Source: Gemmatimonadaceae bacterium (GTDB taxonomy: Bacteria > Gemmatimonadota > Gemmatimonadetes > Gemmatimonadales > Gemmatimonadaceae). Taken from it: 64,000 nucleotides of DNA. The notes beneath the pieces were generated by a model. That model worked only from the letters and a program-made list of their open reading frames with translations. It made no database searches and had not been told where the DNA came from. Of this stretch, positions 1 through 64,000 are shown piece by piece; the stretch's first letter is position 1, and every line of letters starts with the position of its first letter. Location: the NCBI GenBank assembly GCA_035273185.1, contig DATEPM010000180.1:105-64104 (forward strand), in the 5' to 3' direction. Position numbers and translations under genes: made by a program.

Positions 1-196
1 CCGGAAAGCCGATATTCCGCGGACCAGATGGCGATCGGGGGACGCGCCACTGAGGACGCGTGATGATCTGCTTCGGATCCCAGCCGAGGCGCTGCGTTAA
101 GTAGAAGACGAGCGGCTGCGTTGCGTCACGCTCTTCCGGCCCAGCGACAATCTCGCGGCCGGAGAGTTGATCAACGACCACTGCTCGACGTGCCAT
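1..196 (-). CDS. partial CDS (N-terminus only, runs off the left edge); candidate HsdR_N / restriction-endonuclease-like N-terminal domain
   Basis: Own translation of the minus strand from ATG 196-194: MARRAVVVDQLSGREIVAGPEERDATQPLVFYLTQRLGWDPKQIITRPQWRVPRSPSGPRNIGFP. It stays open to position 1. A GAGAGGG SD-like motif lies 5 nt upstream. The E..D....L...L...LGW pattern recalls HSDR_N-type domains. It is absent from the ORF track because it is open-ended. Confidence 0.35.
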   Translation of the reverse strand, partial: MARRAVVVDQLSGREIVAGPEERDATQPLVFYLTQRLGWDPKQIITRPQWRVPRSPSGPRNIGFP

Positions 197-206
197 CGGT
201 GCCCTC

Positions 207-389
207 TCAGAGGGGTCGCCGGGCAGTCCTGCGCGGAAGCCGCCGAGCAATGGCGGATCGCTTCCGCGGCCTGTTCCAGTAGGCGCTCTTGCACTTCGGG
301 CAGACCCGCGGCTCGTTCTCGGAATCGCGCGGCACCCACGTATGGTTGCACCGCTCGCACTTGAATCCAGAGAGGGTAATTCGCGCCAT
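207..389 (-). CDS. small zinc-ribbon protein (two CxxC pairs)
   Basis: 60-aa ORF MARITLSGFKCERCNHTWVPRDSENEPRVCPKCKSAYWNRPRK. It is preferred over the overlapping motif-less ORF 97..480. It ends 10 nt before the next minus-strand start at 196. Confidence 0.6.
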   Translation of the reverse strand: MARITLSGFKCERCNHTWVPRDSENEPRVCPKCKSAYWNRPRKRSAIARRLPRRTARRPL

Positions 390-529
390 GGGCGCGGATT
401 ATCGTGTGGGAGAGCTTCTCTGTCAAGTAGCTGATTGGAGAGTAAGCGCACACCAGCACACTCTCGGCAACAGCTCCCATCCACCTGGTCGAGAGGCCGC
501 GCAGTGTGCCGCAAAGTGGCGTAGCACCA

Positions 530-558
530 TTGACTTACGCCGTTGATTAGAGTATACT
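530..558 (+). promoter_or_regulatory. near-consensus sigma70-type promoter (TTGACT - 17 nt - TATACT) facing the 694-3101 operon
   Basis: TTGACT at 530-535, a 17-nt spacer and TATACT at 553-558 sit in an AT-richer patch between divergent genes. The same TTGACA-17-TAnnnT architecture precedes rpsL and the tRNA cluster in this window. Confidence 0.4.
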
Positions 559-693
559 TATCCCACAATACACAGAAAGAGCGGCACCGGCTCACCCTGA
601 GAAAGTAGACCGGCACCGCTCTCCACCGGCCCGAGGGCCAGTGCGCGTACAATACGCTCATCCGGCCCCGGGCACAACCCGAGGAGTCTGGAC

Positions 694-1119
694 ATGGCGT
701 ACGAGGAATGGCAGGACGAGCAGCTCCCGGAAGACTGGGATCCCCGCGATCCCGACTGGGCACCCCAGGTTCCGGTCGAGCACGAGCGGCGGGCGCGCGG
801 CCGCATCAAGTACGAGGTGACGGCGAAGGGCCGCGAGGCGCTGGAAGCCGCCCAGCGCGAACTCGAACTACTCGCCATCGCGCGGGCGCCCGAGCTGGTC
901 CGGCAGCGCGCGATCGCGGAGATCGAGCAGCGCATCATCGCGACCGAGGGCGTCTTCTACGTCTGCGGTCGCTACTACGGGTCGCTCGGAGCAGCCGACA
1001 GCGCCCGCCGGATCGCCGCCGAGCGGATGTACCGGCAGGCGAAGCGGAAGGCGGTGCACGAGCGTGTGCGCGCCTATCTGGCGGCGCATGAACCAGAGTC
1101 GGACGGCAGGGCAGCGTGA
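694..1119 (+). CDS. hypothetical protein (acidic N-terminus, helical)
   Basis: 141-aa ORF and first gene of the coupled operon. Its stop overlaps GTG 1116 of the next frame. No motif recognised. Confidence 0.55.
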   Translation: MAYEEWQDEQLPEDWDPRDPDWAPQVPVEHERRARGRIKYEVTAKGREALEAAQRELELLAIARAPELVRQRAIAEIEQRIIATEGVFYVCGRYYGSLGAADSARRIAAERMYRQAKRKAVHERVRAYLAAHEPESDGRAA

Positions 1120-1193
1120 CCATCACCGCCGGGCGCGACTCCGGTGTTCGGTGGCCGCGCCCGGCCTCACCACTACGACAGCCGGAGATAACG

Positions 1194-1412
1194 ATGCGAA
1201 TACGTCAGGTACGCGGGCGGACGACGCTGCCTCCAGAAGACGTCGCACTGCTCGAGCGGCACGCGGCGCGGCGGGGCGTCCCGCTCCAGGAACTGCTCGA
1301 CGACGCGTTCAGCACGGGGATCGAGCTGATGCTCGAGGACGCGGAGGTCGCGGAATTACCAGCGGACGAACCGGAGCTGCCGCTGATGCGGTCCTCCGGG
1401 ATGATCTCGTGA
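1194..1412 (+). CDS. ribbon-helix-helix (CopG/Arc-like) DNA-binding protein
   Basis: MRIRQVRGRTTLPPEDVALLERHAARRGVPLQELLDDAFSTGIELML fits a beta-alpha-alpha RHH pattern. GGAG lies 6 nt upstream of ATG 1194. The track ORF starts at GTG 1116, but that extension is R/P-rich and unlikely. Confidence 0.5.
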   Translation: MRIRQVRGRTTLPPEDVALLERHAARRGVPLQELLDDAFSTGIELMLEDAEVAELPADEPELPLMRSSGMIS

Positions 1413-1428
1413 GCGAGAGGAGGCGACA

Positions 1429-2130
1429 ATGGCGGGACTGAAGGGAAAATGGGGCCACGTGACCATGAGCGGGCATTCCGCGTACGAGGTCATGAGCGCG
1501 CTCCAAAAGGCCATTCGCCGGGGCCAGGAAGACCTGGCGATGCACTGGGCGTACGAGCTGGTGTCGTGCGGCCGGTTCTACGTCCTCCTCAACCGGCTGC
1601 GGGTGATCGCAGCGGAGGACGTGGGCATGGGTGATCCAGAGGCGGTGATGTACGCGCTGCAGATGATCGAGCTCGCCGACCGCTGGTGGAGAGGCAAGGG
1701 GGAATGGATGCTGGGGGTGGCCAATGCCATCCTGACGCTCGCCAGAGCCAAGAAGTCGCGGGTGGCGGACCACTTCTACTGGGCGGTCCGGGTGCGGGAG
1801 ATGAACGGGTGGAATCCGGACATCCCGGACGAGGCGCTCGATGCCCACACGCAGCGCGGGCGACAGATGGGAAGAGGACCACGGTTCTTCATCGAGGAGT
1901 CGAGCCGGCTCGCCAACGAGGCGGGCCAGGTGGCGGTGCCCGACCCCTACAAGGCGGAGTTCGACGCCTACTGGTCGGAGGTGACGGACCAGAACGCGGC
2001 GGAGGACGCGGCCTTCGGGCCACGGACGGACGCAGGCAAGAAGCCGGCGAAGAAGCCTGACGAGCCGGAGCTGCCGGAGGGCAACGCCGATCAGCAGCTC
2101 CAGTTCGTGGACGACGGCAAGGAGGGCTGA
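1429..2130 (+). CDS. stand-alone RarA/MgsA C-terminal (MgsA_C-like) domain protein with no AAA+ ATPase module
   Basis: SAYEVMSALQKAIRRGQEDLAMHWAYEL...LRVIAAEDVGMGDPEAV...ILTLARAKKSRV...LDAHTQRGRQMGRG parallels the E. coli RarA C-terminal region (HYDLISALHKS.RGS..DAALYW...IASEDVGNADP...YLA.APKSN...HLRNAPT.LMK.MGYG). No Walker A or B motif is present. GGAGG RBS before ATG 1429. Low-complexity K/P/E tail. Confidence 0.75.
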   Translation: MAGLKGKWGHVTMSGHSAYEVMSALQKAIRRGQEDLAMHWAYELVSCGRFYVLLNRLRVIAAEDVGMGDPEAVMYALQMIELADRWWRGKGEWMLGVANAILTLARAKKSRVADHFYWAVRVREMNGWNPDIPDEALDAHTQRGRQMGRGPRFFIEESSRLANEAGQVAVPDPYKAEFDAYWSEVTDQNAAEDAAFGPRTDAGKKPAKKPDEPELPEGNADQQLQFVDDGKEG

Positions 2131-2133
2131 ACG

Positions 2134-2751
2134 ATGCGGCTCGAGGACCCAGAGATCGATACCTCGCCAGGTGCAACGGCGGGAGTCGCCGCTGCGACTC
2201 TGGAGGCGCCGAGAGTGCCGCGGAGGCGGCCGGAGACCATTCGTGAGCGGTGGCTGCGACTCGGGAGAGTGGCGCCGCTCCGCATGGTCCGGGAGGCCGG
2301 CTACGTGGCCGCAATTACAGCAGAGAGGCCGGCGATCCGCAGCCCGATAGACGCGGTGCAGCTGATGGCACCGATCGCAGCGCGGGAGCTCGCGGAGGTG
2401 TTCTTCACGCTGCTGCTCGACAGCCAGCACCGACTCCTCGCCATCCCGACGAAAAATGATCGAGGCGAGCCGGAGCTGGTTGCAGGTCCCGTCGTGGTGA
2501 CGCGCGGGATCATCAATTCTTCGCTCGCTCATCCGCGCGAGGTCTTCCGGGCCGCGGTCGTCTACGGAGCGTCCGCGGTCATTCTCGTCCACCAACACCC
2601 GAGCGGCGATCCGACACCGAGTGCCGACGACCGGCTCGTGACCCAACAGCTGGTCGCCGCCGGCCGGCTGGTGGACATTCCGGTGCACGACCACATCGTG
2701 CTCGGGAGTGGAGGACGCTACACGAGTTTCGCTGAGGCGGGACTGCTATGA
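2134..2751 (+). CDS. radC: RadC-like JAB/MPN domain protein
   Basis: Intact JAMM-type motif ILVHQHPSGDPTPSADDRLVTQQL, then DIPVHDHIVLG....YTSFAE, typical of the RadC C-terminus. GGAGGG RBS. Starts 4 nt after the previous stop. Confidence 0.9.
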   Translation: MRLEDPEIDTSPGATAGVAAATLEAPRVPRRRPETIRERWLRLGRVAPLRMVREAGYVAAITAERPAIRSPIDAVQLMAPIAARELAEVFFTLLLDSQHRLLAIPTKNDRGEPELVAGPVVVTRGIINSSLAHPREVFRAAVVYGASAVILVHQHPSGDPTPSADDRLVTQQLVAAGRLVDIPVHDHIVLGSGGRYTSFAEAGLL

Positions 2752-3101
2752 CACGGCGACGGGAACCGAGAAGTCCGAAAATAGCGCAGCGTTCGGCAAC
2801 GATGCGCGCGCCGGGCGGCCGGACCGTGATGGTATGCGCGTACGAGCGGCGCGGTGAGATGACGGCGGCCGAGATCACCTGGGCGCGCCAGGACGGCTCC
2901 GTGGAGCGGCGGGAGATCATCTATCGACGGGAGGACGTCGAGGACCTTCGCCCGGTGTTCGACGTCCTGCTCGAACAGCCAGCCATCGCCGAGGTGATCA
3001 TCGCCGCAGGTTGGCTCGAGCGACTCCTGGGCGGCGCTAGCGGAAGCGATCCGCGCGAACGGCTGGCGCGGGACGGAGTCGGATCGGGTGGAGGTGAGTG
3101 A
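2748..3101 (+). CDS. hypothetical protein
   Basis: 117-aa ORF whose ATG overlaps the radC stop (ATGA). Last gene of the operon. No motif recognised. Confidence 0.5.
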   Translation: MTRRREPRSPKIAQRSATMRAPGGRTVMVCAYERRGEMTAAEITWARQDGSVERREIIYRREDVEDLRPVFDVLLEQPAIAEVIIAAGWLERLLGGASGSDPRERLARDGVGSGGGE

Positions 3102-3112
3102 CCAACCGGCGG

Positions 3113-3649
3113 TCAGCGATAGGCGCGGCGCAGCTCGGGTATCAACGCAGAGTTGCCGGAATCGGCGACGGCTTCGGCCACCGACCAGATGTCCTGAATG
3201 CTTTCTGAAGGTACGGTCTGATACTCCGATCCGGTGTAGGGCATCTTCTCGGTGGTGATCGAGAGCTGGTACCGCGTGGCGAGCGCCGGGTTTATCAGCA
3301 TGATCCGACCCTTCGGGATCCAGTCGTAGCGGGCGTCCTTGATCTGCTCAGCCCAGAGCGCGTCGGCATCCTTGTAGGCTTCCAGCGCCGAGGCGTAGTA
3401 CCGCAGGGTCGCGCTGTCCGACGCGCTGATTGCAAGATCACGAAGGATCAGGACCTGCGCAGCCGCATCCTGAAGGAGTGCATCGTAGCTAAGCCTGTTC
3501 ACGCCGATGGTGGTAGCTCCCGCGATTTTCTTGAACGCGCGATACGCCTCCTCGGCCGAATTCCGCCGAGGAAGGGCGGAACAAGCGACCGCGCCGACGG
3601 TCGCCAGCACCATCAGGCAGGAGTTCCGGAGTCTCCTAGCGTTCATCAT
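3113..3649 (-). CDS. predicted lipoprotein, lower-GC cargo gene
   Basis: MMNARRLRNSCLMVLATVGAVAC has a signal peptide with a lipobox-like VAC. GGGAGGGA precedes ATG 3649, whereas the track start GTG 3661 lies inside that RBS. The sequence is visibly less GC-rich than its neighbours. Confidence 0.65.
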   Translation of the reverse strand: MMNARRLRNSCLMVLATVGAVACSALPRRNSAEEAYRAFKKIAGATTIGVNRLSYDALLQDAAAQVLILRDLAISASDSATLRYYASALEAYKDADALWAEQIKDARYDWIPKGRIMLINPALATRYQLSITTEKMPYTGSEYQTVPSESIQDIWSVAEAVADSGNSALIPELRRAYR

Positions 3650-3691
3650 TCCCTCCCTCACAAGGGGGTGTTCGGACCTGGGTGGTGCGAC

Positions 3692-3702
3692 GGTCGCCAG
3701 AA
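3692..3702 (+). repeat. GGTCGCCAGAA, left copy of an 11-nt direct repeat (candidate attL core)
   Basis: Identical 11-mer at 10164-10174, just outside the integrase gene. Both copies are followed by ATAC, with one extra C in the left copy. Confidence 0.3.
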
Positions 3703-3958
3703 CATACCTTCGGCCAAGTGCATTAGCACGTTTTTAGAATCGGGTGGGCGATTCTGGAAGTAAGGGCACGGGCAATCCGCTCTTGCGCTGCCATTCGGAT
3801 TCTGCCATCCTGTACCACGCGCGCCACTGATTGCACTGAGTGGCGGTCCGCAGCGAAGTCAGCGCACCGCGAACGTGCGGGTACCCGGTCCGAGGCAGGG
3901 CCGCGTTCCCGCACGTTTCGCATTTTAGGGCCAGCGGGGTTGGCGGGAGGAGAAGCGG

Positions 3959-4204
3959 ATGGTAGTGACAGAGCGCGAGCTCACGGCCGACGCGGAGGTC
4001 ATGGATATCGAAGCGTTCCGGTGCTGGTTCGAGCAGCAGACGGGGATCAAGGTGTGCCGGCGAACGTGGTACAGCTGGATCGAGCGGGAGATGGTCCCAT
4101 CGTGGCCATTGGGCAGTCGCCGGTTCATCCGGAAGGCGGATGCGGAGCGTCTGGTCCGGGACGGTGTATCGCCGCGGCGTGGCCAGAAGCGGAGGGCGCG
4201 CTGA
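3959..4204 (+). CDS. excisionase/MerR-type helix-turn-helix protein
   Basis: 81-aa ORF with GGAGGAG RBS. ...KVCRRTWYSWIEREMVPSWPLGSRRFIRKADAERLV resembles HTH_17/Xis-type proteins. Confidence 0.6.
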   Translation: MVVTERELTADAEVMDIEAFRCWFEQQTGIKVCRRTWYSWIEREMVPSWPLGSRRFIRKADAERLVRDGVSPRRGQKRRAR

Positions 4205-4749
4205 TGGCGGAATACACAGCCGTCCTCCAGCCGATCCCGATTACCGCCGGGGAGATCGAGCAGCGCCGCGCAGAAGCCGAGCGGGCGCGCGATGACGAGC
4301 GCCGTGCAGGGGCGGAATGGAGCGCCGCCGGGGATGAGGTCGTGCGCCTTGCGACAGAGCTCGACACCCTGCGCGATCGCTACGGCAAGGCGCCGCGTGA
4401 TCCGGCCGCGACGGCCGAGGTGATGGGAGAGTTGAAGCGGCAGATCGAGACTGCCGAGCACACGCTGGCGCTAGCGCGCGGACGGCATGAGCGCCTGGGG
4501 AAGGAAGGCGACGATCGACGCGTTCTCCGCGAGCAGGCGGATGCGCGCTACCGAGCGGCGATCGAAGAGGCGCGGCGTATACACGACCGACTGCCAGGCG
4601 CGGTGCGCGCGCTCGCGAGTCGGCAGCGCGATGTCGCGCAACGCGAGCACGAGCTGATGCTCGCTCGCTCGGGAGTCGAGACGGATAGCCAAGCGATCGA
4701 AGACGCGAGGCGCCGGTATGAGCAGCTGACCGGCGGCCAGCAGCTGTAG
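4204..4749 (+). CDS. coiled-coil protein (possible scaffold-like), function unknown
   Basis: ATG 4204 overlaps the preceding stop (ATGA). The 181-aa sequence is E/R/A-rich with heptad-like character (AEAERARDDERRAG...). The longer track ORF 3940..4749 overlaps the HTH gene and was trimmed. Confidence 0.55.
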   Translation: MAEYTAVLQPIPITAGEIEQRRAEAERARDDERRAGAEWSAAGDEVVRLATELDTLRDRYGKAPRDPAATAEVMGELKRQIETAEHTLALARGRHERLGKEGDDRRVLREQADARYRAAIEEARRIHDRLPGAVRALASRQRDVAQREHELMLARSGVETDSQAIEDARRRYEQLTGGQQL

Positions 4750-4810
4750 GGACGTCGGCGCCGGCGGGCGGCGCGACGGTGATTCGGGGTAGTGGAGGTG
4801 GGGGGGGAGG

Positions 4811-5785
4811 ATGAGACAGATGGCAGCGACTGCGTACCGGTCCGTGCCGCGCGTTGGAGCGCCACGCGTGCGGGCCGCGGCGGCAGTGCCGGCGAACGGG
4901 CCGAAGATCGCACCCAACGGGAGGCCGTACGACGTGCGGTTCGTGGCCTCGACGGAGCGGCTGGCGATGGATGGTGGGGTGATCCTGTCCAACGCGTGGG
5001 ATCTCACGCGATTCATGCAGCGCCCGCGGTTCCTGGAGATGCACGACCTGCACGCGGCGAACGGACTCACGCGGACGGTGCTGGGCTCCGTCGTGCACGC
5101 GGGCGTGGAGACGGATGTGCCGACCGCCATCGCGGGGCCGACCGGTCGCGCGCTCGTCGAGTACGTCCGGTTCGCGGGCACGCCATACGCGCAGGAGGTG
5201 AAGTCGTTGTACGACGATGGGCATCTGAGCGATTGCTCCGTGCGCTGGGATCCGAGGACCGAGCGCACGCGCGCGCCATCGGCGCAGGAGACGGCCCGCT
5301 ATGGCGAGGGTGTCCAGTGGATCGCGACCCGCGCGGAACAGCTGGAGCTGTCGGCCGTGATCCTGGGCGCGGACCCTGGCGCGATGGAGCTCGCCGGTGC
5401 CGGCGTGGACAGCAGCATGAACCCTAGGGTCATGGCGGCGTTCGCGCGTGCGCGCGCAGCGGGGCGGCGGCTGCCGCTCCTCGAGAAGCGGATCGTCGAG
5501 ACTGTCCGACGACGCCGGCGCGGGATCGACAGTTCCGCCGCGCAGTCCGTGGTCGCCGATCTCTCGACGTCGATGGACGCGCTGGACGCGCTGCTCGCGG
5601 CGATCGGGACGGTGCGGCAGCAGATCGTGGACAATGTTGCGCTCCTCCGAGACTGCATGGCATCGGCGGTGGAGGCGGACGTTAACGGCCGCGGCGATTG
5701 GAATGAGCTGTCCGAGAAGCTGCTCGAGGAGATCGGTCTCCGGATCGCGCTCGAGGAGATCGGTTTGCGCCTCGGGAACAACTAG
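4811..5785 (+). CDS. HK97-family (S78) prohead protease homolog with a C-terminal helical extension
   Basis: VRFVASTERLAMDGGVI...RPRFLEMHD...LSDCSVRW...ELSAVILGADPGA matches the conserved blocks of prohead proteases (F.AS.E..D..G.vi; ..l..HD; lS.Gf; E.S.V..PA.P.A). The C-terminal 120 aa are helical and end in a duplicated LEEIGLR. Confidence 0.7.
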   Translation: MRQMAATAYRSVPRVGAPRVRAAAAVPANGPKIAPNGRPYDVRFVASTERLAMDGGVILSNAWDLTRFMQRPRFLEMHDLHAANGLTRTVLGSVVHAGVETDVPTAIAGPTGRALVEYVRFAGTPYAQEVKSLYDDGHLSDCSVRWDPRTERTRAPSAQETARYGEGVQWIATRAEQLELSAVILGADPGAMELAGAGVDSSMNPRVMAAFARARAAGRRLPLLEKRIVETVRRRRRGIDSSAAQSVVADLSTSMDALDALLAAIGTVRQQIVDNVALLRDCMASAVEADVNGRGDWNELSEKLLEEIGLRIALEEIGLRLGNN

Positions 5786-6000
5786 CGGAGGTGCGGCAGG
5801 GTAAGCCGTTCGCTCTCCGAATGGGCCAGCGAGATCGATCCGAGACGAAGGGGCTGTCAAGAGTCAGAATCGCCACCGCGTGTCAGCTCATGTCGCACCG
5901 TGTCGGATCCAGTCGACTCCGAACCGCTCCCGCCTACCCTATTCCTCATTCGACCGGATCGTCAGCCGTTAGGCACCCGTATATTGGTCACCAGCCAACG

Positions 6001-6014
6001 TGTACGTACGTACA
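6001..6014. promoter_or_regulatory. perfect 14-bp palindrome TGTACGTACGTACA (operator-like)
   Basis: Lies between a TATATT hexamer (5980-5985) and the GGAGG RBS (6027-6031) of the small HTH gene. Confidence 0.3.
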
Positions 6015-6035
6015 TGCGGGGTTGACGGAGGTTGA

Positions 6036-6203
6036 ATGAAAATGACGGTGGAATTAGAGGGGCGGATCCCGGCGCCCGTCGCTGCGATGCAGCGGAAGAT
6101 GAGTCGCGAGCGACTGATCCGGCTCATCCAGTCCGGGGAAATCCCCGGCGGAAGGGATGACGCCGGGTGGTATGTTCTCGCGCGTGAAGCGACTGCGGAC
6201 TGA
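6036..6203 (+). CDS. small excisionase/AlpA-like HTH protein (55 aa, below the ORF-track cutoff)
   Basis: Own translation: MKMTVELEGRIPAPVAAMQRKMSRERLIRLIQSGEIPGGRDDAGWYVLAREATAD*. GGAGG lies just upstream. Alternative starts at 6042 or 6087. Confidence 0.45.
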   Translation: MKMTVELEGRIPAPVAAMQRKMSRERLIRLIQSGEIPGGRDDAGWYVLAREATAD

Positions 6204-6281
6204 TCGTGGATATGGCAACGCCGCGCGGTCGGGCAAACCGTCGCGGCGTCTGAGCCAGACCCAGGGTGATGGGCGGAGGCT

Positions 6282-7382
6282 GTGGTGGGAAATTACAAGA
6301 CTGGACATCTCAGTGGTAGCGGTGACGAATCGGTCAGCATCCGTGGCGACTGGCGGCCTCTATACCTGGAGCTCGCCGACGATGCCGGCTTCCAGCGGCT
6401 CAGCGGACGCGCCGCGAAGCTCTGGCTCCTGTTGAAGTGCACGTTGCCCGCCACCGGCATCGGGGTCGTGTATCCCTCGAAGCTCTGTGACCAAATGGGC
6501 TGCGGGAAGGCGGAGCTCGAGAAAGCGATGATCGAGCTACAGGCGCCGAGACCCGGCTATACCCGCGGCTGGATCGAGCGGGAGCAGAACATCGTCTGGA
6601 TCATCGATGGATTGCGCGAGGCGGCGCTTTACTCCAACAACGTGAAGAAGCATCGGCCGTACGTGCACCGGCTCGTGGCGCCGCTCCCTCGCCAGCTGAC
6701 GATCGTGCGGCGTTTCAAGGCGGAGTACGAGGAGTGGTTCCCTGGTGAGATCGATAGTCTATCGGATACGGTATCGGATACCCAGGCGATACAAAAGACA
6801 CCTACTGTAGACAAGACAGTAAACGACACTGCCAAAGCAGAGATCCCGACCGCGCCATCGCTCGCTCTCGTGAAGATCCGTGACTCGGCAGTGGCACCCC
6901 GCTCTCCTAGGTGCCTCCGGGCCGCGGAGGTCATAGCCGCCATTAAGGCGGAGTTCGAGGACGAGGCGCAGAAGACGATCCGACGCCGCAGCACCACCGA
7001 GGCGCGGGAGAAGGCGGCGGAGTTCGTGTTCGCCTATTGGGCGACGAAGCTCGATCACCCGAACACGCTGCTTGACGACAAGCGTCTCGCCCTGCTCATG
7101 CGCCGGCTGAAGGAGAACGGCGACAACGCGTCGGAGCTCTTCTACGTGATCGACGGCGCGCTCAGGGATGACTGGACGATGGGCCGGGCCCCGCGATCCG
7201 AGAGGAAGTACGACGGCATCGAGACGATTTTCAGGTCGCGCGCGAAGGTGGAGGAGCTGGCGGGGCTCTGCGGACCGTACCGCGACCGCACCCCTCATCC
7301 TCGTGCTGCCAAGATCGCGGCGATCCTCCGAGCCGCGGCGGTTCCGACGACGAACGCCGTCGCGGACGCGGCGCGTGGATGA
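6282..7382 (+). CDS. phage replication-organizer-like protein (C-terminal Phg_2220_C/DnaD-like domain)
   Basis: The C-terminus FVFAYWATKLDHPNTLLDDKRLALLMRRLKENGDNASELFYVIDGALRDDWTMG....KYDGIETIF fits the pattern LN..tg..f......I.aRl.eG...edf..VId.k...W.......YlrPeTlF. Confidence 0.6.
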   Translation: MVGNYKTGHLSGSGDESVSIRGDWRPLYLELADDAGFQRLSGRAAKLWLLLKCTLPATGIGVVYPSKLCDQMGCGKAELEKAMIELQAPRPGYTRGWIEREQNIVWIIDGLREAALYSNNVKKHRPYVHRLVAPLPRQLTIVRRFKAEYEEWFPGEIDSLSDTVSDTQAIQKTPTVDKTVNDTAKAEIPTAPSLALVKIRDSAVAPRSPRCLRAAEVIAAIKAEFEDEAQKTIRRRSTTEAREKAAEFVFAYWATKLDHPNTLLDDKRLALLMRRLKENGDNASELFYVIDGALRDDWTMGRAPRSERKYDGIETIFRSRAKVEELAGLCGPYRDRTPHPRAAKIAAILRAAAVPTTNAVADAARG

Positions 7383-7747
7383 GGTCTTCATCGATGCACG
7401 CTAACCGACCATTCATCCCGAACATGCCCCCCGTGACGTTGGAGGAGCGGGAACTGTGGGCGCGGCATCGGGTGGTGGATCTCACGCGCCAACTCGTGAC
7501 GGCTCCGAGCCTCGTGCTCGCCGACTCAATCGTCTTCTCCGCCCTTCGCCGCGAGATTGCCGATCTCGGCACCATTGAGCTTGCGATCGCGCGAGCGCCG
7601 AAGCGTGGTGGGGATCAGACCGCCACACGCGACCGACACGAACAGCCAGAAGCCGAAGTGCTACAGCAGGTTGGCCCCTCCCGTAAGGTGCCGAAGAAGC
7701 GGAAGGGCTCTATGGTTGCGCAGGAGCGTGCCCGTGTCGGCGCGTGA
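7379..7747 (+). CDS. hypothetical protein
   Basis: 122-aa ORF; ATGA overlap with the upstream gene. Confidence 0.5.
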   Translation: MRSSSMHANRPFIPNMPPVTLEERELWARHRVVDLTRQLVTAPSLVLADSIVFSALRREIADLGTIELAIARAPKRGGDQTATRDRHEQPEAEVLQQVGPSRKVPKKRKGSMVAQERARVGA

Positions 7748-8330
7748 CGGAAAATCGCCATCGCTGCGCCAGCTCCGGCGCGACCAGCGGCGCCAGCTCG
7801 TTCGCGATCTGTTGCCGCAACATCTGTCCGCGCGGAAGATGGCGCAGGCGCTGGGCTGCACGCAGCGGACCATCGAGCGAGACATCGCGGCGGTTCGGCG
7901 CCAGCTGCAGGCGGAGATCGCCGTCAGCAGTGTGCTCGACATCGCGGCCAAGATCGTCGCATCGACCGAGGCGATCGACCGCACGCTATGGAGCATCGTG
8001 GCCGACAGAACGGCGAGCCCGCAGGCGCGCGTGGCTGGCGCGGCGGTGTTGATCAAGAATCGAGACTCGTGGGTGCGAGGGCTCCAGTCGTTGGGTATCA
8101 CGTTCAAGGCGCCCGAGCGGATCCAGGTGCAGGTGACGCTCTGGGACAAGATCATGGGGCTCTCGCCCGAGGAGTCGGAGCACCTGTTCGCGCTGACGAA
8201 GGAGCCGGAGCAGTTCTGGCCCGCGGCGGCGAAGCTGATGGGGCCGGAGTTCGTCGCGAACTGGCGTCCGCAGCTGACAAGCGGTGCGGAGGACATGGTG
8301 GTGGACGTTGGGGAGGTGGGAGATGCATAG
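7734..8330 (+). CDS. HTH-domain protein, possibly small-terminase-like
   Basis: In-frame GTG 7734 overlaps the previous stop. LSARKMAQALGCTQRTIERDIAAVRRQL is an HTH followed by a helical region. The start is uncertain (the track ORF begins at 7557). Confidence 0.45.
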   Translation: MSARDGKSPSLRQLRRDQRRQLVRDLLPQHLSARKMAQALGCTQRTIERDIAAVRRQLQAEIAVSSVLDIAAKIVASTEAIDRTLWSIVADRTASPQARVAGAAVLIKNRDSWVRGLQSLGITFKAPERIQVQVTLWDKIMGLSPEESEHLFALTKEPEQFWPAAAKLMGPEFVANWRPQLTSGAEDMVVDVGEVGDA

Positions 8331-8592
8331 CAGCAATTTCCTGGTGCCATACACACCGCGCCCGGATCGGCAGCGCCGGCCCGCGTCGGCGGCAGTCCTG
8401 CAATCGGTGGCGGTCGGCCAGTTGCATTACCTGATCGAGACGCGCCAGTGGACGGTCGAGCAGTGGCCGCCTTCGGTCGATGGAAAGTCGGAGTTCCTCG
8501 CAGCGCTGGATGAAGACATCGAGGCGTGGCGGCGGCGGCTGCGTGCACTCGATTGCCTGGACCCCGGACACGCACCGGAGGCAACGGCGTGA
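8323..8592 (+). CDS. hypothetical protein
   Basis: ATG 8323 is preceded by GGGAGGTGGGAG. The track start 8284 gives a W/R-rich leader. Confidence 0.45.
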   Translation: MHSSNFLVPYTPRPDRQRRPASAAVLQSVAVGQLHYLIETRQWTVEQWPPSVDGKSEFLAALDEDIEAWRRRLRALDCLDPGHAPEATA

Positions 8593-8954
8593 CGCACGCG
8601 GAGCTGCTCGGCCGCTGGCGAGCGCGCAGGGAGGAATACCAGCGCCTGCACGTGATGGTGGACGGTGCCGCCATCGTCGACGAGATGCTTGCCGATCTGC
8701 GTGAGCTCGAGGAGGACGATGTTGTGTCCCTCCAGCAGGCGAGCGCGATCGGCGGCTACTCGATCGATCACCTCCAGCGCCTCGTTCGCGAGGGCCGGAT
8801 TGAGAACCGCGGCCGGAAGCACGCGCCGAGGATCAGGCGGGCGGACGTGCCGGTGAAGGCCGGCTTCACCGGCGCCTTGCCAATGCGCACAGGTGATGCA
8901 GAATTCTCCATACGCCGGCGGATCGTGGCCGATGTCAAACACGGAGACGTGTGA
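8589..8954 (+). CDS. excisionase-type HTH protein
   Basis: GTG 8589 overlaps the previous stop (GTGA). VSLQQASAIGGYSIDHLQRLVREGRIENRG..HAPRIRRADV is HTH_17-like. Confidence 0.55.
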   Translation: MTHAELLGRWRARREEYQRLHVMVDGAAIVDEMLADLRELEEDDVVSLQQASAIGGYSIDHLQRLVREGRIENRGRKHAPRIRRADVPVKAGFTGALPMRTGDAEFSIRRRIVADVKHGDV

Positions 8955-8955
8955 T

Positions 8956-10131
8956 ATGGCATCGACTCGACGGCAGCAGAAAGTCTGGTCGTTCATCGCG
9001 GGGGAGAAGGGCGCGAATCGCGTGCGCGTCTACGCGCGCGGGGATCGCGGCGGCATCTGGGTCGACTACCGCGATGATCAAGGAAAGCGGCACCGCGAGC
9101 CGCTGGGGGAACTCACCCCAGATCAGGCGAAGCAGAGGGCGGAGGCGATCGCGGCGAAGTTCCGGCGCGAGGGACCGCGCCAACCGACACGCGCGACGCT
9201 GTCGGCGCTGATTGACATGTACGAGGGGGAGGTGACGCCGACGAAGGTCGACACCGTGCAGGCGCATGATCGCCGGGCATTCGAGCTGTTCAGGCGCGCT
9301 TTCGGCCCTGATCGGCGCCCGGAGACGCTATCTCGGCGAGACTGGGACTCCTACATCTCCGCGAGGAGATCGGGCCGCCTGCGGCCTCCTGGGACGAAAC
9401 GGAAGGGGGTTCGCGACCGGGTGATCGAGCAGGATTTGAATTTGCTCAACGCGTTGCTCAACTGGGCGACACAAGCCGGTGATGGCCGCGGCGGGTACCT
9501 GCTCGAGCGGAATCCGCTGAAGGGGCTGCCGGTCCCGAAGGAGGAGAGCCCCAAGCGGGCGCTGCTCACGCCGGAGCAGTTCGCGAAGGTGCGGACGGTG
9601 GCGGCAGCCATGAGTTCGCGGCTCGAGTGTTTCGCGGTGCTGGCGTGGTACACCGGCCATCGCGCCGCCTCGATCCGGCAGCTCCGATGGAGCGACGTGG
9701 ACCTGGAGAACGCGCGCATCCACTGGCGCGGCGAGGCCGACAAGATCGGGCTCGATCACTGGAACCCGCTGCACCCGGAGGCGGTGGCGGCACTGAAGGC
9801 GGAGCAGGGGCGCGCGGCGGCGATCGGCGATGCGTGGGTGTTCCCCGCTGCCAGGGATGCGCGGACCCCATTGTCCAGAAACGCTGTGTGCAACTTGTGG
9901 AAACGGATCGCGGCGAAGGCGAAGCTCCCCACCGGCGAGCGGTACGGCTGGCACTCGTGCCGGCGGGCGTTCGCGAACCGACTGCGGCGGGTGCCACTGC
10001 GGGACCTGCAGGATCTGGGAGGGTGGAAGACGTCGGCGACGCTGCTGACGGTGTATCTCCGAGCCGACGAGGACGCCCAACGCGAGGCGCTGGCCCAGGA
10101 CGCGCCCGTGTCAGCTACGGGCAACGGGTAG
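8956..10131 (+). CDS. int: tyrosine recombinase / phage-type integrase
   Basis: ATG 8956 lies directly after the stop at 8954. The catalytic pattern is present: GHRAASIRQLRWSDV (Arg), HSCRRAFANRL (H-x-x-R) and GGWKTSATLLTVYLR (Tyr). Confidence 0.9.
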   Translation: MASTRRQQKVWSFIAGEKGANRVRVYARGDRGGIWVDYRDDQGKRHREPLGELTPDQAKQRAEAIAAKFRREGPRQPTRATLSALIDMYEGEVTPTKVDTVQAHDRRAFELFRRAFGPDRRPETLSRRDWDSYISARRSGRLRPPGTKRKGVRDRVIEQDLNLLNALLNWATQAGDGRGGYLLERNPLKGLPVPKEESPKRALLTPEQFAKVRTVAAAMSSRLECFAVLAWYTGHRAASIRQLRWSDVDLENARIHWRGEADKIGLDHWNPLHPEAVAALKAEQGRAAAIGDAWVFPAARDARTPLSRNAVCNLWKRIAAKAKLPTGERYGWHSCRRAFANRLRRVPLRDLQDLGGWKTSATLLTVYLRADEDAQREALAQDAPVSATGNG

Positions 10132-10163
10132 AATGGGCACCAGGAACAGGCACCAGCGGCTCT

Positions 10164-10174
10164 GGTCGCCAGAA
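10164..10174 (+). repeat. GGTCGCCAGAA, right copy of the 11-nt direct repeat (candidate attR core)
   Basis: Lies in the 108-bp spacer between the integrase stop (10131) and the rpsG stop (10240). Confidence 0.3.
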
Positions 10175-10239
10175 ATACGATGCCCCGCCGGCCGGGCAGG
10201 GCCAAGCGGGGCAACGGGTTGGGAACGAGGCGGTCTGGC

Positions 10240-10710
10240 CTACCAGCGGTAGTGGGCGAAGGCCTTGTTCGCGTCGGCCATGCGGTGTGTGTCGTCCTTC
10301 TTCTTCACCGCGTTACCCTCGCCCTTGGACGCCGCGATCACCTCGGCCGCGAGCTTCTCGGGCATGGACTTCTCGTTGCGCTCGCGCGAGTACAGGATGA
10401 GCCAGCGCATCGCCAGCGCGGTGCGGCGCTCGGGGCGCACTTCCACCGGCACCTGGTAGGTGGCGCCGCCCACGCGGCGGCTCTTCACCTCGACCACCGG
10501 CTTGAGGTTCGCCAGCGCCTGCTTGAACACGTTGACCCCGGGCTGATTGGTGCGGGACTCCACCAGATCCATGGCGCCGTAGAAGATGCGCTCGGCGGTG
10601 GACTTCTTCCCCTCGTACATCAGCACGTTGATGAACTTCGAGACGGTCTGGCTGTCGTAGCGCGCGTCGGCCAGCACCGGACGCTTCACTGCACTCTTGC
10701 GGCGGCTCAC
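10240..10710 (-). CDS. rpsG: 30S ribosomal protein S7
   Basis: [46 protein letters not shown]...[18 protein letters not shown] 10710 overlaps the rpsL stop (GTGA). Confidence 0.95.
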
Positions 10711-11102
10711 TTCTTCCCTCCGGCGGCTGCGCCCTTCGGCTTCTTGGTGCCGTACTTCGACCGGCTGCGGTTCCGACCATTCACGCCCGCCGCGTCCAGC
10801 GTGCCGCGGACGATGTGATAGCGCACGCCCGGGAGATCCTTCACGCGGCCGCCGCGCACCAGCACGATGGAGTGCTCCTGCAGGTTGTGCCCCTCGCCGG
10901 GGATGTACGCGATGATCTCGAAGCCGTTCGTCAGGCGCACCTTGGCCACCTTGCGCAGCGCCGAGTTCGGCTTCTTGGGGGTGGTGGTGTAGACGCGCGT
11001 GCACACCCCCCGGCGGAAGGGGTTCGACTGCAGCGCCGGCGACTTCTCCTTCTTGATCACGTCGCGGCGACTCTGCCGGACGAGCTGATTGATGGTCGGC
11101 AT
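10707..11102 (-). CDS. rpsL: 30S ribosomal protein S12
   Basis: [57 protein letters not shown]... Trimmed to the conserved MPTINQL start. Confidence 0.95.
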
Positions 11103-11182
11103 GAACTCAGGTTCGGACGAAAGCCACGGCCTGCACCGCGGCACAGCACACGAACCGCCCGGTTGGGCGGTAGAGACTGTGG

Positions 11183-11211
11183 AAATTAGATGGGGCGAGC
11201 GGGGGTGTCAA
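11183..11211 (-). promoter_or_regulatory. sigma70-type promoter for rpsL-rpsG (TTGACA - 17 nt - TAATTT)
   Basis: Minus strand reads TTGACAcccccgctcgccccatcTAATTT, about 80 nt upstream of the rpsL ATG. Confidence 0.5.
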
Positions 11212-11597
11212 GCAACGCGGGTGGCGTAATCGCAACCCGCGGCGCAGGATGCGCCACACGGGCCGATGCCGCGGCCGGCGCTCGCGGGTGTGTGGAGCCG
11301 GGGCTCGAATCGGCGTCTGTGGATCGAGTGCCACACCGTCCCGAGAACACGCGTCAGGCAAAATGGCGCTGACGTCCTCCCAAAGTCACCTGAGCACTGC
11401 CTCTTGCGAGGGGGCTGACGCGTGACGTAGGATAGCCCCGCTGGAGTTTCCCCACGGTATGGCGGGCGGGCGGCTCGCGTTCCTGGTGCGCTGGTCAATC
11501 CGCCCTGCCCGAAACAAGTTCCGCCACATGCAGCTTATGACATCGCGCATGTCGATGCTCCGGAAGTCGCCCTGCCCCTAACCCCGTACACCTCATC

Positions 11598-14500
11598 ATG
11601 AAGACAAGCGTACTCGCGGCACTGATGGGAATATGCCTCGTTGCGGCGCAAGCGTCTGCGCAGCAACGGCTGATTCACGGCAAAGTAGTCGACGACGTTG
11701 GCGACCCGCTCTCCAACGTGCAGGTCGCCGTCACGGGCACCAGCCGCATCACGAGCACCAATACCGCTGGTACGTACGTCATTCCCGCCAGGACGGGTCA
11801 GACCCTTCAGTTCCGTTACATCGGAACGCAGCCGATCCAGCGAACGGTCGGGACGAGCGATACCATCAACGTGCAGCTTCGACGCGTCGCGGTGAGCCTC
11901 AACGCGCTGACGGTAACGGCTCTGGGTCAGTCGGCGGCGGAACGCTCGTTGGGAACCGCGCAGCAGACCGTCCAGGGAAGCGACGTTGCCCAGACGCAGC
12001 GCATGAACTTCACGGACGCGCTGCAGGGTCGCGTCGCCGGGGTTCAGGTGAACCCGACATCGGGCGTTCCTGGCGCTTCGAGCAAGATCGTGCTCAGAGG
12101 CATCAGCTCGATCAGCAGCAGCAATCAGCCGCTGTTCATCCTGGACGGCCTCCCGATGAACAACAATGTCTTCAGCTCGGGGTTGCTGGGCTCCGGCCGT
12201 CCTGGCTCTTCGAATTCTTTCGAGAACCGGGACGTCGACTTCACCAATCGCGCGGCCGACATCAATCCCGACGACATCGAGAGCATCGTCGTGCTGAAGG
12301 GGCCGGCGGCGTCCGCGCTGTATGGCATCGACGCGGCGAACGGCGCGATCGTCATCACGACGAAAAAGGGGCGGCCGGGTACGGGCGGCTTCGAGCTGAA
12401 CTCCTCCACGCAGATCGAGACGCCGTCGAGGTACCCGGAAATTCAGCAGCAGTTCGACACGACCGCGTGCTGCTCCAGCGGCGGCTACACGTATTTTGGG
12501 CCGCAGTATGCCGCCGGCACCAGGCTCTATGACAACGTCAAGGGCTTCTTCCAGACCGGGGTTTCGACCCGCAACAATCTTGCGTTCACCGGCGCATCGG
12601 CCGATTCCAGGATCACGTATCGCGTCTCGGCCTCGGTGGACCGGGATAACGGCGTGATCCCGAACACGAAGTACGACCGGAACAACATCACCGGCCGGTC
12701 CACGGCCCAGGTCACGTCCTGGTTGGGCGCCGACCTTTCGATGATGTACTCCAATTCCGCGAACAATCAGCCGTTCAACGGCGTCTCTGGCCCGCTGCTC
12801 GGGCTGCTCATATGGCCGCAGACGGATAACGCGGCCGACTACCTGACGCCGGCCGGCGACCGGCGCCTGATCGGAAGCCAGAGCACGTACACAGGGTCCT
12901 TCGACAATCCGTATTTCAGTGTGAACAAGAACAAGGTCAACTCGAAGAGCCACCGGTTCATCTCGAATCTCGGTCTCACCGTCACCCCGTTTTCATGGGG
13001 TAACCTCAAGAGCAATATCGGCATCGACGCGAATAACAATGACGTGCTGGTCCTGCGTCATCCGGAGAGCGAGACGGGTGCCACCTATACCTCGGGGCCC
13101 GGCACGAATGGTGGCGTGCTCGATGTTGCCAGCGTCACGACGCCGGATCTCAGCGAACAGACGCTGTTCAACGTCAACAGCTATTCGATCACGAACAATC
13201 TCTCCATATCGGGGTTGGTCGGGCAGTCGGTCGTGGATGACAAGAGCACCACAGTCGCGGTGACCGGCCAGAGTTTCCTGGACCCGAACTTCGTCTCGAT
13301 CAACAACACGGCGCAGTGGATTCCCCTGACCACGACAACGCAGCGGCGCCTCGTGAGCGGGTTTGGGCAGGCCACGTTGAACTACCACGAGTACCTGTAC
13401 CTGACCGCAACAGGGCGGAACGACTGGACCTCCACGATCCCGAAAGGCAAGAATTCCTTCTTCTATCCATCGTTCAATACGAGCTTCGTCTTCTCCGATG
13501 CCTTCCCGGGGGTGGCGAAGTTCGTGACCGGCAAGCTGACGGCCGCGTATGCGGAAGTCGGGCGTGATGCGCAACCGTATGCGTACATCCCGGCGCTCCA
13601 GCAGAAGACGACAGCGTACGGCGGCTTCGGGTACGACTTCTGGGGTCCGAACCCCAACCTGAAGCCCGAGTGGTCGAAAAACTGGGAGTTCGGCACCCAG
13701 CTGAGCTTCCTCGACGATCGACTCGGTCTCGACGCCACCTATTACAGCAAGCGCACGTACGATGAGATCGTTCAGAATGTCCGACAGAGCTACGGGACCG
13801 GTTTCATTCTCTTCAACCTGAACGGCGCAGACACGAAGAACGCCGGGCTCGAGCTCACGGTGAATGCCGTTCCGGTGCTGCACCGCAATTTCGAGTGGGA
13901 CATTCTCGCGAACTTCGACAAGGCGAAGGGCAAGACGATCTCCCTGCCCTTCAACCTGCCGGAATTGTATAACTCCGATAGCTGGGTCGCCGGCAACGTT
14001 CGCAACGGGACCATGCCGGGACTATCCACGATGTCGTTGACCGGCTACTTCTGGCGGCGCAACAACCAGGGCAAGCTGCTCATCGACCCGTCGACCGGCC
14101 TTCCCATCGCGGCGACCGACTTCATCGATGCAGGCTATGACCGGCAGCCCGATTTCACCATCGGGCTGACGAACACGTTCCGGTACAAGGCCGTGTCGCT
14201 GAATTTTCTGCTCGACCTCCGCCGCGGCGGAGACATCTATGACGCAACGGATTGGTATCTCACTACTCACGGCCTGAGCAAGCAGACCGAGGACCGCTGG
14301 ACGCCTCGCATCGTCGCGGGCGTGCTGCGAGATGGCAAGGAGAACACGGCCAATCCGACGCCGAACAACATCGTGATCGTCCCGGCGATCAACACGAACT
14401 ACTACACGGATATGAGCCCCGAGCAGTTCATCGAGAAGAACATCAACTGGCTGCGGCTGGCGGATGTCACCCTCAGTTACACGCTGCCACAGCGGATCCT

Positions 14501-14681
14501 GTCGAACGCGAGCGTCTTCGTCACCGCCACCGACCTGTTCATGCTCACCAACTACACCGGTCTCGATCCCCTTGGGAGCGCCAGCAACCCGAATACGGGC
14601 GGCTCGGGGTCCGTCGGAATCGACTACGGCAACTTCGGAATTCCGAGAGTGATCAGTGTCGGCGCCAAGGTGAGGTTCTGA
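11598..14681 (+). CDS. SusC/RagA-family TonB-dependent outer-membrane receptor
   Basis: 1027 aa with a signal peptide, a CarboxypepD_reg-like N-terminus (HGKVVDDVGDPLSNVQVAVTGTS...TNTAGTYVI), plug motifs (DIESIVVLKGPAASALYG..AANGAIVITTKKG) and a C-terminal ...VGAKVRF. Confidence 0.9.
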   Translation: MKTSVLAALMGICLVAAQASAQQRLIHGKVVDDVGDPLSNVQVAVTGTSRITSTNTAGTYVIPARTGQTLQFRYIGTQPIQRTVGTSDTINVQLRRVAVSLNALTVTALGQSAAERSLGTAQQTVQGSDVAQTQRMNFTDALQGRVAGVQVNPTSGVPGASSKIVLRGISSISSSNQPLFILDGLPMNNNVFSSGLLGSGRPGSSNSFENRDVDFTNRAADINPDDIESIVVLKGPAASALYGIDAANGAIVITTKKGRPGTGGFELNSSTQIETPSRYPEIQQQFDTTACCSSGGYTYFGPQYAAGTRLYDNVKGFFQTGVSTRNNLAFTGASADSRITYRVSASVDRDNGVIPNTKYDRNNITGRSTAQVTSWLGADLSMMYSNSANNQPFNGVSGPLLGLLIWPQTDNAADYLTPAGDRRLIGSQSTYTGSFDNPYFSVNKNKVNSKSHRFISNLGLTVTPFSWGNLKSNIGIDANNNDVLVLRHPESETGATYTSGPGTNGGVLDVASVTTPDLSEQTLFNVNSYSITNNLSISGLVGQSVVDDKSTTVAVTGQSFLDPNFVSINNTAQWIPLTTTTQRRLVSGFGQATLNYHEYLYLTATGRNDWTSTIPKGKNSFFYPSFNTSFVFSDAFPGVAKFVTGKLTAAYAEVGRDAQPYAYIPALQQKTTAYGGFGYDFWGPNPNLKPEWSKNWEFGTQLSFLDDRLGLDATYYSKRTYDEIVQNVRQSYGTGFILFNLNGADTKNAGLELTVNAVPVLHRNFEWDILANFDKAKGKTISLPFNLPELYNSDSWVAGNVRNGTMPGLSTMSLTGYFWRRNNQGKLLIDPSTGLPIAATDFIDAGYDRQPDFTIGLTNTFRYKAVSLNFLLDLRRGGDIYDATDWYLTTHGLSKQTEDRWTPRIVAGVLRDGKENTANPTPNNIVIVPAINTNYYTDMSPEQFIEKNINWLRLADVTLSYTLPQRILSNASVFVTATDLFMLTNYTGLDPLGSASNPNTGGSGSVGIDYGNFGIPRVISVGAKVRF

Positions 14682-14683
14682 CC

Positions 14684-16363
14684 ATGAAACTCACATCAAT
14701 GACCCGGATGAAGATCACGCGTAGCATGCTGCTCGCAGGCGTCCTGACGCTGAGCGCGAGCTGCCAGAACTTCCTCGACGTCAACAACAATCCGAACGGG
14801 CCAAGCAGCGCCACCGTCTCGGCAAATCTGTATCTCGCGCCGATGATGAACTGGCTGGTGGCGGACCAGCAGTGGGACGCCTATTCGGGGGGCATCCCGA
14901 ATTACGTGCAGAACTTCACGTACACCCTGAGCACCAATTACCGCCACACCGTCTTCGATAGGATGGGAGATTACAACACCGACAATGGCAAACAGGCGTG
15001 GCGCGACGTGTACTGGAGCTGGGGCCAGAACCTCATCGACATGAATACCAAGGCCCAGGCCGATAAGCGGTGGGATCTCCTCGGCGTGGGCATGATCCTC
15101 AAGGGGTGGGGTTGGGAGGAGTTGGCCGGCCTTTACGGCGATGCCATCGTCAAGGAGGCCTTCGATCAGTCGAGATCCAAGTTCGACTATGACACCGAGG
15201 GCTATGCGCTTGACGAGGCGATGAAGGATATAGACAGTGCCATCGTGCTGCTGCAGCGCACCGACGGTGCGGTGAGCGCGACATACCTCGGCGTGGGCGA
15301 CCACATCTACGGCGGCGATCGCACCAAATGGCTGAAGTTCGCGTACGGTGCGCGCGCCCTCTGGGAGAATCGCTACTCGAACAAGTCCTCGAAGTACGAC
15401 CCGGCAAAGATCATCGCCGACGTCGACAAGTCCTTCACGAGCAACGACGACGACGCCGTATTGAAGTACCTGGGCACGCAGCACGATGACCTCGACTTCT
15501 TCGGACCCACGCGCCAGAACATCGCTAACCAGCGGCAGACCCAGTTTACCGTCTCGTTGATGGATGGCACGGTGTTCGGCGGCACCGTGGACCCGCGCAT
15601 GAGCCGTATGCTGGCTCCGTCGCCGGATGGGCAGTATCGCGGCCTGGATCCCAACCAGAACGCCTTTGGCGCGCTCTCGACAGCTCAACGGCCGATGAAT
15701 GTCTGGGGGTACCCAAACATACCGCCGGGGGGCAGCCTCGGGCGGTACCTGTTCGCGGATCACGAGAAAACCCCGGTGATGACGTACTCGCAGCTCCAGT
15801 TCACCAAGGCCGAAGCGGCGTTCCGCGCGGGTGACAAGGCGACGGCACTCGAGGCGTACCGGAACGGCATTTCGTCGCACATTGACTTCGTGAATGCACG
15901 AAATCAGGACGACAACCAGACTGGAGGCGGTCGGTGCAACCCCACGACAGACTGCGCTCCTCCCGTAACCCTGATCAGCGACGCCGAGAAGTCGGCGTTC
16001 CTCTCGGACCCCAGCATCGTACCTGCCGCGGCGAACCTCACGATGTCCGACATCATGGCGCAGAAGTACATCGCGCAGTGGGGGTGGGCATTCTACGAGC
16101 AGTGGATGGACATGCGCCGGTTCCACTACACGGACCACTACGCGGGCGAGGCCCAGCAGGCGTTCCCGGGTTTCGCGGTGCCAACCGTACTGTACGTTCT
16201 CAACAGCGGCAAGGTCATCTATCGACTGCGCCCGCGCTACAACTCGGAGTACGTGTGGAACTCGGAAGCGTTATCCAAGATCCAGCCCATCAGCGGCCTC
16301 GCCGATGATTACCAGACGTCGGAGCTCTGGATCACTCAACCGGACGGAACCTCGGATCACTAA
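14684..16363 (+). CDS. SusD/RagB-family lipoprotein
   Basis: MKLTSMTRMKITRSMLLAGVLTLSASCQNFLDVNNNPNGP has a lipobox followed by the typical SusD start. It begins 3 nt after susC. The track ORF 14252.. was trimmed. Confidence 0.85.
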   Translation: MKLTSMTRMKITRSMLLAGVLTLSASCQNFLDVNNNPNGPSSATVSANLYLAPMMNWLVADQQWDAYSGGIPNYVQNFTYTLSTNYRHTVFDRMGDYNTDNGKQAWRDVYWSWGQNLIDMNTKAQADKRWDLLGVGMILKGWGWEELAGLYGDAIVKEAFDQSRSKFDYDTEGYALDEAMKDIDSAIVLLQRTDGAVSATYLGVGDHIYGGDRTKWLKFAYGARALWENRYSNKSSKYDPAKIIADVDKSFTSNDDDAVLKYLGTQHDDLDFFGPTRQNIANQRQTQFTVSLMDGTVFGGTVDPRMSRMLAPSPDGQYRGLDPNQNAFGALSTAQRPMNVWGYPNIPPGGSLGRYLFADHEKTPVMTYSQLQFTKAEAAFRAGDKATALEAYRNGISSHIDFVNARNQDDNQTGGGRCNPTTDCAPPVTLISDAEKSAFLSDPSIVPAAANLTMSDIMAQKYIAQWGWAFYEQWMDMRRFHYTDHYAGEAQQAFPGFAVPTVLYVLNSGKVIYRLRPRYNSEYVWNSEALSKIQPISGLADDYQTSELWITQPDGTSDH

Positions 16364-16375
16364 CCGGAATCTGCC

Positions 16376-17191
16376 ATGAATAGATATCAATCGGTCGCGG
16401 TGCTGTTGGGCGCAGCGCTGCTGACCTCGTGCGACCTGTTCGGCGGCGATACCGGTTTGCGGGACATCACGGCGCCGCCCCCGTCTGCTCGGGTCAAGTT
16501 CCACAACTTCTCGCCGAACTCGGTCGGGGTGGACTTCTTTGCTAACGACACGAAGATGACCGCGATCGCCAGCTCCGCGTGTCAGAACCCGACCACCGCG
16601 GCCGACTCGACGGCGTGCACGACTGTCGGCAAGGAGTCGACCGTTGGCACCAAGTTCGGCCAGGTCGCCTCTGGCGGGCTGTACGACGCGATCAACCCCG
16701 GACAGTATACCCTGGCCGCGAAGATCGCGGCGGCGTCCGACGTGGTGTCGACGGCCAGCCAGACGATTGCCGATGGGAAGTACTACTCGTTCTTCCTGAG
16801 CGGCCCCTACGATGCGGCCACGAAGACCGCGCAGGCGTTCGTCGTCGAGGATCCCATCCCGCCGGGCATCGACTACACTGTCGGGTACGTGCGCCTGGTC
16901 GATGCGGTCTCGGACGGCGCTGACGCGTTGACGTTGTACGTCACGAACACCGAAACGAAGGTGGAGTCGGCCGTGGGTTCTTCGGTAGCGTACAAGGCGG
17001 CCGGCGCGTTCGAGAAACTTGCTCCCGGCACGTACACGCTCGCCGTGCGCTACCCCGGATCGGGCAGTAACGTGATCAGCAGGACTTCTACCGTGTCGGT
17101 GCGCGGCGGTGATGTGTACACGGTTACCGCCTACGGCAGCACGGGCACCAGCTCGACGCTGGGGCTGGATTTCACGGAGAACCAGCGATAA
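16376..17191 (+). CDS. DUF4397-like lipoprotein
   Basis: A LLTSC lipobox is followed by repeated beta-rich modules (ARVKFHNFSPNSVGVDFFANDTKM...; VRLVDAVSDGADALTLYV). Confidence 0.55.
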   Translation: MNRYQSVAVLLGAALLTSCDLFGGDTGLRDITAPPPSARVKFHNFSPNSVGVDFFANDTKMTAIASSACQNPTTAADSTACTTVGKESTVGTKFGQVASGGLYDAINPGQYTLAAKIAAASDVVSTASQTIADGKYYSFFLSGPYDAATKTAQAFVVEDPIPPGIDYTVGYVRLVDAVSDGADALTLYVTNTETKVESAVGSSVAYKAAGAFEKLAPGTYTLAVRYPGSGSNVISRTSTVSVRGGDVYTVTAYGSTGTSSTLGLDFTENQR

Positions 17192-17224
17192 GCACGTTCG
17201 GCGATCCCTTTCACCTCGCCTGCA

Positions 17225-17262
17225 AGAACGGGCGCGGAGCCCTGTGGCTCCGCGCCCGTTCT
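17225..17262. terminator. perfect 17-bp stem / 4-nt loop hairpin between convergent genes
   Basis: AGAACGGGCGCGGAGCC ctgt GGCTCCGCGCCCGTTCT. Confidence 0.6.
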
Positions 17263-17287
17263 GCTTCATCGACGCCGCGGTGTTGCC

Positions 17288-17803
17288 TCACTTCTTCTTG
17301 AGTGATGCCGAGACCGAATCGATCATATTGAGGTAGGCATTGACCAGGGAGCCGTCGAGCCGGATCGTCCAGTTCTGGCCGGTCCGCGGCCGGAACGTCA
17401 CGACAACGCTGTCGCGATGTTGACGAAGCCATTCGTCGGCCACTCCGAGTCCGACGGTCTGTCTGGGCGAACAGACGTTATCGAACCGGCATGCGTCCGG
17501 GTCTCGCTCGTTCCCCGTCTGACGCAGGAGCTTACCATCCTGAGCGACGGCGAGGGCAAACCCGCCATGGGCGTCGACGAATGCCTGCTCCAGATACAGT
17601 CGGTGCTCACCACGTCTGGCCTCACCGATATCCACGCCGTCGCGGTTGATCCGGGTGCGCAGCCCATAAGCGACATCCGCGGCATCCCAGGCCACGATCG
17701 CGATGATGGGGGACTTGGCAACGTCGCGCACCTGGACGATAGGCGTGCCGAGCAAGGCGACGCCGATCAGCGTCGAGGCGGACAGCAGCGCGAGGATCTT
17801 CAT
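17288..17803 (-). CDS. secreted hypothetical protein
   Basis: 171-aa ORF with an N-terminal signal peptide, MKILALLSASTLIGVALLG. Confidence 0.55.
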   Translation of the reverse strand: MKILALLSASTLIGVALLGTPIVQVRDVAKSPIIAIVAWDAADVAYGLRTRINRDGVDIGEARRGEHRLYLEQAFVDAHGGFALAVAQDGKLLRQTGNERDPDACRFDNVCSPRQTVGLGVADEWLRQHRDSVVVTFRPRTGQNWTIRLDGSLVNAYLNMIDSVSASLKKK

Positions 17804-17910
17804 GTGGGAGTGTCGTTTGAGGCGAAATCGGGCTCGAGGAGCGGGATCGCGATACTCGAATATGGCACGTGGCCAGGCGATGCGCGAGCGGCAGCTGGGT
17901 GAGTTGACAC

Positions 17911-17942
17911 GAAGGGGTCCTGATCGCGATCAGGACCCCTTC
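17911..17942 (-). terminator. 32-nt perfect palindrome hairpin downstream of susD-2
   Basis: GAAGGGGTCCTGATCG/CGATCAGGACCCCTTC lies 38 nt after the stop at 17980. No U-tract. Confidence 0.5.
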
Positions 17943-17979
17943 GTCTTGTCACGTGAACCACGCGATTCGCGCGCCTGGA

Positions 17980-19335
17980 CTACGGCGATGGCAGATTGTG
18001 GTTTCCGGTGTACTCCGCCTGAGGAATCGGCCAGCACGTCTGATCGCCAAAGGTCGGCGGTGCCGGGACGGGGCTCTTGAACGTCCCCGTCTGGAAGAGA
18101 TCGACCTTGTACAGCCGGATGTACCGCCGCAGGTCGCCCAGGCGGTATCCGGCCAGGTACAGGTCGCGCGCGCGCTGCTCGCGCAGGGCGGCCATGTAGT
18201 CGGCGTCCGTCGGTGCGACCAGCGGCGTGTCTCCCCCGATCGCGCGCCGGCTGTTGAGGAACGCGAGGTTGGTCGCGTTCTGCCCCTGCGCCTCCGCCAG
18301 GATGTACCGCGCCTCGAGCTTGGACGCGAACGTGATGGACGCATCTCTGGTGAAGTCGGCGCCCGTGGCCGTGCCGTTATAGGTGCTGAACATCAGGGGA
18401 GAGTTGGGCACGATCGCGTCGCCCTGCTGGGTTTTCTCCGTGGTGGTCGGGTGCGGAATGCGGGGATCCCCGACCAGCGTCTCGTACGGTGTGTTGGTGA
18501 TGCCGACGTATTCCGCGGACGCGCCGCCGCTCGCGGCAGCGTAGAAGGGATCGTACTCGCGGGAGGTGTTGGCAGAGTGGTACACCCGGAACCCCCACGT
18601 GCTGTCGAGCGCCGGGTTGGTGGCCACCGGGGTGGCAAAGCCGATGGCGTCCGCCGCCTTGCCCAGGTCCAGCGACACCCGCGCGGCGCCGATCTGCGCG
18701 AGCGTGAGGAGCGAGTCCGCCGACCGCTTGTTGGCCGCCGACGTGGCGGCGTTCGTGCTGGCCGCGGTGGCCACCTGGATGGCGTCGTTGAAGCGGGCCA
18801 GCGCGGTACCGAAGAGCTGGTCCGGGCTCTCCGACGCGCCGCCGTTGATGGGCGCGGAGCACATCTGCTCCGCCAGCAGCGTGTACGCGTAGCCCGCATA
18901 ATCCAGCGACCGGGCCAGGCGCACGTCACGGGCGGCGGAATCCCCGAGGAACGACCGCAGCAGCGAGGCCACGGTATCGGCCATGAAGCGGGCCGACTGC
19001 AGGGGTGTGTACACGCCGCCCGCGTAGGTGCCGTTGGAGACCCCCACCGCCCGGCGGTCGATGTCGATGTTCTCGCTGAAGCCGTGGAAGTTCGCCAGCT
19101 CGTCCGTGAAGATGCCGCTGTACAACGCGGTCGACGAGAACGCCGGCTGGAACTCGCCGATTACGCCGTTGACGAGCAGGCTGATATATGCGGGATTGTC
19201 GACGTCCTGCTCCTGGATGGCGCCGGGATTCTTCACCTGGAGGAAGTCGTTGCACGCCCCGGTGGTCATGGCCAGCAGCGCGGCCGTCGCAAGCCCGAGC
19301 GCGCGGCGCCGTGGCATTCCGTTGAACATGAGCAT
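17980..19335 (-). CDS. SusD/RagB-family lipoprotein
   Basis: ...LAMTTGACNDFLQVKNPGAIQEQDVDNPAYI. Immediately downstream of susC-2. The exact start among M1/M3/M7 is uncertain. Confidence 0.85.
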   Translation of the reverse strand: MLMFNGMPRRRALGLATAALLAMTTGACNDFLQVKNPGAIQEQDVDNPAYISLLVNGVIGEFQPAFSSTALYSGIFTDELANFHGFSENIDIDRRAVGVSNGTYAGGVYTPLQSARFMADTVASLLRSFLGDSAARDVRLARSLDYAGYAYTLLAEQMCSAPINGGASESPDQLFGTALARFNDAIQVATAASTNAATSAANKRSADSLLTLAQIGAARVSLDLGKAADAIGFATPVATNPALDSTWGFRVYHSANTSREYDPFYAAASGGASAEYVGITNTPYETLVGDPRIPHPTTTEKTQQGDAIVPNSPLMFSTYNGTATGADFTRDASITFASKLEARYILAEAQGQNATNLAFLNSRRAIGGDTPLVAPTDADYMAALREQRARDLYLAGYRLGDLRRYIRLYKVDLFQTGTFKSPVPAPPTFGDQTCWPIPQAEYTGNHNLPSP

Positions 19336-19339
19336 CTCC

Positions 19340-22300
19340 TCAAAAAGTCAGGCTCAGTGACGCCGTGAGGCGGCGCGTCATGGGCATGGCATAGATGTCG
19401 CCGCGATTGAACGACCCGGTGATCGCGTTCTGGTATCCGTAGGTGTTCACCTCCGGATCCGGACCGGGATAGCTGCTCCACAGCGCCAGATTGTGCCCCG
19501 CCAGGGTGATGCTCGCCGCGCTCGCGGCGGTGCGCGCCGCCAGCGACGCCGGCAGCGTGTACGTGATGGACACATCGCGCAGCTTCACGAAATCCGCCTT
19601 GTGGATGTACACGGCGTGCGGCGCGTTGCTCACGCCGGCCTGATAGATGGGCAGCTCGCTCGCGGGGAAGTTCGGATCGTTGAGCTGCCGGCAGTTCTGC
19701 GACGACGCGCAGCGGTAGATGTCCACGCCGCGGTAGTTGTAGAAGCCGCCCTGATGGTCGAACAGCGTGTACAGGCTGAGGTTCCGGAAGAAGGTGAACG
19801 TGTTCGCCAGCGAGATCTGCCGCGTGGGCGTCGACGGCCCGATGAACTTGTTCGCCGGATCGAAGGCGGGACCGACGGTGCTGTCCCACACGATCGCGCC
19901 CTTCACGAGCACCAGTGAGCCGTCCGGATTGCGCTTTGGCACCTGCCCCCAGAACCCGCCGAGCGGATACCCCACGCGGAACTGCTGCACCGAGCCGTAC
20001 GACGCGAACGGCACGATCTCGTTGATGCTCGGGTCGCCGAAGCTCAGCAGCTTGTTGTGATTCGTGGACAGCGAGAGCCGGCCATCCCAGCCGAAGTTCT
20101 TCAGCTGCACCGGCGAGTACGTGAGCCCCAGCTCGATCCCGCTGTTGGACGTGCTGCCGATGTTCGCCTGCTGGGAGCCGCGGAAGCCCGTGGACGGGGC
20201 CACCGCCGTGGACACCAGCACGTCGTTCATGCGCTTGTTGTAGTACGTGAAGTCCGCGCCAGCCCGGCCGCTGAACAGATCGGTCTCGAACCCGACCTCG
20301 AGCTCCCGGCCGCGCTCCGGCTTCAGGTTCGGATTGCCGAAGGCGCTCGTGCGCAGCGCGGAGACGGTACCTGAACCCATCGTCGCGACGCTGATGGTGT
20401 ACGTGCGGGTGGCCGAATACGGTTCGGGAGCCCGGCCGGCCTCGCCCCATGCTGTGCGGAATTTGAAGTTGTCCGCGTGCAGCGTCTGGAACACCGACTT
20501 CAGCACCGGCTCCTCCGAGAGGATCCAGGAGAGCGACGCCTTGGGATAGTACGCGGCGTTGAAGTTCGACCCGAACGACGAGTTGTCGTCCGCGCGCAGC
20601 GCCACGGTGCCGAACAGCCGGTTCTTCCAGCCCAGCTGCTCCTGCACGTAGTAGCCGACGGAGTTGTTCTGCGAGAACGAGTTCGATGCCGAGATGGTCG
20701 TGGTCGATCCGATCAGCGTCACGTCCGGTGAGCCCAGACCGCGCCCCGTGCCGACGAGCACCTGCGACTGATTCGCGATCACCTGGCTTCCGAACGAGGT
20801 GCTCGACACGAGACTCGGCATCACGCTGTAGTCCAGCGTGCCGTTGTAGTCGAGCGTGTACAGCGTGGAGCGCGGAACCCGTTGCGCGGTCAGCCCCAGC
20901 GTGTCGCCCGTGAGCACCGGCGTGTTCGGCGGAGCGAAGAGCGTCGCCAGCCCGTTCGTCCAGTCCAGGCCAGCCGTGAGCCGGTTGTGGAACCACTGAA
21001 ACGGTTGATACGTGGCGGTCGCGCCCAGGATCATGCGTTGGGTGCTGGTCTCGTTGTCATACTGGTTCGACTGGTCTGGCGTCACCGTGAACCAGCCCTG
21101 CTGCGTCTGGCCGGGCAGCGTGCTGAAACGTCCGGGCGTCGCCCGCAGGGCACTGAACAGGAGCCCCTGCGCCGACTCGCCGTCGAGGGGAAGCCGCAAG
21201 TGTTCGTCCACGATGCCCGCGTTCACGGCCAGGTTCACCTTCTCGGTTGGCGCGAAGGAGAAGTTCGAGCGCAGCGAGCGCCGGCGGTCGTAGTTGTTGC
21301 CCAGCACCCCCTCCTCGTAGTTGTGGTCCGCCGAGACGTAGTACGAGTAGCGGTCTCCCCCGCCACGCACGTGAGCCGCGAAGCTGCGCACCGCGCCGTC
21401 ACGCACGCCGCCGGGAAGCTGGATGAGTGGATTCTGCGTCAGCAGGGTGTTCACCGCCTTGCCCTGACATCCCGGGTACAGCGGCACGGTCGCGCCGTTG
21501 CTGGTGGTGGTCGCGTCGATCCTCGCCTGGGTGCAGAGCGTCTAGTTGTCCGGCAGGGTGACCGAACCGAGGTCGTTCTTTCCGTACTCCACGCGCGCAC
21601 CCCACTGCGCCTGCTGCTGGCCGCGCGAGCCCTTCTTGGTAATGATCTGAATCACGCCGCCCGCCGCGTCGGCACCGTACAGCGTCGCGGCCGCGGGGCC
21701 CTTGATGATCTCGATGGATTCGATGTCGTCGGGATTGACCAGATCCCACGCATTGGCGCCCTGGCCGCCGCTGTTCGCGGAAAGCCCCTGCCCCGAGGGA
21801 TTGAAGTTGCCGAGCCCCGCCGTGCTCATGCGCACACCGTCGATGTAGACGACGGGCGGCGTCACACTGAGCGAGGACGCGCCGCGGATCATGATCGATG
21901 GCGCCGTGCCCGGGCTGCCCGATCCTGCCTGGATCTGCACGCCGGGGGAGCGGGCCTGCAGCACCTCCATGACGTTCGTAACGTTGGTCTTCGCCGTCAC
22001 GTCGGCGACGTCCAGCTGCGTGACCGCGTTCCCCACCGTGCGCTTCTCCACTGCGCCCGCGGTGCCCGTCACCACCACGGCCTCGAGCTGCGACGCGGCC
22101 TGGCTCAGGGAGAAGTCCGCCGTGACCGTGGCGTTCGCCGGCACGGTGACCGTCTGCGTACGGCGGGTGTATCCCAGCCGGCGCGTGGAGAGCGGGTGCG
22201 CTCCCTCCGGCACACCGGAGATCGTGTACTCGCCGTTCAGGTTGGTCACGCCGCCTAACGTCGTTCCGCCGACCGTGACCTGCACGTCGCCGAGCGGGCG

Positions 22301-22432
22301 CTGGCCCGCGGCATCCACCACACGTCCCTTGATGGTACCGGTGCCCTGCGCACGTGCGGGCGACGCAGCGGACAGCCCGAGCAGCACCGCGGTCGCGAGA
22401 CCGAGGGCCGCTCTCCACATGGATCGAGGCAT
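19340..22432 (-). pseudogene. SusC/RagA-family TonB-dependent receptor interrupted by one in-frame TAG (21544-21542)
   Basis: ORFs 21542..22432 (signal peptide, CarboxypepD_reg, plug) and 19340..21487 (barrel, ends ...SLSLTF) are in the same frame. The 54 nt between them are open (TLCTQARIDATTTSNGAT). The joined length of about 1030 aa matches the 1027-aa paralog. Confidence 0.8.
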
Positions 22433-22612
22433 TCACATCCTCCTGGAGATCACGCCGCCAGCCGCGCGCCAGTACGCGCGGGATCAGCGTGACGACATCG
22501 GCGCTCGACATGGCGCCGGAACACGGAAGAAAATCGCCAGCAGTACGCCGGCAGGAAGTGCTCAATATCCTACCGTGCGCGCATCGCCCGCGGCAAGGTG
22601 GCCAACGTGAAA

Positions 22613-22634
22613 GGGCCCCGTTGCAGCGGGGCCC
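22613..22634 (-). terminator. rho-independent-type terminator after rpoC
   Basis: On the minus strand, GGGCCCCGctgcaaCGGGGCCC is followed by TTTCAC, 46 nt after the rpoC stop. Confidence 0.55.
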
Positions 22635-22679
22635 ATTCATTTCGTGCGCGTGTTTCAGTTTCGTGTGCGTGCGAGCCGC

Positions 22680-26999
<4,320 letters not shown>

Positions 27000-27002
27000 G
27001 GA

Positions 27003-31631
<4,629 letters not shown>

Positions 31632-31887
31632 GGTTCACCCGCGCACAGGCGAAAAACGGCCAGCCCCGGCGGTCGCGCGAATTTCGCGCGCCCCCGGAGT
31701 GGCCCTGGACTGCTTCAGATTGGTGCTGCGAAAGATCGCTCTCACTAATAGCGCGTCGGTCGAAGGGAGAGAGCCGAGGGTACCACGGACCGGATTGGGC
31801 GTACCGGGACCAGCGTACCGCGTTCGGCGTGCCGATGACGCGCGGCGCTCCCCGAACCCTGTACCCTGCTCGCAGTACCCTGTTCTC

Positions 31888-32283
31888 TCACTTGACGTCG
31901 ACCTTCGCGCCCTGCTCCTCGAGCTTGGTCCTGATAGTGTTGGCCTCGTCTTTCGACACGCCCGACTTCACCGTCTGCGGCGCGCCGTCCACGAGGTCCT
32001 TGGCTTCCTTCAGGCCCAGGCCGGTGATCTCGCGCACCACCTTGATGACCTGGATCTTCTTGGCACCCGCCTCCTGGAGCACGACATCGAACTCGGTCTG
32101 CTCCTCGACGGCCGGGGCCGGGGCGCCGGCCGCACCACCCGCGCCGGGCGCGGCGGCCGACACGGGGGCGGCGATGGTGACGTTGAAGCGGCTCTTGAAG
32201 GCGTCGATCAGCTCGGCGAGCTCGAAGACGGACATGCTGCCGATGGCTTCGAGAATCTCGTCCTTGCTCAGGGTCGTTGGCAT
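31888..32283 (-). CDS. rplL: 50S ribosomal protein L7/L12
   Basis: ...[53 protein letters not shown]. Confidence 0.95.
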
Positions 32284-32348
32284 TGTGGTAGGTCTCCTCG
32301 TAATCCCAGGCGATCCTGGGGCGTTGTGTCAGGCGTAGCGCCTGGGGA

Positions 32349-32870
32349 TTAAGCGGCGGCGCCTTCGCGCTGCGACCGCAGCGAGTCCAGCGCTCCAGCG
32401 AACATGTACAGCAGCCCGTTGAGCGCGCCCACGAAGGCGGCCATCGGGGATTGCAGCCCGGCACCCAGCTCGCTGAGCATCTGCTCGCGCGAGGGCATCG
32501 AGGCCAGCTTCTTCACCTGATCGACGCCGAGCGGACGGCCCTCGAACACGCCGCCCTTCACCGCCGGCTTCTGATCGTTCTCCTTGGCGAAATCCTGCAG
32601 CAGCTTGGCGGCCGCGACGGGATCCTTGGCGACCACGAGCCCCGTGGGCCCGCGCAGCCGCTCGCCTACGAGACCGCTCTCATTCACGGCGCGGAGCGCC
32701 AGGGTGTTCTTGATGACGACGTACTCGACGTTCGCCCGGCGCAGGCGCCGGCGCAGCTCCGTCATGCGCTTCACGTTGAGACCCGTGAAGTCGGTGTAGT
32801 AGAGCGCCGGAGCGCTCTGGATCTTCTCGCGGAGCTCGGTGACGAGCTGCTCTTTCTCGTTGCGTTTCAT
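32349..32870 (-). CDS. rplJ: 50S ribosomal protein L10
   Basis: MKRNEKEQLVTELREKIQSAPALYYTDFTGLNVKRMTELRRRLR... Confidence 0.95.
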   Translation of the reverse strand: MKRNEKEQLVTELREKIQSAPALYYTDFTGLNVKRMTELRRRLRRANVEYVVIKNTLALRAVNESGLVGERLRGPTGLVVAKDPVAAAKLLQDFAKENDQKPAVKGGVFEGRPLGVDQVKKLASMPSREQMLSELGAGLQSPMAAFVGALNGLLYMFAGALDSLRSQREGAAA

Positions 32871-32876
32871 CGCTCG

Positions 32877-33566
32877 TTACCGGTATGGAGTGGTGTCGAT
32901 GGTGACGCCCGGCCCCATGGTGCTGGAGATCGAGACGTTCTTCACGTACACGCCCTTGGCCGCGGACGGCTTGGCGCGGACAATCTGATCCATGAAGGCG
33001 CTGAAGTTGGTCTCCAGGGCGTCCAGCCCGAAGGAGACCTTGCCGATAGGGGCGTGCACGTTGCCGCCCTTGTCCACGCGGAACTCGATCTTCCCGGCCT
33101 TGGTCTCGCGTACGGCGTTGGCGACGTTCATCGTCACGGTGCCGGCCTTGGGATTAGGCATCAGCCCGCGCGGTCCGAGAATGCGTCCGAGCTGGCCGAG
33201 CTGGCCCATCTGATCGGGGGTGGCGATGAGCACATCGAAATCCAGCCAGCCGTCCTTGATGCGCTGCACGTACTCGGTGCCGACGTAGTCGGCGCCCGCG
33301 TCCTGTGCCTCGCGCGCGCGGTCGCCCGCCGCGATCACGAGCACCCGCACCGACTTGCCGGTGCCGGCGGGAAGCACGACCGTCCCGCGGACCACCTGGT
33401 CGGCGTGGCGCGGATCGACGCCGAGGCGCACCGCGACCTCGACGGTCTCGTCGAACTTGGCGTAGGCGCCCGTCTTCACGAGCTCCAGCGCCTGGCGCGG
33501 CTGATAGGTGGCGGTGATGTCGCGCTGCTTCGCGGCCGCGTTGTACTTCTTCCCGTGGCCGCGCAT
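32877..33566 (-). CDS. rplA: 50S ribosomal protein L1
   Basis: [16 protein letters not shown]...[19 protein letters not shown]...[18 protein letters not shown] 33566 overlaps the rplK stop (ATGA). The track ORF was trimmed. Confidence 0.95.
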
Positions 33567-33991
33567 CAGTCCACCACCTCCAAGCCCATCGAGCGGGCCG
33601 CGCCGGCCACCATGGCCATCGCGGACTCCACCGAGTCGCAGTTCAGATCCGGCATCTTGAGCTCGGCGATCTTGCGCACCTGCGCCTTCGTGACGCGCCC
33701 CACCTTGTTGCGGTTCGGCTGCCCCGACCCCTTCTCGATCCCCGCCTCCTTCTTGAGGAGCACGGCGGCGGGCGGGGTCTTCGTGATGAAGGTGAACGAC
33801 TTGTCGGAGAAGATCGTGATCTCCACCGGCAGGATGGTGCCCGCTTCCTTCTGCGTCCGGGCGTTGAACTCCTTCACGAACGACATGATGTTGATGCCCT
33901 GCGGACCGAGCGCCGTGCCCACGGGGGGCGCGGGCGTCGCCTGGCCAGCCGGGATCTGCAGCTTCACGAATCCCGTGACCTTCTTTGCCAT
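33566..33991 (-). CDS. rplK: 50S ribosomal protein L11
   Basis: [47 protein letters not shown]... Confidence 0.95.
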
Positions 33992-34159
33992 AAGACCTCA
34001 CTTCTGGTTCGCCGCGTGCGCGCGCCGTGGAACCTCGCGCGCCCGAACTCCCACTGGCGTTTTACGTCAGAGTGGTCGCTGACGGATTTACGATTTATGA
34101 GCCCTGCGCGAGGATCGGGCGCGCGCGCAGCGCCGGCGTATCGAGGATGCTGCGCATCC

Positions 34160-34705
34160 TCAATACGCCTTCAACTGCAGATAGTCCAACTCCACCGACG
34201 TCGGCCGGCCGAAGAGGCTCACCGACACGCGGACCTTGCCCTTGTCCGGCATCACCTCTTCCACCGTGCCATTGAAGTCCGTGAATGGTCCCTCGGTGAT
34301 GGCCACCGCCTGGCCGATGAGGAACGGAATCTCCTCCTTCGGCACCTCCTCCTCCGCCTCCTCGGCGATGCCGAGCAGCCGATTCACCTCGTCCGGCCGC
34401 AGGGGCTGCGGCAGGCGCGCGTCGTGGCCGACGAACTTGATCACGCCCTGGATGGAGTTGATCACGTGCGCCGTCTCCTGATTCAGCGCCATCTCCACCA
34501 GCACGTAGCCGGGGTACAGCTTGCGCTCCACCGTCACCTTCTTGCCGTTCTTGATCTCCACCACTTCCTGGGTGGGCACGAGCGCCTGGCGCACGGCGCG
34601 CTCTTCCGGCACGTGTGGATCCTGCTCGATCTTCCGCTGGATGAGCGAGCGCACCTTGTTCTCGTGACCAGCCGTCGTCTGGATGGCGTACCAGCGGTGT
34701 TCCAT
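34160..34705 (-). CDS. nusG: transcription termination/antitermination factor NusG
   Basis: MEHRWYAIQTTAGHENKV...YPGYVLVEM...FLIGQAVAITEGPFTDFNGTVEEV (KOW). An alternative ATG at 34714 overlaps the secE stop. Confidence 0.92.
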   Translation of the reverse strand: MEHRWYAIQTTAGHENKVRSLIQRKIEQDPHVPEERAVRQALVPTQEVVEIKNGKKVTVERKLYPGYVLVEMALNQETAHVINSIQGVIKFVGHDARLPQPLRPDEVNRLLGIAEEAEEEVPKEEIPFLIGQAVAITEGPFTDFNGTVEEVMPDKGKVRVSVSLFGRPTSVELDYLQLKAY

Positions 34706-34713
34706 GGTGAGCA

Positions 34714-35013
34714 TCAGCGCGAGAAGAGCGAGGGAATGAGGCGCACCAGCAGCCCGCTGAGCACGGCGTCCATGAGGGTGATCAGGAGGGCGATGGCGAG
34801 CACGAAGATGATGATCGCGATGGTGGCCTGACGCACCTGGCCGCGGTCGGGCCAGGTGGTCTTGTAGCGCACCTCGTGAAAGCCGTCCTTCGTGAACTGC
34901 CAGGCATCCTTGATCGACTGCACCAGGCGCGCCCACCAGCCCAGGCTGGGCGGTGGCGCGGTGGGCGTCCCGCCACGCGGGGTGCCCTGCGAACGTGCGA
35001 CGTCGACGGCCAT
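34714..35013 (-). CDS. secE: preprotein translocase subunit SecE
   Basis: ...FHEVRYKTTWPDRGQVRQATIAIIIFVLAIALLITLMD shows the conserved KV.WP block and a single TM. Positioned between rpmG and nusG. Confidence 0.85.
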   Translation of the reverse strand: MAVDVARSQGTPRGGTPTAPPPSLGWWARLVQSIKDAWQFTKDGFHEVRYKTTWPDRGQVRQATIAIIIFVLAIALLITLMDAVLSGLLVRLIPSLFSR

Positions 35014-35014
35014 G

Positions 35015-35167
35015 TTACTTCGTTTCCTTGTGCAACTGATGCTTGTTGCAGCGCGGACAGAACTTCTTCCATTCCACGCGCTCGGGATGCACCCGCTTGT
35101 TCTTCGTGGAGAAGTAGTTCCGGTTCTTACACTCGCTGCAGGCGAGAATGATCTTTTCGCGCGGCAT
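35015..35167 (-). CDS. rpmG: 50S ribosomal protein L33 (50 aa, not in the ORF track)
   Basis: Own translation: [50 protein letters not shown]. Confidence 0.85.
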
Positions 35168-35365
35168 GGATAGTTGCCTTCGATTCCGTTGCTCAGTCCT
35201 TCGGTGCGCACCCCGGTCCGCTGAGCGACGGACCCCGGGTACGACTCAACTCGTCAATTCGTGAACGCAGCCGACAGCCCGCCACGGAGCGCCTCGCGCC
35301 GCAGCCGGCTGCCACTTCCCGCATCTCCATCCCTTTTCGCCACCACCAGCCTGCCATTCCTCGAG

Positions 35366-35438
35366 AGCTCGCGATCGGGATTGAACCGATGACCTCACCC
35401 TTACCAAGGGTGTGCTCTACCAACTGAGCTACGCGAGC
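35366..35438 (-). tRNA. tRNA-Thr (anticodon GGT)
   Basis: Minus strand GCTCGCGTAGCTCAGTTGGTAGAGCACACCCTTGGTAAGGGTGAGGTCATCGGTTCAATCCCGATCGCGAGCT folds as a cloverleaf. Anticodon loop is TTGGTAA. No encoded CCA. Confidence 0.9.
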
Positions 35439-35486
35439 ATGCGCGCGTGCAATCGACTTCCCAGCTCGTCCAGCCACCTCACCTAG

Positions 35487-35559
35487 AGCGGGAGACGGGG
35501 CTCGAACCCGCGACATCAAGCTTGGAAGGCTTGCGCTCTACCAACTGAGCTACTCCCGC
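35487..35559 (-). tRNA. tRNA-Gly (anticodon TCC)
   Basis: GCGGGAGTAGCTCAGTTGGTAGAGCGCAAGCCTTCCAAGCTTGATGTCGCGGGTTCGAGCCCCGTCTCCCGCT; anticodon loop CTTCCAA. Confidence 0.9.
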
Positions 35560-35586
35560 GAATTCCCGACCCCGCATTCGCCGGCA

Positions 35587-35669
35587 TGGTGGGGGAAGGA
35601 TTCGAACCTTCGAAGGCGTTAGCCGGCAGATTTACAGTCTGCTCCCGTTGGCCGCTTGGGTACCCCACC
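35587..35669 (-). tRNA. tRNA-Tyr (anticodon GTA), long variable arm
   Basis: GGTGGGGTACCCAAGCGGCCAACGGGAGCAGACTGTAAATCTGCCGGCTAACGCCTTCGAAGGTTCGAATCCTTCCCCCACCA; anticodon loop CTGTAAA. Confidence 0.9.
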
Positions 35670-35706
35670 GGTTTCGCATCGCCGCTCGGCACCGTCCACG
35701 CCCGAG

Positions 35707-35779
35707 AGCTGACGGTGGGAATCGAACCCACAACCGCCGGTTTACAAAACCGGTGCTCTGCCGATTGAGCTACGTCAGC
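35707..35779 (-). tRNA. tRNA-Thr (anticodon TGT)
   Basis: GCTGACGTAGCTCAATCGGCAGAGCACCGGTTTTGTAAACCGGCGGTTGTGGGTTCGATTCCCACCGTCAGCT; anticodon loop TTTGTAA. Confidence 0.9.
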
Positions 35780-35806
35780 AACGGCCGATTTTTGCGCGAG
35801 ACTTGT

Positions 35807-35835
35807 AGAATAAGCGAGCAGGAAACGAGTGTCAA
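35807..35835 (-). promoter_or_regulatory. sigma70-type promoter for the tRNA cluster (TTGACA - 17 nt - TATTCT)
   Basis: Minus strand reads TTGACActcgtttcctgctcgctTATTCT, about 25 nt upstream of tRNA-Thr(TGT). Confidence 0.5.
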
Positions 35836-35876
35836 GCCGCGCCGAGGCGCGGAGTTAGACGCCTGCACCGATCTCC

Positions 35877-37289
35877 TCAGCCTGCCAGCCGCCACTTCGT
35901 CCCCGCCGGCGTGTCCTCGATGACCACCCCCCGCTCGCCAAGCTCGGCGCGAATTCGGTCCGCCGCGGCAAAATCCCGCGCCGCCCGTGCAGCCCGCCGA
36001 GCCGCCAGCCGCTCCTCCACCCAGCTCGCCAGCTCGGCGTCTGCCGCGGCATCGTCCGGAACGATGTCCAGCACACCATCTACCCGCGTGAAGGCCGCCC
36101 GCGCCGCTTCCAGCGCCGCGTCATCATTGCCGCGCCGGTCCAGCTCGGCATTGGCCCGCGTGACGAACTCGAAGAGCGCCGCAAGCGCCTGGGGTGCGTT
36201 CAGGTCGTCGAACAGCGCAGCCTCGGCGTCCCGTACCAGCACCGCCGCAGCGTCGGCTAGCGCGGGGGTACCGCCCGCGGCCTCCTCCAGCCGGCGCGCG
36301 AGATTCCCTACCCGACGTACCGCCTCGATCGACGCCTCCAGCGCCTCCTCCGAGAGGTTCAGCTCCTTCCGATAGTGTGTCGTGAAAACAAAATGCCGCA
36401 CGGCCGCGGCCGGGATGCGCGACTCGCGCATGTCCTTCACTGTCGTGACGTTGCCCAGCCGTTTAGCCATCTTCGCGCCTTCCGTCAGCAGGAAGGCACC
36501 ATGGCACCAGAAGCGCGAGAACGGCTTGCCCGTGGCCGCCTCCGACTGGGCGATCTCGTCCTCGTGGTGCGGAAAGACCAGGTCGATTCCCCCGCAGTGG
36601 ACGTCCAGCGTTTCCCCGAGCAGGTCGAGCGCCATGGCCGAGCACTCCAGGTGCCACCCCGGGCGCCCCCGACCCCAGGGGGAGTCCCACGCGGCATGCG
36701 TGCGCTCGTCCTCGGGCTTTGCGGCCTTCCAGAGCGCGAAATCCTGCGCGTTCTCTTTGGAGTAGTCGTCCTGCGCCACCCGCGCTCCCGCCTTCACCTC
36801 GCGCCGGTCCAGCCGCGACAGCCTCCCGTACGGCGGAAAGCGGTCGATGGCGAAGTAGACCGAGCCGTCGTCCGCGCGATACGCCACGCCGCGCTCCATC
36901 AGGCGCTGCACGAGGGCGATCATCTGCGGGATGTAGTCGGTGGCCTTCGGGTACGCCTCCGCGGGCTCGATGCGCAGGTAGTCGCGGTCCTTGAAGAAGA
37001 TCTCGGTCACCGGCTCGGTGACCTCACGGATCGTCTTTCCCTGCTCGTCGGCGCGGCGGATGATCTTGTCGTCCACGTTCGTCAGGTTCATCACCTGATC
37101 CACCAGCCACCCGCGCAGCCGCAGCGTGCGACGCAGCAGGTCCACGAACAGGAAGGTGCGGAAGTTCCCCAGGTGCGCGGGATTGTACACGGTTGGCCCG
37201 CAACTATAGACACGCACGGTCTGGCCGTCGGCGGGCTCGAAGACTTCGATGGTGCGGGAGAGCGTGTTATAGAGGCGGAGCTCGGGCAT
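35877..37289 (-). CDS. cysS: cysteine--tRNA ligase
   Basis: MPELRLYNTLSRTIEVFEP...VYSCGPTVYNPAHLGNFRTF (HIGH-type)...GAKMAKRLGN (KMSKS-type). Confidence 0.95.
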   Translation of the reverse strand: MPELRLYNTLSRTIEVFEPADGQTVRVYSCGPTVYNPAHLGNFRTFLFVDLLRRTLRLRGWLVDQVMNLTNVDDKIIRRADEQGKTIREVTEPVTEIFFKDRDYLRIEPAEAYPKATDYIPQMIALVQRLMERGVAYRADDGSVYFAIDRFPPYGRLSRLDRREVKAGARVAQDDYSKENAQDFALWKAAKPEDERTHAAWDSPWGRGRPGWHLECSAMALDLLGETLDVHCGGIDLVFPHHEDEIAQSEAATGKPFSRFWCHGAFLLTEGAKMAKRLGNVTTVKDMRESRIPAAAVRHFVFTTHYRKELNLSEEALEASIEAVRRVGNLARRLEEAAGGTPALADAAAVLVRDAEAALFDDLNAPQALAALFEFVTRANAELDRRGNDDAALEAARAAFTRVDGVLDIVPDDAAADAELASWVEERLAARRAARAARDFAAADRIRAELGERGVVIEDTPAGTKWRLAG

Positions 37290-37400
37290 CCGAGAATGTT
37301 AGCGAGGACAGGAAGGTCGCGACCGCGAAGCGAAACTACTTGGCGAAAACTACTGAACGGCGAGACTGCCGAAGGGCGTCGCTGCCGAAGGGCGCAGCTC

Positions 37401-38069
37401 TTATAACTCGCCGACCCGCGCGGCGGACGAGGGCATCGAATACTTCACACCCTCGATGCGGTCCACCACGCGTCCCTGGCTCAGCCTCACGACGCGATCT
37501 GCGCAAACGTGCAGGGGCTCCCGGCATGCGACCATCACTGCCGGTCGCCGTACCGCCAGAGCCACTCCCGCGCGCGCGGCGAGCACCGCCGTCAGCCAAC
37601 CGCGCACGTGCTCGCCCTGGAACGGCGGCTCGTCGATGAGCACCAGCCAGGACCGCTCGATGTTCCGCATGCATCGCGCGAGCCGCTCGCGGTCGCGATA
37701 CGCGCCTGACGAGACGAAGCACACGCCGGCCGGCGCCTGCATCGCCGCGCGCGGATGGTGTTTCGCCCAGCGTACCTCGCCACTGTCCGGCGGAATCAGC
37801 CCCGCCGCGCAGAGGAGCAGGGTGGTCTTTCCCGAGGCCGCCGGTCCCAGCACCGCCACGACCTCACCCGCACACACCGAGAGCTGCACGCCGGCCAGTG
37901 CCAGCACGCTCACGCGCACCCCCGCGTCGGGACCGGGCAGGCCGCAGCGGTAGTACTTCGTGACGGAGCGAAGCTGAAGGAGGGGCGCGCGGGAGGCTGC
38001 GAGCACGCCAGCACCGGACGGGAGCGAGACGGACCGCAATCTCTCACCCCGCCCGGCGGCGCGCGGCAT
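37401..38069 (-). CDS. ABC-type ATPase-like protein (degenerate, no adjacent permease)
   Basis: Walker A GPAASGKTTLL and Walker B WLVLIDEP are present; the signature motif is degenerate. ATG 38069 overlaps the upstream stop (ATGA). The track ORF was trimmed. Confidence 0.65.
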   Translation of the reverse strand: MPRAAGRGERLRSVSLPSGAGVLAASRAPLLQLRSVTKYYRCGLPGPDAGVRVSVLALAGVQLSVCAGEVVAVLGPAASGKTTLLLCAAGLIPPDSGEVRWAKHHPRAAMQAPAGVCFVSSGAYRDRERLARCMRNIERSWLVLIDEPPFQGEHVRGWLTAVLAARAGVALAVRRPAVMVACREPLHVCADRVVRLSQGRVVDRIEGVKYSMPSSAARVGEL

Positions 38070-39172
38070 CACGCCATCGCGGCGCGCACCGTTTGCGTGC
38101 GCGGGGCGCCGCCCGCTCCGCCCAGACGCGCCTCGTGGAACTGGATGATCGCGTCTACCAGCGGCGCGGGATCGAAGCGCACCGGGTCGGTCGCGGGCAG
38201 ACCCGTCTCCGATGTTACGCGCTCGACGGCGGCGCGCGCGGCCGCGTCGTCGAGATCGAAGGTGTTGAGCGCGACCGCGATCACCGGCGCGGGGCGCAAA
38301 GGCGCCGCGGTGGCCTCCTGCAGCGCGATGAGCTCGGGGAGCGGCGGAATCTTCACCCATGGATGGTGGTTGATGGCCACGCGCGAGGGCTGTGCGCACA
38401 TCACCATCGCATGCGGCAGGGAGCCGTGCATCAGACCGTAGGTCACCCCCGAGTAGCTGGGATGGATGATGGATCCCTGACCCTCCACCAGCACGATCTC
38501 CCCCTTGGGCGCGGCTTCGAGCACCAGCCGCTCCGCCGCGCCCGCGATGAAGTCGGCGACCACGGCGTCGACGGAGACGCCCCAGCCCTCTACCAGGATG
38601 CCCGTTTGCCCCGTCGCGGCGAACGCCACGCGCGCGCCGCGCCGGCGCATCGTGTCGCGCAACTGCAGCTGCGTGGTCATCTTGCCGATGTTGCAATCGG
38701 TGCCAACGGTCAGCACCACCGTGTGCGTGTCGTCCAGCTCGCGCACGCGGCCGCGCGCGATGTCCAGATCCGCCGGCGGCTTGCGCAGGTCGTGGATCTC
38801 GACGCCGGCGGCTTCCGCGTGCCGCGCGAGCTGCGCGTCATCGCTCAGGAAGGTATGCAGCCCGCTCCAGAGGTCCAGCTTCCGGTCGATCGCCTCCAGC
38901 AGCAGCGCGCGCCAGGACGGCGGCAGCTGGCCGCCCGGCGGCGCGATGCCGATGAGCAGCGCGGTGGGATATTTCGTGAGCCCCTCCGCCAGCGACGCGA
39001 CCACGGGGATGGCACCGCCGAAGCCCAGCACCTGCTGCGCGGTGCTGCCGGCTTGCGTGGAGTCGATCACGGCGACCACGTGCTCCGGCGTGTAGCGGAT
39101 GCAGGCGTTCGCGGTCTTGGAGCGGAGGGGGCTGAAGGAGCCTTCGGCGAGCACGACGAAACGAGGCGGCAT
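38069..39172 (-). CDS. DUF1611-family protein (DgcN-like)
   Basis: VLAEGSFSPLRSKTANACIRY...VLTVGTDCNIGKMTTQLQL...GILVEGWGVSVDAVVADFIAGAAE...LVEGQGSIIHPSYSGVT matches my recollection of the DUF1611 pattern. Confidence 0.7.
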   Translation of the reverse strand: MPPRFVVLAEGSFSPLRSKTANACIRYTPEHVVAVIDSTQAGSTAQQVLGFGGAIPVVASLAEGLTKYPTALLIGIAPPGGQLPPSWRALLLEAIDRKLDLWSGLHTFLSDDAQLARHAEAAGVEIHDLRKPPADLDIARGRVRELDDTHTVVLTVGTDCNIGKMTTQLQLRDTMRRRGARVAFAATGQTGILVEGWGVSVDAVVADFIAGAAERLVLEAAPKGEIVLVEGQGSIIHPSYSGVTYGLMHGSLPHAMVMCAQPSRVAINHHPWVKIPPLPELIALQEATAAPLRPAPVIAVALNTFDLDDAAARAAVERVTSETGLPATDPVRFDPAPLVDAIIQFHEARLGGAGGAPRTQTVRAAMA

Positions 39173-40387
39173 TCAGGCGCTCTTCATGAGTGAAGTGTGT
39201 TCGGCGATGGCAATGACGTCCACCGGCGGACCGGCGGGGACGAGCACGCCCCCGCCCGGGGCGGGGAGCCGCAGCACCAGCGGACGCTCGCGCGTGGTGC
39301 GGCGGAAGCCCTGCCCCTCGTAGATGCGCGTGATCAGGATGCGGCGCACGATCACCATGAGCGCCGCGAGCGTCGGCACCGCCACGATCAGGCCCGCGCC
39401 GCCGAGCAGTTGGCCCATCACCAGCACGGACATGATGGTGAGCACTGGCGGCAGATCCACCTTCTTCGACATCACCAGCGGCGAGACGACGTTCCCCTCG
39501 ATGAGATGGATCACCACGCCCAGCAGCACGACGAGCAGCGCGCGCGTGCCGCCGTTCGGGCTGTTGAGGGCGAACAGCGCGGGCAGCAGCGTGGAGAGCA
39601 GCGTCCCGAAGAAGGGCACGATGGCCACCAGGCCGGTGAAGATGCCGAACGCCACGAAGAAGGGCACGCCCAGCGCCCACAGCCCGATGGTCGTGAGCAG
39701 CCCTAGGAAGCTCATCGACAGCAGCTGGCCCACGATGTACGACCGCAGGGTGTCGGTCAGGTCGCCCAGGAGATCGCGGACCAGGTCGCGGTGGATGGGC
39801 GGAAAGAGCGCGATGAGCCACTCGCGGTACAGCGCCGGATGCAGCGAGAGATAGATGCCGATCACCGCCACGGAGAACACGATGATGGCGGCGTGCACGA
39901 TGCCGATGACCTTCGTCGTCACGTCGGCGAAGGAGGCGGTCATCTGGTCGTACAGCAGGTGCAGGATCCGGTGCTGGCCCGGCTGCCAGTACTCGCGCAG
40001 CGCGGGGATGCGCGCGATGCCGCGCTCGATCCCCGATTCCCAGTTCGTGATGTAGTCCGGCAGGACCCGGATGAGCGCCTGCGTCTGCGCGATGACGGGC
40101 GGCACGAGGATCCACAGCAGGATCGCGATGCCCGCGACGTTCAGCAGCAGCGCGAGCGTGAACGCCAGGCGCTGGGGGAAGTGCAGGCGCCGCTCGAACC
40201 AGCCGGCCACGGCGCCCAGGTACAGCGATATGAGAATTCCGAGAAACAGCAGCAGAAAGACGTTGGCGACGGTCTTGAAGAGCCAGAGCAGCAGAACCGT
40301 CAGGACCGTCGCCGTCAACAGCGGCGCGAAGCGGACGCGCCGTCCCCCTCCCAGTGCTCCGCCGCCTGCCGCTTCCGTGGCGCTCAA
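39173..40387 (-). CDS. AI-2E family (PerM/UPF0118) transporter
   Basis: 404 aa with about 8 TM segments. The conserved C-terminal block is ...IEGNVVSPLVMSKKVDLPPVLTIMSVLVMGQLLGGAGLIVAVP. Confidence 0.8.
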   Translation of the reverse strand: MSATEAAGGGALGGGRRVRFAPLLTATVLTVLLLWLFKTVANVFLLLFLGILISLYLGAVAGWFERRLHFPQRLAFTLALLLNVAGIAILLWILVPPVIAQTQALIRVLPDYITNWESGIERGIARIPALREYWQPGQHRILHLLYDQMTASFADVTTKVIGIVHAAIIVFSVAVIGIYLSLHPALYREWLIALFPPIHRDLVRDLLGDLTDTLRSYIVGQLLSMSFLGLLTTIGLWALGVPFFVAFGIFTGLVAIVPFFGTLLSTLLPALFALNSPNGGTRALLVVLLGVVIHLIEGNVVSPLVMSKKVDLPPVLTIMSVLVMGQLLGGAGLIVAVPTLAALMVIVRRILITRIYEGQGFRRTTRERPLVLRLPAPGGGVLVPAGPPVDVIAIAEHTSLMKSA

Positions 40388-41190
40388 GTGCCCTTCTTGT
40401 CTCCCGAGGTGTCCTCGATCTCGGCGTGCACCGTCTCCTCGTCGTGCGCGCCGCCGCGCTCGTTCCCTCCGGTGCCGAGCTGCCGCTGCTCCGCCGCCGC
40501 GCTGGCCGGGAGCATGCCCATCTTCTGCTTGAGCTCCAGCAGGCGCAGGTCCACGCTGTTGGAGGCGGCCCCGCGCTCCAGCTGCTTGAACTGGTTGGAC
40601 AGCACGTCCCCGGTGAACTCCTCGTCGATCTCGCTGCTGGCCTTGAGCACGCGCTCACTCTGCTCGATGCGCTCCTCCATGCGGGCGAACGCCTCGAACG
40701 CCGACTTCTCCGACAGCGACGACATCGTCTCCGCGATGCGCTTCTGCGCCTGCGCGCGCCGCTGCCGCGCGACGAGCAGGTTCTTCTTGCGCTTCGCCTC
40801 CTCGATCTTGTCGTTCAGGTCGCGCAGGGAGTTCTTGAGCTTCTCCGTCTCCAGGCGGTGCGCCTGCCAGGTCTGCTCCAGCTGCTGGCCGTGGGTCATG
40901 TGCTCGCCGTGGCGCATGAGCGCCTGCTTGGCGAGATCGTCGCGCCCCTCCTGCACCGCGAGCATCGCGCGCTTCTCCCAGTCCTGCCCCTGCTTGTACT
41001 CGGCGTCGGCCTGATCGCGCAGCCGCTTCTCGTCGGCGATCGCGGTGGCCACCTGCTGCTTGGCCTTGGCGAGCTGCGAGCGCATGTCCACCAGGATCTG
41101 GTTCAGCATCTTCTCCGGATCCTCGGCCCGGGAGATCAGATCGTTGATGTTCGACCGCAGCAGCGAGCCCAATCTATCGAAAATGCCCAT
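40384..41190 (-). CDS. pspA: PspA/IM30 (Vipp1) family protein
   Basis: MGIFDRLGSLLRSNINDLISRAEDPEKMLNQILVDMRSQLAKAKQQVATAIADEKRL... Confidence 0.85.
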   Translation of the reverse strand: MGIFDRLGSLLRSNINDLISRAEDPEKMLNQILVDMRSQLAKAKQQVATAIADEKRLRDQADAEYKQGQDWEKRAMLAVQEGRDDLAKQALMRHGEHMTHGQQLEQTWQAHRLETEKLKNSLRDLNDKIEEAKRKKNLLVARQRRAQAQKRIAETMSSLSEKSAFEAFARMEERIEQSERVLKASSEIDEEFTGDVLSNQFKQLERGAASNSVDLRLLELKQKMGMLPASAAAEQRQLGTGGNERGGAHDEETVHAEIEDTSGDKKGT

Positions 41191-41210
41191 GGGGTGTGCC
41201 TCGATGCGCC

Positions 41211-41615
41211 TCAGTGAGCCTGGCGGAAGGACCCGATCTCGCGCAGATGCGACGCCAGCGCGAGCATGATGCTCTCGTATGCGGCCTGAAACTCCTCGTA
41301 GTCCAGGTGCGAGAGCTCCAGCGCCTCGGTGATGACGATCGAGTCCTCCTCGATGCCATACGCGCCGTGCAGCAGCTCTGACGCATTGAGCTCCAGCAGG
41401 CGTCGGCTGAGCGTCGCCAGCGACTGCTCGTCCCGCGGCAGCGTCATCACCTTCACGCGAAAGAGCACCACCGGCGGCGAGTAGTTCACCACCACGTCGT
41501 AATCCAGCTCGCCCCCGGGCTTCACGATCCAGAGGCCCTGCTCCACTTCGCGGTAGCTGGCGCCCTCCGCCGTCAGGCGGTCGAGGAAGCCTTCGATGTC
41601 TTCCCGAGTTACCAT
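41211..41615 (-). CDS. YbjN-like / T3SS-chaperone-like small protein
   Basis: MVTREDIEGFLDRLTAEGASYREVEQGLWIVKPGG...VVLFRVKVMTLP. 134 aa. The track ORF was trimmed to the ATG at 41615. Confidence 0.5.
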   Translation of the reverse strand: MVTREDIEGFLDRLTAEGASYREVEQGLWIVKPGGELDYDVVVNYSPPVVLFRVKVMTLPRDEQSLATLSRRLLELNASELLHGAYGIEEDSIVITEALELSHLDYEEFQAAYESIMLALASHLREIGSFRQAH

Positions 41616-41821
41616 CGCTGCACCTGGTTGAGGTACGTGGTGGGCCCTACGGACGGGTGGGAGCGCCAGGTTTCGCCGCGAAGCGACGCGCCGCGTGCCG
41701 GTGCAGCGGATGCGCAGCCGAAGACGATGCCTGGACTGAAGATATCGTCCGCGCGACATGCACGACAGCCAGGTTCCGCGCACGAGCCGCGCCGGGCCTC
41801 GCCACGCGCGCAGCGCGCATC

Positions 41822-42730
41822 CTACTCCCGATCCCCCGGTCCCGATCCCCGCGCGCCGGTCTTGATCTGCACCAGCCGCTCGCGCGCCAACCGCCGCCCG
41901 GTGGGCGTGGCAGCCAGTCCGCCGCCCGCCGTCTCGCGATAGCGCACGTCCATCTCGCGGCCGATCTCTCCCATGGTGTCGATCACCTCGTCGGCGGGAA
42001 TGGCGAAGGCGATGCCCGCAAGCGCCATCTCGACCGCGGCCAGCGCGATGGCCGCGCCGGTGGCGTTGCGAAAGACGCACGGCAGCTCCACCAGCCCGCC
42101 CAGCGGATCGCACACCAGCCCCAGCGTGCCCTGCTGCGCGAGCGCGACCGCCTGCTCCACGTGCGCCGGCGTTCCCCCGAGCATCTCGGTCGCTGCCCCG
42201 GCGGCCATGCCCGCCGCGGCGCCCGTTTCCGCCTGGCAGCCACCTTCGGCGCCGGAGAGCGACGCGCGCTCGGCCACCACCGCGCCGATCAGCCCCGCGG
42301 TCGCGAGCGCGTCGATCAGCCGCTCATCGTCCACACCCTTCGCCTGCGCGAGACCCGTGAGCACGGCTGGGAGTACGCCGGCGCCGCCCGCGGTGGGCGC
42401 GGCGACGATCACGCCCATCGCCGCGTTCACCTCCTGCACCGCGAGCGCGCGCGCGAGCACGTCGCGGAAGGCGGTACCGGCCAGCGGTCCCGCGGGGCCG
42501 GTGCGCAGCTTCGCGGCGTCGCCGCCCACCAGTCCCGACGCGGAGCGCAGGTCGCCCGTCATCCCCTGCGCGATGGCGTCGCGCATCACCTGCAGCGCGC
42601 GGGCCAGCGCGGCCCGGATCTCCGGGACGGGGCGCCCCTGGTCCCGCGACTCCGTCTCCAGCGCCAGCTGCCCCAGCGAGATCCCTTGCGCCTCGGCGTC
42701 GCACACCGCGGCGTGCAGCGAGCGATACAT
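41822..42730 (-). CDS. sdaAA: L-serine ammonia-lyase, alpha subunit
   Basis: Typical iron-sulfur L-Ser dehydratase alpha chain (...GGCQAETGAAAGMAAGA...). Directly follows the beta subunit. Confidence 0.88.
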   Translation of the reverse strand: MYRSLHAAVCDAEAQGISLGQLALETESRDQGRPVPEIRAALARALQVMRDAIAQGMTGDLRSASGLVGGDAAKLRTGPAGPLAGTAFRDVLARALAVQEVNAAMGVIVAAPTAGGAGVLPAVLTGLAQAKGVDDERLIDALATAGLIGAVVAERASLSGAEGGCQAETGAAAGMAAGAATEMLGGTPAHVEQAVALAQQGTLGLVCDPLGGLVELPCVFRNATGAAIALAAVEMALAGIAFAIPADEVIDTMGEIGREMDVRYRETAGGGLAATPTGRRLARERLVQIKTGARGSGPGDRE

Positions 42731-42731
42731 G

Positions 42732-43406
42732 TCAGGCCGAGACCTTGTCGAGCCGGAATGCCCAGCGCACCCAGGAAAGTCCGCGAATCTCGTCGCGCAC
42801 CCGCTCGTCAGGCACCTCGTCGATCTCGATCACCATGAAGGCGTCCCCGCCGCGCTCCTTTCTCGTGAGGCGCAGCGTCGCGATGTTGATGCCATGGTCG
42901 GCGAGCAGCCCGGCGATGCGCGCCACCGAGCCGCGCACGTCCTCGGCCACGAGGACGATGGTGTGGTAGTTCCCCGTGACCTCCACGGGGTAGCCGTCGA
43001 TGGCCGTGACCAGCACGCGCCCCGCCCCGAGCGAGGAGCCCACCATCACCGACCGCCGGTCACCGCGCTCGACGGTGATGCGCGCCGTGTTCGGGTGCAC
43101 CACACCCTCGTCCCCCAGTCTGGTCTTCTCGAAGCGGTAGTCCAGGCCCTCGCGCTCCGCGATCTCCAGTGCGGTGCGCAGGCGCTCGTCGTCCGGGCGG
43201 AAGCCCATCAATCCGCCGACGATCGCTTTGTCGGTGCCGTGCCCCTCCCCGGTGCGCGCGAAGGAGCCGTGCAGCTCTATGGTCGCGCGCTCCGGCGTGC
43301 CCCCCACCAAACAGCGCGCCAGGAGCCCCAGCCGGCACGCGCCCGCCGTGTGGGAGCTGGAGGGGCCCACCATGACCGGGCCGATGATGTCAAGAAGCGA
43401 AACCAT
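42732..43406 (-). CDS. sdaAB: L-serine ammonia-lyase, beta subunit (with ACT-like C-terminus)
   Basis: MVSLLDIIGPVMVGPSSSHTAGACRLG... Confidence 0.88.
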   Translation of the reverse strand: MVSLLDIIGPVMVGPSSSHTAGACRLGLLARCLVGGTPERATIELHGSFARTGEGHGTDKAIVGGLMGFRPDDERLRTALEIAEREGLDYRFEKTRLGDEGVVHPNTARITVERGDRRSVMVGSSLGAGRVLVTAIDGYPVEVTGNYHTIVLVAEDVRGSVARIAGLLADHGINIATLRLTRKERGGDAFMVIEIDEVPDERVRDEIRGLSWVRWAFRLDKVSA

Positions 43407-43529
43407 CTGAAAACGGGAGCCGGGGAACTCGAACGGAAAACTGGAAACGGATTACGGTGCTTGGCCGGGGTCGTGATCGCCAGGCTGGGCACAATGACGA
43501 AGGCTACTGTTCGTGCCCGGCAAAGCGCG

Positions 43530-46358
<2,829 letters not shown>

Positions 46359-46430
46359 ATCCCGGCAAAGCTGGCGCTCGGACCGGGGGGAGACAAGCCA
46401 TGCGTGCACGGGATTAGATTGGGAACCACT

Positions 46431-46766
46431 ATGCCCCATACCGACGCAATCGTCGTCCTCACCACCGTGGCGAGTGAGGACGAGGCCACCAGCCTGGTGC
46501 GCACCCTGCTCGAGCGCCGACTGATCGCCTGCGGCACCCTTCTGCCCGCCGCCCGTTCGCTGTACCGGTGGCAGGGGAAGGTGGCGGACGAGCGCGAGGT
46601 GGTGGTCCTGCTCAAGACACGCTCGGCGCGACTGGAATCACTGCAGCACGCCTTCGCGGAGTTACATCCTTACAAGGTGCCCGAGCTTCTGGCCCTCTCC
46701 GTCGCGGCGGGGCTGCCGAAGTATCTGGACTGGATCAACACCGAGACCACACTGGCTCTGACGTGA
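46431..46766 (+). CDS. cutA: divalent-cation tolerance protein CutA
   Basis: [57 protein letters not shown]...[11 protein letters not shown]. Confidence 0.85.
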
Positions 46767-46767
46767 G

Positions 46768-47454
46768 ATGACGCAGTTCAGCGACATGAATGACCGGACC
46801 GATGCGCGCGCGCGTGGTGCGAACTCGGGGCCTGATGCAGAGCACACGCCGGCCCGTGAGCGTGACTTCGGCCCCACCCGGCCGCGCGTAGCCGACGCTC
46901 CCGTGGAAGGCTCCGCCGCCTCGCTCGGGGCGGCAGACGCCCCGTTGAACCCGTTCCTCGTGGCGGCCGAGGAATTCATCCGCCAGGGGAACCTGGCGGG
47001 CGCGCTTGGCGAGCTCGGGCGGGCGCTGGACGAGCATCCGGACGACGTCTCGATCCTCTGCGCGCGCGCCAGCCTGTATCTCCACCAGCAGCGCCTGGAG
47101 CCCGCGGAAGCAGACCTGCGCCGGGCCTCCAAACTCGATCCGGGCAATCCCGAGGTGCTGTTCGGGCTGGGCACCCTCTTCTGCAAGAAGGCGCGCTGGC
47201 GCGAGGCCATCGAACCCCTCCAGCGGGTAGTGGAGTTGGATCCGATGCGTGCCTCGGGGCACTACTACCTGGGCGAGGCGTACAATCAGACGGACCAGCT
47301 GAAGCCCGCGCTCGGATCCTACGAGGCCGCGGTGCGGCTGGAGCCGAACAACTGGCGTGCCCTCAAGGGCGTGGGAATCGTCCTCGACAAGATGGGGCGG
47401 CCGACGGAAGCCACCGTCGCGTACCAGAAGGCTCGGGAGGCTCAGCGAAGGTGA
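46768..47454 (+). CDS. TPR-repeat protein
   Basis: Repeated 34-aa A/L/Y/P patterns (...YYLGEAYNQTDQLKPALGSYEAAVRLEPNNWRAL...). Confidence 0.75.
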   Translation: MTQFSDMNDRTDARARGANSGPDAEHTPARERDFGPTRPRVADAPVEGSAASLGAADAPLNPFLVAAEEFIRQGNLAGALGELGRALDEHPDDVSILCARASLYLHQQRLEPAEADLRRASKLDPGNPEVLFGLGTLFCKKARWREAIEPLQRVVELDPMRASGHYYLGEAYNQTDQLKPALGSYEAAVRLEPNNWRALKGVGIVLDKMGRPTEATVAYQKAREAQRR

Positions 47455-47954
47455 TCCAGGTGCGCATCGACGATCTCGCGTTCTTCGAGGGAGAGGCCAT
47501 TGTCCGTCCCGTGAACGAGGATCTCGGCGCCACCACTCCCCTGCTGCGCCGCCTGGAAGTGGCCGCCGGCGCGCGGCTGCTCGAGCTCACCCGGCTGCAG
47601 GAGCCGCTGCCCGTCGGCGCCGCCGTAGTGACCGCGGCCGGCGACCTGCGCACCGAGCTCCTGGTGCACGCCGTCGTGATGAGCCGCGACGAGCCGGTGT
47701 CGCGCGACAGCGTGCGGCACGCGCTCACCAGTGCGCTGCAGCGCGTCTCCGCCTGGCAGATCGGCGACATCGCTATCCCGCCCTTTGGGCTGGGCGCAGG
47801 CAATCTGGACATCGACGAGAGCGCTCAGATCATGGCCTCGGTGATCGTGCAGCACGCGCGCCGCGCCAGATTTCCTTCATCCATCACGCTGGTGGCAGAG
47901 ACCCCGGAGGAGGAGCGCGTCCTGCTCGCGGCCGTCCAGCGGGGCGGACTGTGA
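47451..47954 (+). CDS. macro-domain (ADP-ribose-binding/hydrolase-like) protein
   Basis: GEAIVRPVNEDLG...VTAAGDLRTELLVHAV...IAIPPFGLGAGNLDIDESA fits the macro fold pattern. GTG overlaps the upstream stop. Confidence 0.65.
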   Translation: MIQVRIDDLAFFEGEAIVRPVNEDLGATTPLLRRLEVAAGARLLELTRLQEPLPVGAAVVTAAGDLRTELLVHAVVMSRDEPVSRDSVRHALTSALQRVSAWQIGDIAIPPFGLGAGNLDIDESAQIMASVIVQHARRARFPSSITLVAETPEEERVLLAAVQRGGL

Positions 47955-49510
47955 GCGGGATTCGCGCACCGCGTCAGCGCCGGGCCTTGCTGGCCGGCCT
48001 CATCGTCCTGCTCTGGCTGGCCGGTCTGGGCTTCCTGGTGCGGCGCGAATACTTCCGACCCAGCGCCGAGCGGCTGGCGCAGACGGGGATGCGCATCACG
48101 CCGAACGCGCTGTTCTACGCCGTCATGCAGGGCGACCGCCAGATCGGCTTCGCCTCGTCCACGCTGGACACCGCGGCCACGACCATCTCGGCCGACGACT
48201 ATCTGACGGCGGATCTTCCGGTGGGGGGACGGACGCACCGCGCGACGGCCCATACCCACGTGGTGCTCACCCGGGCGTTCCATACCAAAGCATTCATCGT
48301 CACGGTGAACGCCGACGGCGGTCCGATGAGCGTACGCGGCCGGGTGCTCGGCGATTCCGTGCTGGCGCTGCGCATCGAGACCGGCGGCGACACGGCCGCC
48401 GAGCAGCGCTACCCGCTGACCGGGCCGATCCTGCTGCCGTCGCTGGTGCCGCTGGCCATCGCGCTCGGCGAGCGGCCGAGCGTGGGCCGGCGGTACGCGC
48501 TGTTGGTCTTCGATCCCATGGGCATGATGCCCCGGGAGATCTCCGTCGAGGTCCGGGCCGAGAGCTCTTTCGTGGTGCACGACAGCTCCGCGTTCGACCG
48601 GGGCAGCAACCGCTGGCGCGCGGTGCTGCCCGACACCCTGCACGCCTTCGAGCTGGCGACGGCCGCGGGCGCCGGGGGAGCGGCCTTCTCCGGCTGGGTG
48701 GACGACCAGGGGCGCGTCGTGCAGACGGCGCAGCTGGGCTTCGAGCTGCGGCGGCTGCCGTACGAGGTGGCATTCGAGAACTGGCGGCTGGCGCGCGGCA
48801 CGGCATCGCGGGCGGCCCCCGTGGCGCGCGCGCACGACATCCTGGAGACTACCGCGATCGCCGCCAGCCGCGCGCCGCGTGATTCCGTGGAGCGACTGCG
48901 GGTGTTATTGGAGAATGCTCAACTCGCCGGCTTCGATCTGGCGGGCGGACGGCAGCGGCTGAGTGGCGACACCCTGACCATCACGCAGGAGGGCCCGCGC
49001 GCGCTGCAGGCGCATTACCTGCTACCCTTCTCCGGGCGCCGCTCCCCCTTCACGCGCGCCGAGCCGCTCATCGAGAGCGACGCCCCGGAGATCCGCCAGC
49101 TGGCCGCGCGCATCGTGGGCGGCGAGCAGGACCCGCTCACGGCGGCGCAGCTCATCAACCGCTGGGTGCATGACTCGCTGCGCAAGAAGGTGACGCTCGG
49201 CATCCCCGACGCGCTGCGCGTGCTGCACGCGCGCGCGGGCGACTGCAACGAGCATACGCAGCTGTACGTGGCGCTGGCGCGCGCCGCGGGGCTGCCGGCG
49301 CGCGTCGCCGCGGGGGTCGCCTTCGTGGACGGCAAGTTCTACTATCACGCCTGGCCCGAGGTGCTGCTGGGCAGCTGGGTGGCGGTGGACCCCACCTTCG
49401 GCCAGTTCCCCGCCGATGCCGCCCATCTCCGGTTCACCGTGGGCGGTCTGGGACGCCAGGCCGAGTTGCTTCGTCTTATGGGGAGACTGAGGATCGAAGT
49501 GCTCGACTGA
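47951..49510 (+). CDS. membrane-anchored transglutaminase-like (cysteine protease fold) protein
   Basis: GTG 47951 overlaps the macro-gene stop. N-terminal TM segment LLAGLIVLLWLAGLGFLV. C-terminal TGase core RAGDCNEHTQLYVALARAAGLPARV....YHAWPEV...WVAVDP. Confidence 0.75.
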   Translation: MSGIRAPRQRRALLAGLIVLLWLAGLGFLVRREYFRPSAERLAQTGMRITPNALFYAVMQGDRQIGFASSTLDTAATTISADDYLTADLPVGGRTHRATAHTHVVLTRAFHTKAFIVTVNADGGPMSVRGRVLGDSVLALRIETGGDTAAEQRYPLTGPILLPSLVPLAIALGERPSVGRRYALLVFDPMGMMPREISVEVRAESSFVVHDSSAFDRGSNRWRAVLPDTLHAFELATAAGAGGAAFSGWVDDQGRVVQTAQLGFELRRLPYEVAFENWRLARGTASRAAPVARAHDILETTAIAASRAPRDSVERLRVLLENAQLAGFDLAGGRQRLSGDTLTITQEGPRALQAHYLLPFSGRRSPFTRAEPLIESDAPEIRQLAARIVGGEQDPLTAAQLINRWVHDSLRKKVTLGIPDALRVLHARAGDCNEHTQLYVALARAAGLPARVAAGVAFVDGKFYYHAWPEVLLGSWVAVDPTFGQFPADAAHLRFTVGGLGRQAELLRLMGRLRIEVLD

Positions 49511-49573
49511 GTCCGAGGGCTCCGTGCCCGTCGTTCCTGCCTGACGGGTTCCCCGCCTCGCCGAAAGACCGAC

Positions 49574-50332
49574 ATGATCAAGCTCACCGCTCTGACCAAG
49601 CGCTACGGCAGCTTCACGGCCGTCGACGCGATCGACCTGGACGTACCGCGCGGGGAGCTGTTCGGCTTTCTGGGCCCGAACGGCGCGGGAAAGACTACCA
49701 CCCTGCGCATGATCGCGGGCATCCTGCGCCCCACCAGCGGGCGCGTGGAGATCGGCGGCGTGGATATCACCGTGTCGCCGATCGCGGCCAAGGCGAAGCT
49801 CGGCTTCATCCCCGACCGGCCGTTCATCTACGAGAAGCTCACCGGGGCGGAGTTCCTGCGCTTCGTGGCAGGACTGTACGACCAGGGCGGGCCACAGGTG
49901 GAGCATCGCGCGCGCGAGCTGCTCGCGCTCTTCGACCTGGAGCAGTGGCGCGACGAGCTGGTGGAGAGCTACAGCCACGGCATGCGCCAGAAGCTCATCA
50001 TCTCCAGCGCGCTCGTGCATCGCCCCGAGGTGATCGTCGTGGACGAGCCGATGGTGGGGCTGGACCCGAAGGCAGCGCGCATCCTCAAGGATCTCTTCCG
50101 CGAGTACACGCGGCGCGGGCACACCGTCATGATGTCCACGCATGCACTGGAGGTGGCCGAGGCGATGTGCGACCGCATCGGCATCGTGCAGGCCGGCAAG
50201 ATCCGCGCGTGCGGCACGATGGACGAGCTGCGCGCCGATGCGGCCAGCGGCACGGCGGGCCTGGAGGATGTTTTCCTGCGGCTCACCGGCGAGAACGCGG
50301 CGCGCGAGCTGGTGAACGTGCTCGATGCGTGA
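49574..50332 (+). CDS. ABC transporter ATP-binding protein
   Basis: Walker A GPNGAGKTT, signature YSHGMRQKL, Walker B VIVVDEP. Confidence 0.9.
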   Translation: MIKLTALTKRYGSFTAVDAIDLDVPRGELFGFLGPNGAGKTTTLRMIAGILRPTSGRVEIGGVDITVSPIAAKAKLGFIPDRPFIYEKLTGAEFLRFVAGLYDQGGPQVEHRARELLALFDLEQWRDELVESYSHGMRQKLIISSALVHRPEVIVVDEPMVGLDPKAARILKDLFREYTRRGHTVMMSTHALEVAEAMCDRIGIVQAGKIRACGTMDELRADAASGTAGLEDVFLRLTGENAARELVNVLDA

Positions 50333-52016
50333 CCCCAACCCGTCCCTCTGGCATCTGCTGCTCCCGAAGCTGATCACGGCACGGGTGCGGGCGCTGGCGG
50401 GCGAGCGCGGACGTGCCGCACGCTTCACCGTGCTGGCCATCGTCGGTTCGCTCTTCTGGGCGTTCATCTTTGTCGTCGTCTTCCGGCTGCTGCGCTACTT
50501 CAAGGGCGTGCAGGAGATCGGGCCGTTGCTGGCGGGCAAGCTGCTGGGGCTCATTCTGGTGGGCTTCTTCGGCATCCTGCTGCTGTCCAACGTGATCACC
50601 GCACTCTCGAGCTACTTTCTGGCGCGCGACCTGGATCTCCTGGTGGCCGCGCCGGTGGACTGGCTGGAGCTGTACTGCGCGAAGCTCGCGGAGACGCTGG
50701 TGCACTCGAGCTGGATGGTGGTGCTGATGGCGGTGCCGCTCTTCGCCGCGTACGGCGTGGTCTACGATGGCGGTCCGCTGTATCCGCTGGTGGCGCTGGC
50801 GCTTTTCCTTCCCTTCCTGCTCATCCCCACGGCAATCGGCAGCGCCGTCACGCTCGTGCTGGTGAACGTCTTTCCGGCACGCCGCACGCGCGACATCCTG
50901 AGCGTCATCGCGGTGCTTGCCGCGGGCGGCGTGGTGCTGCTCTTCCGGCTGGTGCGCCCCGAGCGGCTGGCGCGGCCGGAGGGCTTCCGCTCGCTGGTGG
51001 ACTTCATCACGATCCTGCGCACGCCCACCTCGCCCTTCCTGCCCAGTGAGTGGGTGCAGCGCGGGACGATGTCGTGGCTCACGGTGAAGACCGATCTGCT
51101 GCCACACTACCTGCTCTGGTCCACTGCGGCGGCAGCGATCGTGGCGGGCGCGGCGCTGCACCGCTGGCTGTACGCCAGGGGCTACACCAAGGCGCAGGAG
51201 AGCGCCCAACGCTGGGCGCGCGGCGGCGCCATGCGGCGCATTGCCGACTGGCTGCTCGCGCCGGCCGGGGTGCTGCGGCGCGAGCTGGTGCTCAAGGAGC
51301 TGCGGCTCTTCTTTCGCGACACCACCCAGTGGTCGCAGCTGGTGCTGCTGGCCGTGCTCGTCGTGGTATATGTCTTCAACATCAAGTTCCTGCCGCTCCG
51401 CGGCGACGGCATGACCTTCTTTCTCGTGAACGTCGTGCCCTTTCTGAATCTGGTGCTGGCGGGATTCGTGCTCGCCTCCATCGCCGCGCGCTTCATCTTC
51501 CCCGGCGTAAGCCTGGAGGGGCGCACGCTCTGGCTGTTGCGCTCCAGCCCCATGGCCATGCGCGATCTGCTCTGGGCCAAGTTCTGGGTGGGTACGCTTC
51601 CGCTGCTCGTGCTCGCGGTGGGGATCGTCGGCGTCACCGATTATCTGCTGCAGGTGAGCGAGTTCATGTTCCTGGTGTCGATCTTCTCCATCGTGTTCAT
51701 GACGCTGGCGCTGGCGGGGCTCGCGCTGGGCTTCGGGGTGCTGTTCCCGCAGTTCGAGACGGAGAACGCGGCGCAGATCCCGACGTCTTTCGGCGGCCTG
51801 CTGTTCATGATGACCGCCGTTGCCCTGATCGGCGGCGTGGTGGTGCTGGAGGCGCGCCCTGTATACGCCTATCTCGGCGCCCGCGCGTTCGGCACGCATG
51901 CCGACCCAGCCGAGATGCTGTTCGGCTTCGCCGCTGCCGCCCTGCTGTGCCTCGCGTCCACGCTGGTGCCGATCCGCGTGGCGCTCACGAGGCTCGAGGC
52001 AGTCGAGCGAGGCTAG
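50325..52016 (+). CDS. polytopic ABC-exporter permease-like membrane protein
   Basis: 563 aa with more than 10 hydrophobic segments. Overlaps the ATPase gene by 8 nt. Confidence 0.7.
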   Translation: MRDPNPSLWHLLLPKLITARVRALAGERGRAARFTVLAIVGSLFWAFIFVVVFRLLRYFKGVQEIGPLLAGKLLGLILVGFFGILLLSNVITALSSYFLARDLDLLVAAPVDWLELYCAKLAETLVHSSWMVVLMAVPLFAAYGVVYDGGPLYPLVALALFLPFLLIPTAIGSAVTLVLVNVFPARRTRDILSVIAVLAAGGVVLLFRLVRPERLARPEGFRSLVDFITILRTPTSPFLPSEWVQRGTMSWLTVKTDLLPHYLLWSTAAAAIVAGAALHRWLYARGYTKAQESAQRWARGGAMRRIADWLLAPAGVLRRELVLKELRLFFRDTTQWSQLVLLAVLVVVYVFNIKFLPLRGDGMTFFLVNVVPFLNLVLAGFVLASIAARFIFPGVSLEGRTLWLLRSSPMAMRDLLWAKFWVGTLPLLVLAVGIVGVTDYLLQVSEFMFLVSIFSIVFMTLALAGLALGFGVLFPQFETENAAQIPTSFGGLLFMMTAVALIGGVVVLEARPVYAYLGARAFGTHADPAEMLFGFAAAALLCLASTLVPIRVALTRLEAVERG

Positions 52017-52038
52017 GCAACGCTCGTCCGTACACGTC

Positions 52039-53481
52039 CTATGGCAGTCTCCAGATATTCAGCACTCCGCTGGTGGAGCGGCTGTTGGCGCTGCCCTCGG
52101 GCAGGGCGATGCGGCCGTCCGCGACGATAGGGCTGTTCCAGTGGCCGCTGCCGCTTTGGAGCGAGCCCACCTGACGCCCCGACGTGGGGTCGTACACCCG
52201 CAGCACGCCGCCGGGGTCGTACACGTAGAGCAGGCCCCCGGCCACCACGGGGCTCGTCCCCGCGTTGCCGTTGCTCCACGCCGGCGCCAGGCGCCCGCCG
52301 CTGTAGGTCCACGCCGCGGTGCCGCCGCCGTCGGCAGCGATCAGCCACACCCCATCGGCGCGGTGCAGCACGACGGGCGCCGTGAAGAGATCTCCTCCAG
52401 AGGGGGTCGACACGCTCTGTGCCTCGCCCCCCCGGTGCGGCGCGGCGCCGGACGCCGCCTGCAGATCCACGACTCGTATATGTCCGTCCTTTCCGCCCTG
52501 CGCCACGTGCGTCGCGTCGAGCAGCACCGGCGAAGTGGACCCGAGGTCGGCGTCGCTCGCGTCGAGCACGTCGGTGTTCTGCGGCGTGTAGTTGGCGAGA
52601 ATGCGGCTAGCGCCGGGGTCCAGCTCGATGATGGCATCCCCCCAGTTGGCTCCGCCGTCCCAGTGGCCGTTGCCAGTGGCGACGAAGATGTTGCCCGTGG
52701 CGGGATCCACCACCGCACCCGCTCGTCCCCAGATAGCCGAGCCGCTCTGCGCGCACGAGGTGGGGTCGAGCAGCCCCGCGCGATCGCTGCAGAGTGAGTT
52801 CCACGCGCTGGTGAGCTTCCCCGTCGCCGCGTCGAGCACGGCGACGTGTCCCTGGTACGCGGGAGCGTCGCCGACATAACCTCCGGTGGCGATGATCACG
52901 TGGCCGCGGGAAAAGTTGAGCGGCGACGCGAGCTTCTCGCGCTGCGGCAGCTGCGTGACCGCCGTGCTCCAGACGACGTGCCCATCGGCGACAGCGAGCT
53001 TCTGCACGTTGCCGTCCGGCGAGGCCGCGTAGATGGCCGTTCGGTCGGGGTCAGCGACAGGCGTGGCGTTGGTGATGCGGGGGGTCCCCACCATCTGCCC
53101 GTAGGTCGCCGGCGTGAAGCGCCAGAGAACCGTGCCGTCGCCCGCGTCGATCGCGAGCGTCTTCCCGTACGTGGTGGTCACGAAGAACACGTCGTGCGCC
53201 GCACCGCCCACTTCTACATCGTGCAGGTAGATGGCCGACGCGTCCACGGTGCCGTCGATCTGCACGCGCTGCAGCCGCAGCGCGGGAAGCGCAGCGGCGC
53301 TGATTCCCGTCGCGGAATCGAACACCCCTGAGCGCGCCTCGTCCACGTCGAATTGCGTCCAGTCGTGGCCGGACACCGTCGGATTCGGCTGGTGCGAGCT
53401 GGTATCGGAGCCCCGAGAGGCGGTGGAGGCACCGCAGGAGGCCAGCAGCGCGAATGCGCAGAGTCGGACGAGAGGCGACAT
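52039..53481 (-). CDS. PQQ-like/BamB-like beta-propeller repeat protein (secreted or lipoprotein)
   Basis: MSPLVRLCAFALLASCGAS lipobox-like signal, followed by repeated ...G.V.A.DA.TG...W... blades. The track ORF was trimmed to ATG 53481. Confidence 0.72.
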   Translation of the reverse strand: MSPLVRLCAFALLASCGASTASRGSDTSSHQPNPTVSGHDWTQFDVDEARSGVFDSATGISAAALPALRLQRVQIDGTVDASAIYLHDVEVGGAAHDVFFVTTTYGKTLAIDAGDGTVLWRFTPATYGQMVGTPRITNATPVADPDRTAIYAASPDGNVQKLAVADGHVVWSTAVTQLPQREKLASPLNFSRGHVIIATGGYVGDAPAYQGHVAVLDAATGKLTSAWNSLCSDRAGLLDPTSCAQSGSAIWGRAGAVVDPATGNIFVATGNGHWDGGANWGDAIIELDPGASRILANYTPQNTDVLDASDADLGSTSPVLLDATHVAQGGKDGHIRVVDLQAASGAAPHRGGEAQSVSTPSGGDLFTAPVVLHRADGVWLIAADGGGTAAWTYSGGRLAPAWSNGNAGTSPVVAGGLLYVYDPGGVLRVYDPTSGRQVGSLQSGSGHWNSPIVADGRIALPEGSANSRSTSGVLNIWRLP

Positions 53482-53645
53482 GGGGAACCCACGGGGCGGC
53501 CGGTGGTCGGAATCGAACTGCCGGAACTTGCCACCCGCCGGAGTGGCGTTCAAGGCAAGGTGACCGCGTTCCGCGTGCCAGGGTCGGATTCTGCGCGGTG
53601 CATCAGGCCGCGTCCCACCCACCACTTCCGCCAGAGGAAGGCCCC

Positions 53646-53993
53646 ATGAAGCGTCTCTCGTTGATTGCGGCGGCACTCCTGTTCGTCGCCGCGCCACACG
53701 TGCACGCCCAGGCTGCCCAGCAGCAGGGCGCGAAGAAGGCCGATGGCGCCGTCGCGGTGAACAAGACCGCGCACGCCGCGCGCTCCGCACCAAAGGCCGC
53801 CGTGCAGACCGCGATGGCTCCCGTCGATACGGCCAAGAAGGCCAGAACGCACAAATCCGCCAAAGCCGCGAAGTCCGCAAAGATGGCGAGTGCGCCGAAG
53901 GCTGCGAAGGACTCCACGGCCAAGCCGAAGACCACCGCGCACGCCCGCCGTCACCGGAAGGCCAAGGCGGACACGGCGAAGAAGGGCTCGTAG
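53646..53993 (+). CDS. secreted Ala/Lys-rich low-complexity protein
   Basis: MKRLSLIAAALLFVAAPHVHAQ signal peptide, then AKKA/KAAK-type repeats. Trimmed from track ORF 53454.. Confidence 0.5.
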   Translation: MKRLSLIAAALLFVAAPHVHAQAAQQQGAKKADGAVAVNKTAHAARSAPKAAVQTAMAPVDTAKKARTHKSAKAAKSAKMASAPKAAKDSTAKPKTTAHARRHRKAKADTAKKGS

Positions 53994-54016
53994 GGCTTTC
54001 CGGCGGAAACCATACG

Positions 54017-54051
54017 GCGACGCCCCGGCGAGCACATCGCCGGGGCGTCGC
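54017..54051. terminator. perfect 15-bp stem / 5-nt loop hairpin between convergent genes
   Basis: GCGACGCCCCGGCGA gcaca TCGCCGGGGCGTCGC. Confidence 0.6.
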
Positions 54052-54078
54052 TGCGTTCCACTGGTCTCGGCGGCGCTT

Positions 54079-54582
54079 TCAGGCCGCCAGTCGATGGCCA
54101 CAGGCACTGCAGAATCGCGCGCCGGGCTCCGCCACGTGCGCTCCGCACCGCTCGCACGCACTCCGCAGGAATTTGCCGCAGCTGGAACAGAACACGGCAT
54201 CCTGCTCGGGGCGCGGGCCGCAGGAGGCGCACACGGGGTGTTGTGCGCGATACGCCAGCACGGCGGCCTCGATCTCCACATCGGTTGCGCCCCCCACCGG
54301 AGTGGTCGGCTGCTCGCGCCGCATGGCCGCGATGGCCTCGTGGGTGTAGCGGTCCTTGAGCTGCCCGTAGTCCGCCTCGGACAGCTTGCCGGTGGCGCGG
54401 TCGAATTCGATCTCGCGCAGGGCGGCCACCGCCAGCTCCTTGCCGCCGGCCGCCTGACGCACCGGCTCCGACGGAAGCATCGTCGCGGGCGTGCCGAAGA
54501 AGAGGGGATACAGCACGAACGCCAGTGCGCCTACGGCGAGCAGCGTGCCGAGCACCAGCGCTGCCACCGCCGCGCTCATCAC
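54079..54582 (-). CDS. membrane-anchored protein with a CcmI-like N-terminus and a C-terminal double zinc ribbon
   Basis: N-terminal TM segment AAVAALVLGTLLAVGALAFVLYPLF. C-terminal CASCG...CSSCG...CERCG...CSACG. Its start overlaps the ccmH stop. Confidence 0.55.
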   Translation of the reverse strand: MMSAAVAALVLGTLLAVGALAFVLYPLFFGTPATMLPSEPVRQAAGGKELAVAALREIEFDRATGKLSEADYGQLKDRYTHEAIAAMRREQPTTPVGGATDVEIEAAVLAYRAQHPVCASCGPRPEQDAVFCSSCGKFLRSACERCGAHVAEPGARFCSACGHRLAA

Positions 54583-55250
54583 CCGTCCTCGCGCACGGCG
54601 GCATCCAGCCGGCGCAGCTCGTCCGCCGTCGCTTCGGGCGCCGCCCGGCTCGCGCGCCCGGCGAGTGCTCCGGGCGCGGATAGGGGCTCCGGCGTGGCCT
54701 GATGCCAGCGGCGGATGAGCGCGCCCACGCCGATCGCGCCTCCCGCGAGCGCGACGAAGGGCGCCACCCAGCCGAGCAAGTTGAAGCCCTCCTTCCGCGG
54801 TGCCATCAACGCGCGCTCGCCATATACACTAACGAATGCGTCCAGGATCTCCTGTGCCCCGTAGCCGCCCTGCACGAGCGCCATCACGTCGGCGTGCATC
54901 GCCGGCGACACCTGGCAGCTGAAGTCCGTCGTGCGGCAGGTGTACACGTCGAGCGTGCACCCGCACTGGCAGCGGATGTGGTGCTCCAGCTCGTCGCGTG
55001 CGTCGTTCGTCATCGATGGCCTCGCCCCCGGCTTGGGAGGGAGACGCACGGGGCGCGAGGCCGTCTGGTTCATCGCGAACAGGTTGGCCGAATCCAGGCT
55101 CTGCGGCGCATCCGGCTGCTGCGCCCCGAGCACGAGCACGTCGGCGACCAGCAGCCCCGCGGCCGCGCCGACCGCTGCCGCCGCGCCGTGGCCGGCGGTG
55201 CGCGCCAGAAATGCGCGCCGGGAGATCGGAGCGCCTGGTTCTCTGCTCAT
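54579..55250 (-). CDS. ccmH: cytochrome c biogenesis protein CcmH/NrfF-like, with a twin-arginine-type leader
   Basis: LEHHIRCQCGCTLDVYTC....VSPAMHADVMALVQGGYGAQEILDAFVSVYGERAL plus a C-terminal TM segment. The N-terminus carries SRRAFLARTAG. ATG 55250 overlaps the ccmF stop. Confidence 0.78.
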   Translation of the reverse strand: MSREPGAPISRRAFLARTAGHGAAAAVGAAAGLLVADVLVLGAQQPDAPQSLDSANLFAMNQTASRPVRLPPKPGARPSMTNDARDELEHHIRCQCGCTLDVYTCRTTDFSCQVSPAMHADVMALVQGGYGAQEILDAFVSVYGERALMAPRKEGFNLLGWVAPFVALAGGAIGVGALIRRWHQATPEPLSAPGALAGRASRAAPEATADELRRLDAAVREDG

Positions 55251-57289
55251 GCTCCCACCGCCGCCTCCTCGCGTGGCTCCGCCGCGGCCGGCGGGAGCAC
55301 CGACACGTAACCTCCCTGCACGCGCCGCCGGCGCTCCGCCTGCGGCCACATCACCACCAGGCCGCCGATCATCATCAGGTAGCCGCCAGTCCACACCCAC
55401 ACCACCAGCGGGTTGAAGGTGATCCGCATCTCCGCCACGTCGCCGCGCACGCCGGCCAGCACCACGTACGTGTCCATCCGTGCGGTGTAGTGGATGCCCA
55501 CCTCGGTCACCGGCTCGAACGTGGGACGCTCGGCGCTGTCGAAGTACTGCCGCTTCTCGGAGGTGATGATCCCCACCGGCTTCCCATCGCGCGTGGCCTC
55601 GAGCGCCACTCCGGTGGACAGCCGGTTGAGCCGCTTCTCCGTGGACACGCCCTGGCTCACGAAGCGCCAGTGGCGGCCGTAGGGATCAGTGGTCTCGAAT
55701 GCCTGTCCCGCGCGAAGGCTGATATCGTGCTCCGTCTTAAACGCCAGCCCCGCGAACGCGGCGAACACCAGCACGATGCCCGCGTGGACGATGTAGCCGC
55801 CGTAGCGGCGGCGGTTGCGCGCCACCAGGTGCACGAAGGCCAGCGCCGCGTTCTCGCCGTGAATCGCGCGCCGCGCACCGATGCCCTTCCAGAACTCCTG
55901 CAGGATTGTCGCGGCCACGAACCCACCGAGGATGTACGCCACCAGCGCGTACACCTCTCGCATCCCGGCGGCGAGCAGCACGACTCCGATGCTGATGCCG
56001 CAGAGCACTGGCACGATGAACTGCCGCCGGAGGTTTGCGGTCGATGCCCGGCGCCAGGCGATGAGCGGCCCCACCCCCGTGAGTGCCAGCAGGAGCAGGC
56101 CAAGGGGACGGTTCACCGCGTTGAAGAAGGGCGGCCCCACCGTGATCTTCTCGCCGCGCACCCACTCCGACAGGATGGGGAACAGCGTGCCCCACAGCAC
56201 CGTGAACGCGATGCCCACGAGCAGCAGATTGTTGTACAGGAATGCGGCCTCGCGGCTCACCATGCTCTCCAGCTCCACCCGCGCGTGCAGATCGTTCAGC
56301 CGCGTCGCCACCAGGTAGATGGTGGCTCCGGTCGCGAGGAAGAAGAAGCTGGCGAACCAGCTGCCGACGGGTGATTGCGCGAAGGAGTGCACGCTCTCGA
56401 TCACGCCGCTGCGTGTGATGAACGTGCCGAAGATGGACAGGAGGAAGGTGATGACGACGAGCACCACGTTCCACTTGCGTAGCATCCCGCGCTTCTCCTG
56501 CACCATTATGGAATGCAGGAACGCCGTGCCCGTGAGCCAGGGCAGAAAGGATGCGTTCTCCACGGGATCCCAGGCCCAGTAGCCCCCCCAGCCCAGCTCG
56601 ACGTACGCCCACCACATCCCGAGGATGATCCCGATGGTGAGAAAGAACCAGGACAGCAGCGCCCAGCGGCGCACCACGCGCAGCCATTCCGCGTCCAGCC
56701 GGCGCGTCACCAGCGCCGCGACGGCGAACGCGAATGGGATGGCGGTCGCGACGTAGCCCAGGTACAGGTTCGGCGGGTGGATCGCCATCCCCGGATTCTG
56801 GAGCTGCGGGTTCATCCCGCGTCCGTCCACCGGGATGAAGTCCAGTCGCGCGTAGGGATTCGCCTTGAAACAGGTGGTGGCCAGGAAGAACAGCAGGATG
56901 GCGCCGAGGGTGCCGGCCGCGTACGGCACCAGCTCCCGGTTGGTGCGCCGATTGGCGAAGACGGCGATCGTGGAATAGAAGGAGAGGATCAGTGCCCAGA
57001 ACAGCATCGACCCCGCCTGCCCGCTCCAGAAGGCGGTGAAGACGTACACGTTGGGCATGTTGGCGCTGATGTGCCCGGCGACATACTCCAGCGAGAAGTC
57101 GCGGCTCAGGAGCGCCGTCCACAGGCCGGCGGACGCCAGCACGATCATCACGAAGGTCGCGTAGATCGCCCGGCGCCCGCTGGCGACGAGATCGGCACGC
57201 CTGAGCGCGCCGCCGGCAAAGGACACGGTCATCGCCCAGGCCGCCATGAGCAGGGCGACCCAGAGCGAGAGCTCACCGATGAGGATCAC
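55247..57289 (-). CDS. ccmF: cytochrome c-type biogenesis heme lyase CcmF
   Basis: WWD block GWGGYWAWDPVENASFLPWL. About 15 TM segments. GTG 57289 overlaps the ccmE stop (GTGA). Confidence 0.92.
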   Translation of the reverse strand: MILIGELSLWVALLMAAWAMTVSFAGGALRRADLVASGRRAIYATFVMIVLASAGLWTALLSRDFSLEYVAGHISANMPNVYVFTAFWSGQAGSMLFWALILSFYSTIAVFANRRTNRELVPYAAGTLGAILLFFLATTCFKANPYARLDFIPVDGRGMNPQLQNPGMAIHPPNLYLGYVATAIPFAFAVAALVTRRLDAEWLRVVRRWALLSWFFLTIGIILGMWWAYVELGWGGYWAWDPVENASFLPWLTGTAFLHSIMVQEKRGMLRKWNVVLVVITFLLSIFGTFITRSGVIESVHSFAQSPVGSWFASFFFLATGATIYLVATRLNDLHARVELESMVSREAAFLYNNLLLVGIAFTVLWGTLFPILSEWVRGEKITVGPPFFNAVNRPLGLLLLALTGVGPLIAWRRASTANLRRQFIVPVLCGISIGVVLLAAGMREVYALVAYILGGFVAATILQEFWKGIGARRAIHGENAALAFVHLVARNRRRYGGYIVHAGIVLVFAAFAGLAFKTEHDISLRAGQAFETTDPYGRHWRFVSQGVSTEKRLNRLSTGVALEATRDGKPVGIITSEKRQYFDSAERPTFEPVTEVGIHYTARMDTYVVLAGVRGDVAEMRITFNPLVVWVWTGGYLMMIGGLVVMWPQAERRRRVQGGYVSVLPPAAAEPREEAAVGA

Positions 57290-57741
57290 GCCCGCGATGC
57301 TCCCGCCGTGCCCGACTTGTAGCCCGGCGTCTCCCGGACCTTCTGCGGCGCATCCTCGTAGCGCGAGGCACACTTGGCCAGCAGCGTCGTCGCGCGAAAG
57401 GTGCCGTCGGCACCCATGCGGCCTTCCACCACCACGTCGACGCCGTCGGTGAAGGTGTCGGGCGCGATGCCGCGATACACCACCGGCAGAGTGTTCGCGC
57501 CGTCGGTCACGCGGAACGAGTACTCCCGGCCCCCAGGATCACGCTGGATCGTCCCCGGCACCACCCGCGCGCCCACCTTCACGCCTACGTCGCGGAAGCT
57601 GGGATCCGTCGCCAATTTTGCCGTGAACTCGGAGGGCGTCAGGAAGTACGTCCCGGTCTCACGGATGGAGCTGGCCATGAGATAGGCTGCAGGGATGAGC
57701 ACCAGCGCCCCGCCAATCAGAAACTTCGTTCTTGCCTTCAT
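57286..57741 (-). CDS. ccmE: heme chaperone CcmE, CxxxY variant
   Basis: N-terminal TM anchor, OB-fold blocks VKVGARVVPGTIQRD / VVVEGRM, and LLAKCASRYEDAP in place of the canonical AKHDENY. Confidence 0.9.
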   Translation of the reverse strand: MKARTKFLIGGALVLIPAAYLMASSIRETGTYFLTPSEFTAKLATDPSFRDVGVKVGARVVPGTIQRDPGGREYSFRVTDGANTLPVVYRGIAPDTFTDGVDVVVEGRMGADGTFRATTLLAKCASRYEDAPQKVRETPGYKSGTAGASRA

Positions 57742-57819
57742 CTCACCTTCATCGCCTCCGGCAGCCTATGCCACGCGCCGCGGCGCGAGCAGCCGGGAGG
57801 CACACGCCGGCCGCCTCCC

Positions 57820-58056
57820 TCAACTGGTCGGCCGCTCAGCAGCCAGCCGGCGCACGCGCGCCATGATGGCCTCGAGCTCCGCTTCGGCGCGCGCGCGCTG
57901 ATCGCCGCTCCACGCGCTCACGTTCCGGTTCATCTCCCGCACCCGCTCCAGCATCTCCTCGATCAGCCGCCGGAGCTCGGAGTTGGCCCGCCGCTCCTGC
58001 AGCGCCTCGGAGTCCGGTACGGCCGGCTGCGGCCCTCCCCCCGATGGTCGCGTCAT
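57820..58056 (-). CDS. small helical hypothetical protein
   Basis: 78-aa ORF, E/R-rich and predicted coiled-coil. No motif recognised. Confidence 0.4.
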   Translation of the reverse strand: MTRPSGGGPQPAVPDSEALQERRANSELRRLIEEMLERVREMNRNVSAWSGDQRARAEAELEAIMARVRRLAAERPTS

Positions 58057-58136
58057 ACCGTTCTCTGGCGGTTAGAGAATCCGATTCCGCTACCAAAAAC
58101 TCCCGCTCCCGTCCCTCGCCTCTCCCGATTGCGTAC

Positions 58137-58174
58137 CGCTCACGGCAGCAATATACGCTCACGGCAGCAATATA
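58137..58174. repeat. perfect tandem duplication, 2 x 19 bp (CGCTCACGGCAGCAATATA)
   Basis: Read directly at 58137-58155 and 58156-58174. Intergenic, 81 nt upstream of the 57820..58056 ORF. Confidence 0.9.
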
Positions 58175-58244
58175 ACGGAAAGCCGCGCTGAGGATCGCCG
58201 CCCAATATCGTCTGCGGGGAATGGTCCGCGAGATGACCCGAGGA

Positions 58245-58568
58245 TCAGCGAACCGAGTGCTGCAGTACGACGGTCGCCGCGACACCGCCCGCCAGGTCCC
58301 AGACCAGATCCCTGAGACTGACCCCGCCACCGGTCTTCGCGTCTCGGATCTCCTTTCCCACCCCCACGGCAACAGTGGTCGCGCTCGCCGCCCCCAGCGC
58401 CGCCCCGTGCGCCATGCCGCTCTCGCGGGCCGCGGAGTACGCCACGCTCTGCACGAATGCGGAGAGGAAGAAGTGCTTCGCCTTGTCCGCGGCAAACCAG
58501 CTGTCGCCTCCAGGATGATCCGCGGAGTGCGGCGCGTGCAGAGTAAAGACGAAGAGCAGTCGCAGCAT
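58245..58568 (-). CDS. DUF2279-like small secreted/lipoprotein
   Basis: MLRLLFVFTLHAPHSA signal, then ..FAADKAKHFFLSAF... ATG 58568 overlaps the UDG stop (ATGA). Confidence 0.45.
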   Translation of the reverse strand: MLRLLFVFTLHAPHSADHPGGDSWFAADKAKHFFLSAFVQSVAYSAARESGMAHGAALGAASATTVAVGVGKEIRDAKTGGGVSLRDLVWDLAGGVAATVVLQHSVR

Positions 58569-59218
58569 CAGGCCACGCTCCTGGTGCACGGCGTCCCGGC
58601 GATGACCGCGAGCTCCACGAGACGCCCGGCAATCAAGGCGAGGGCGCGGTCCAGAAGCTCGGGATGGTCTTCCTGGTGAATCCAGCTGCTGGCCCCCGAG
58701 GGATGCGGCAGCGGGATGACGGCCGACCCGCCGCCTGCATGCGAGATCGCATGCTCGCGGCCGATGACCTCATCCAGCGGCCGCGATCCGAGAAATCGCG
58801 AGATGGCCAGCCTGCCCACCGGGATCACCAGCCGCGGCCGGATGATGCGCAGCTCATCCTCCAGCCAGCTGCCGCAGCGCTCCTGCTCGGCGGGCGTCGG
58901 CACGCGGTCGCCGCGCCCGGAGGGGTTCGGCCCGGGGAAGCAGCGTGTGATGGCGGAGATGTAGATGCGCTCGCGCGCGCCGGCCTCGTCCAGGCCGGCC
59001 CGCGCGAGCCAGCGAAAGAGCGTCCTGCCTGCCCGTCCCGCAAATGGCTTCCCTCCCTCGCTCTCCACCCGGCCCGGCGCCTGGCCCACCAGCATCACAC
59101 GCGGTGCGCGTGCCGGCGAGATGATCGGGCGCACTCCAGCGCCGACGTCGCAACGTCTGCAGGCGGACAGCGCCGCACAGTGCGCTGCGAGGGCACGGGA
59201 GATGTCGCGTCTGCTCAT
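58568..59218 (-). CDS. uracil-DNA glycosylase superfamily protein (family 4/5-like)
   Basis: Motif A VMLVGQAPGRVESEGGKPFAGRAG and motif B IPLPHPSGAS. Trimmed from the track ORF. Confidence 0.78.
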   Translation of the reverse strand: MSRRDISRALAAHCAALSACRRCDVGAGVRPIISPARAPRVMLVGQAPGRVESEGGKPFAGRAGRTLFRWLARAGLDEAGARERIYISAITRCFPGPNPSGRGDRVPTPAEQERCGSWLEDELRIIRPRLVIPVGRLAISRFLGSRPLDEVIGREHAISHAGGGSAVIPLPHPSGASSWIHQEDHPELLDRALALIAGRLVELAVIAGTPCTRSVA

Positions 59219-59282
59219 TGGCCGTGGTTGCAGCGGCAGGGCTCGAGCTCGGGATTCCGCGGGATGATACCACTCGCGAGGC

Positions 59283-60773
<1,491 letters not shown>

Positions 60774-60803
60774 GCAGAGAAGCTAACGACAGCGGGCGTG
60801 GCA

Positions 60804-61859
60804 TCACGCCGCGCGCCTGGAGCGGCCAGTCGCGTGCTCGGCGTCCACCGGCCGCGGGCGGCGGCGCCGCTCCGGAAAGTGTCGGTCCAGAAAGGCGATC
60901 AGCGCGCGCTCCTCCGGAGAGTGCGCGAGCCCGCGATCGGGCGCCTCTCGCCGCCCGCGCCCCAGCGGAATGGTCTCCCCCTCATCCAGGTAGCGCGCGA
61001 GGACCATCGGATGCACGTACGACTTGCGGCAGATGGTCGGCGTGTTGCCGAGCTCCGACGAGACCAGCCGCATGGCCAGCGCCACGTTGCGCTTGCCCTC
61101 CGTTGGGCTCTTTGCCGCCCCCAGTTCCGCCAGCACCGTCGCGGCGCGTAGCGTGCCTCCCCAGGTGCGAAAGTCCTTGGCGCTGTACTGCGCGCCGAAG
61201 CGCTCGTGCAGAAACTCGTTGACGTCGCGTGCCGTCAGGTCGCGCCAGCCGACCTCGTCGCGGTAGCGGAAGAGCCGCGTGCCGGGCGTCCGCAGCTGGC
61301 GCGCCACCAGCTGCGCGAGCTCGCGTCCCACCAGCACCTGATGCTGCCGCTTGTTGCCCTTGCCCATGTACTCCAGGTGCACGCAGTCGGCCTCCACGTC
61401 CACGTGTGACTTGCGCAGCGTGGTCATGCCGAACGTGCCGTTCTCGCGGACATAGCGCTCGCCGCCCACGCGGCAGAAGCTCTCGCTGATGAGGCGGAGC
61501 ACGCCGGCCGCCACCGTATCGCGATCGGCGTCGCGCCGTGCGGCGAGCGACCGCAGCTCGCGGCGAATGCGCGGGAGCGCGCGGGCGAGCGCGCGCACGC
61601 GATAGTACTTGCGCAGCTCGCGTCGCTCGACCGCGAGATCGTTGTAGCGGTACTGCTTGCGCCCACGCGCGTCGAACCCCCACGCCTGGATGCTGCTGCG
61701 GGGCGTGGCGGCGACATGCACGTCGCGCCATGCCGGAGGCACACGCAGCGCGTCGATGCGCTCGAGCGTGCGCCGGTCGCGCACGGCCCGTCCCGTCTCG
61801 TCCACGTACCGGAAGCCGCTCCGTTTGCTTCCCAGCCGCCTAATCCAGTGTGTGGCCAT
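60804..61859 (-). CDS. type IB DNA topoisomerase (poxvirus/eukaryote-like bacterial TopIB)
   Basis: GFRYVDETGRAV....RIDALRVPPAWRDVHV....IQAWGFDARGRKQYRY... and the C-terminal CRKSYVHP (catalytic Tyr). Confidence 0.82.
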   Translation of the reverse strand: MATHWIRRLGSKRSGFRYVDETGRAVRDRRTLERIDALRVPPAWRDVHVAATPRSSIQAWGFDARGRKQYRYNDLAVERRELRKYYRVRALARALPRIRRELRSLAARRDADRDTVAAGVLRLISESFCRVGGERYVRENGTFGMTTLRKSHVDVEADCVHLEYMGKGNKRQHQVLVGRELAQLVARQLRTPGTRLFRYRDEVGWRDLTARDVNEFLHERFGAQYSAKDFRTWGGTLRAATVLAELGAAKSPTEGKRNVALAMRLVSSELGNTPTICRKSYVHPMVLARYLDEGETIPLGRGRREAPDRGLAHSPEERALIAFLDRHFPERRRRPRPVDAEHATGRSRRAA

Positions 61860-61937
61860 CGTTTGTGCGAGGTCGGCAAAAAGGAGACCGGAGCAGTAGG
61901 TTGTGGGGGCCCCCATCCCCCATAATTCTCCATTTCA

Positions 61938-62723
61938 ATGTCGTACTCGTTCCTCACCCTCGGCGTGAACGACCGGATCGCGACGATCACCGTGAACCGG
62001 CCGGACAAGCTCAACGCGCTCAACGAGGCCACCATCGCGGAGCTGGCGCGTGCCGTCGATGAGGCATGCGCGCGTGATGACGTGGCCGGGGTCATTCTCA
62101 CCGGGGCCGGACGCGCGTTCGTCGCCGGCGCCGACATCCACGAGCTCACGTCGTTGTCGGCCATCTCCGCGCGGGCGCTGGCGCAGCGCGGACAGGCACT
62201 GTGCCGCCGGCTCGAGGCCTCGACCAAGCCGACGATCGCTGCAGTGAACGGCTTCGCGCTGGGGGGCGGCTGCGAGCTAGCGATGGCGTGCCACATTCGG
62301 GTGGCCGCGGAGAGCGCCAAGTTCGGCCAGCCGGAGGTGAAGCTGGGGCTGGTGCCAGGCTACGGCGGCAGCCAGCGGCTGGCACGACTGGTCGGACGCG
62401 GGCGCGCGCTGCAGCTGCTGCTCACTGGCGAGACCATCGACGCGACCGAGGCGTACCGCATCGGCCTGGTGAACCGCGTGGTGGCCGGGGGAGGGGAACA
62501 GCTGTTGGCAGCCGCCACTGGCATCCTGCAGCAGATACTCATGAATGCGCCGCTCGCGATCGCCGGCTGCATCGCGCTCGTGAATCATGGGCTCGACGCC
62601 GCGCTGGAGGACGCGCTGGCGCTGGAGGCCACGGAGTTCGGTCTGCTCGCCGCCAGCGCCGACATGGCCGAGGGCACGCGGGCGTTTCTCGAGAAGCGCG
62701 CGGCGCGGTTCGAGGGGCGGTGA
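61938..62723 (+). CDS. enoyl-CoA hydratase/isomerase (crotonase) family protein
   Basis: ITVNRPDKLNALN...AGADI...AAVNGFALGGGCELAMACHIRVAAESAKFGQPEVKLGLVPGYGGSQRL. Confidence 0.9.
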   Translation: MSYSFLTLGVNDRIATITVNRPDKLNALNEATIAELARAVDEACARDDVAGVILTGAGRAFVAGADIHELTSLSAISARALAQRGQALCRRLEASTKPTIAAVNGFALGGGCELAMACHIRVAAESAKFGQPEVKLGLVPGYGGSQRLARLVGRGRALQLLLTGETIDATEAYRIGLVNRVVAGGGEQLLAAATGILQQILMNAPLAIAGCIALVNHGLDAALEDALALEATEFGLLAASADMAEGTRAFLEKRAARFEGR

Positions 62724-62727
62724 CCGC

Positions 62728-63930
62728 GTGACGAGTGCCGAGGCCAGCACGACGGTGCGTGCCGGCACGGACGGCGCCGCGCGACTCTGCGCGCTGTCGA
62801 TTCGCGACTTCCGCAATCTGCCGCACGTGGAGCTGGCGCCACCGGAAGCGGGCCTCGTCATCGTCGGCGAGAACGGCCAGGGGAAGACCAACCTGCTGGA
62901 GGCGATCTACTACCTGGAACTCGTGCGATCGGTGCGGGGCGCGCGCGACCAGGACCTGGTGCGCTTCGGCGCGCCCGGCTTTCACATCGCGGCGCGCGTG
63001 GAGAGCGATCGGGCGCGCGAGATCGCGGTGGGGTTCGAGCGCGCGGGCCGGCGCAAGCGCGTGCGCCTGGACGGCGTGGTATGCGAACGCCTGAGCGATG
63101 CCGTGGGCGCGCTGCCGGTGGTGATGTTCTCCCCCGCGGACGTCGAGCTGATCGCCGGGTCTCCCGCCGCGCGCCGGCGCTACGTCGACATCCTGCTCGC
63201 GGTCACCTCGCGCGCGTATCTCAACGCGCTGCAGCGCTACCGCTCCGCACTCGCACACCGGAACGCCGCGCTGCGCGATGCGGCCCGGCGCTCGGGGGGG
63301 AGGGTGCGATGGGGCGTTCCCGGCGATGCGCGAATCGCGGTTTGGGAGGCGCTGCTCGCCGAGCACGGGGCCGTCCTGTGGACCGAGCGGCGGGCGTGGA
63401 CAGAGCGCGTGGCCGCGCGATTCCAGCTGCTCTGCCGCGCCATCGGCGAATCCGGCCCGGTGATGCTGCGCTACGCCAGCGCGCTGCCCGCGGGCGTGGA
63501 CGCCTCCTCCGCGCGGGAGGCGCTCGCGGCGCAGCTGGAGCAGCAGCGCGCGGTGGACGTCCGGCGCGGCGTCACCAGCGCCGGTCCCCACCGGGACGAT
63601 CTCGTGGTCACGCTGGATGGCCGCGACCTGCGCATCTTCGGCTCGGCGGGCCAGCAGCGCACGGCGGCCATCGCGCTTCGCCTGCTGGAATCGGAGACGC
63701 TGCGCGAGCGCCGTGGTGGCGCGCCGCTCTTCCTGCTGGACGATCCCTTCGCGGAGCTGGACGCGCGGCGTTCCGCGCGCATCGTCGAGATGTTGGCGGA
63801 TACGGGGATCGGCCAGACGGTGCTGGCGGTCCCGCGGGCGAGCGACATTCCGAGCGGGGGCGGGCTGCCGCGGCTGGAGCGGCAGCGCATCGTGGCGGGC
63901 GAGCTGCACCCGATGGGCACGAGGGACTGA
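62728..63930 (+). CDS. recF: DNA replication/repair protein RecF
   Basis: GTG 62728. LSIRDFRNL....GLVIVGENGQGKTNLLEAIYYL (Walker A)...GSAGQQRTAAIALRL...LLLDDPFAELD. Confidence 0.9.
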   Translation: MTSAEASTTVRAGTDGAARLCALSIRDFRNLPHVELAPPEAGLVIVGENGQGKTNLLEAIYYLELVRSVRGARDQDLVRFGAPGFHIAARVESDRAREIAVGFERAGRRKRVRLDGVVCERLSDAVGALPVVMFSPADVELIAGSPAARRRYVDILLAVTSRAYLNALQRYRSALAHRNAALRDAARRSGGRVRWGVPGDARIAVWEALLAEHGAVLWTERRAWTERVAARFQLLCRAIGESGPVMLRYASALPAGVDASSAREALAAQLEQQRAVDVRRGVTSAGPHRDDLVVTLDGRDLRIFGSAGQQRTAAIALRLLESETLRERRGGAPLFLLDDPFAELDARRSARIVEMLADTGIGQTVLAVPRASDIPSGGGLPRLERQRIVAGELHPMGTRD

Positions 63931-63937
63931 GGCCGTC

Positions 63938-64000
63938 ATGGGCGATCACGATACGAGAAAGCGAAAGGCCGCAACGGACGATGCGAAGAAGCGTACGCCC
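63938..64000 (+). CDS. partial CDS (first 21 codons), possibly the DUF721-type gene often found after recF
   Basis: ATG 63938 gives MGDHDTRKRKAATDDAKKRTP... and runs off the window. The call rests on position only. Confidence 0.25.
   Translation, partial: MGDHDTRKRKAATDDAKKRTP

Follow-up and report, generated by a model that had tools for sequence, protein, structure and literature searches.

Five genes lie close together on the plus strand of the window, i.e., the whole 64,000-nucleotide stretch of Gemmatimonadaceae DNA that was analysed: ORF1 (694-1119), ORF2 (1194-1412), ORF3 (1429-2130), ORF4 (2134-2751) and ORF5 (2748-3101). They had been proposed earlier from the DNA alone (the sequence-only reading), and the list of open reading frames, the coding GC and the gene calls confirm them. 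In a genome of ~66% GC, each of the five ORFs shows a coding pattern of high GC at the first and third codon positions and low GC at the second, and two independent gene callers predicted all five in further assemblies of the same element. Shine-Dalgarno-like GGAG/GAGG motifs precede ORF1, ORF2, ORF3 and ORF4.

The gaps of 16 nt upstream of ORF3 and 3 nt upstream of ORF4 agree with the spacing described before. The 4-nt overlap described for ORF4 and ORF5 is uncertain and may be a gap of 74 nt: the NCBI annotation gives a 91-aa product starting at GTG 2826, and the coding GC pattern is present in 2826-3101 and missing from 2748-2825 (0.62/0.77/0.65 in codons 1-26 of the 117-aa version). ORF1 and ORF2 are most likely separated by the full 74 nt, since an alternative start at GTG 1116 adds a stretch without coding signature.

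Control region, neighbouring genes and host element

The sigma-70-like promoter that had been read ahead of the operon is present (TTGACT-17-TATACT, 530..558, plus strand) and matches at 10 of 12 positions. A second, divergent sigma-70-like promoter (TTGACA-17-GATAAT, 398..426, minus strand; 11 of 12 positions) serves a zinc-ribbon/restriction-modification unit. A scan of positions 1-4200 returned these two promoter-like sites, against 0.3 expected from shuffled sequences. Just 3' of the -10 box of the operon promoter lies a 13-nt inverted repeat, AGAGCGGCACCGG / CCGGCACCGCTCT (578..622, plus strand), with 85% complementarity. On the likely transcript it covers roughly +13 to +57, which places it inside the leader and not over the promoter. 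The leader (565-700) has a folding energy of -52.4 kcal/mol (z = -2.66) and gave no match to Rfam. The repeat may serve as an operator, or else be the initial hairpin of a structured leader of 135 nt.

Coordinates labelled L089 refer to the same element in another assembly, for which window coordinate = L089 coordinate minus 8572, with 0 mismatches over 12,130 nt. The divergent zinc-ribbon and restriction-endonuclease-like pair of the sequence-only reading stood as a divergent unit and could be extended, with lower certainty for its parts. The 60-aa zinc-ribbon ORF (207..389, minus strand; CxxC...CxxC) scores below the cut-off with both Zn_ribbon_8 (E = 3.8e-4) and TIGR02605 (E = 3.2e-4), and was missed by both gene callers that called the five operon ORFs. 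Positions 1..196 (minus strand) hold the first ~65 codons of a 397-aa restriction-modification protein (L089 7575-8768, minus strand), which has a weakly matching HSDR_N_2 nuclease-like N-terminal domain (E = 0.0013) and the first part of an N6 methyltransferase. The adjoining 437-aa ORF contains the remainder of the methyltransferase and a specificity domain, and by their domain content the two ORFs are a split type IIG-like restriction-modification gene, divergent from the operon. The split gene matches PADLOC Type I/II methyltransferase and specificity models and lies outside the operon. On the other side, a convergent gene of 177-182 aa (3113..3661, minus strand) bounds the operon 11 nt past the ORF5 stop codon; its translation has a hydrophobic N-terminal segment and matched no family. 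Minus-strand cargo flanks the operon on both sides, as the split type IIG-like gene and this lone gene, and the operon stands apart from a plus-strand backbone that runs from excisionase to integrase.

The cargo region belongs to a 16.2-kb integrase-bearing integrative element, which gives boundaries to the integrase-bearing foreign DNA recognised before. Perfect 35-bp direct repeats, 16,242 bp apart, bound the element (L089 2570-2604 and 18812-18846, 100% identical). The repeat search on L089 placed attR at 10240..10274 of the window, where the 35-bp repeat forms the 3' end of rpsG and encodes NKAFAHYRW*; the attL copy is 6 kb upstream of the window start. A tyrosine integrase gene (PF00589; 8956..10131, plus strand; L089 17528-18703) adjoins rpsG (Ribosomal_S7; L089 18812-19282, minus strand), so that an integrase and direct repeats on both flanks occur together at a conserved target gene, as is expected of integrative elements. 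The element also encodes an HTH_17 excisionase-like protein, a replication-initiator-like protein (PHROG, E = 3.5e-5) and a tape-measure-like protein, the last without other tail genes in the element. A search for related elements with the same backbone found none. The element is best read as a satellite-like or defective-prophage-like island that occupies the rpsG 3' end in this Gemmatimonadaceae bacterium.

Domain content of the five proteins

ORF3 (233 aa) consists of the RarA/MgsA C-terminal helical domain alone (PF12002, residues ~18-196; 51.9 bits, cut-off 27), followed by a disordered tail rich in acidic residues and lysine. No AAA+ match was found in Pfam, i.e., the ATPase module of RarA/MgsA/WRNIP1 is missing, and NCBIfam RarA models matched at their C-terminal part only, far below cut-off. 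A profile of the ORF3 family matched PDB entries 2r9g (E = 1.6e-22) and 3pvs (E = 1.5e-19), and with the AF2 model (pLDDT 85) the best Foldseek matches were the RarA C-terminal fragments 2r9g, 8g28, 3pvs, 3bge and 3ctd (probability 1.0). The earlier identification of a protein made only of this domain was therefore correct. ORF3 shares with E. coli RarA/MgsA (PDB 3PVS; fragments 2R9G, 3BGE, 3CTD, 8G28) the same all-helical domain in sequence and fold, including the motifs S..QK.IR, ED(V/I)G..DP, KS and PD..D.H in the profile alignment, and the residues that are invariant in the family alignment (S23, K27, R30, E63, D64, K109, H140 and G144) are all intact. It differs from RarA in the missing AAA+ module, the charged disordered tail and the mobile element that encodes it. 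RarA is a tetramer with ATP-driven activity on DNA ends and flaps and binds the C-terminus of SSB (PMC5389604); lacking the AAA+ module, ORF3 is incapable of this type of ATP-driven activity.

Standalone MgsA_C proteins form a large family with varied contexts, with relatives on at least 204 viral contigs, at 346 genome loci and at more than 483 metagenome loci. In one phage clade, the MgsA_C-only gene is located directly 3' of a TAGT DNA glycosyltransferase gene (PF20691), and most IMG/VR relatives show the same arrangement. The closest relatives of ORF3 with usable flanks (L001, 54% identity; L009, 45%) both have TAGT nearby, directly upstream in L001. Phage proteins annotated as 'AAA-ATPase', for example gp95 of Microbacterium phage Smarties (Quhwahvirus) and A0A649VW77 of Arthrobacter phage BeatusComedenti, are actually MgsA_C-only proteins of about 190-240 aa from the ORF3 family (33% identity; Foldseek E = 2e-8). 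Whereas the module of these phages comprises a ParB-like nuclease, a glycosyltransferase, (a UDP-glucose dehydrogenase) and the MgsA_C-only protein, the island has RadC downstream instead and neither TAGT nor ParB_N. HMMs built from neighbours (56 TAGT, 13 TAGT-b, 62 ParB_N and 26 PIG-L sequences) gave nothing at E<=10 with any ORF of the 20.7-kb island locus, which accordingly does not carry the phage ParB_N/TAGT/MgsA_C-only module.

ORF4 (205 aa) has a RadC-type JAB domain at residues 68-204, as had been recognised, and covers the Pfam profile completely (PF04002, positions 1-121 of 121; 115.8 bits, cut-off 22.1). It matched PDB 2qlc with E = 3.4e-17. The JAB/MPN+ metal motif E...HxH...S..D, read from the translation, is intact (PREVF...HQHPSGDPTPSADD; also read as PREVF ... 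VHQHPSGDPTPSADD). Scores were below the cut-offs of canonical RadC models (TIGR00608, 112.2 against 133.85 bits; NF000642, 115 against 180), of which ORF4 covers positions ~85-218 only. Pfam detected no HhH N-domain, a feature of canonical chromosomal RadC, and the N-terminal 65 residues are low-complexity and lineage-specific. With its intact metal motif, the missing HhH domain and its place beside small uncharacterised proteins in the accessory operon of such an integrase-bearing island, ORF4 resembles the solo RadC-like JAB proteins with the 2QLC fold of prophages, integrative islands and plasmids (PMC5512222, PMC12826799). The RadC domain recurs in prophages and conjugative elements, alone or in fusions, with nucleic acids or nucleotides as its predicted substrates (PMC5512222), and on plasmids it is paired with other small proteins, e.g., DUF3085 (PMC12826799). 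The partners of ORF4 are different: DUF3085, ArdC-N and a helicase fusion are missing, and ORF1 and ORF5 have no Pfam family.

The remaining three proteins are small. ORF1 (141 aa; coding GC 0.77/0.49/0.86) and ORF5 (117 aa, or 91 aa with the start at GTG 2826) were described earlier as lacking recognisable motifs, and neither matched a family in Pfam, PHROG, NCBIfam or PADLOC. Against 5.8 billion protein clusters, both found only themselves. ORF1 has an acidic N-terminus followed by a helix, a beta-hairpin and a helix. Nine weak or partial relatives emerged when 1.84 billion representatives were scanned in full with HMMER, and their alignment revealed a small conserved motif, EQRIIATEGvFyV.GrYYg.lgaAd.aRRiaAER..R. 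In three small relatives examined, the neighbouring genes differ from those of the operon. The AF2 model of ORF1 (pLDDT 85) found no fold match in the PDB, and a PDB sequence search with the ORFan ORF5 gave no match. ORF2 (72 aa) is a probable ribbon-helix-helix (RHH) DNA binder; the earlier assignment holds at this lower certainty, with residues 11-39 aligned to positions 5-33 of 39 of RHH_1 (PF01402) at 15.7 bits and E = 0.015, below the cut-off of 20.5. No match was obtained in a PDB sequence search. ORF2 is a candidate autoregulator.

Distribution of the gene set and alternative explanations

By sequence comparison, the five-gene combination has no other occurrence in the public data searched. 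ORF1, ORF2 and ORF5 were absent from 248 other standalone-MgsA_C loci (14,142 ORFs) with tblastn at 1e-3 and phmmer at E<=1, a search with limited sensitivity for the very small, fast-evolving ORF2 and ORF5 that may overlook structural homologues. If a conserved system is defined as a gene set that recurs in unrelated genomes or elements, this operon does not qualify. Among the PADLOC-DB v2 defence models, there was no match for ORF1, ORF2, ORF3 or ORF5, and ORF4 was found as JAB at E = 0.036 only. The sequence-only reading had proposed a candidate undescribed five-gene system, had suggested a search for MgsA_C-only genes next to radC and the two motif-less genes in other genomes, and had named as counter-evidence a gene set confined to close relatives. 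The outcome was of the latter kind, with the motif-less genes in 0 of 248 loci and RadC adjacency at chance level. Nor is the shared function that was deduced from tight packing supported; tight gene spacing is normal in mobile elements and alone shows no shared function.

Tight coupling between an MgsA_C-only and a RadC gene was seen three times, in unrelated backgrounds: the window (3-nt gap, GC 0.67), a viral locus (L051; 4-nt overlap, GC 0.40) and a Thermodesulfovibrionales locus (L098; overlapping, GC 0.45). This coupling is compatible with deployment of the two as a pair and is statistically indistinguishable from chance.

A real two-gene module, in which MgsA_C targets or regulates RadC and to which the RHH gene and the lineage-specific ORFs were added here, would explain the coupling in the three backgrounds and the shared strand of both genes in all eight distinct loci that contain them, although co-orientation is usual in phage genomes. 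Varied small partners of RadC are indeed known (PMC12826799). The counts argue against such a module, which we consider unlikely: RadC occurs within about 6 kb of MgsA_C-only in just 8 distinct loci of 248 and is adjacent in two of these eight, against 0.88 expected (P = 0.22), with the gene order reversed relative to the window in both. Roughly 97% of MgsA_C-only genes lack a nearby RadC, and MgsA_C is missing from two viral loci that encode relatives of the ORF4 RadC. The proposal that all five genes make up a new defence, anti-defence or replication-hijack system, e.g., an anti-CRISPR-like operon, draws on the strong promoter, the adjacent inverted repeat, the orphan small proteins, the small RHH protein and the position in mobile-element cargo beside a restriction-modification gene. 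Regions of conflict between mobile elements and hosts typically contain RadC and ParB_N-type genes (PMC5512222). In these respects the operon resembles Aca-type anti-CRISPR and anti-defence loci, but the likeness is architectural only: no homology to a known anti-defence protein or Aca family was found in the libraries searched, and the inverted repeat, inside the leader and not over the promoter, may be a mere leader hairpin. With an architecture this generic, a gene set conserved nowhere in the data searched and no PADLOC defence model matched, we find a five-gene system very unlikely.

We give equally little credence to a decaying patchwork without coherent function, in which ORF3 is what is left of a phage ParB_N/TAGT/MgsA_C-only DNA-glycosylation module after loss of the glycosyltransferase. 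The TAGT genes near the two closest relatives, the island without TAGT, ParB_N or PIG-L, and the degenerate look of the element, with its lone tape-measure-like gene and a restriction-modification gene in two pieces, would fit such decay. The five ORFs, however, are intact, with coding GC patterns and Shine-Dalgarno sites, and ORF3 retains all family-invariant residues. Moreover, TAGT is missing at most loci outside the phage clade (present at 11 of 74 genome and 6 of 46 metagenome loci), so that the MgsA_C-only protein clearly functions in many settings where TAGT is missing. A toxin-antitoxin or addiction module that stabilises the island, with the RHH protein as antitoxin and one downstream protein as toxin, is highly improbable. 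The small RHH gene does stand directly 5' of larger genes with short gaps, and RadC-like genes adjoin toxin-antitoxin pairs in E. coli CP4-type prophages. On the other hand, the RHH match is under the Pfam cut-off, neither MgsA_C nor RadC is, to our knowledge, a toxin family, no toxin family was matched in Pfam, NCBIfam or PADLOC, and MgsA_C-only genes elsewhere have no preceding RHH gene.

A probable accessory operon of a mobile element

The five genes are probably mobile-element DNA-handling genes in a lineage-specific accessory operon, assembled ad hoc and distinct from a conserved multi-component system; the operon is probably regulated by the RHH protein. Against the ad hoc reading, the intact invariant residues of ORF3, the intact metal motif of RadC and the good Shine-Dalgarno sites suggest that the genes are under selection, compatible with a dedicated function. 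The tight MgsA_C-only/RadC coupling in three unrelated backgrounds, a small sample, could likewise reflect a real partnership. MgsA_C and RadC might then be functional partners, used by mobile elements at host DNA: MgsA_C would dock on SSB, RarA or fork-like DNA through the conserved surface shared with RarA and direct RadC there, and together with RHH control and two orphan effectors the pair would constitute an undescribed establishment or anti-defence module. We regard this as unlikely.

For the accessory operon that we favour, we infer a mechanism from family context only. The operon would combine two independently mobile, widespread genes, encoding the standalone MgsA_C and the RadC-type JAB protein, with three local small genes, two of them orphan or near-orphan ORFs and the third coding for the small RHH protein. 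The strong promoter would drive all five genes, and the RHH protein may exert feedback, either there or on the control region shared with the divergent unit. RadC would be a metal-dependent enzyme with nucleic acids or nucleotides as substrates, and the polar surface conserved between RarA and the ATPase-less MgsA_C may serve the latter in binding to a DNA structure, a nucleotide-like ligand or another protein. Together, MgsA_C and RadC would aid the DNA of the element in its establishment, its replication or its conflict with host or rival restriction systems.

Gene structure and proteins of the operon

The five plus-strand ORFs proposed as an undescribed system in the sequence-only reading are all present: ORF1 (694-1119), ORF2 (1194-1412), ORF3 (1429-2130), ORF4 (2134-2751) and ORF5 (2748-3101). 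Each displays the GC1-high, GC2-low, GC3-high pattern of real genes of this Gemmatimonadaceae metagenome-assembled genome (window GC about 0.63-0.71 over the first 11 kb), and gene calling done independently on two further assemblies of the element lists all five as well. One of these assemblies, L089, is identical to the window across 12,130 nt. The promoter reported at 530-558 (TTGACT-17-TATACT) matches at 10 of 12 positions, with 0.3 such sites expected in shuffles of 1-4200, and a divergent minus-strand promoter at 426..398 (TTGACA-17-GATAAT) matches at 11 of 12. Within the 135-nt leader lies a 13-nt inverted repeat (578-590/610-622), and the leader folds better than all of its shuffles (z=-2.66). 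It has no Rfam family match, and an Rfam scan of 1-11000 gave none.

SD-like motifs precede ORF1 to ORF4. The close spacings reported for the operon stand in part. ORF2 most likely starts at ATG 1194, and the ORF1-ORF2 gap is therefore most likely the full 74 nt. The 4-nt overlap of the RadC gene (ORF4) and ORF5 is doubtful because the NCBI annotation starts ORF5 at GTG 2826 (91 aa) and codons 1-26 of the longer version do not show the GC pattern of coding sequence.

ORF3 (233 aa) was described as a RarA C-domain without the ATPase, and profile and structure comparisons agree. Pfam returned MgsA_C (PF12002) as its only match (51.9 bits; cut-off 27), and matches to the NCBIfam RarA models were confined to their C-terminal parts. 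A profile of the MgsA_C-only family, i.e., standalone RarA/MgsA C-terminal domain proteins without AAA+ module, matched crystallised RarA C-terminal fragments and E. coli MgsA in the PDB (E=1e-22 to 1e-19). The AlphaFold model of ORF3 (pLDDT 85) is all-helical across residues 18-196, and its best folds in the PDB were again RarA C-terminal fragments and MgsA, with clamp-loader collar domains next in rank. ORF3 belongs to the MgsA_C domain family but, lacking the defining ATPase, not to RarA/MgsA.

The assignment of ORF4 as a RadC-type JAB domain is confirmed by a score of 115.8 bits and a match to PDB 2qlc (E=3e-17), with the E/HxH/S/D motif intact. The protein scores under the cut-offs of full-length RadC models, and Pfam and NCBIfam profile searches found no HhH N-domain. 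It represents the solo type of RadC found on mobile elements and belongs to the RadC JAB family, not to canonical full-length RadC. Prophages and conjugative elements repeatedly carry RadC-type JAB domains, which are predicted to process nucleic acids or nucleotides, not ubiquitin-like tails (PMC5512222); on plasmids these domains pair with other small partners (PMC12826799). ORF3 and ORF4 share a reading frame (1429-2751) and are separated by just TGA and one codon (ACG), so that a hypothetical read-through of the ORF3 stop codon would yield a 439-aa MgsA_C-RadC fusion.

The RHH assignment of ORF2 stands as a weak candidate at 15.7 bits, under the cut-off. No family was found for ORF1 or ORF5 in Pfam, PHROGs, NCBIfam or PADLOC, and ORF2 and ORF5 had no match among PDB sequences. 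The word-indexed search returned ORF5 itself as the sole match among 5.8 billion protein clusters, and likewise only ORF1 for ORF1. A full HMMER scan of 1.84 billion representatives gave nine weak or partial relatives of ORF1, the small ones sharing a motif of about 55 residues. Three small relatives that we examined lie on contigs of ≤1.1 kb with downstream genes unrelated to the operon, one of which resembles mnmA as read from its translation. The motif, E..I...EG.F.V...YY.....A...RR..AER..R, marks an unannotated mini-domain of ~55 residues common to a handful of 59-131-aa proteins (P0051, P0052, P0055, P0058, P0059). The ORF1 model (pLDDT 85) consists of a long helix, a beta-hairpin and a second long helix, and had no fold match in the PDB.

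An integrative island at rpsG

That the operon lies in integrase-bearing foreign DNA was borne out by 35-bp repeats and a tyrosine integrase at rpsG. L089 extends the sequence 8.6 kb upstream of the window, and the direct repeats, which are perfect, lie 16,242 bp apart at L089:2570-2604 and window 10240-10274. The right copy (10240-10274) is the 3' end of rpsG, covering its last 11 codons; its reverse complement reads NKAFAHYRW-stop, the C-terminus of ribosomal protein S7. The integrase gene (8956-10131, plus strand) directly adjoins this copy. The perfect repeats and the adjoining integrase thus identify the element as a 16.2-kb integrative island. Its integration target is the 3' end of a ribosomal-protein gene, not a tRNA gene. 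No close relatives of the integrase were found among viral contigs.

The island starts with genes for a tape-measure-like protein (PHROG E=1.5e-17) and a 174-aa unknown protein, followed by a minus-strand restriction-modification gene split in two ORFs (L089:6185-8768, window 1-196), a 60-aa zinc-ribbon ORF and the five-gene operon. A convergent gene for a protein with a hydrophobic N-terminus comes next. The backbone that follows is on the plus strand and comprises an excisionase-like HTH_17 gene, unknown genes, a weak replication-initiator-like gene, an HTH gene and the integrase. This gene order places the operon in the cargo part of the island. The 397-aa restriction-modification ORF combines a weak HSDR_N_2 match with methyltransferase profile positions 20-94, and the 437-aa ORF, separated from it by 76 nt, carries methyltransferase positions 128-243 and a specificity domain. 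Either a type IIG-like enzyme has been disrupted here or the enzyme is split by nature. The divergent neighbor reported as restriction-endonuclease-like is the N-terminus of this split type IIG-like gene, on a weak HSDR_N_2 match.

The surroundings of the island contain further features. Outside the window and just left of attL, at L089:1719-2376, there is a 379-aa ORF with ~30 tandem degenerate 21-nt (7-aa) repeats, for which no family match was found. Transglut_core3 (transglutaminase-like) and PqqD genes lie just outside the island at L089:507-1429; this is the usual lasso-peptide maturation gene pair. ARAGORN called a 90-nt tRNA-Lys(ctt) at 26269-26358, whose anticodon falls at position 30. 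Long ORFs on both strands (22644-26930, plus; 22680-26999, minus) enclose this call, which is probably spurious. The tRNA genes at 35365-35779 (Thr-Gly-Tyr-Thr) form a normal cluster.

The standalone MgsA_C family

MgsA_C-only relatives of ORF3 were found on at least 204 viral, at least 346 genome and more than 483 metagenome stretches. The proteins, mostly 180-235 aa, are encoded by phages, bacteria and archaea, are often mis-annotated as 'AAA-ATPase' or 'RarA', and occur in heterogeneous contexts. Residues S23, K27, R30, E63, D64, K109, H140 and G144 are invariant in the family alignment, and the profile alignment shows that the motifs around them are common to RarA itself. One metagenomic homologue, P0020 (318 aa), has a C-terminal extension with a SWIM-zinc-finger-like CxC...CxH.

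The IMG/VR proteins form 40 clusters at 70% identity, 31 of which have a same-strand gene for TAGT (PF20691), a DNA glycosyltransferase. The MgsA_C-only gene usually lies directly downstream of it (gap typically 67-154 nt), often with ParB_N, PIG-L, WbqC, ATP-grasp or methyltransferase genes around the pair, and the block is located just ahead of the terminase genes. Such blocks occur among loci L001-L088, e.g., L002:4139-5625, L083:3053-3796 and L051:1418-6552. The block recurs in cultured Microbacterium phages, where the MgsA_C-only gene is annotated 'AAA-ATPase' (phage Smarties, L254, 50604-52788). The second glucosyltransferase of T6-like phages is a TAGT member (PMC13390438). The adjacency suggests a role for the RarA C-domain fold in the sugar modification of phage DNA. 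A TAGT link general to the family was rejected. Of the IMG/VR loci, 66 of 72 have a TAGT gene, against no more than 11 of 74 among genome loci and 6 of 46 among metagenome loci, and the association is thus particular to that phage clade. In the literature search, no relevant paper mentioned standalone MgsA_C proteins or a TAGT-MgsA linkage.

A BFVD fold search of the ORF3 model against viral models retrieved larger proteins of giant viruses that contain MgsA_C-like domains. For two of them, A0A1C9C4X7 and A0A1C9C5B9 of Heterosigma akashiwo virus 01 (407 and 657 aa; probability 1.0), the annotation reads putative glycosyltransferase; they may be fusions that back the MgsA_C-glycosyltransferase link.

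Archaeal and Firmicutes copies have chromosomal contexts. In Enterococcus, Vagococcus, Thomasclavelia, Paraclostridium and relatives, the MgsA_C-only gene has a divergent RpiR/SIS regulator gene on one side and a PTS EIIC gene on the other (L121, L143, L150, L151, L153, L158-L160, L164, L165 and L170; e.g., L143:5218-7884), an arrangement also present on E. faecium megaplasmids. Such neighbors indicate sugar uptake, with no evident tie to DNA. In Bathyarchaeia and other archaea (L105-L146, e.g., L116:3185-6531) the gene lies among housekeeping genes, with TRM1 tRNA methyltransferase, P5C reductase, HAD hydrolase, glyoxalase and DUF7000 as neighbors. Family members thus also occur outside mobile elements.

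Conservation and interpretation of the operon

We compared 248 other MgsA_C-only loci, comprising 8 from exact-protein look-ups and 80 each of viral, genome and metagenome origin. ORF1, ORF2 and ORF5 had no tblastn match at 1e-3 in these loci and no phmmer match at E≤1 among their 14,142 ORFs. The proposal of an undescribed five-gene system, which the sequence-only reading had made dependent on conservation, was not upheld, as the gene set occurred in no other searched locus; that the five genes form a novel system is improbable. A known defense system was also considered and rejected, since no PADLOC defense model matched the operon proteins. The operon belongs to no known defense system and no recurrent gene set. 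Nor does MgsA_C-only recur beside radC together with the two unknown genes, a recurrence that reading had proposed to look for. RadC is present in the flanks of eight distinct MgsA_C-only loci and adjacent in two (L051, L098), where it lies upstream, the reverse of the window order. These two adjacencies compare with 0.88 expected from the gene counts of those loci (P(≥2)=0.22), and the two viral contigs with relatives of the ORF4 RadC had neither MgsA_C nor an ORF5-like gene nearby. A real MgsA_C-RadC two-gene module is thus unlikely, and a partnership of the two deployed by mobile elements is unlikely too.

Descent of ORF3 from a phage glycosylation module would fit its closest relative with usable flanks (L001, 54% identity), which is TAGT-linked, and the absence of TAGT, ParB_N and PIG-L from the island even at HMM E≤10. 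We see only a slim chance that ORF3 is such a leftover. A toxin-antitoxin module, in which the candidate RHH protein would be the antitoxin, is very improbable. The operon is probably a lineage-specific accessory operon, assembled from two independently mobile mobile-element genes and local small genes.

Gene structures, domains, island boundaries and the lack of conservation were observed; the functional steps of such an accessory operon are all inferred. RarA is a tetramer that is recruited by the SSB C-terminus (PMC5389604). The ATPase-less ORF3, with its conserved C-domain surface, could bind a RarA-type partner or ligand without DNA remodelling. The RHH protein would probably exert feedback, either at the strong promoter or at the control region that the divergent units share.

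As a candidate new system, the operon is of little importance and should be dropped: it adds a further idiosyncratic accessory operon to those of small integrative elements, and the two gene families it was built from are already widespread in mobile DNA. Of more use is what the comparison yielded on the standalone MgsA_C family, hundreds of genes that keep the invariant polar residues of the RarA C-domain and, in one large phage clade, adjoin a DNA glycosyltransferase. Finding what MgsA_C binds could inform both RarA/WRNIP1 biology and phage DNA modification.
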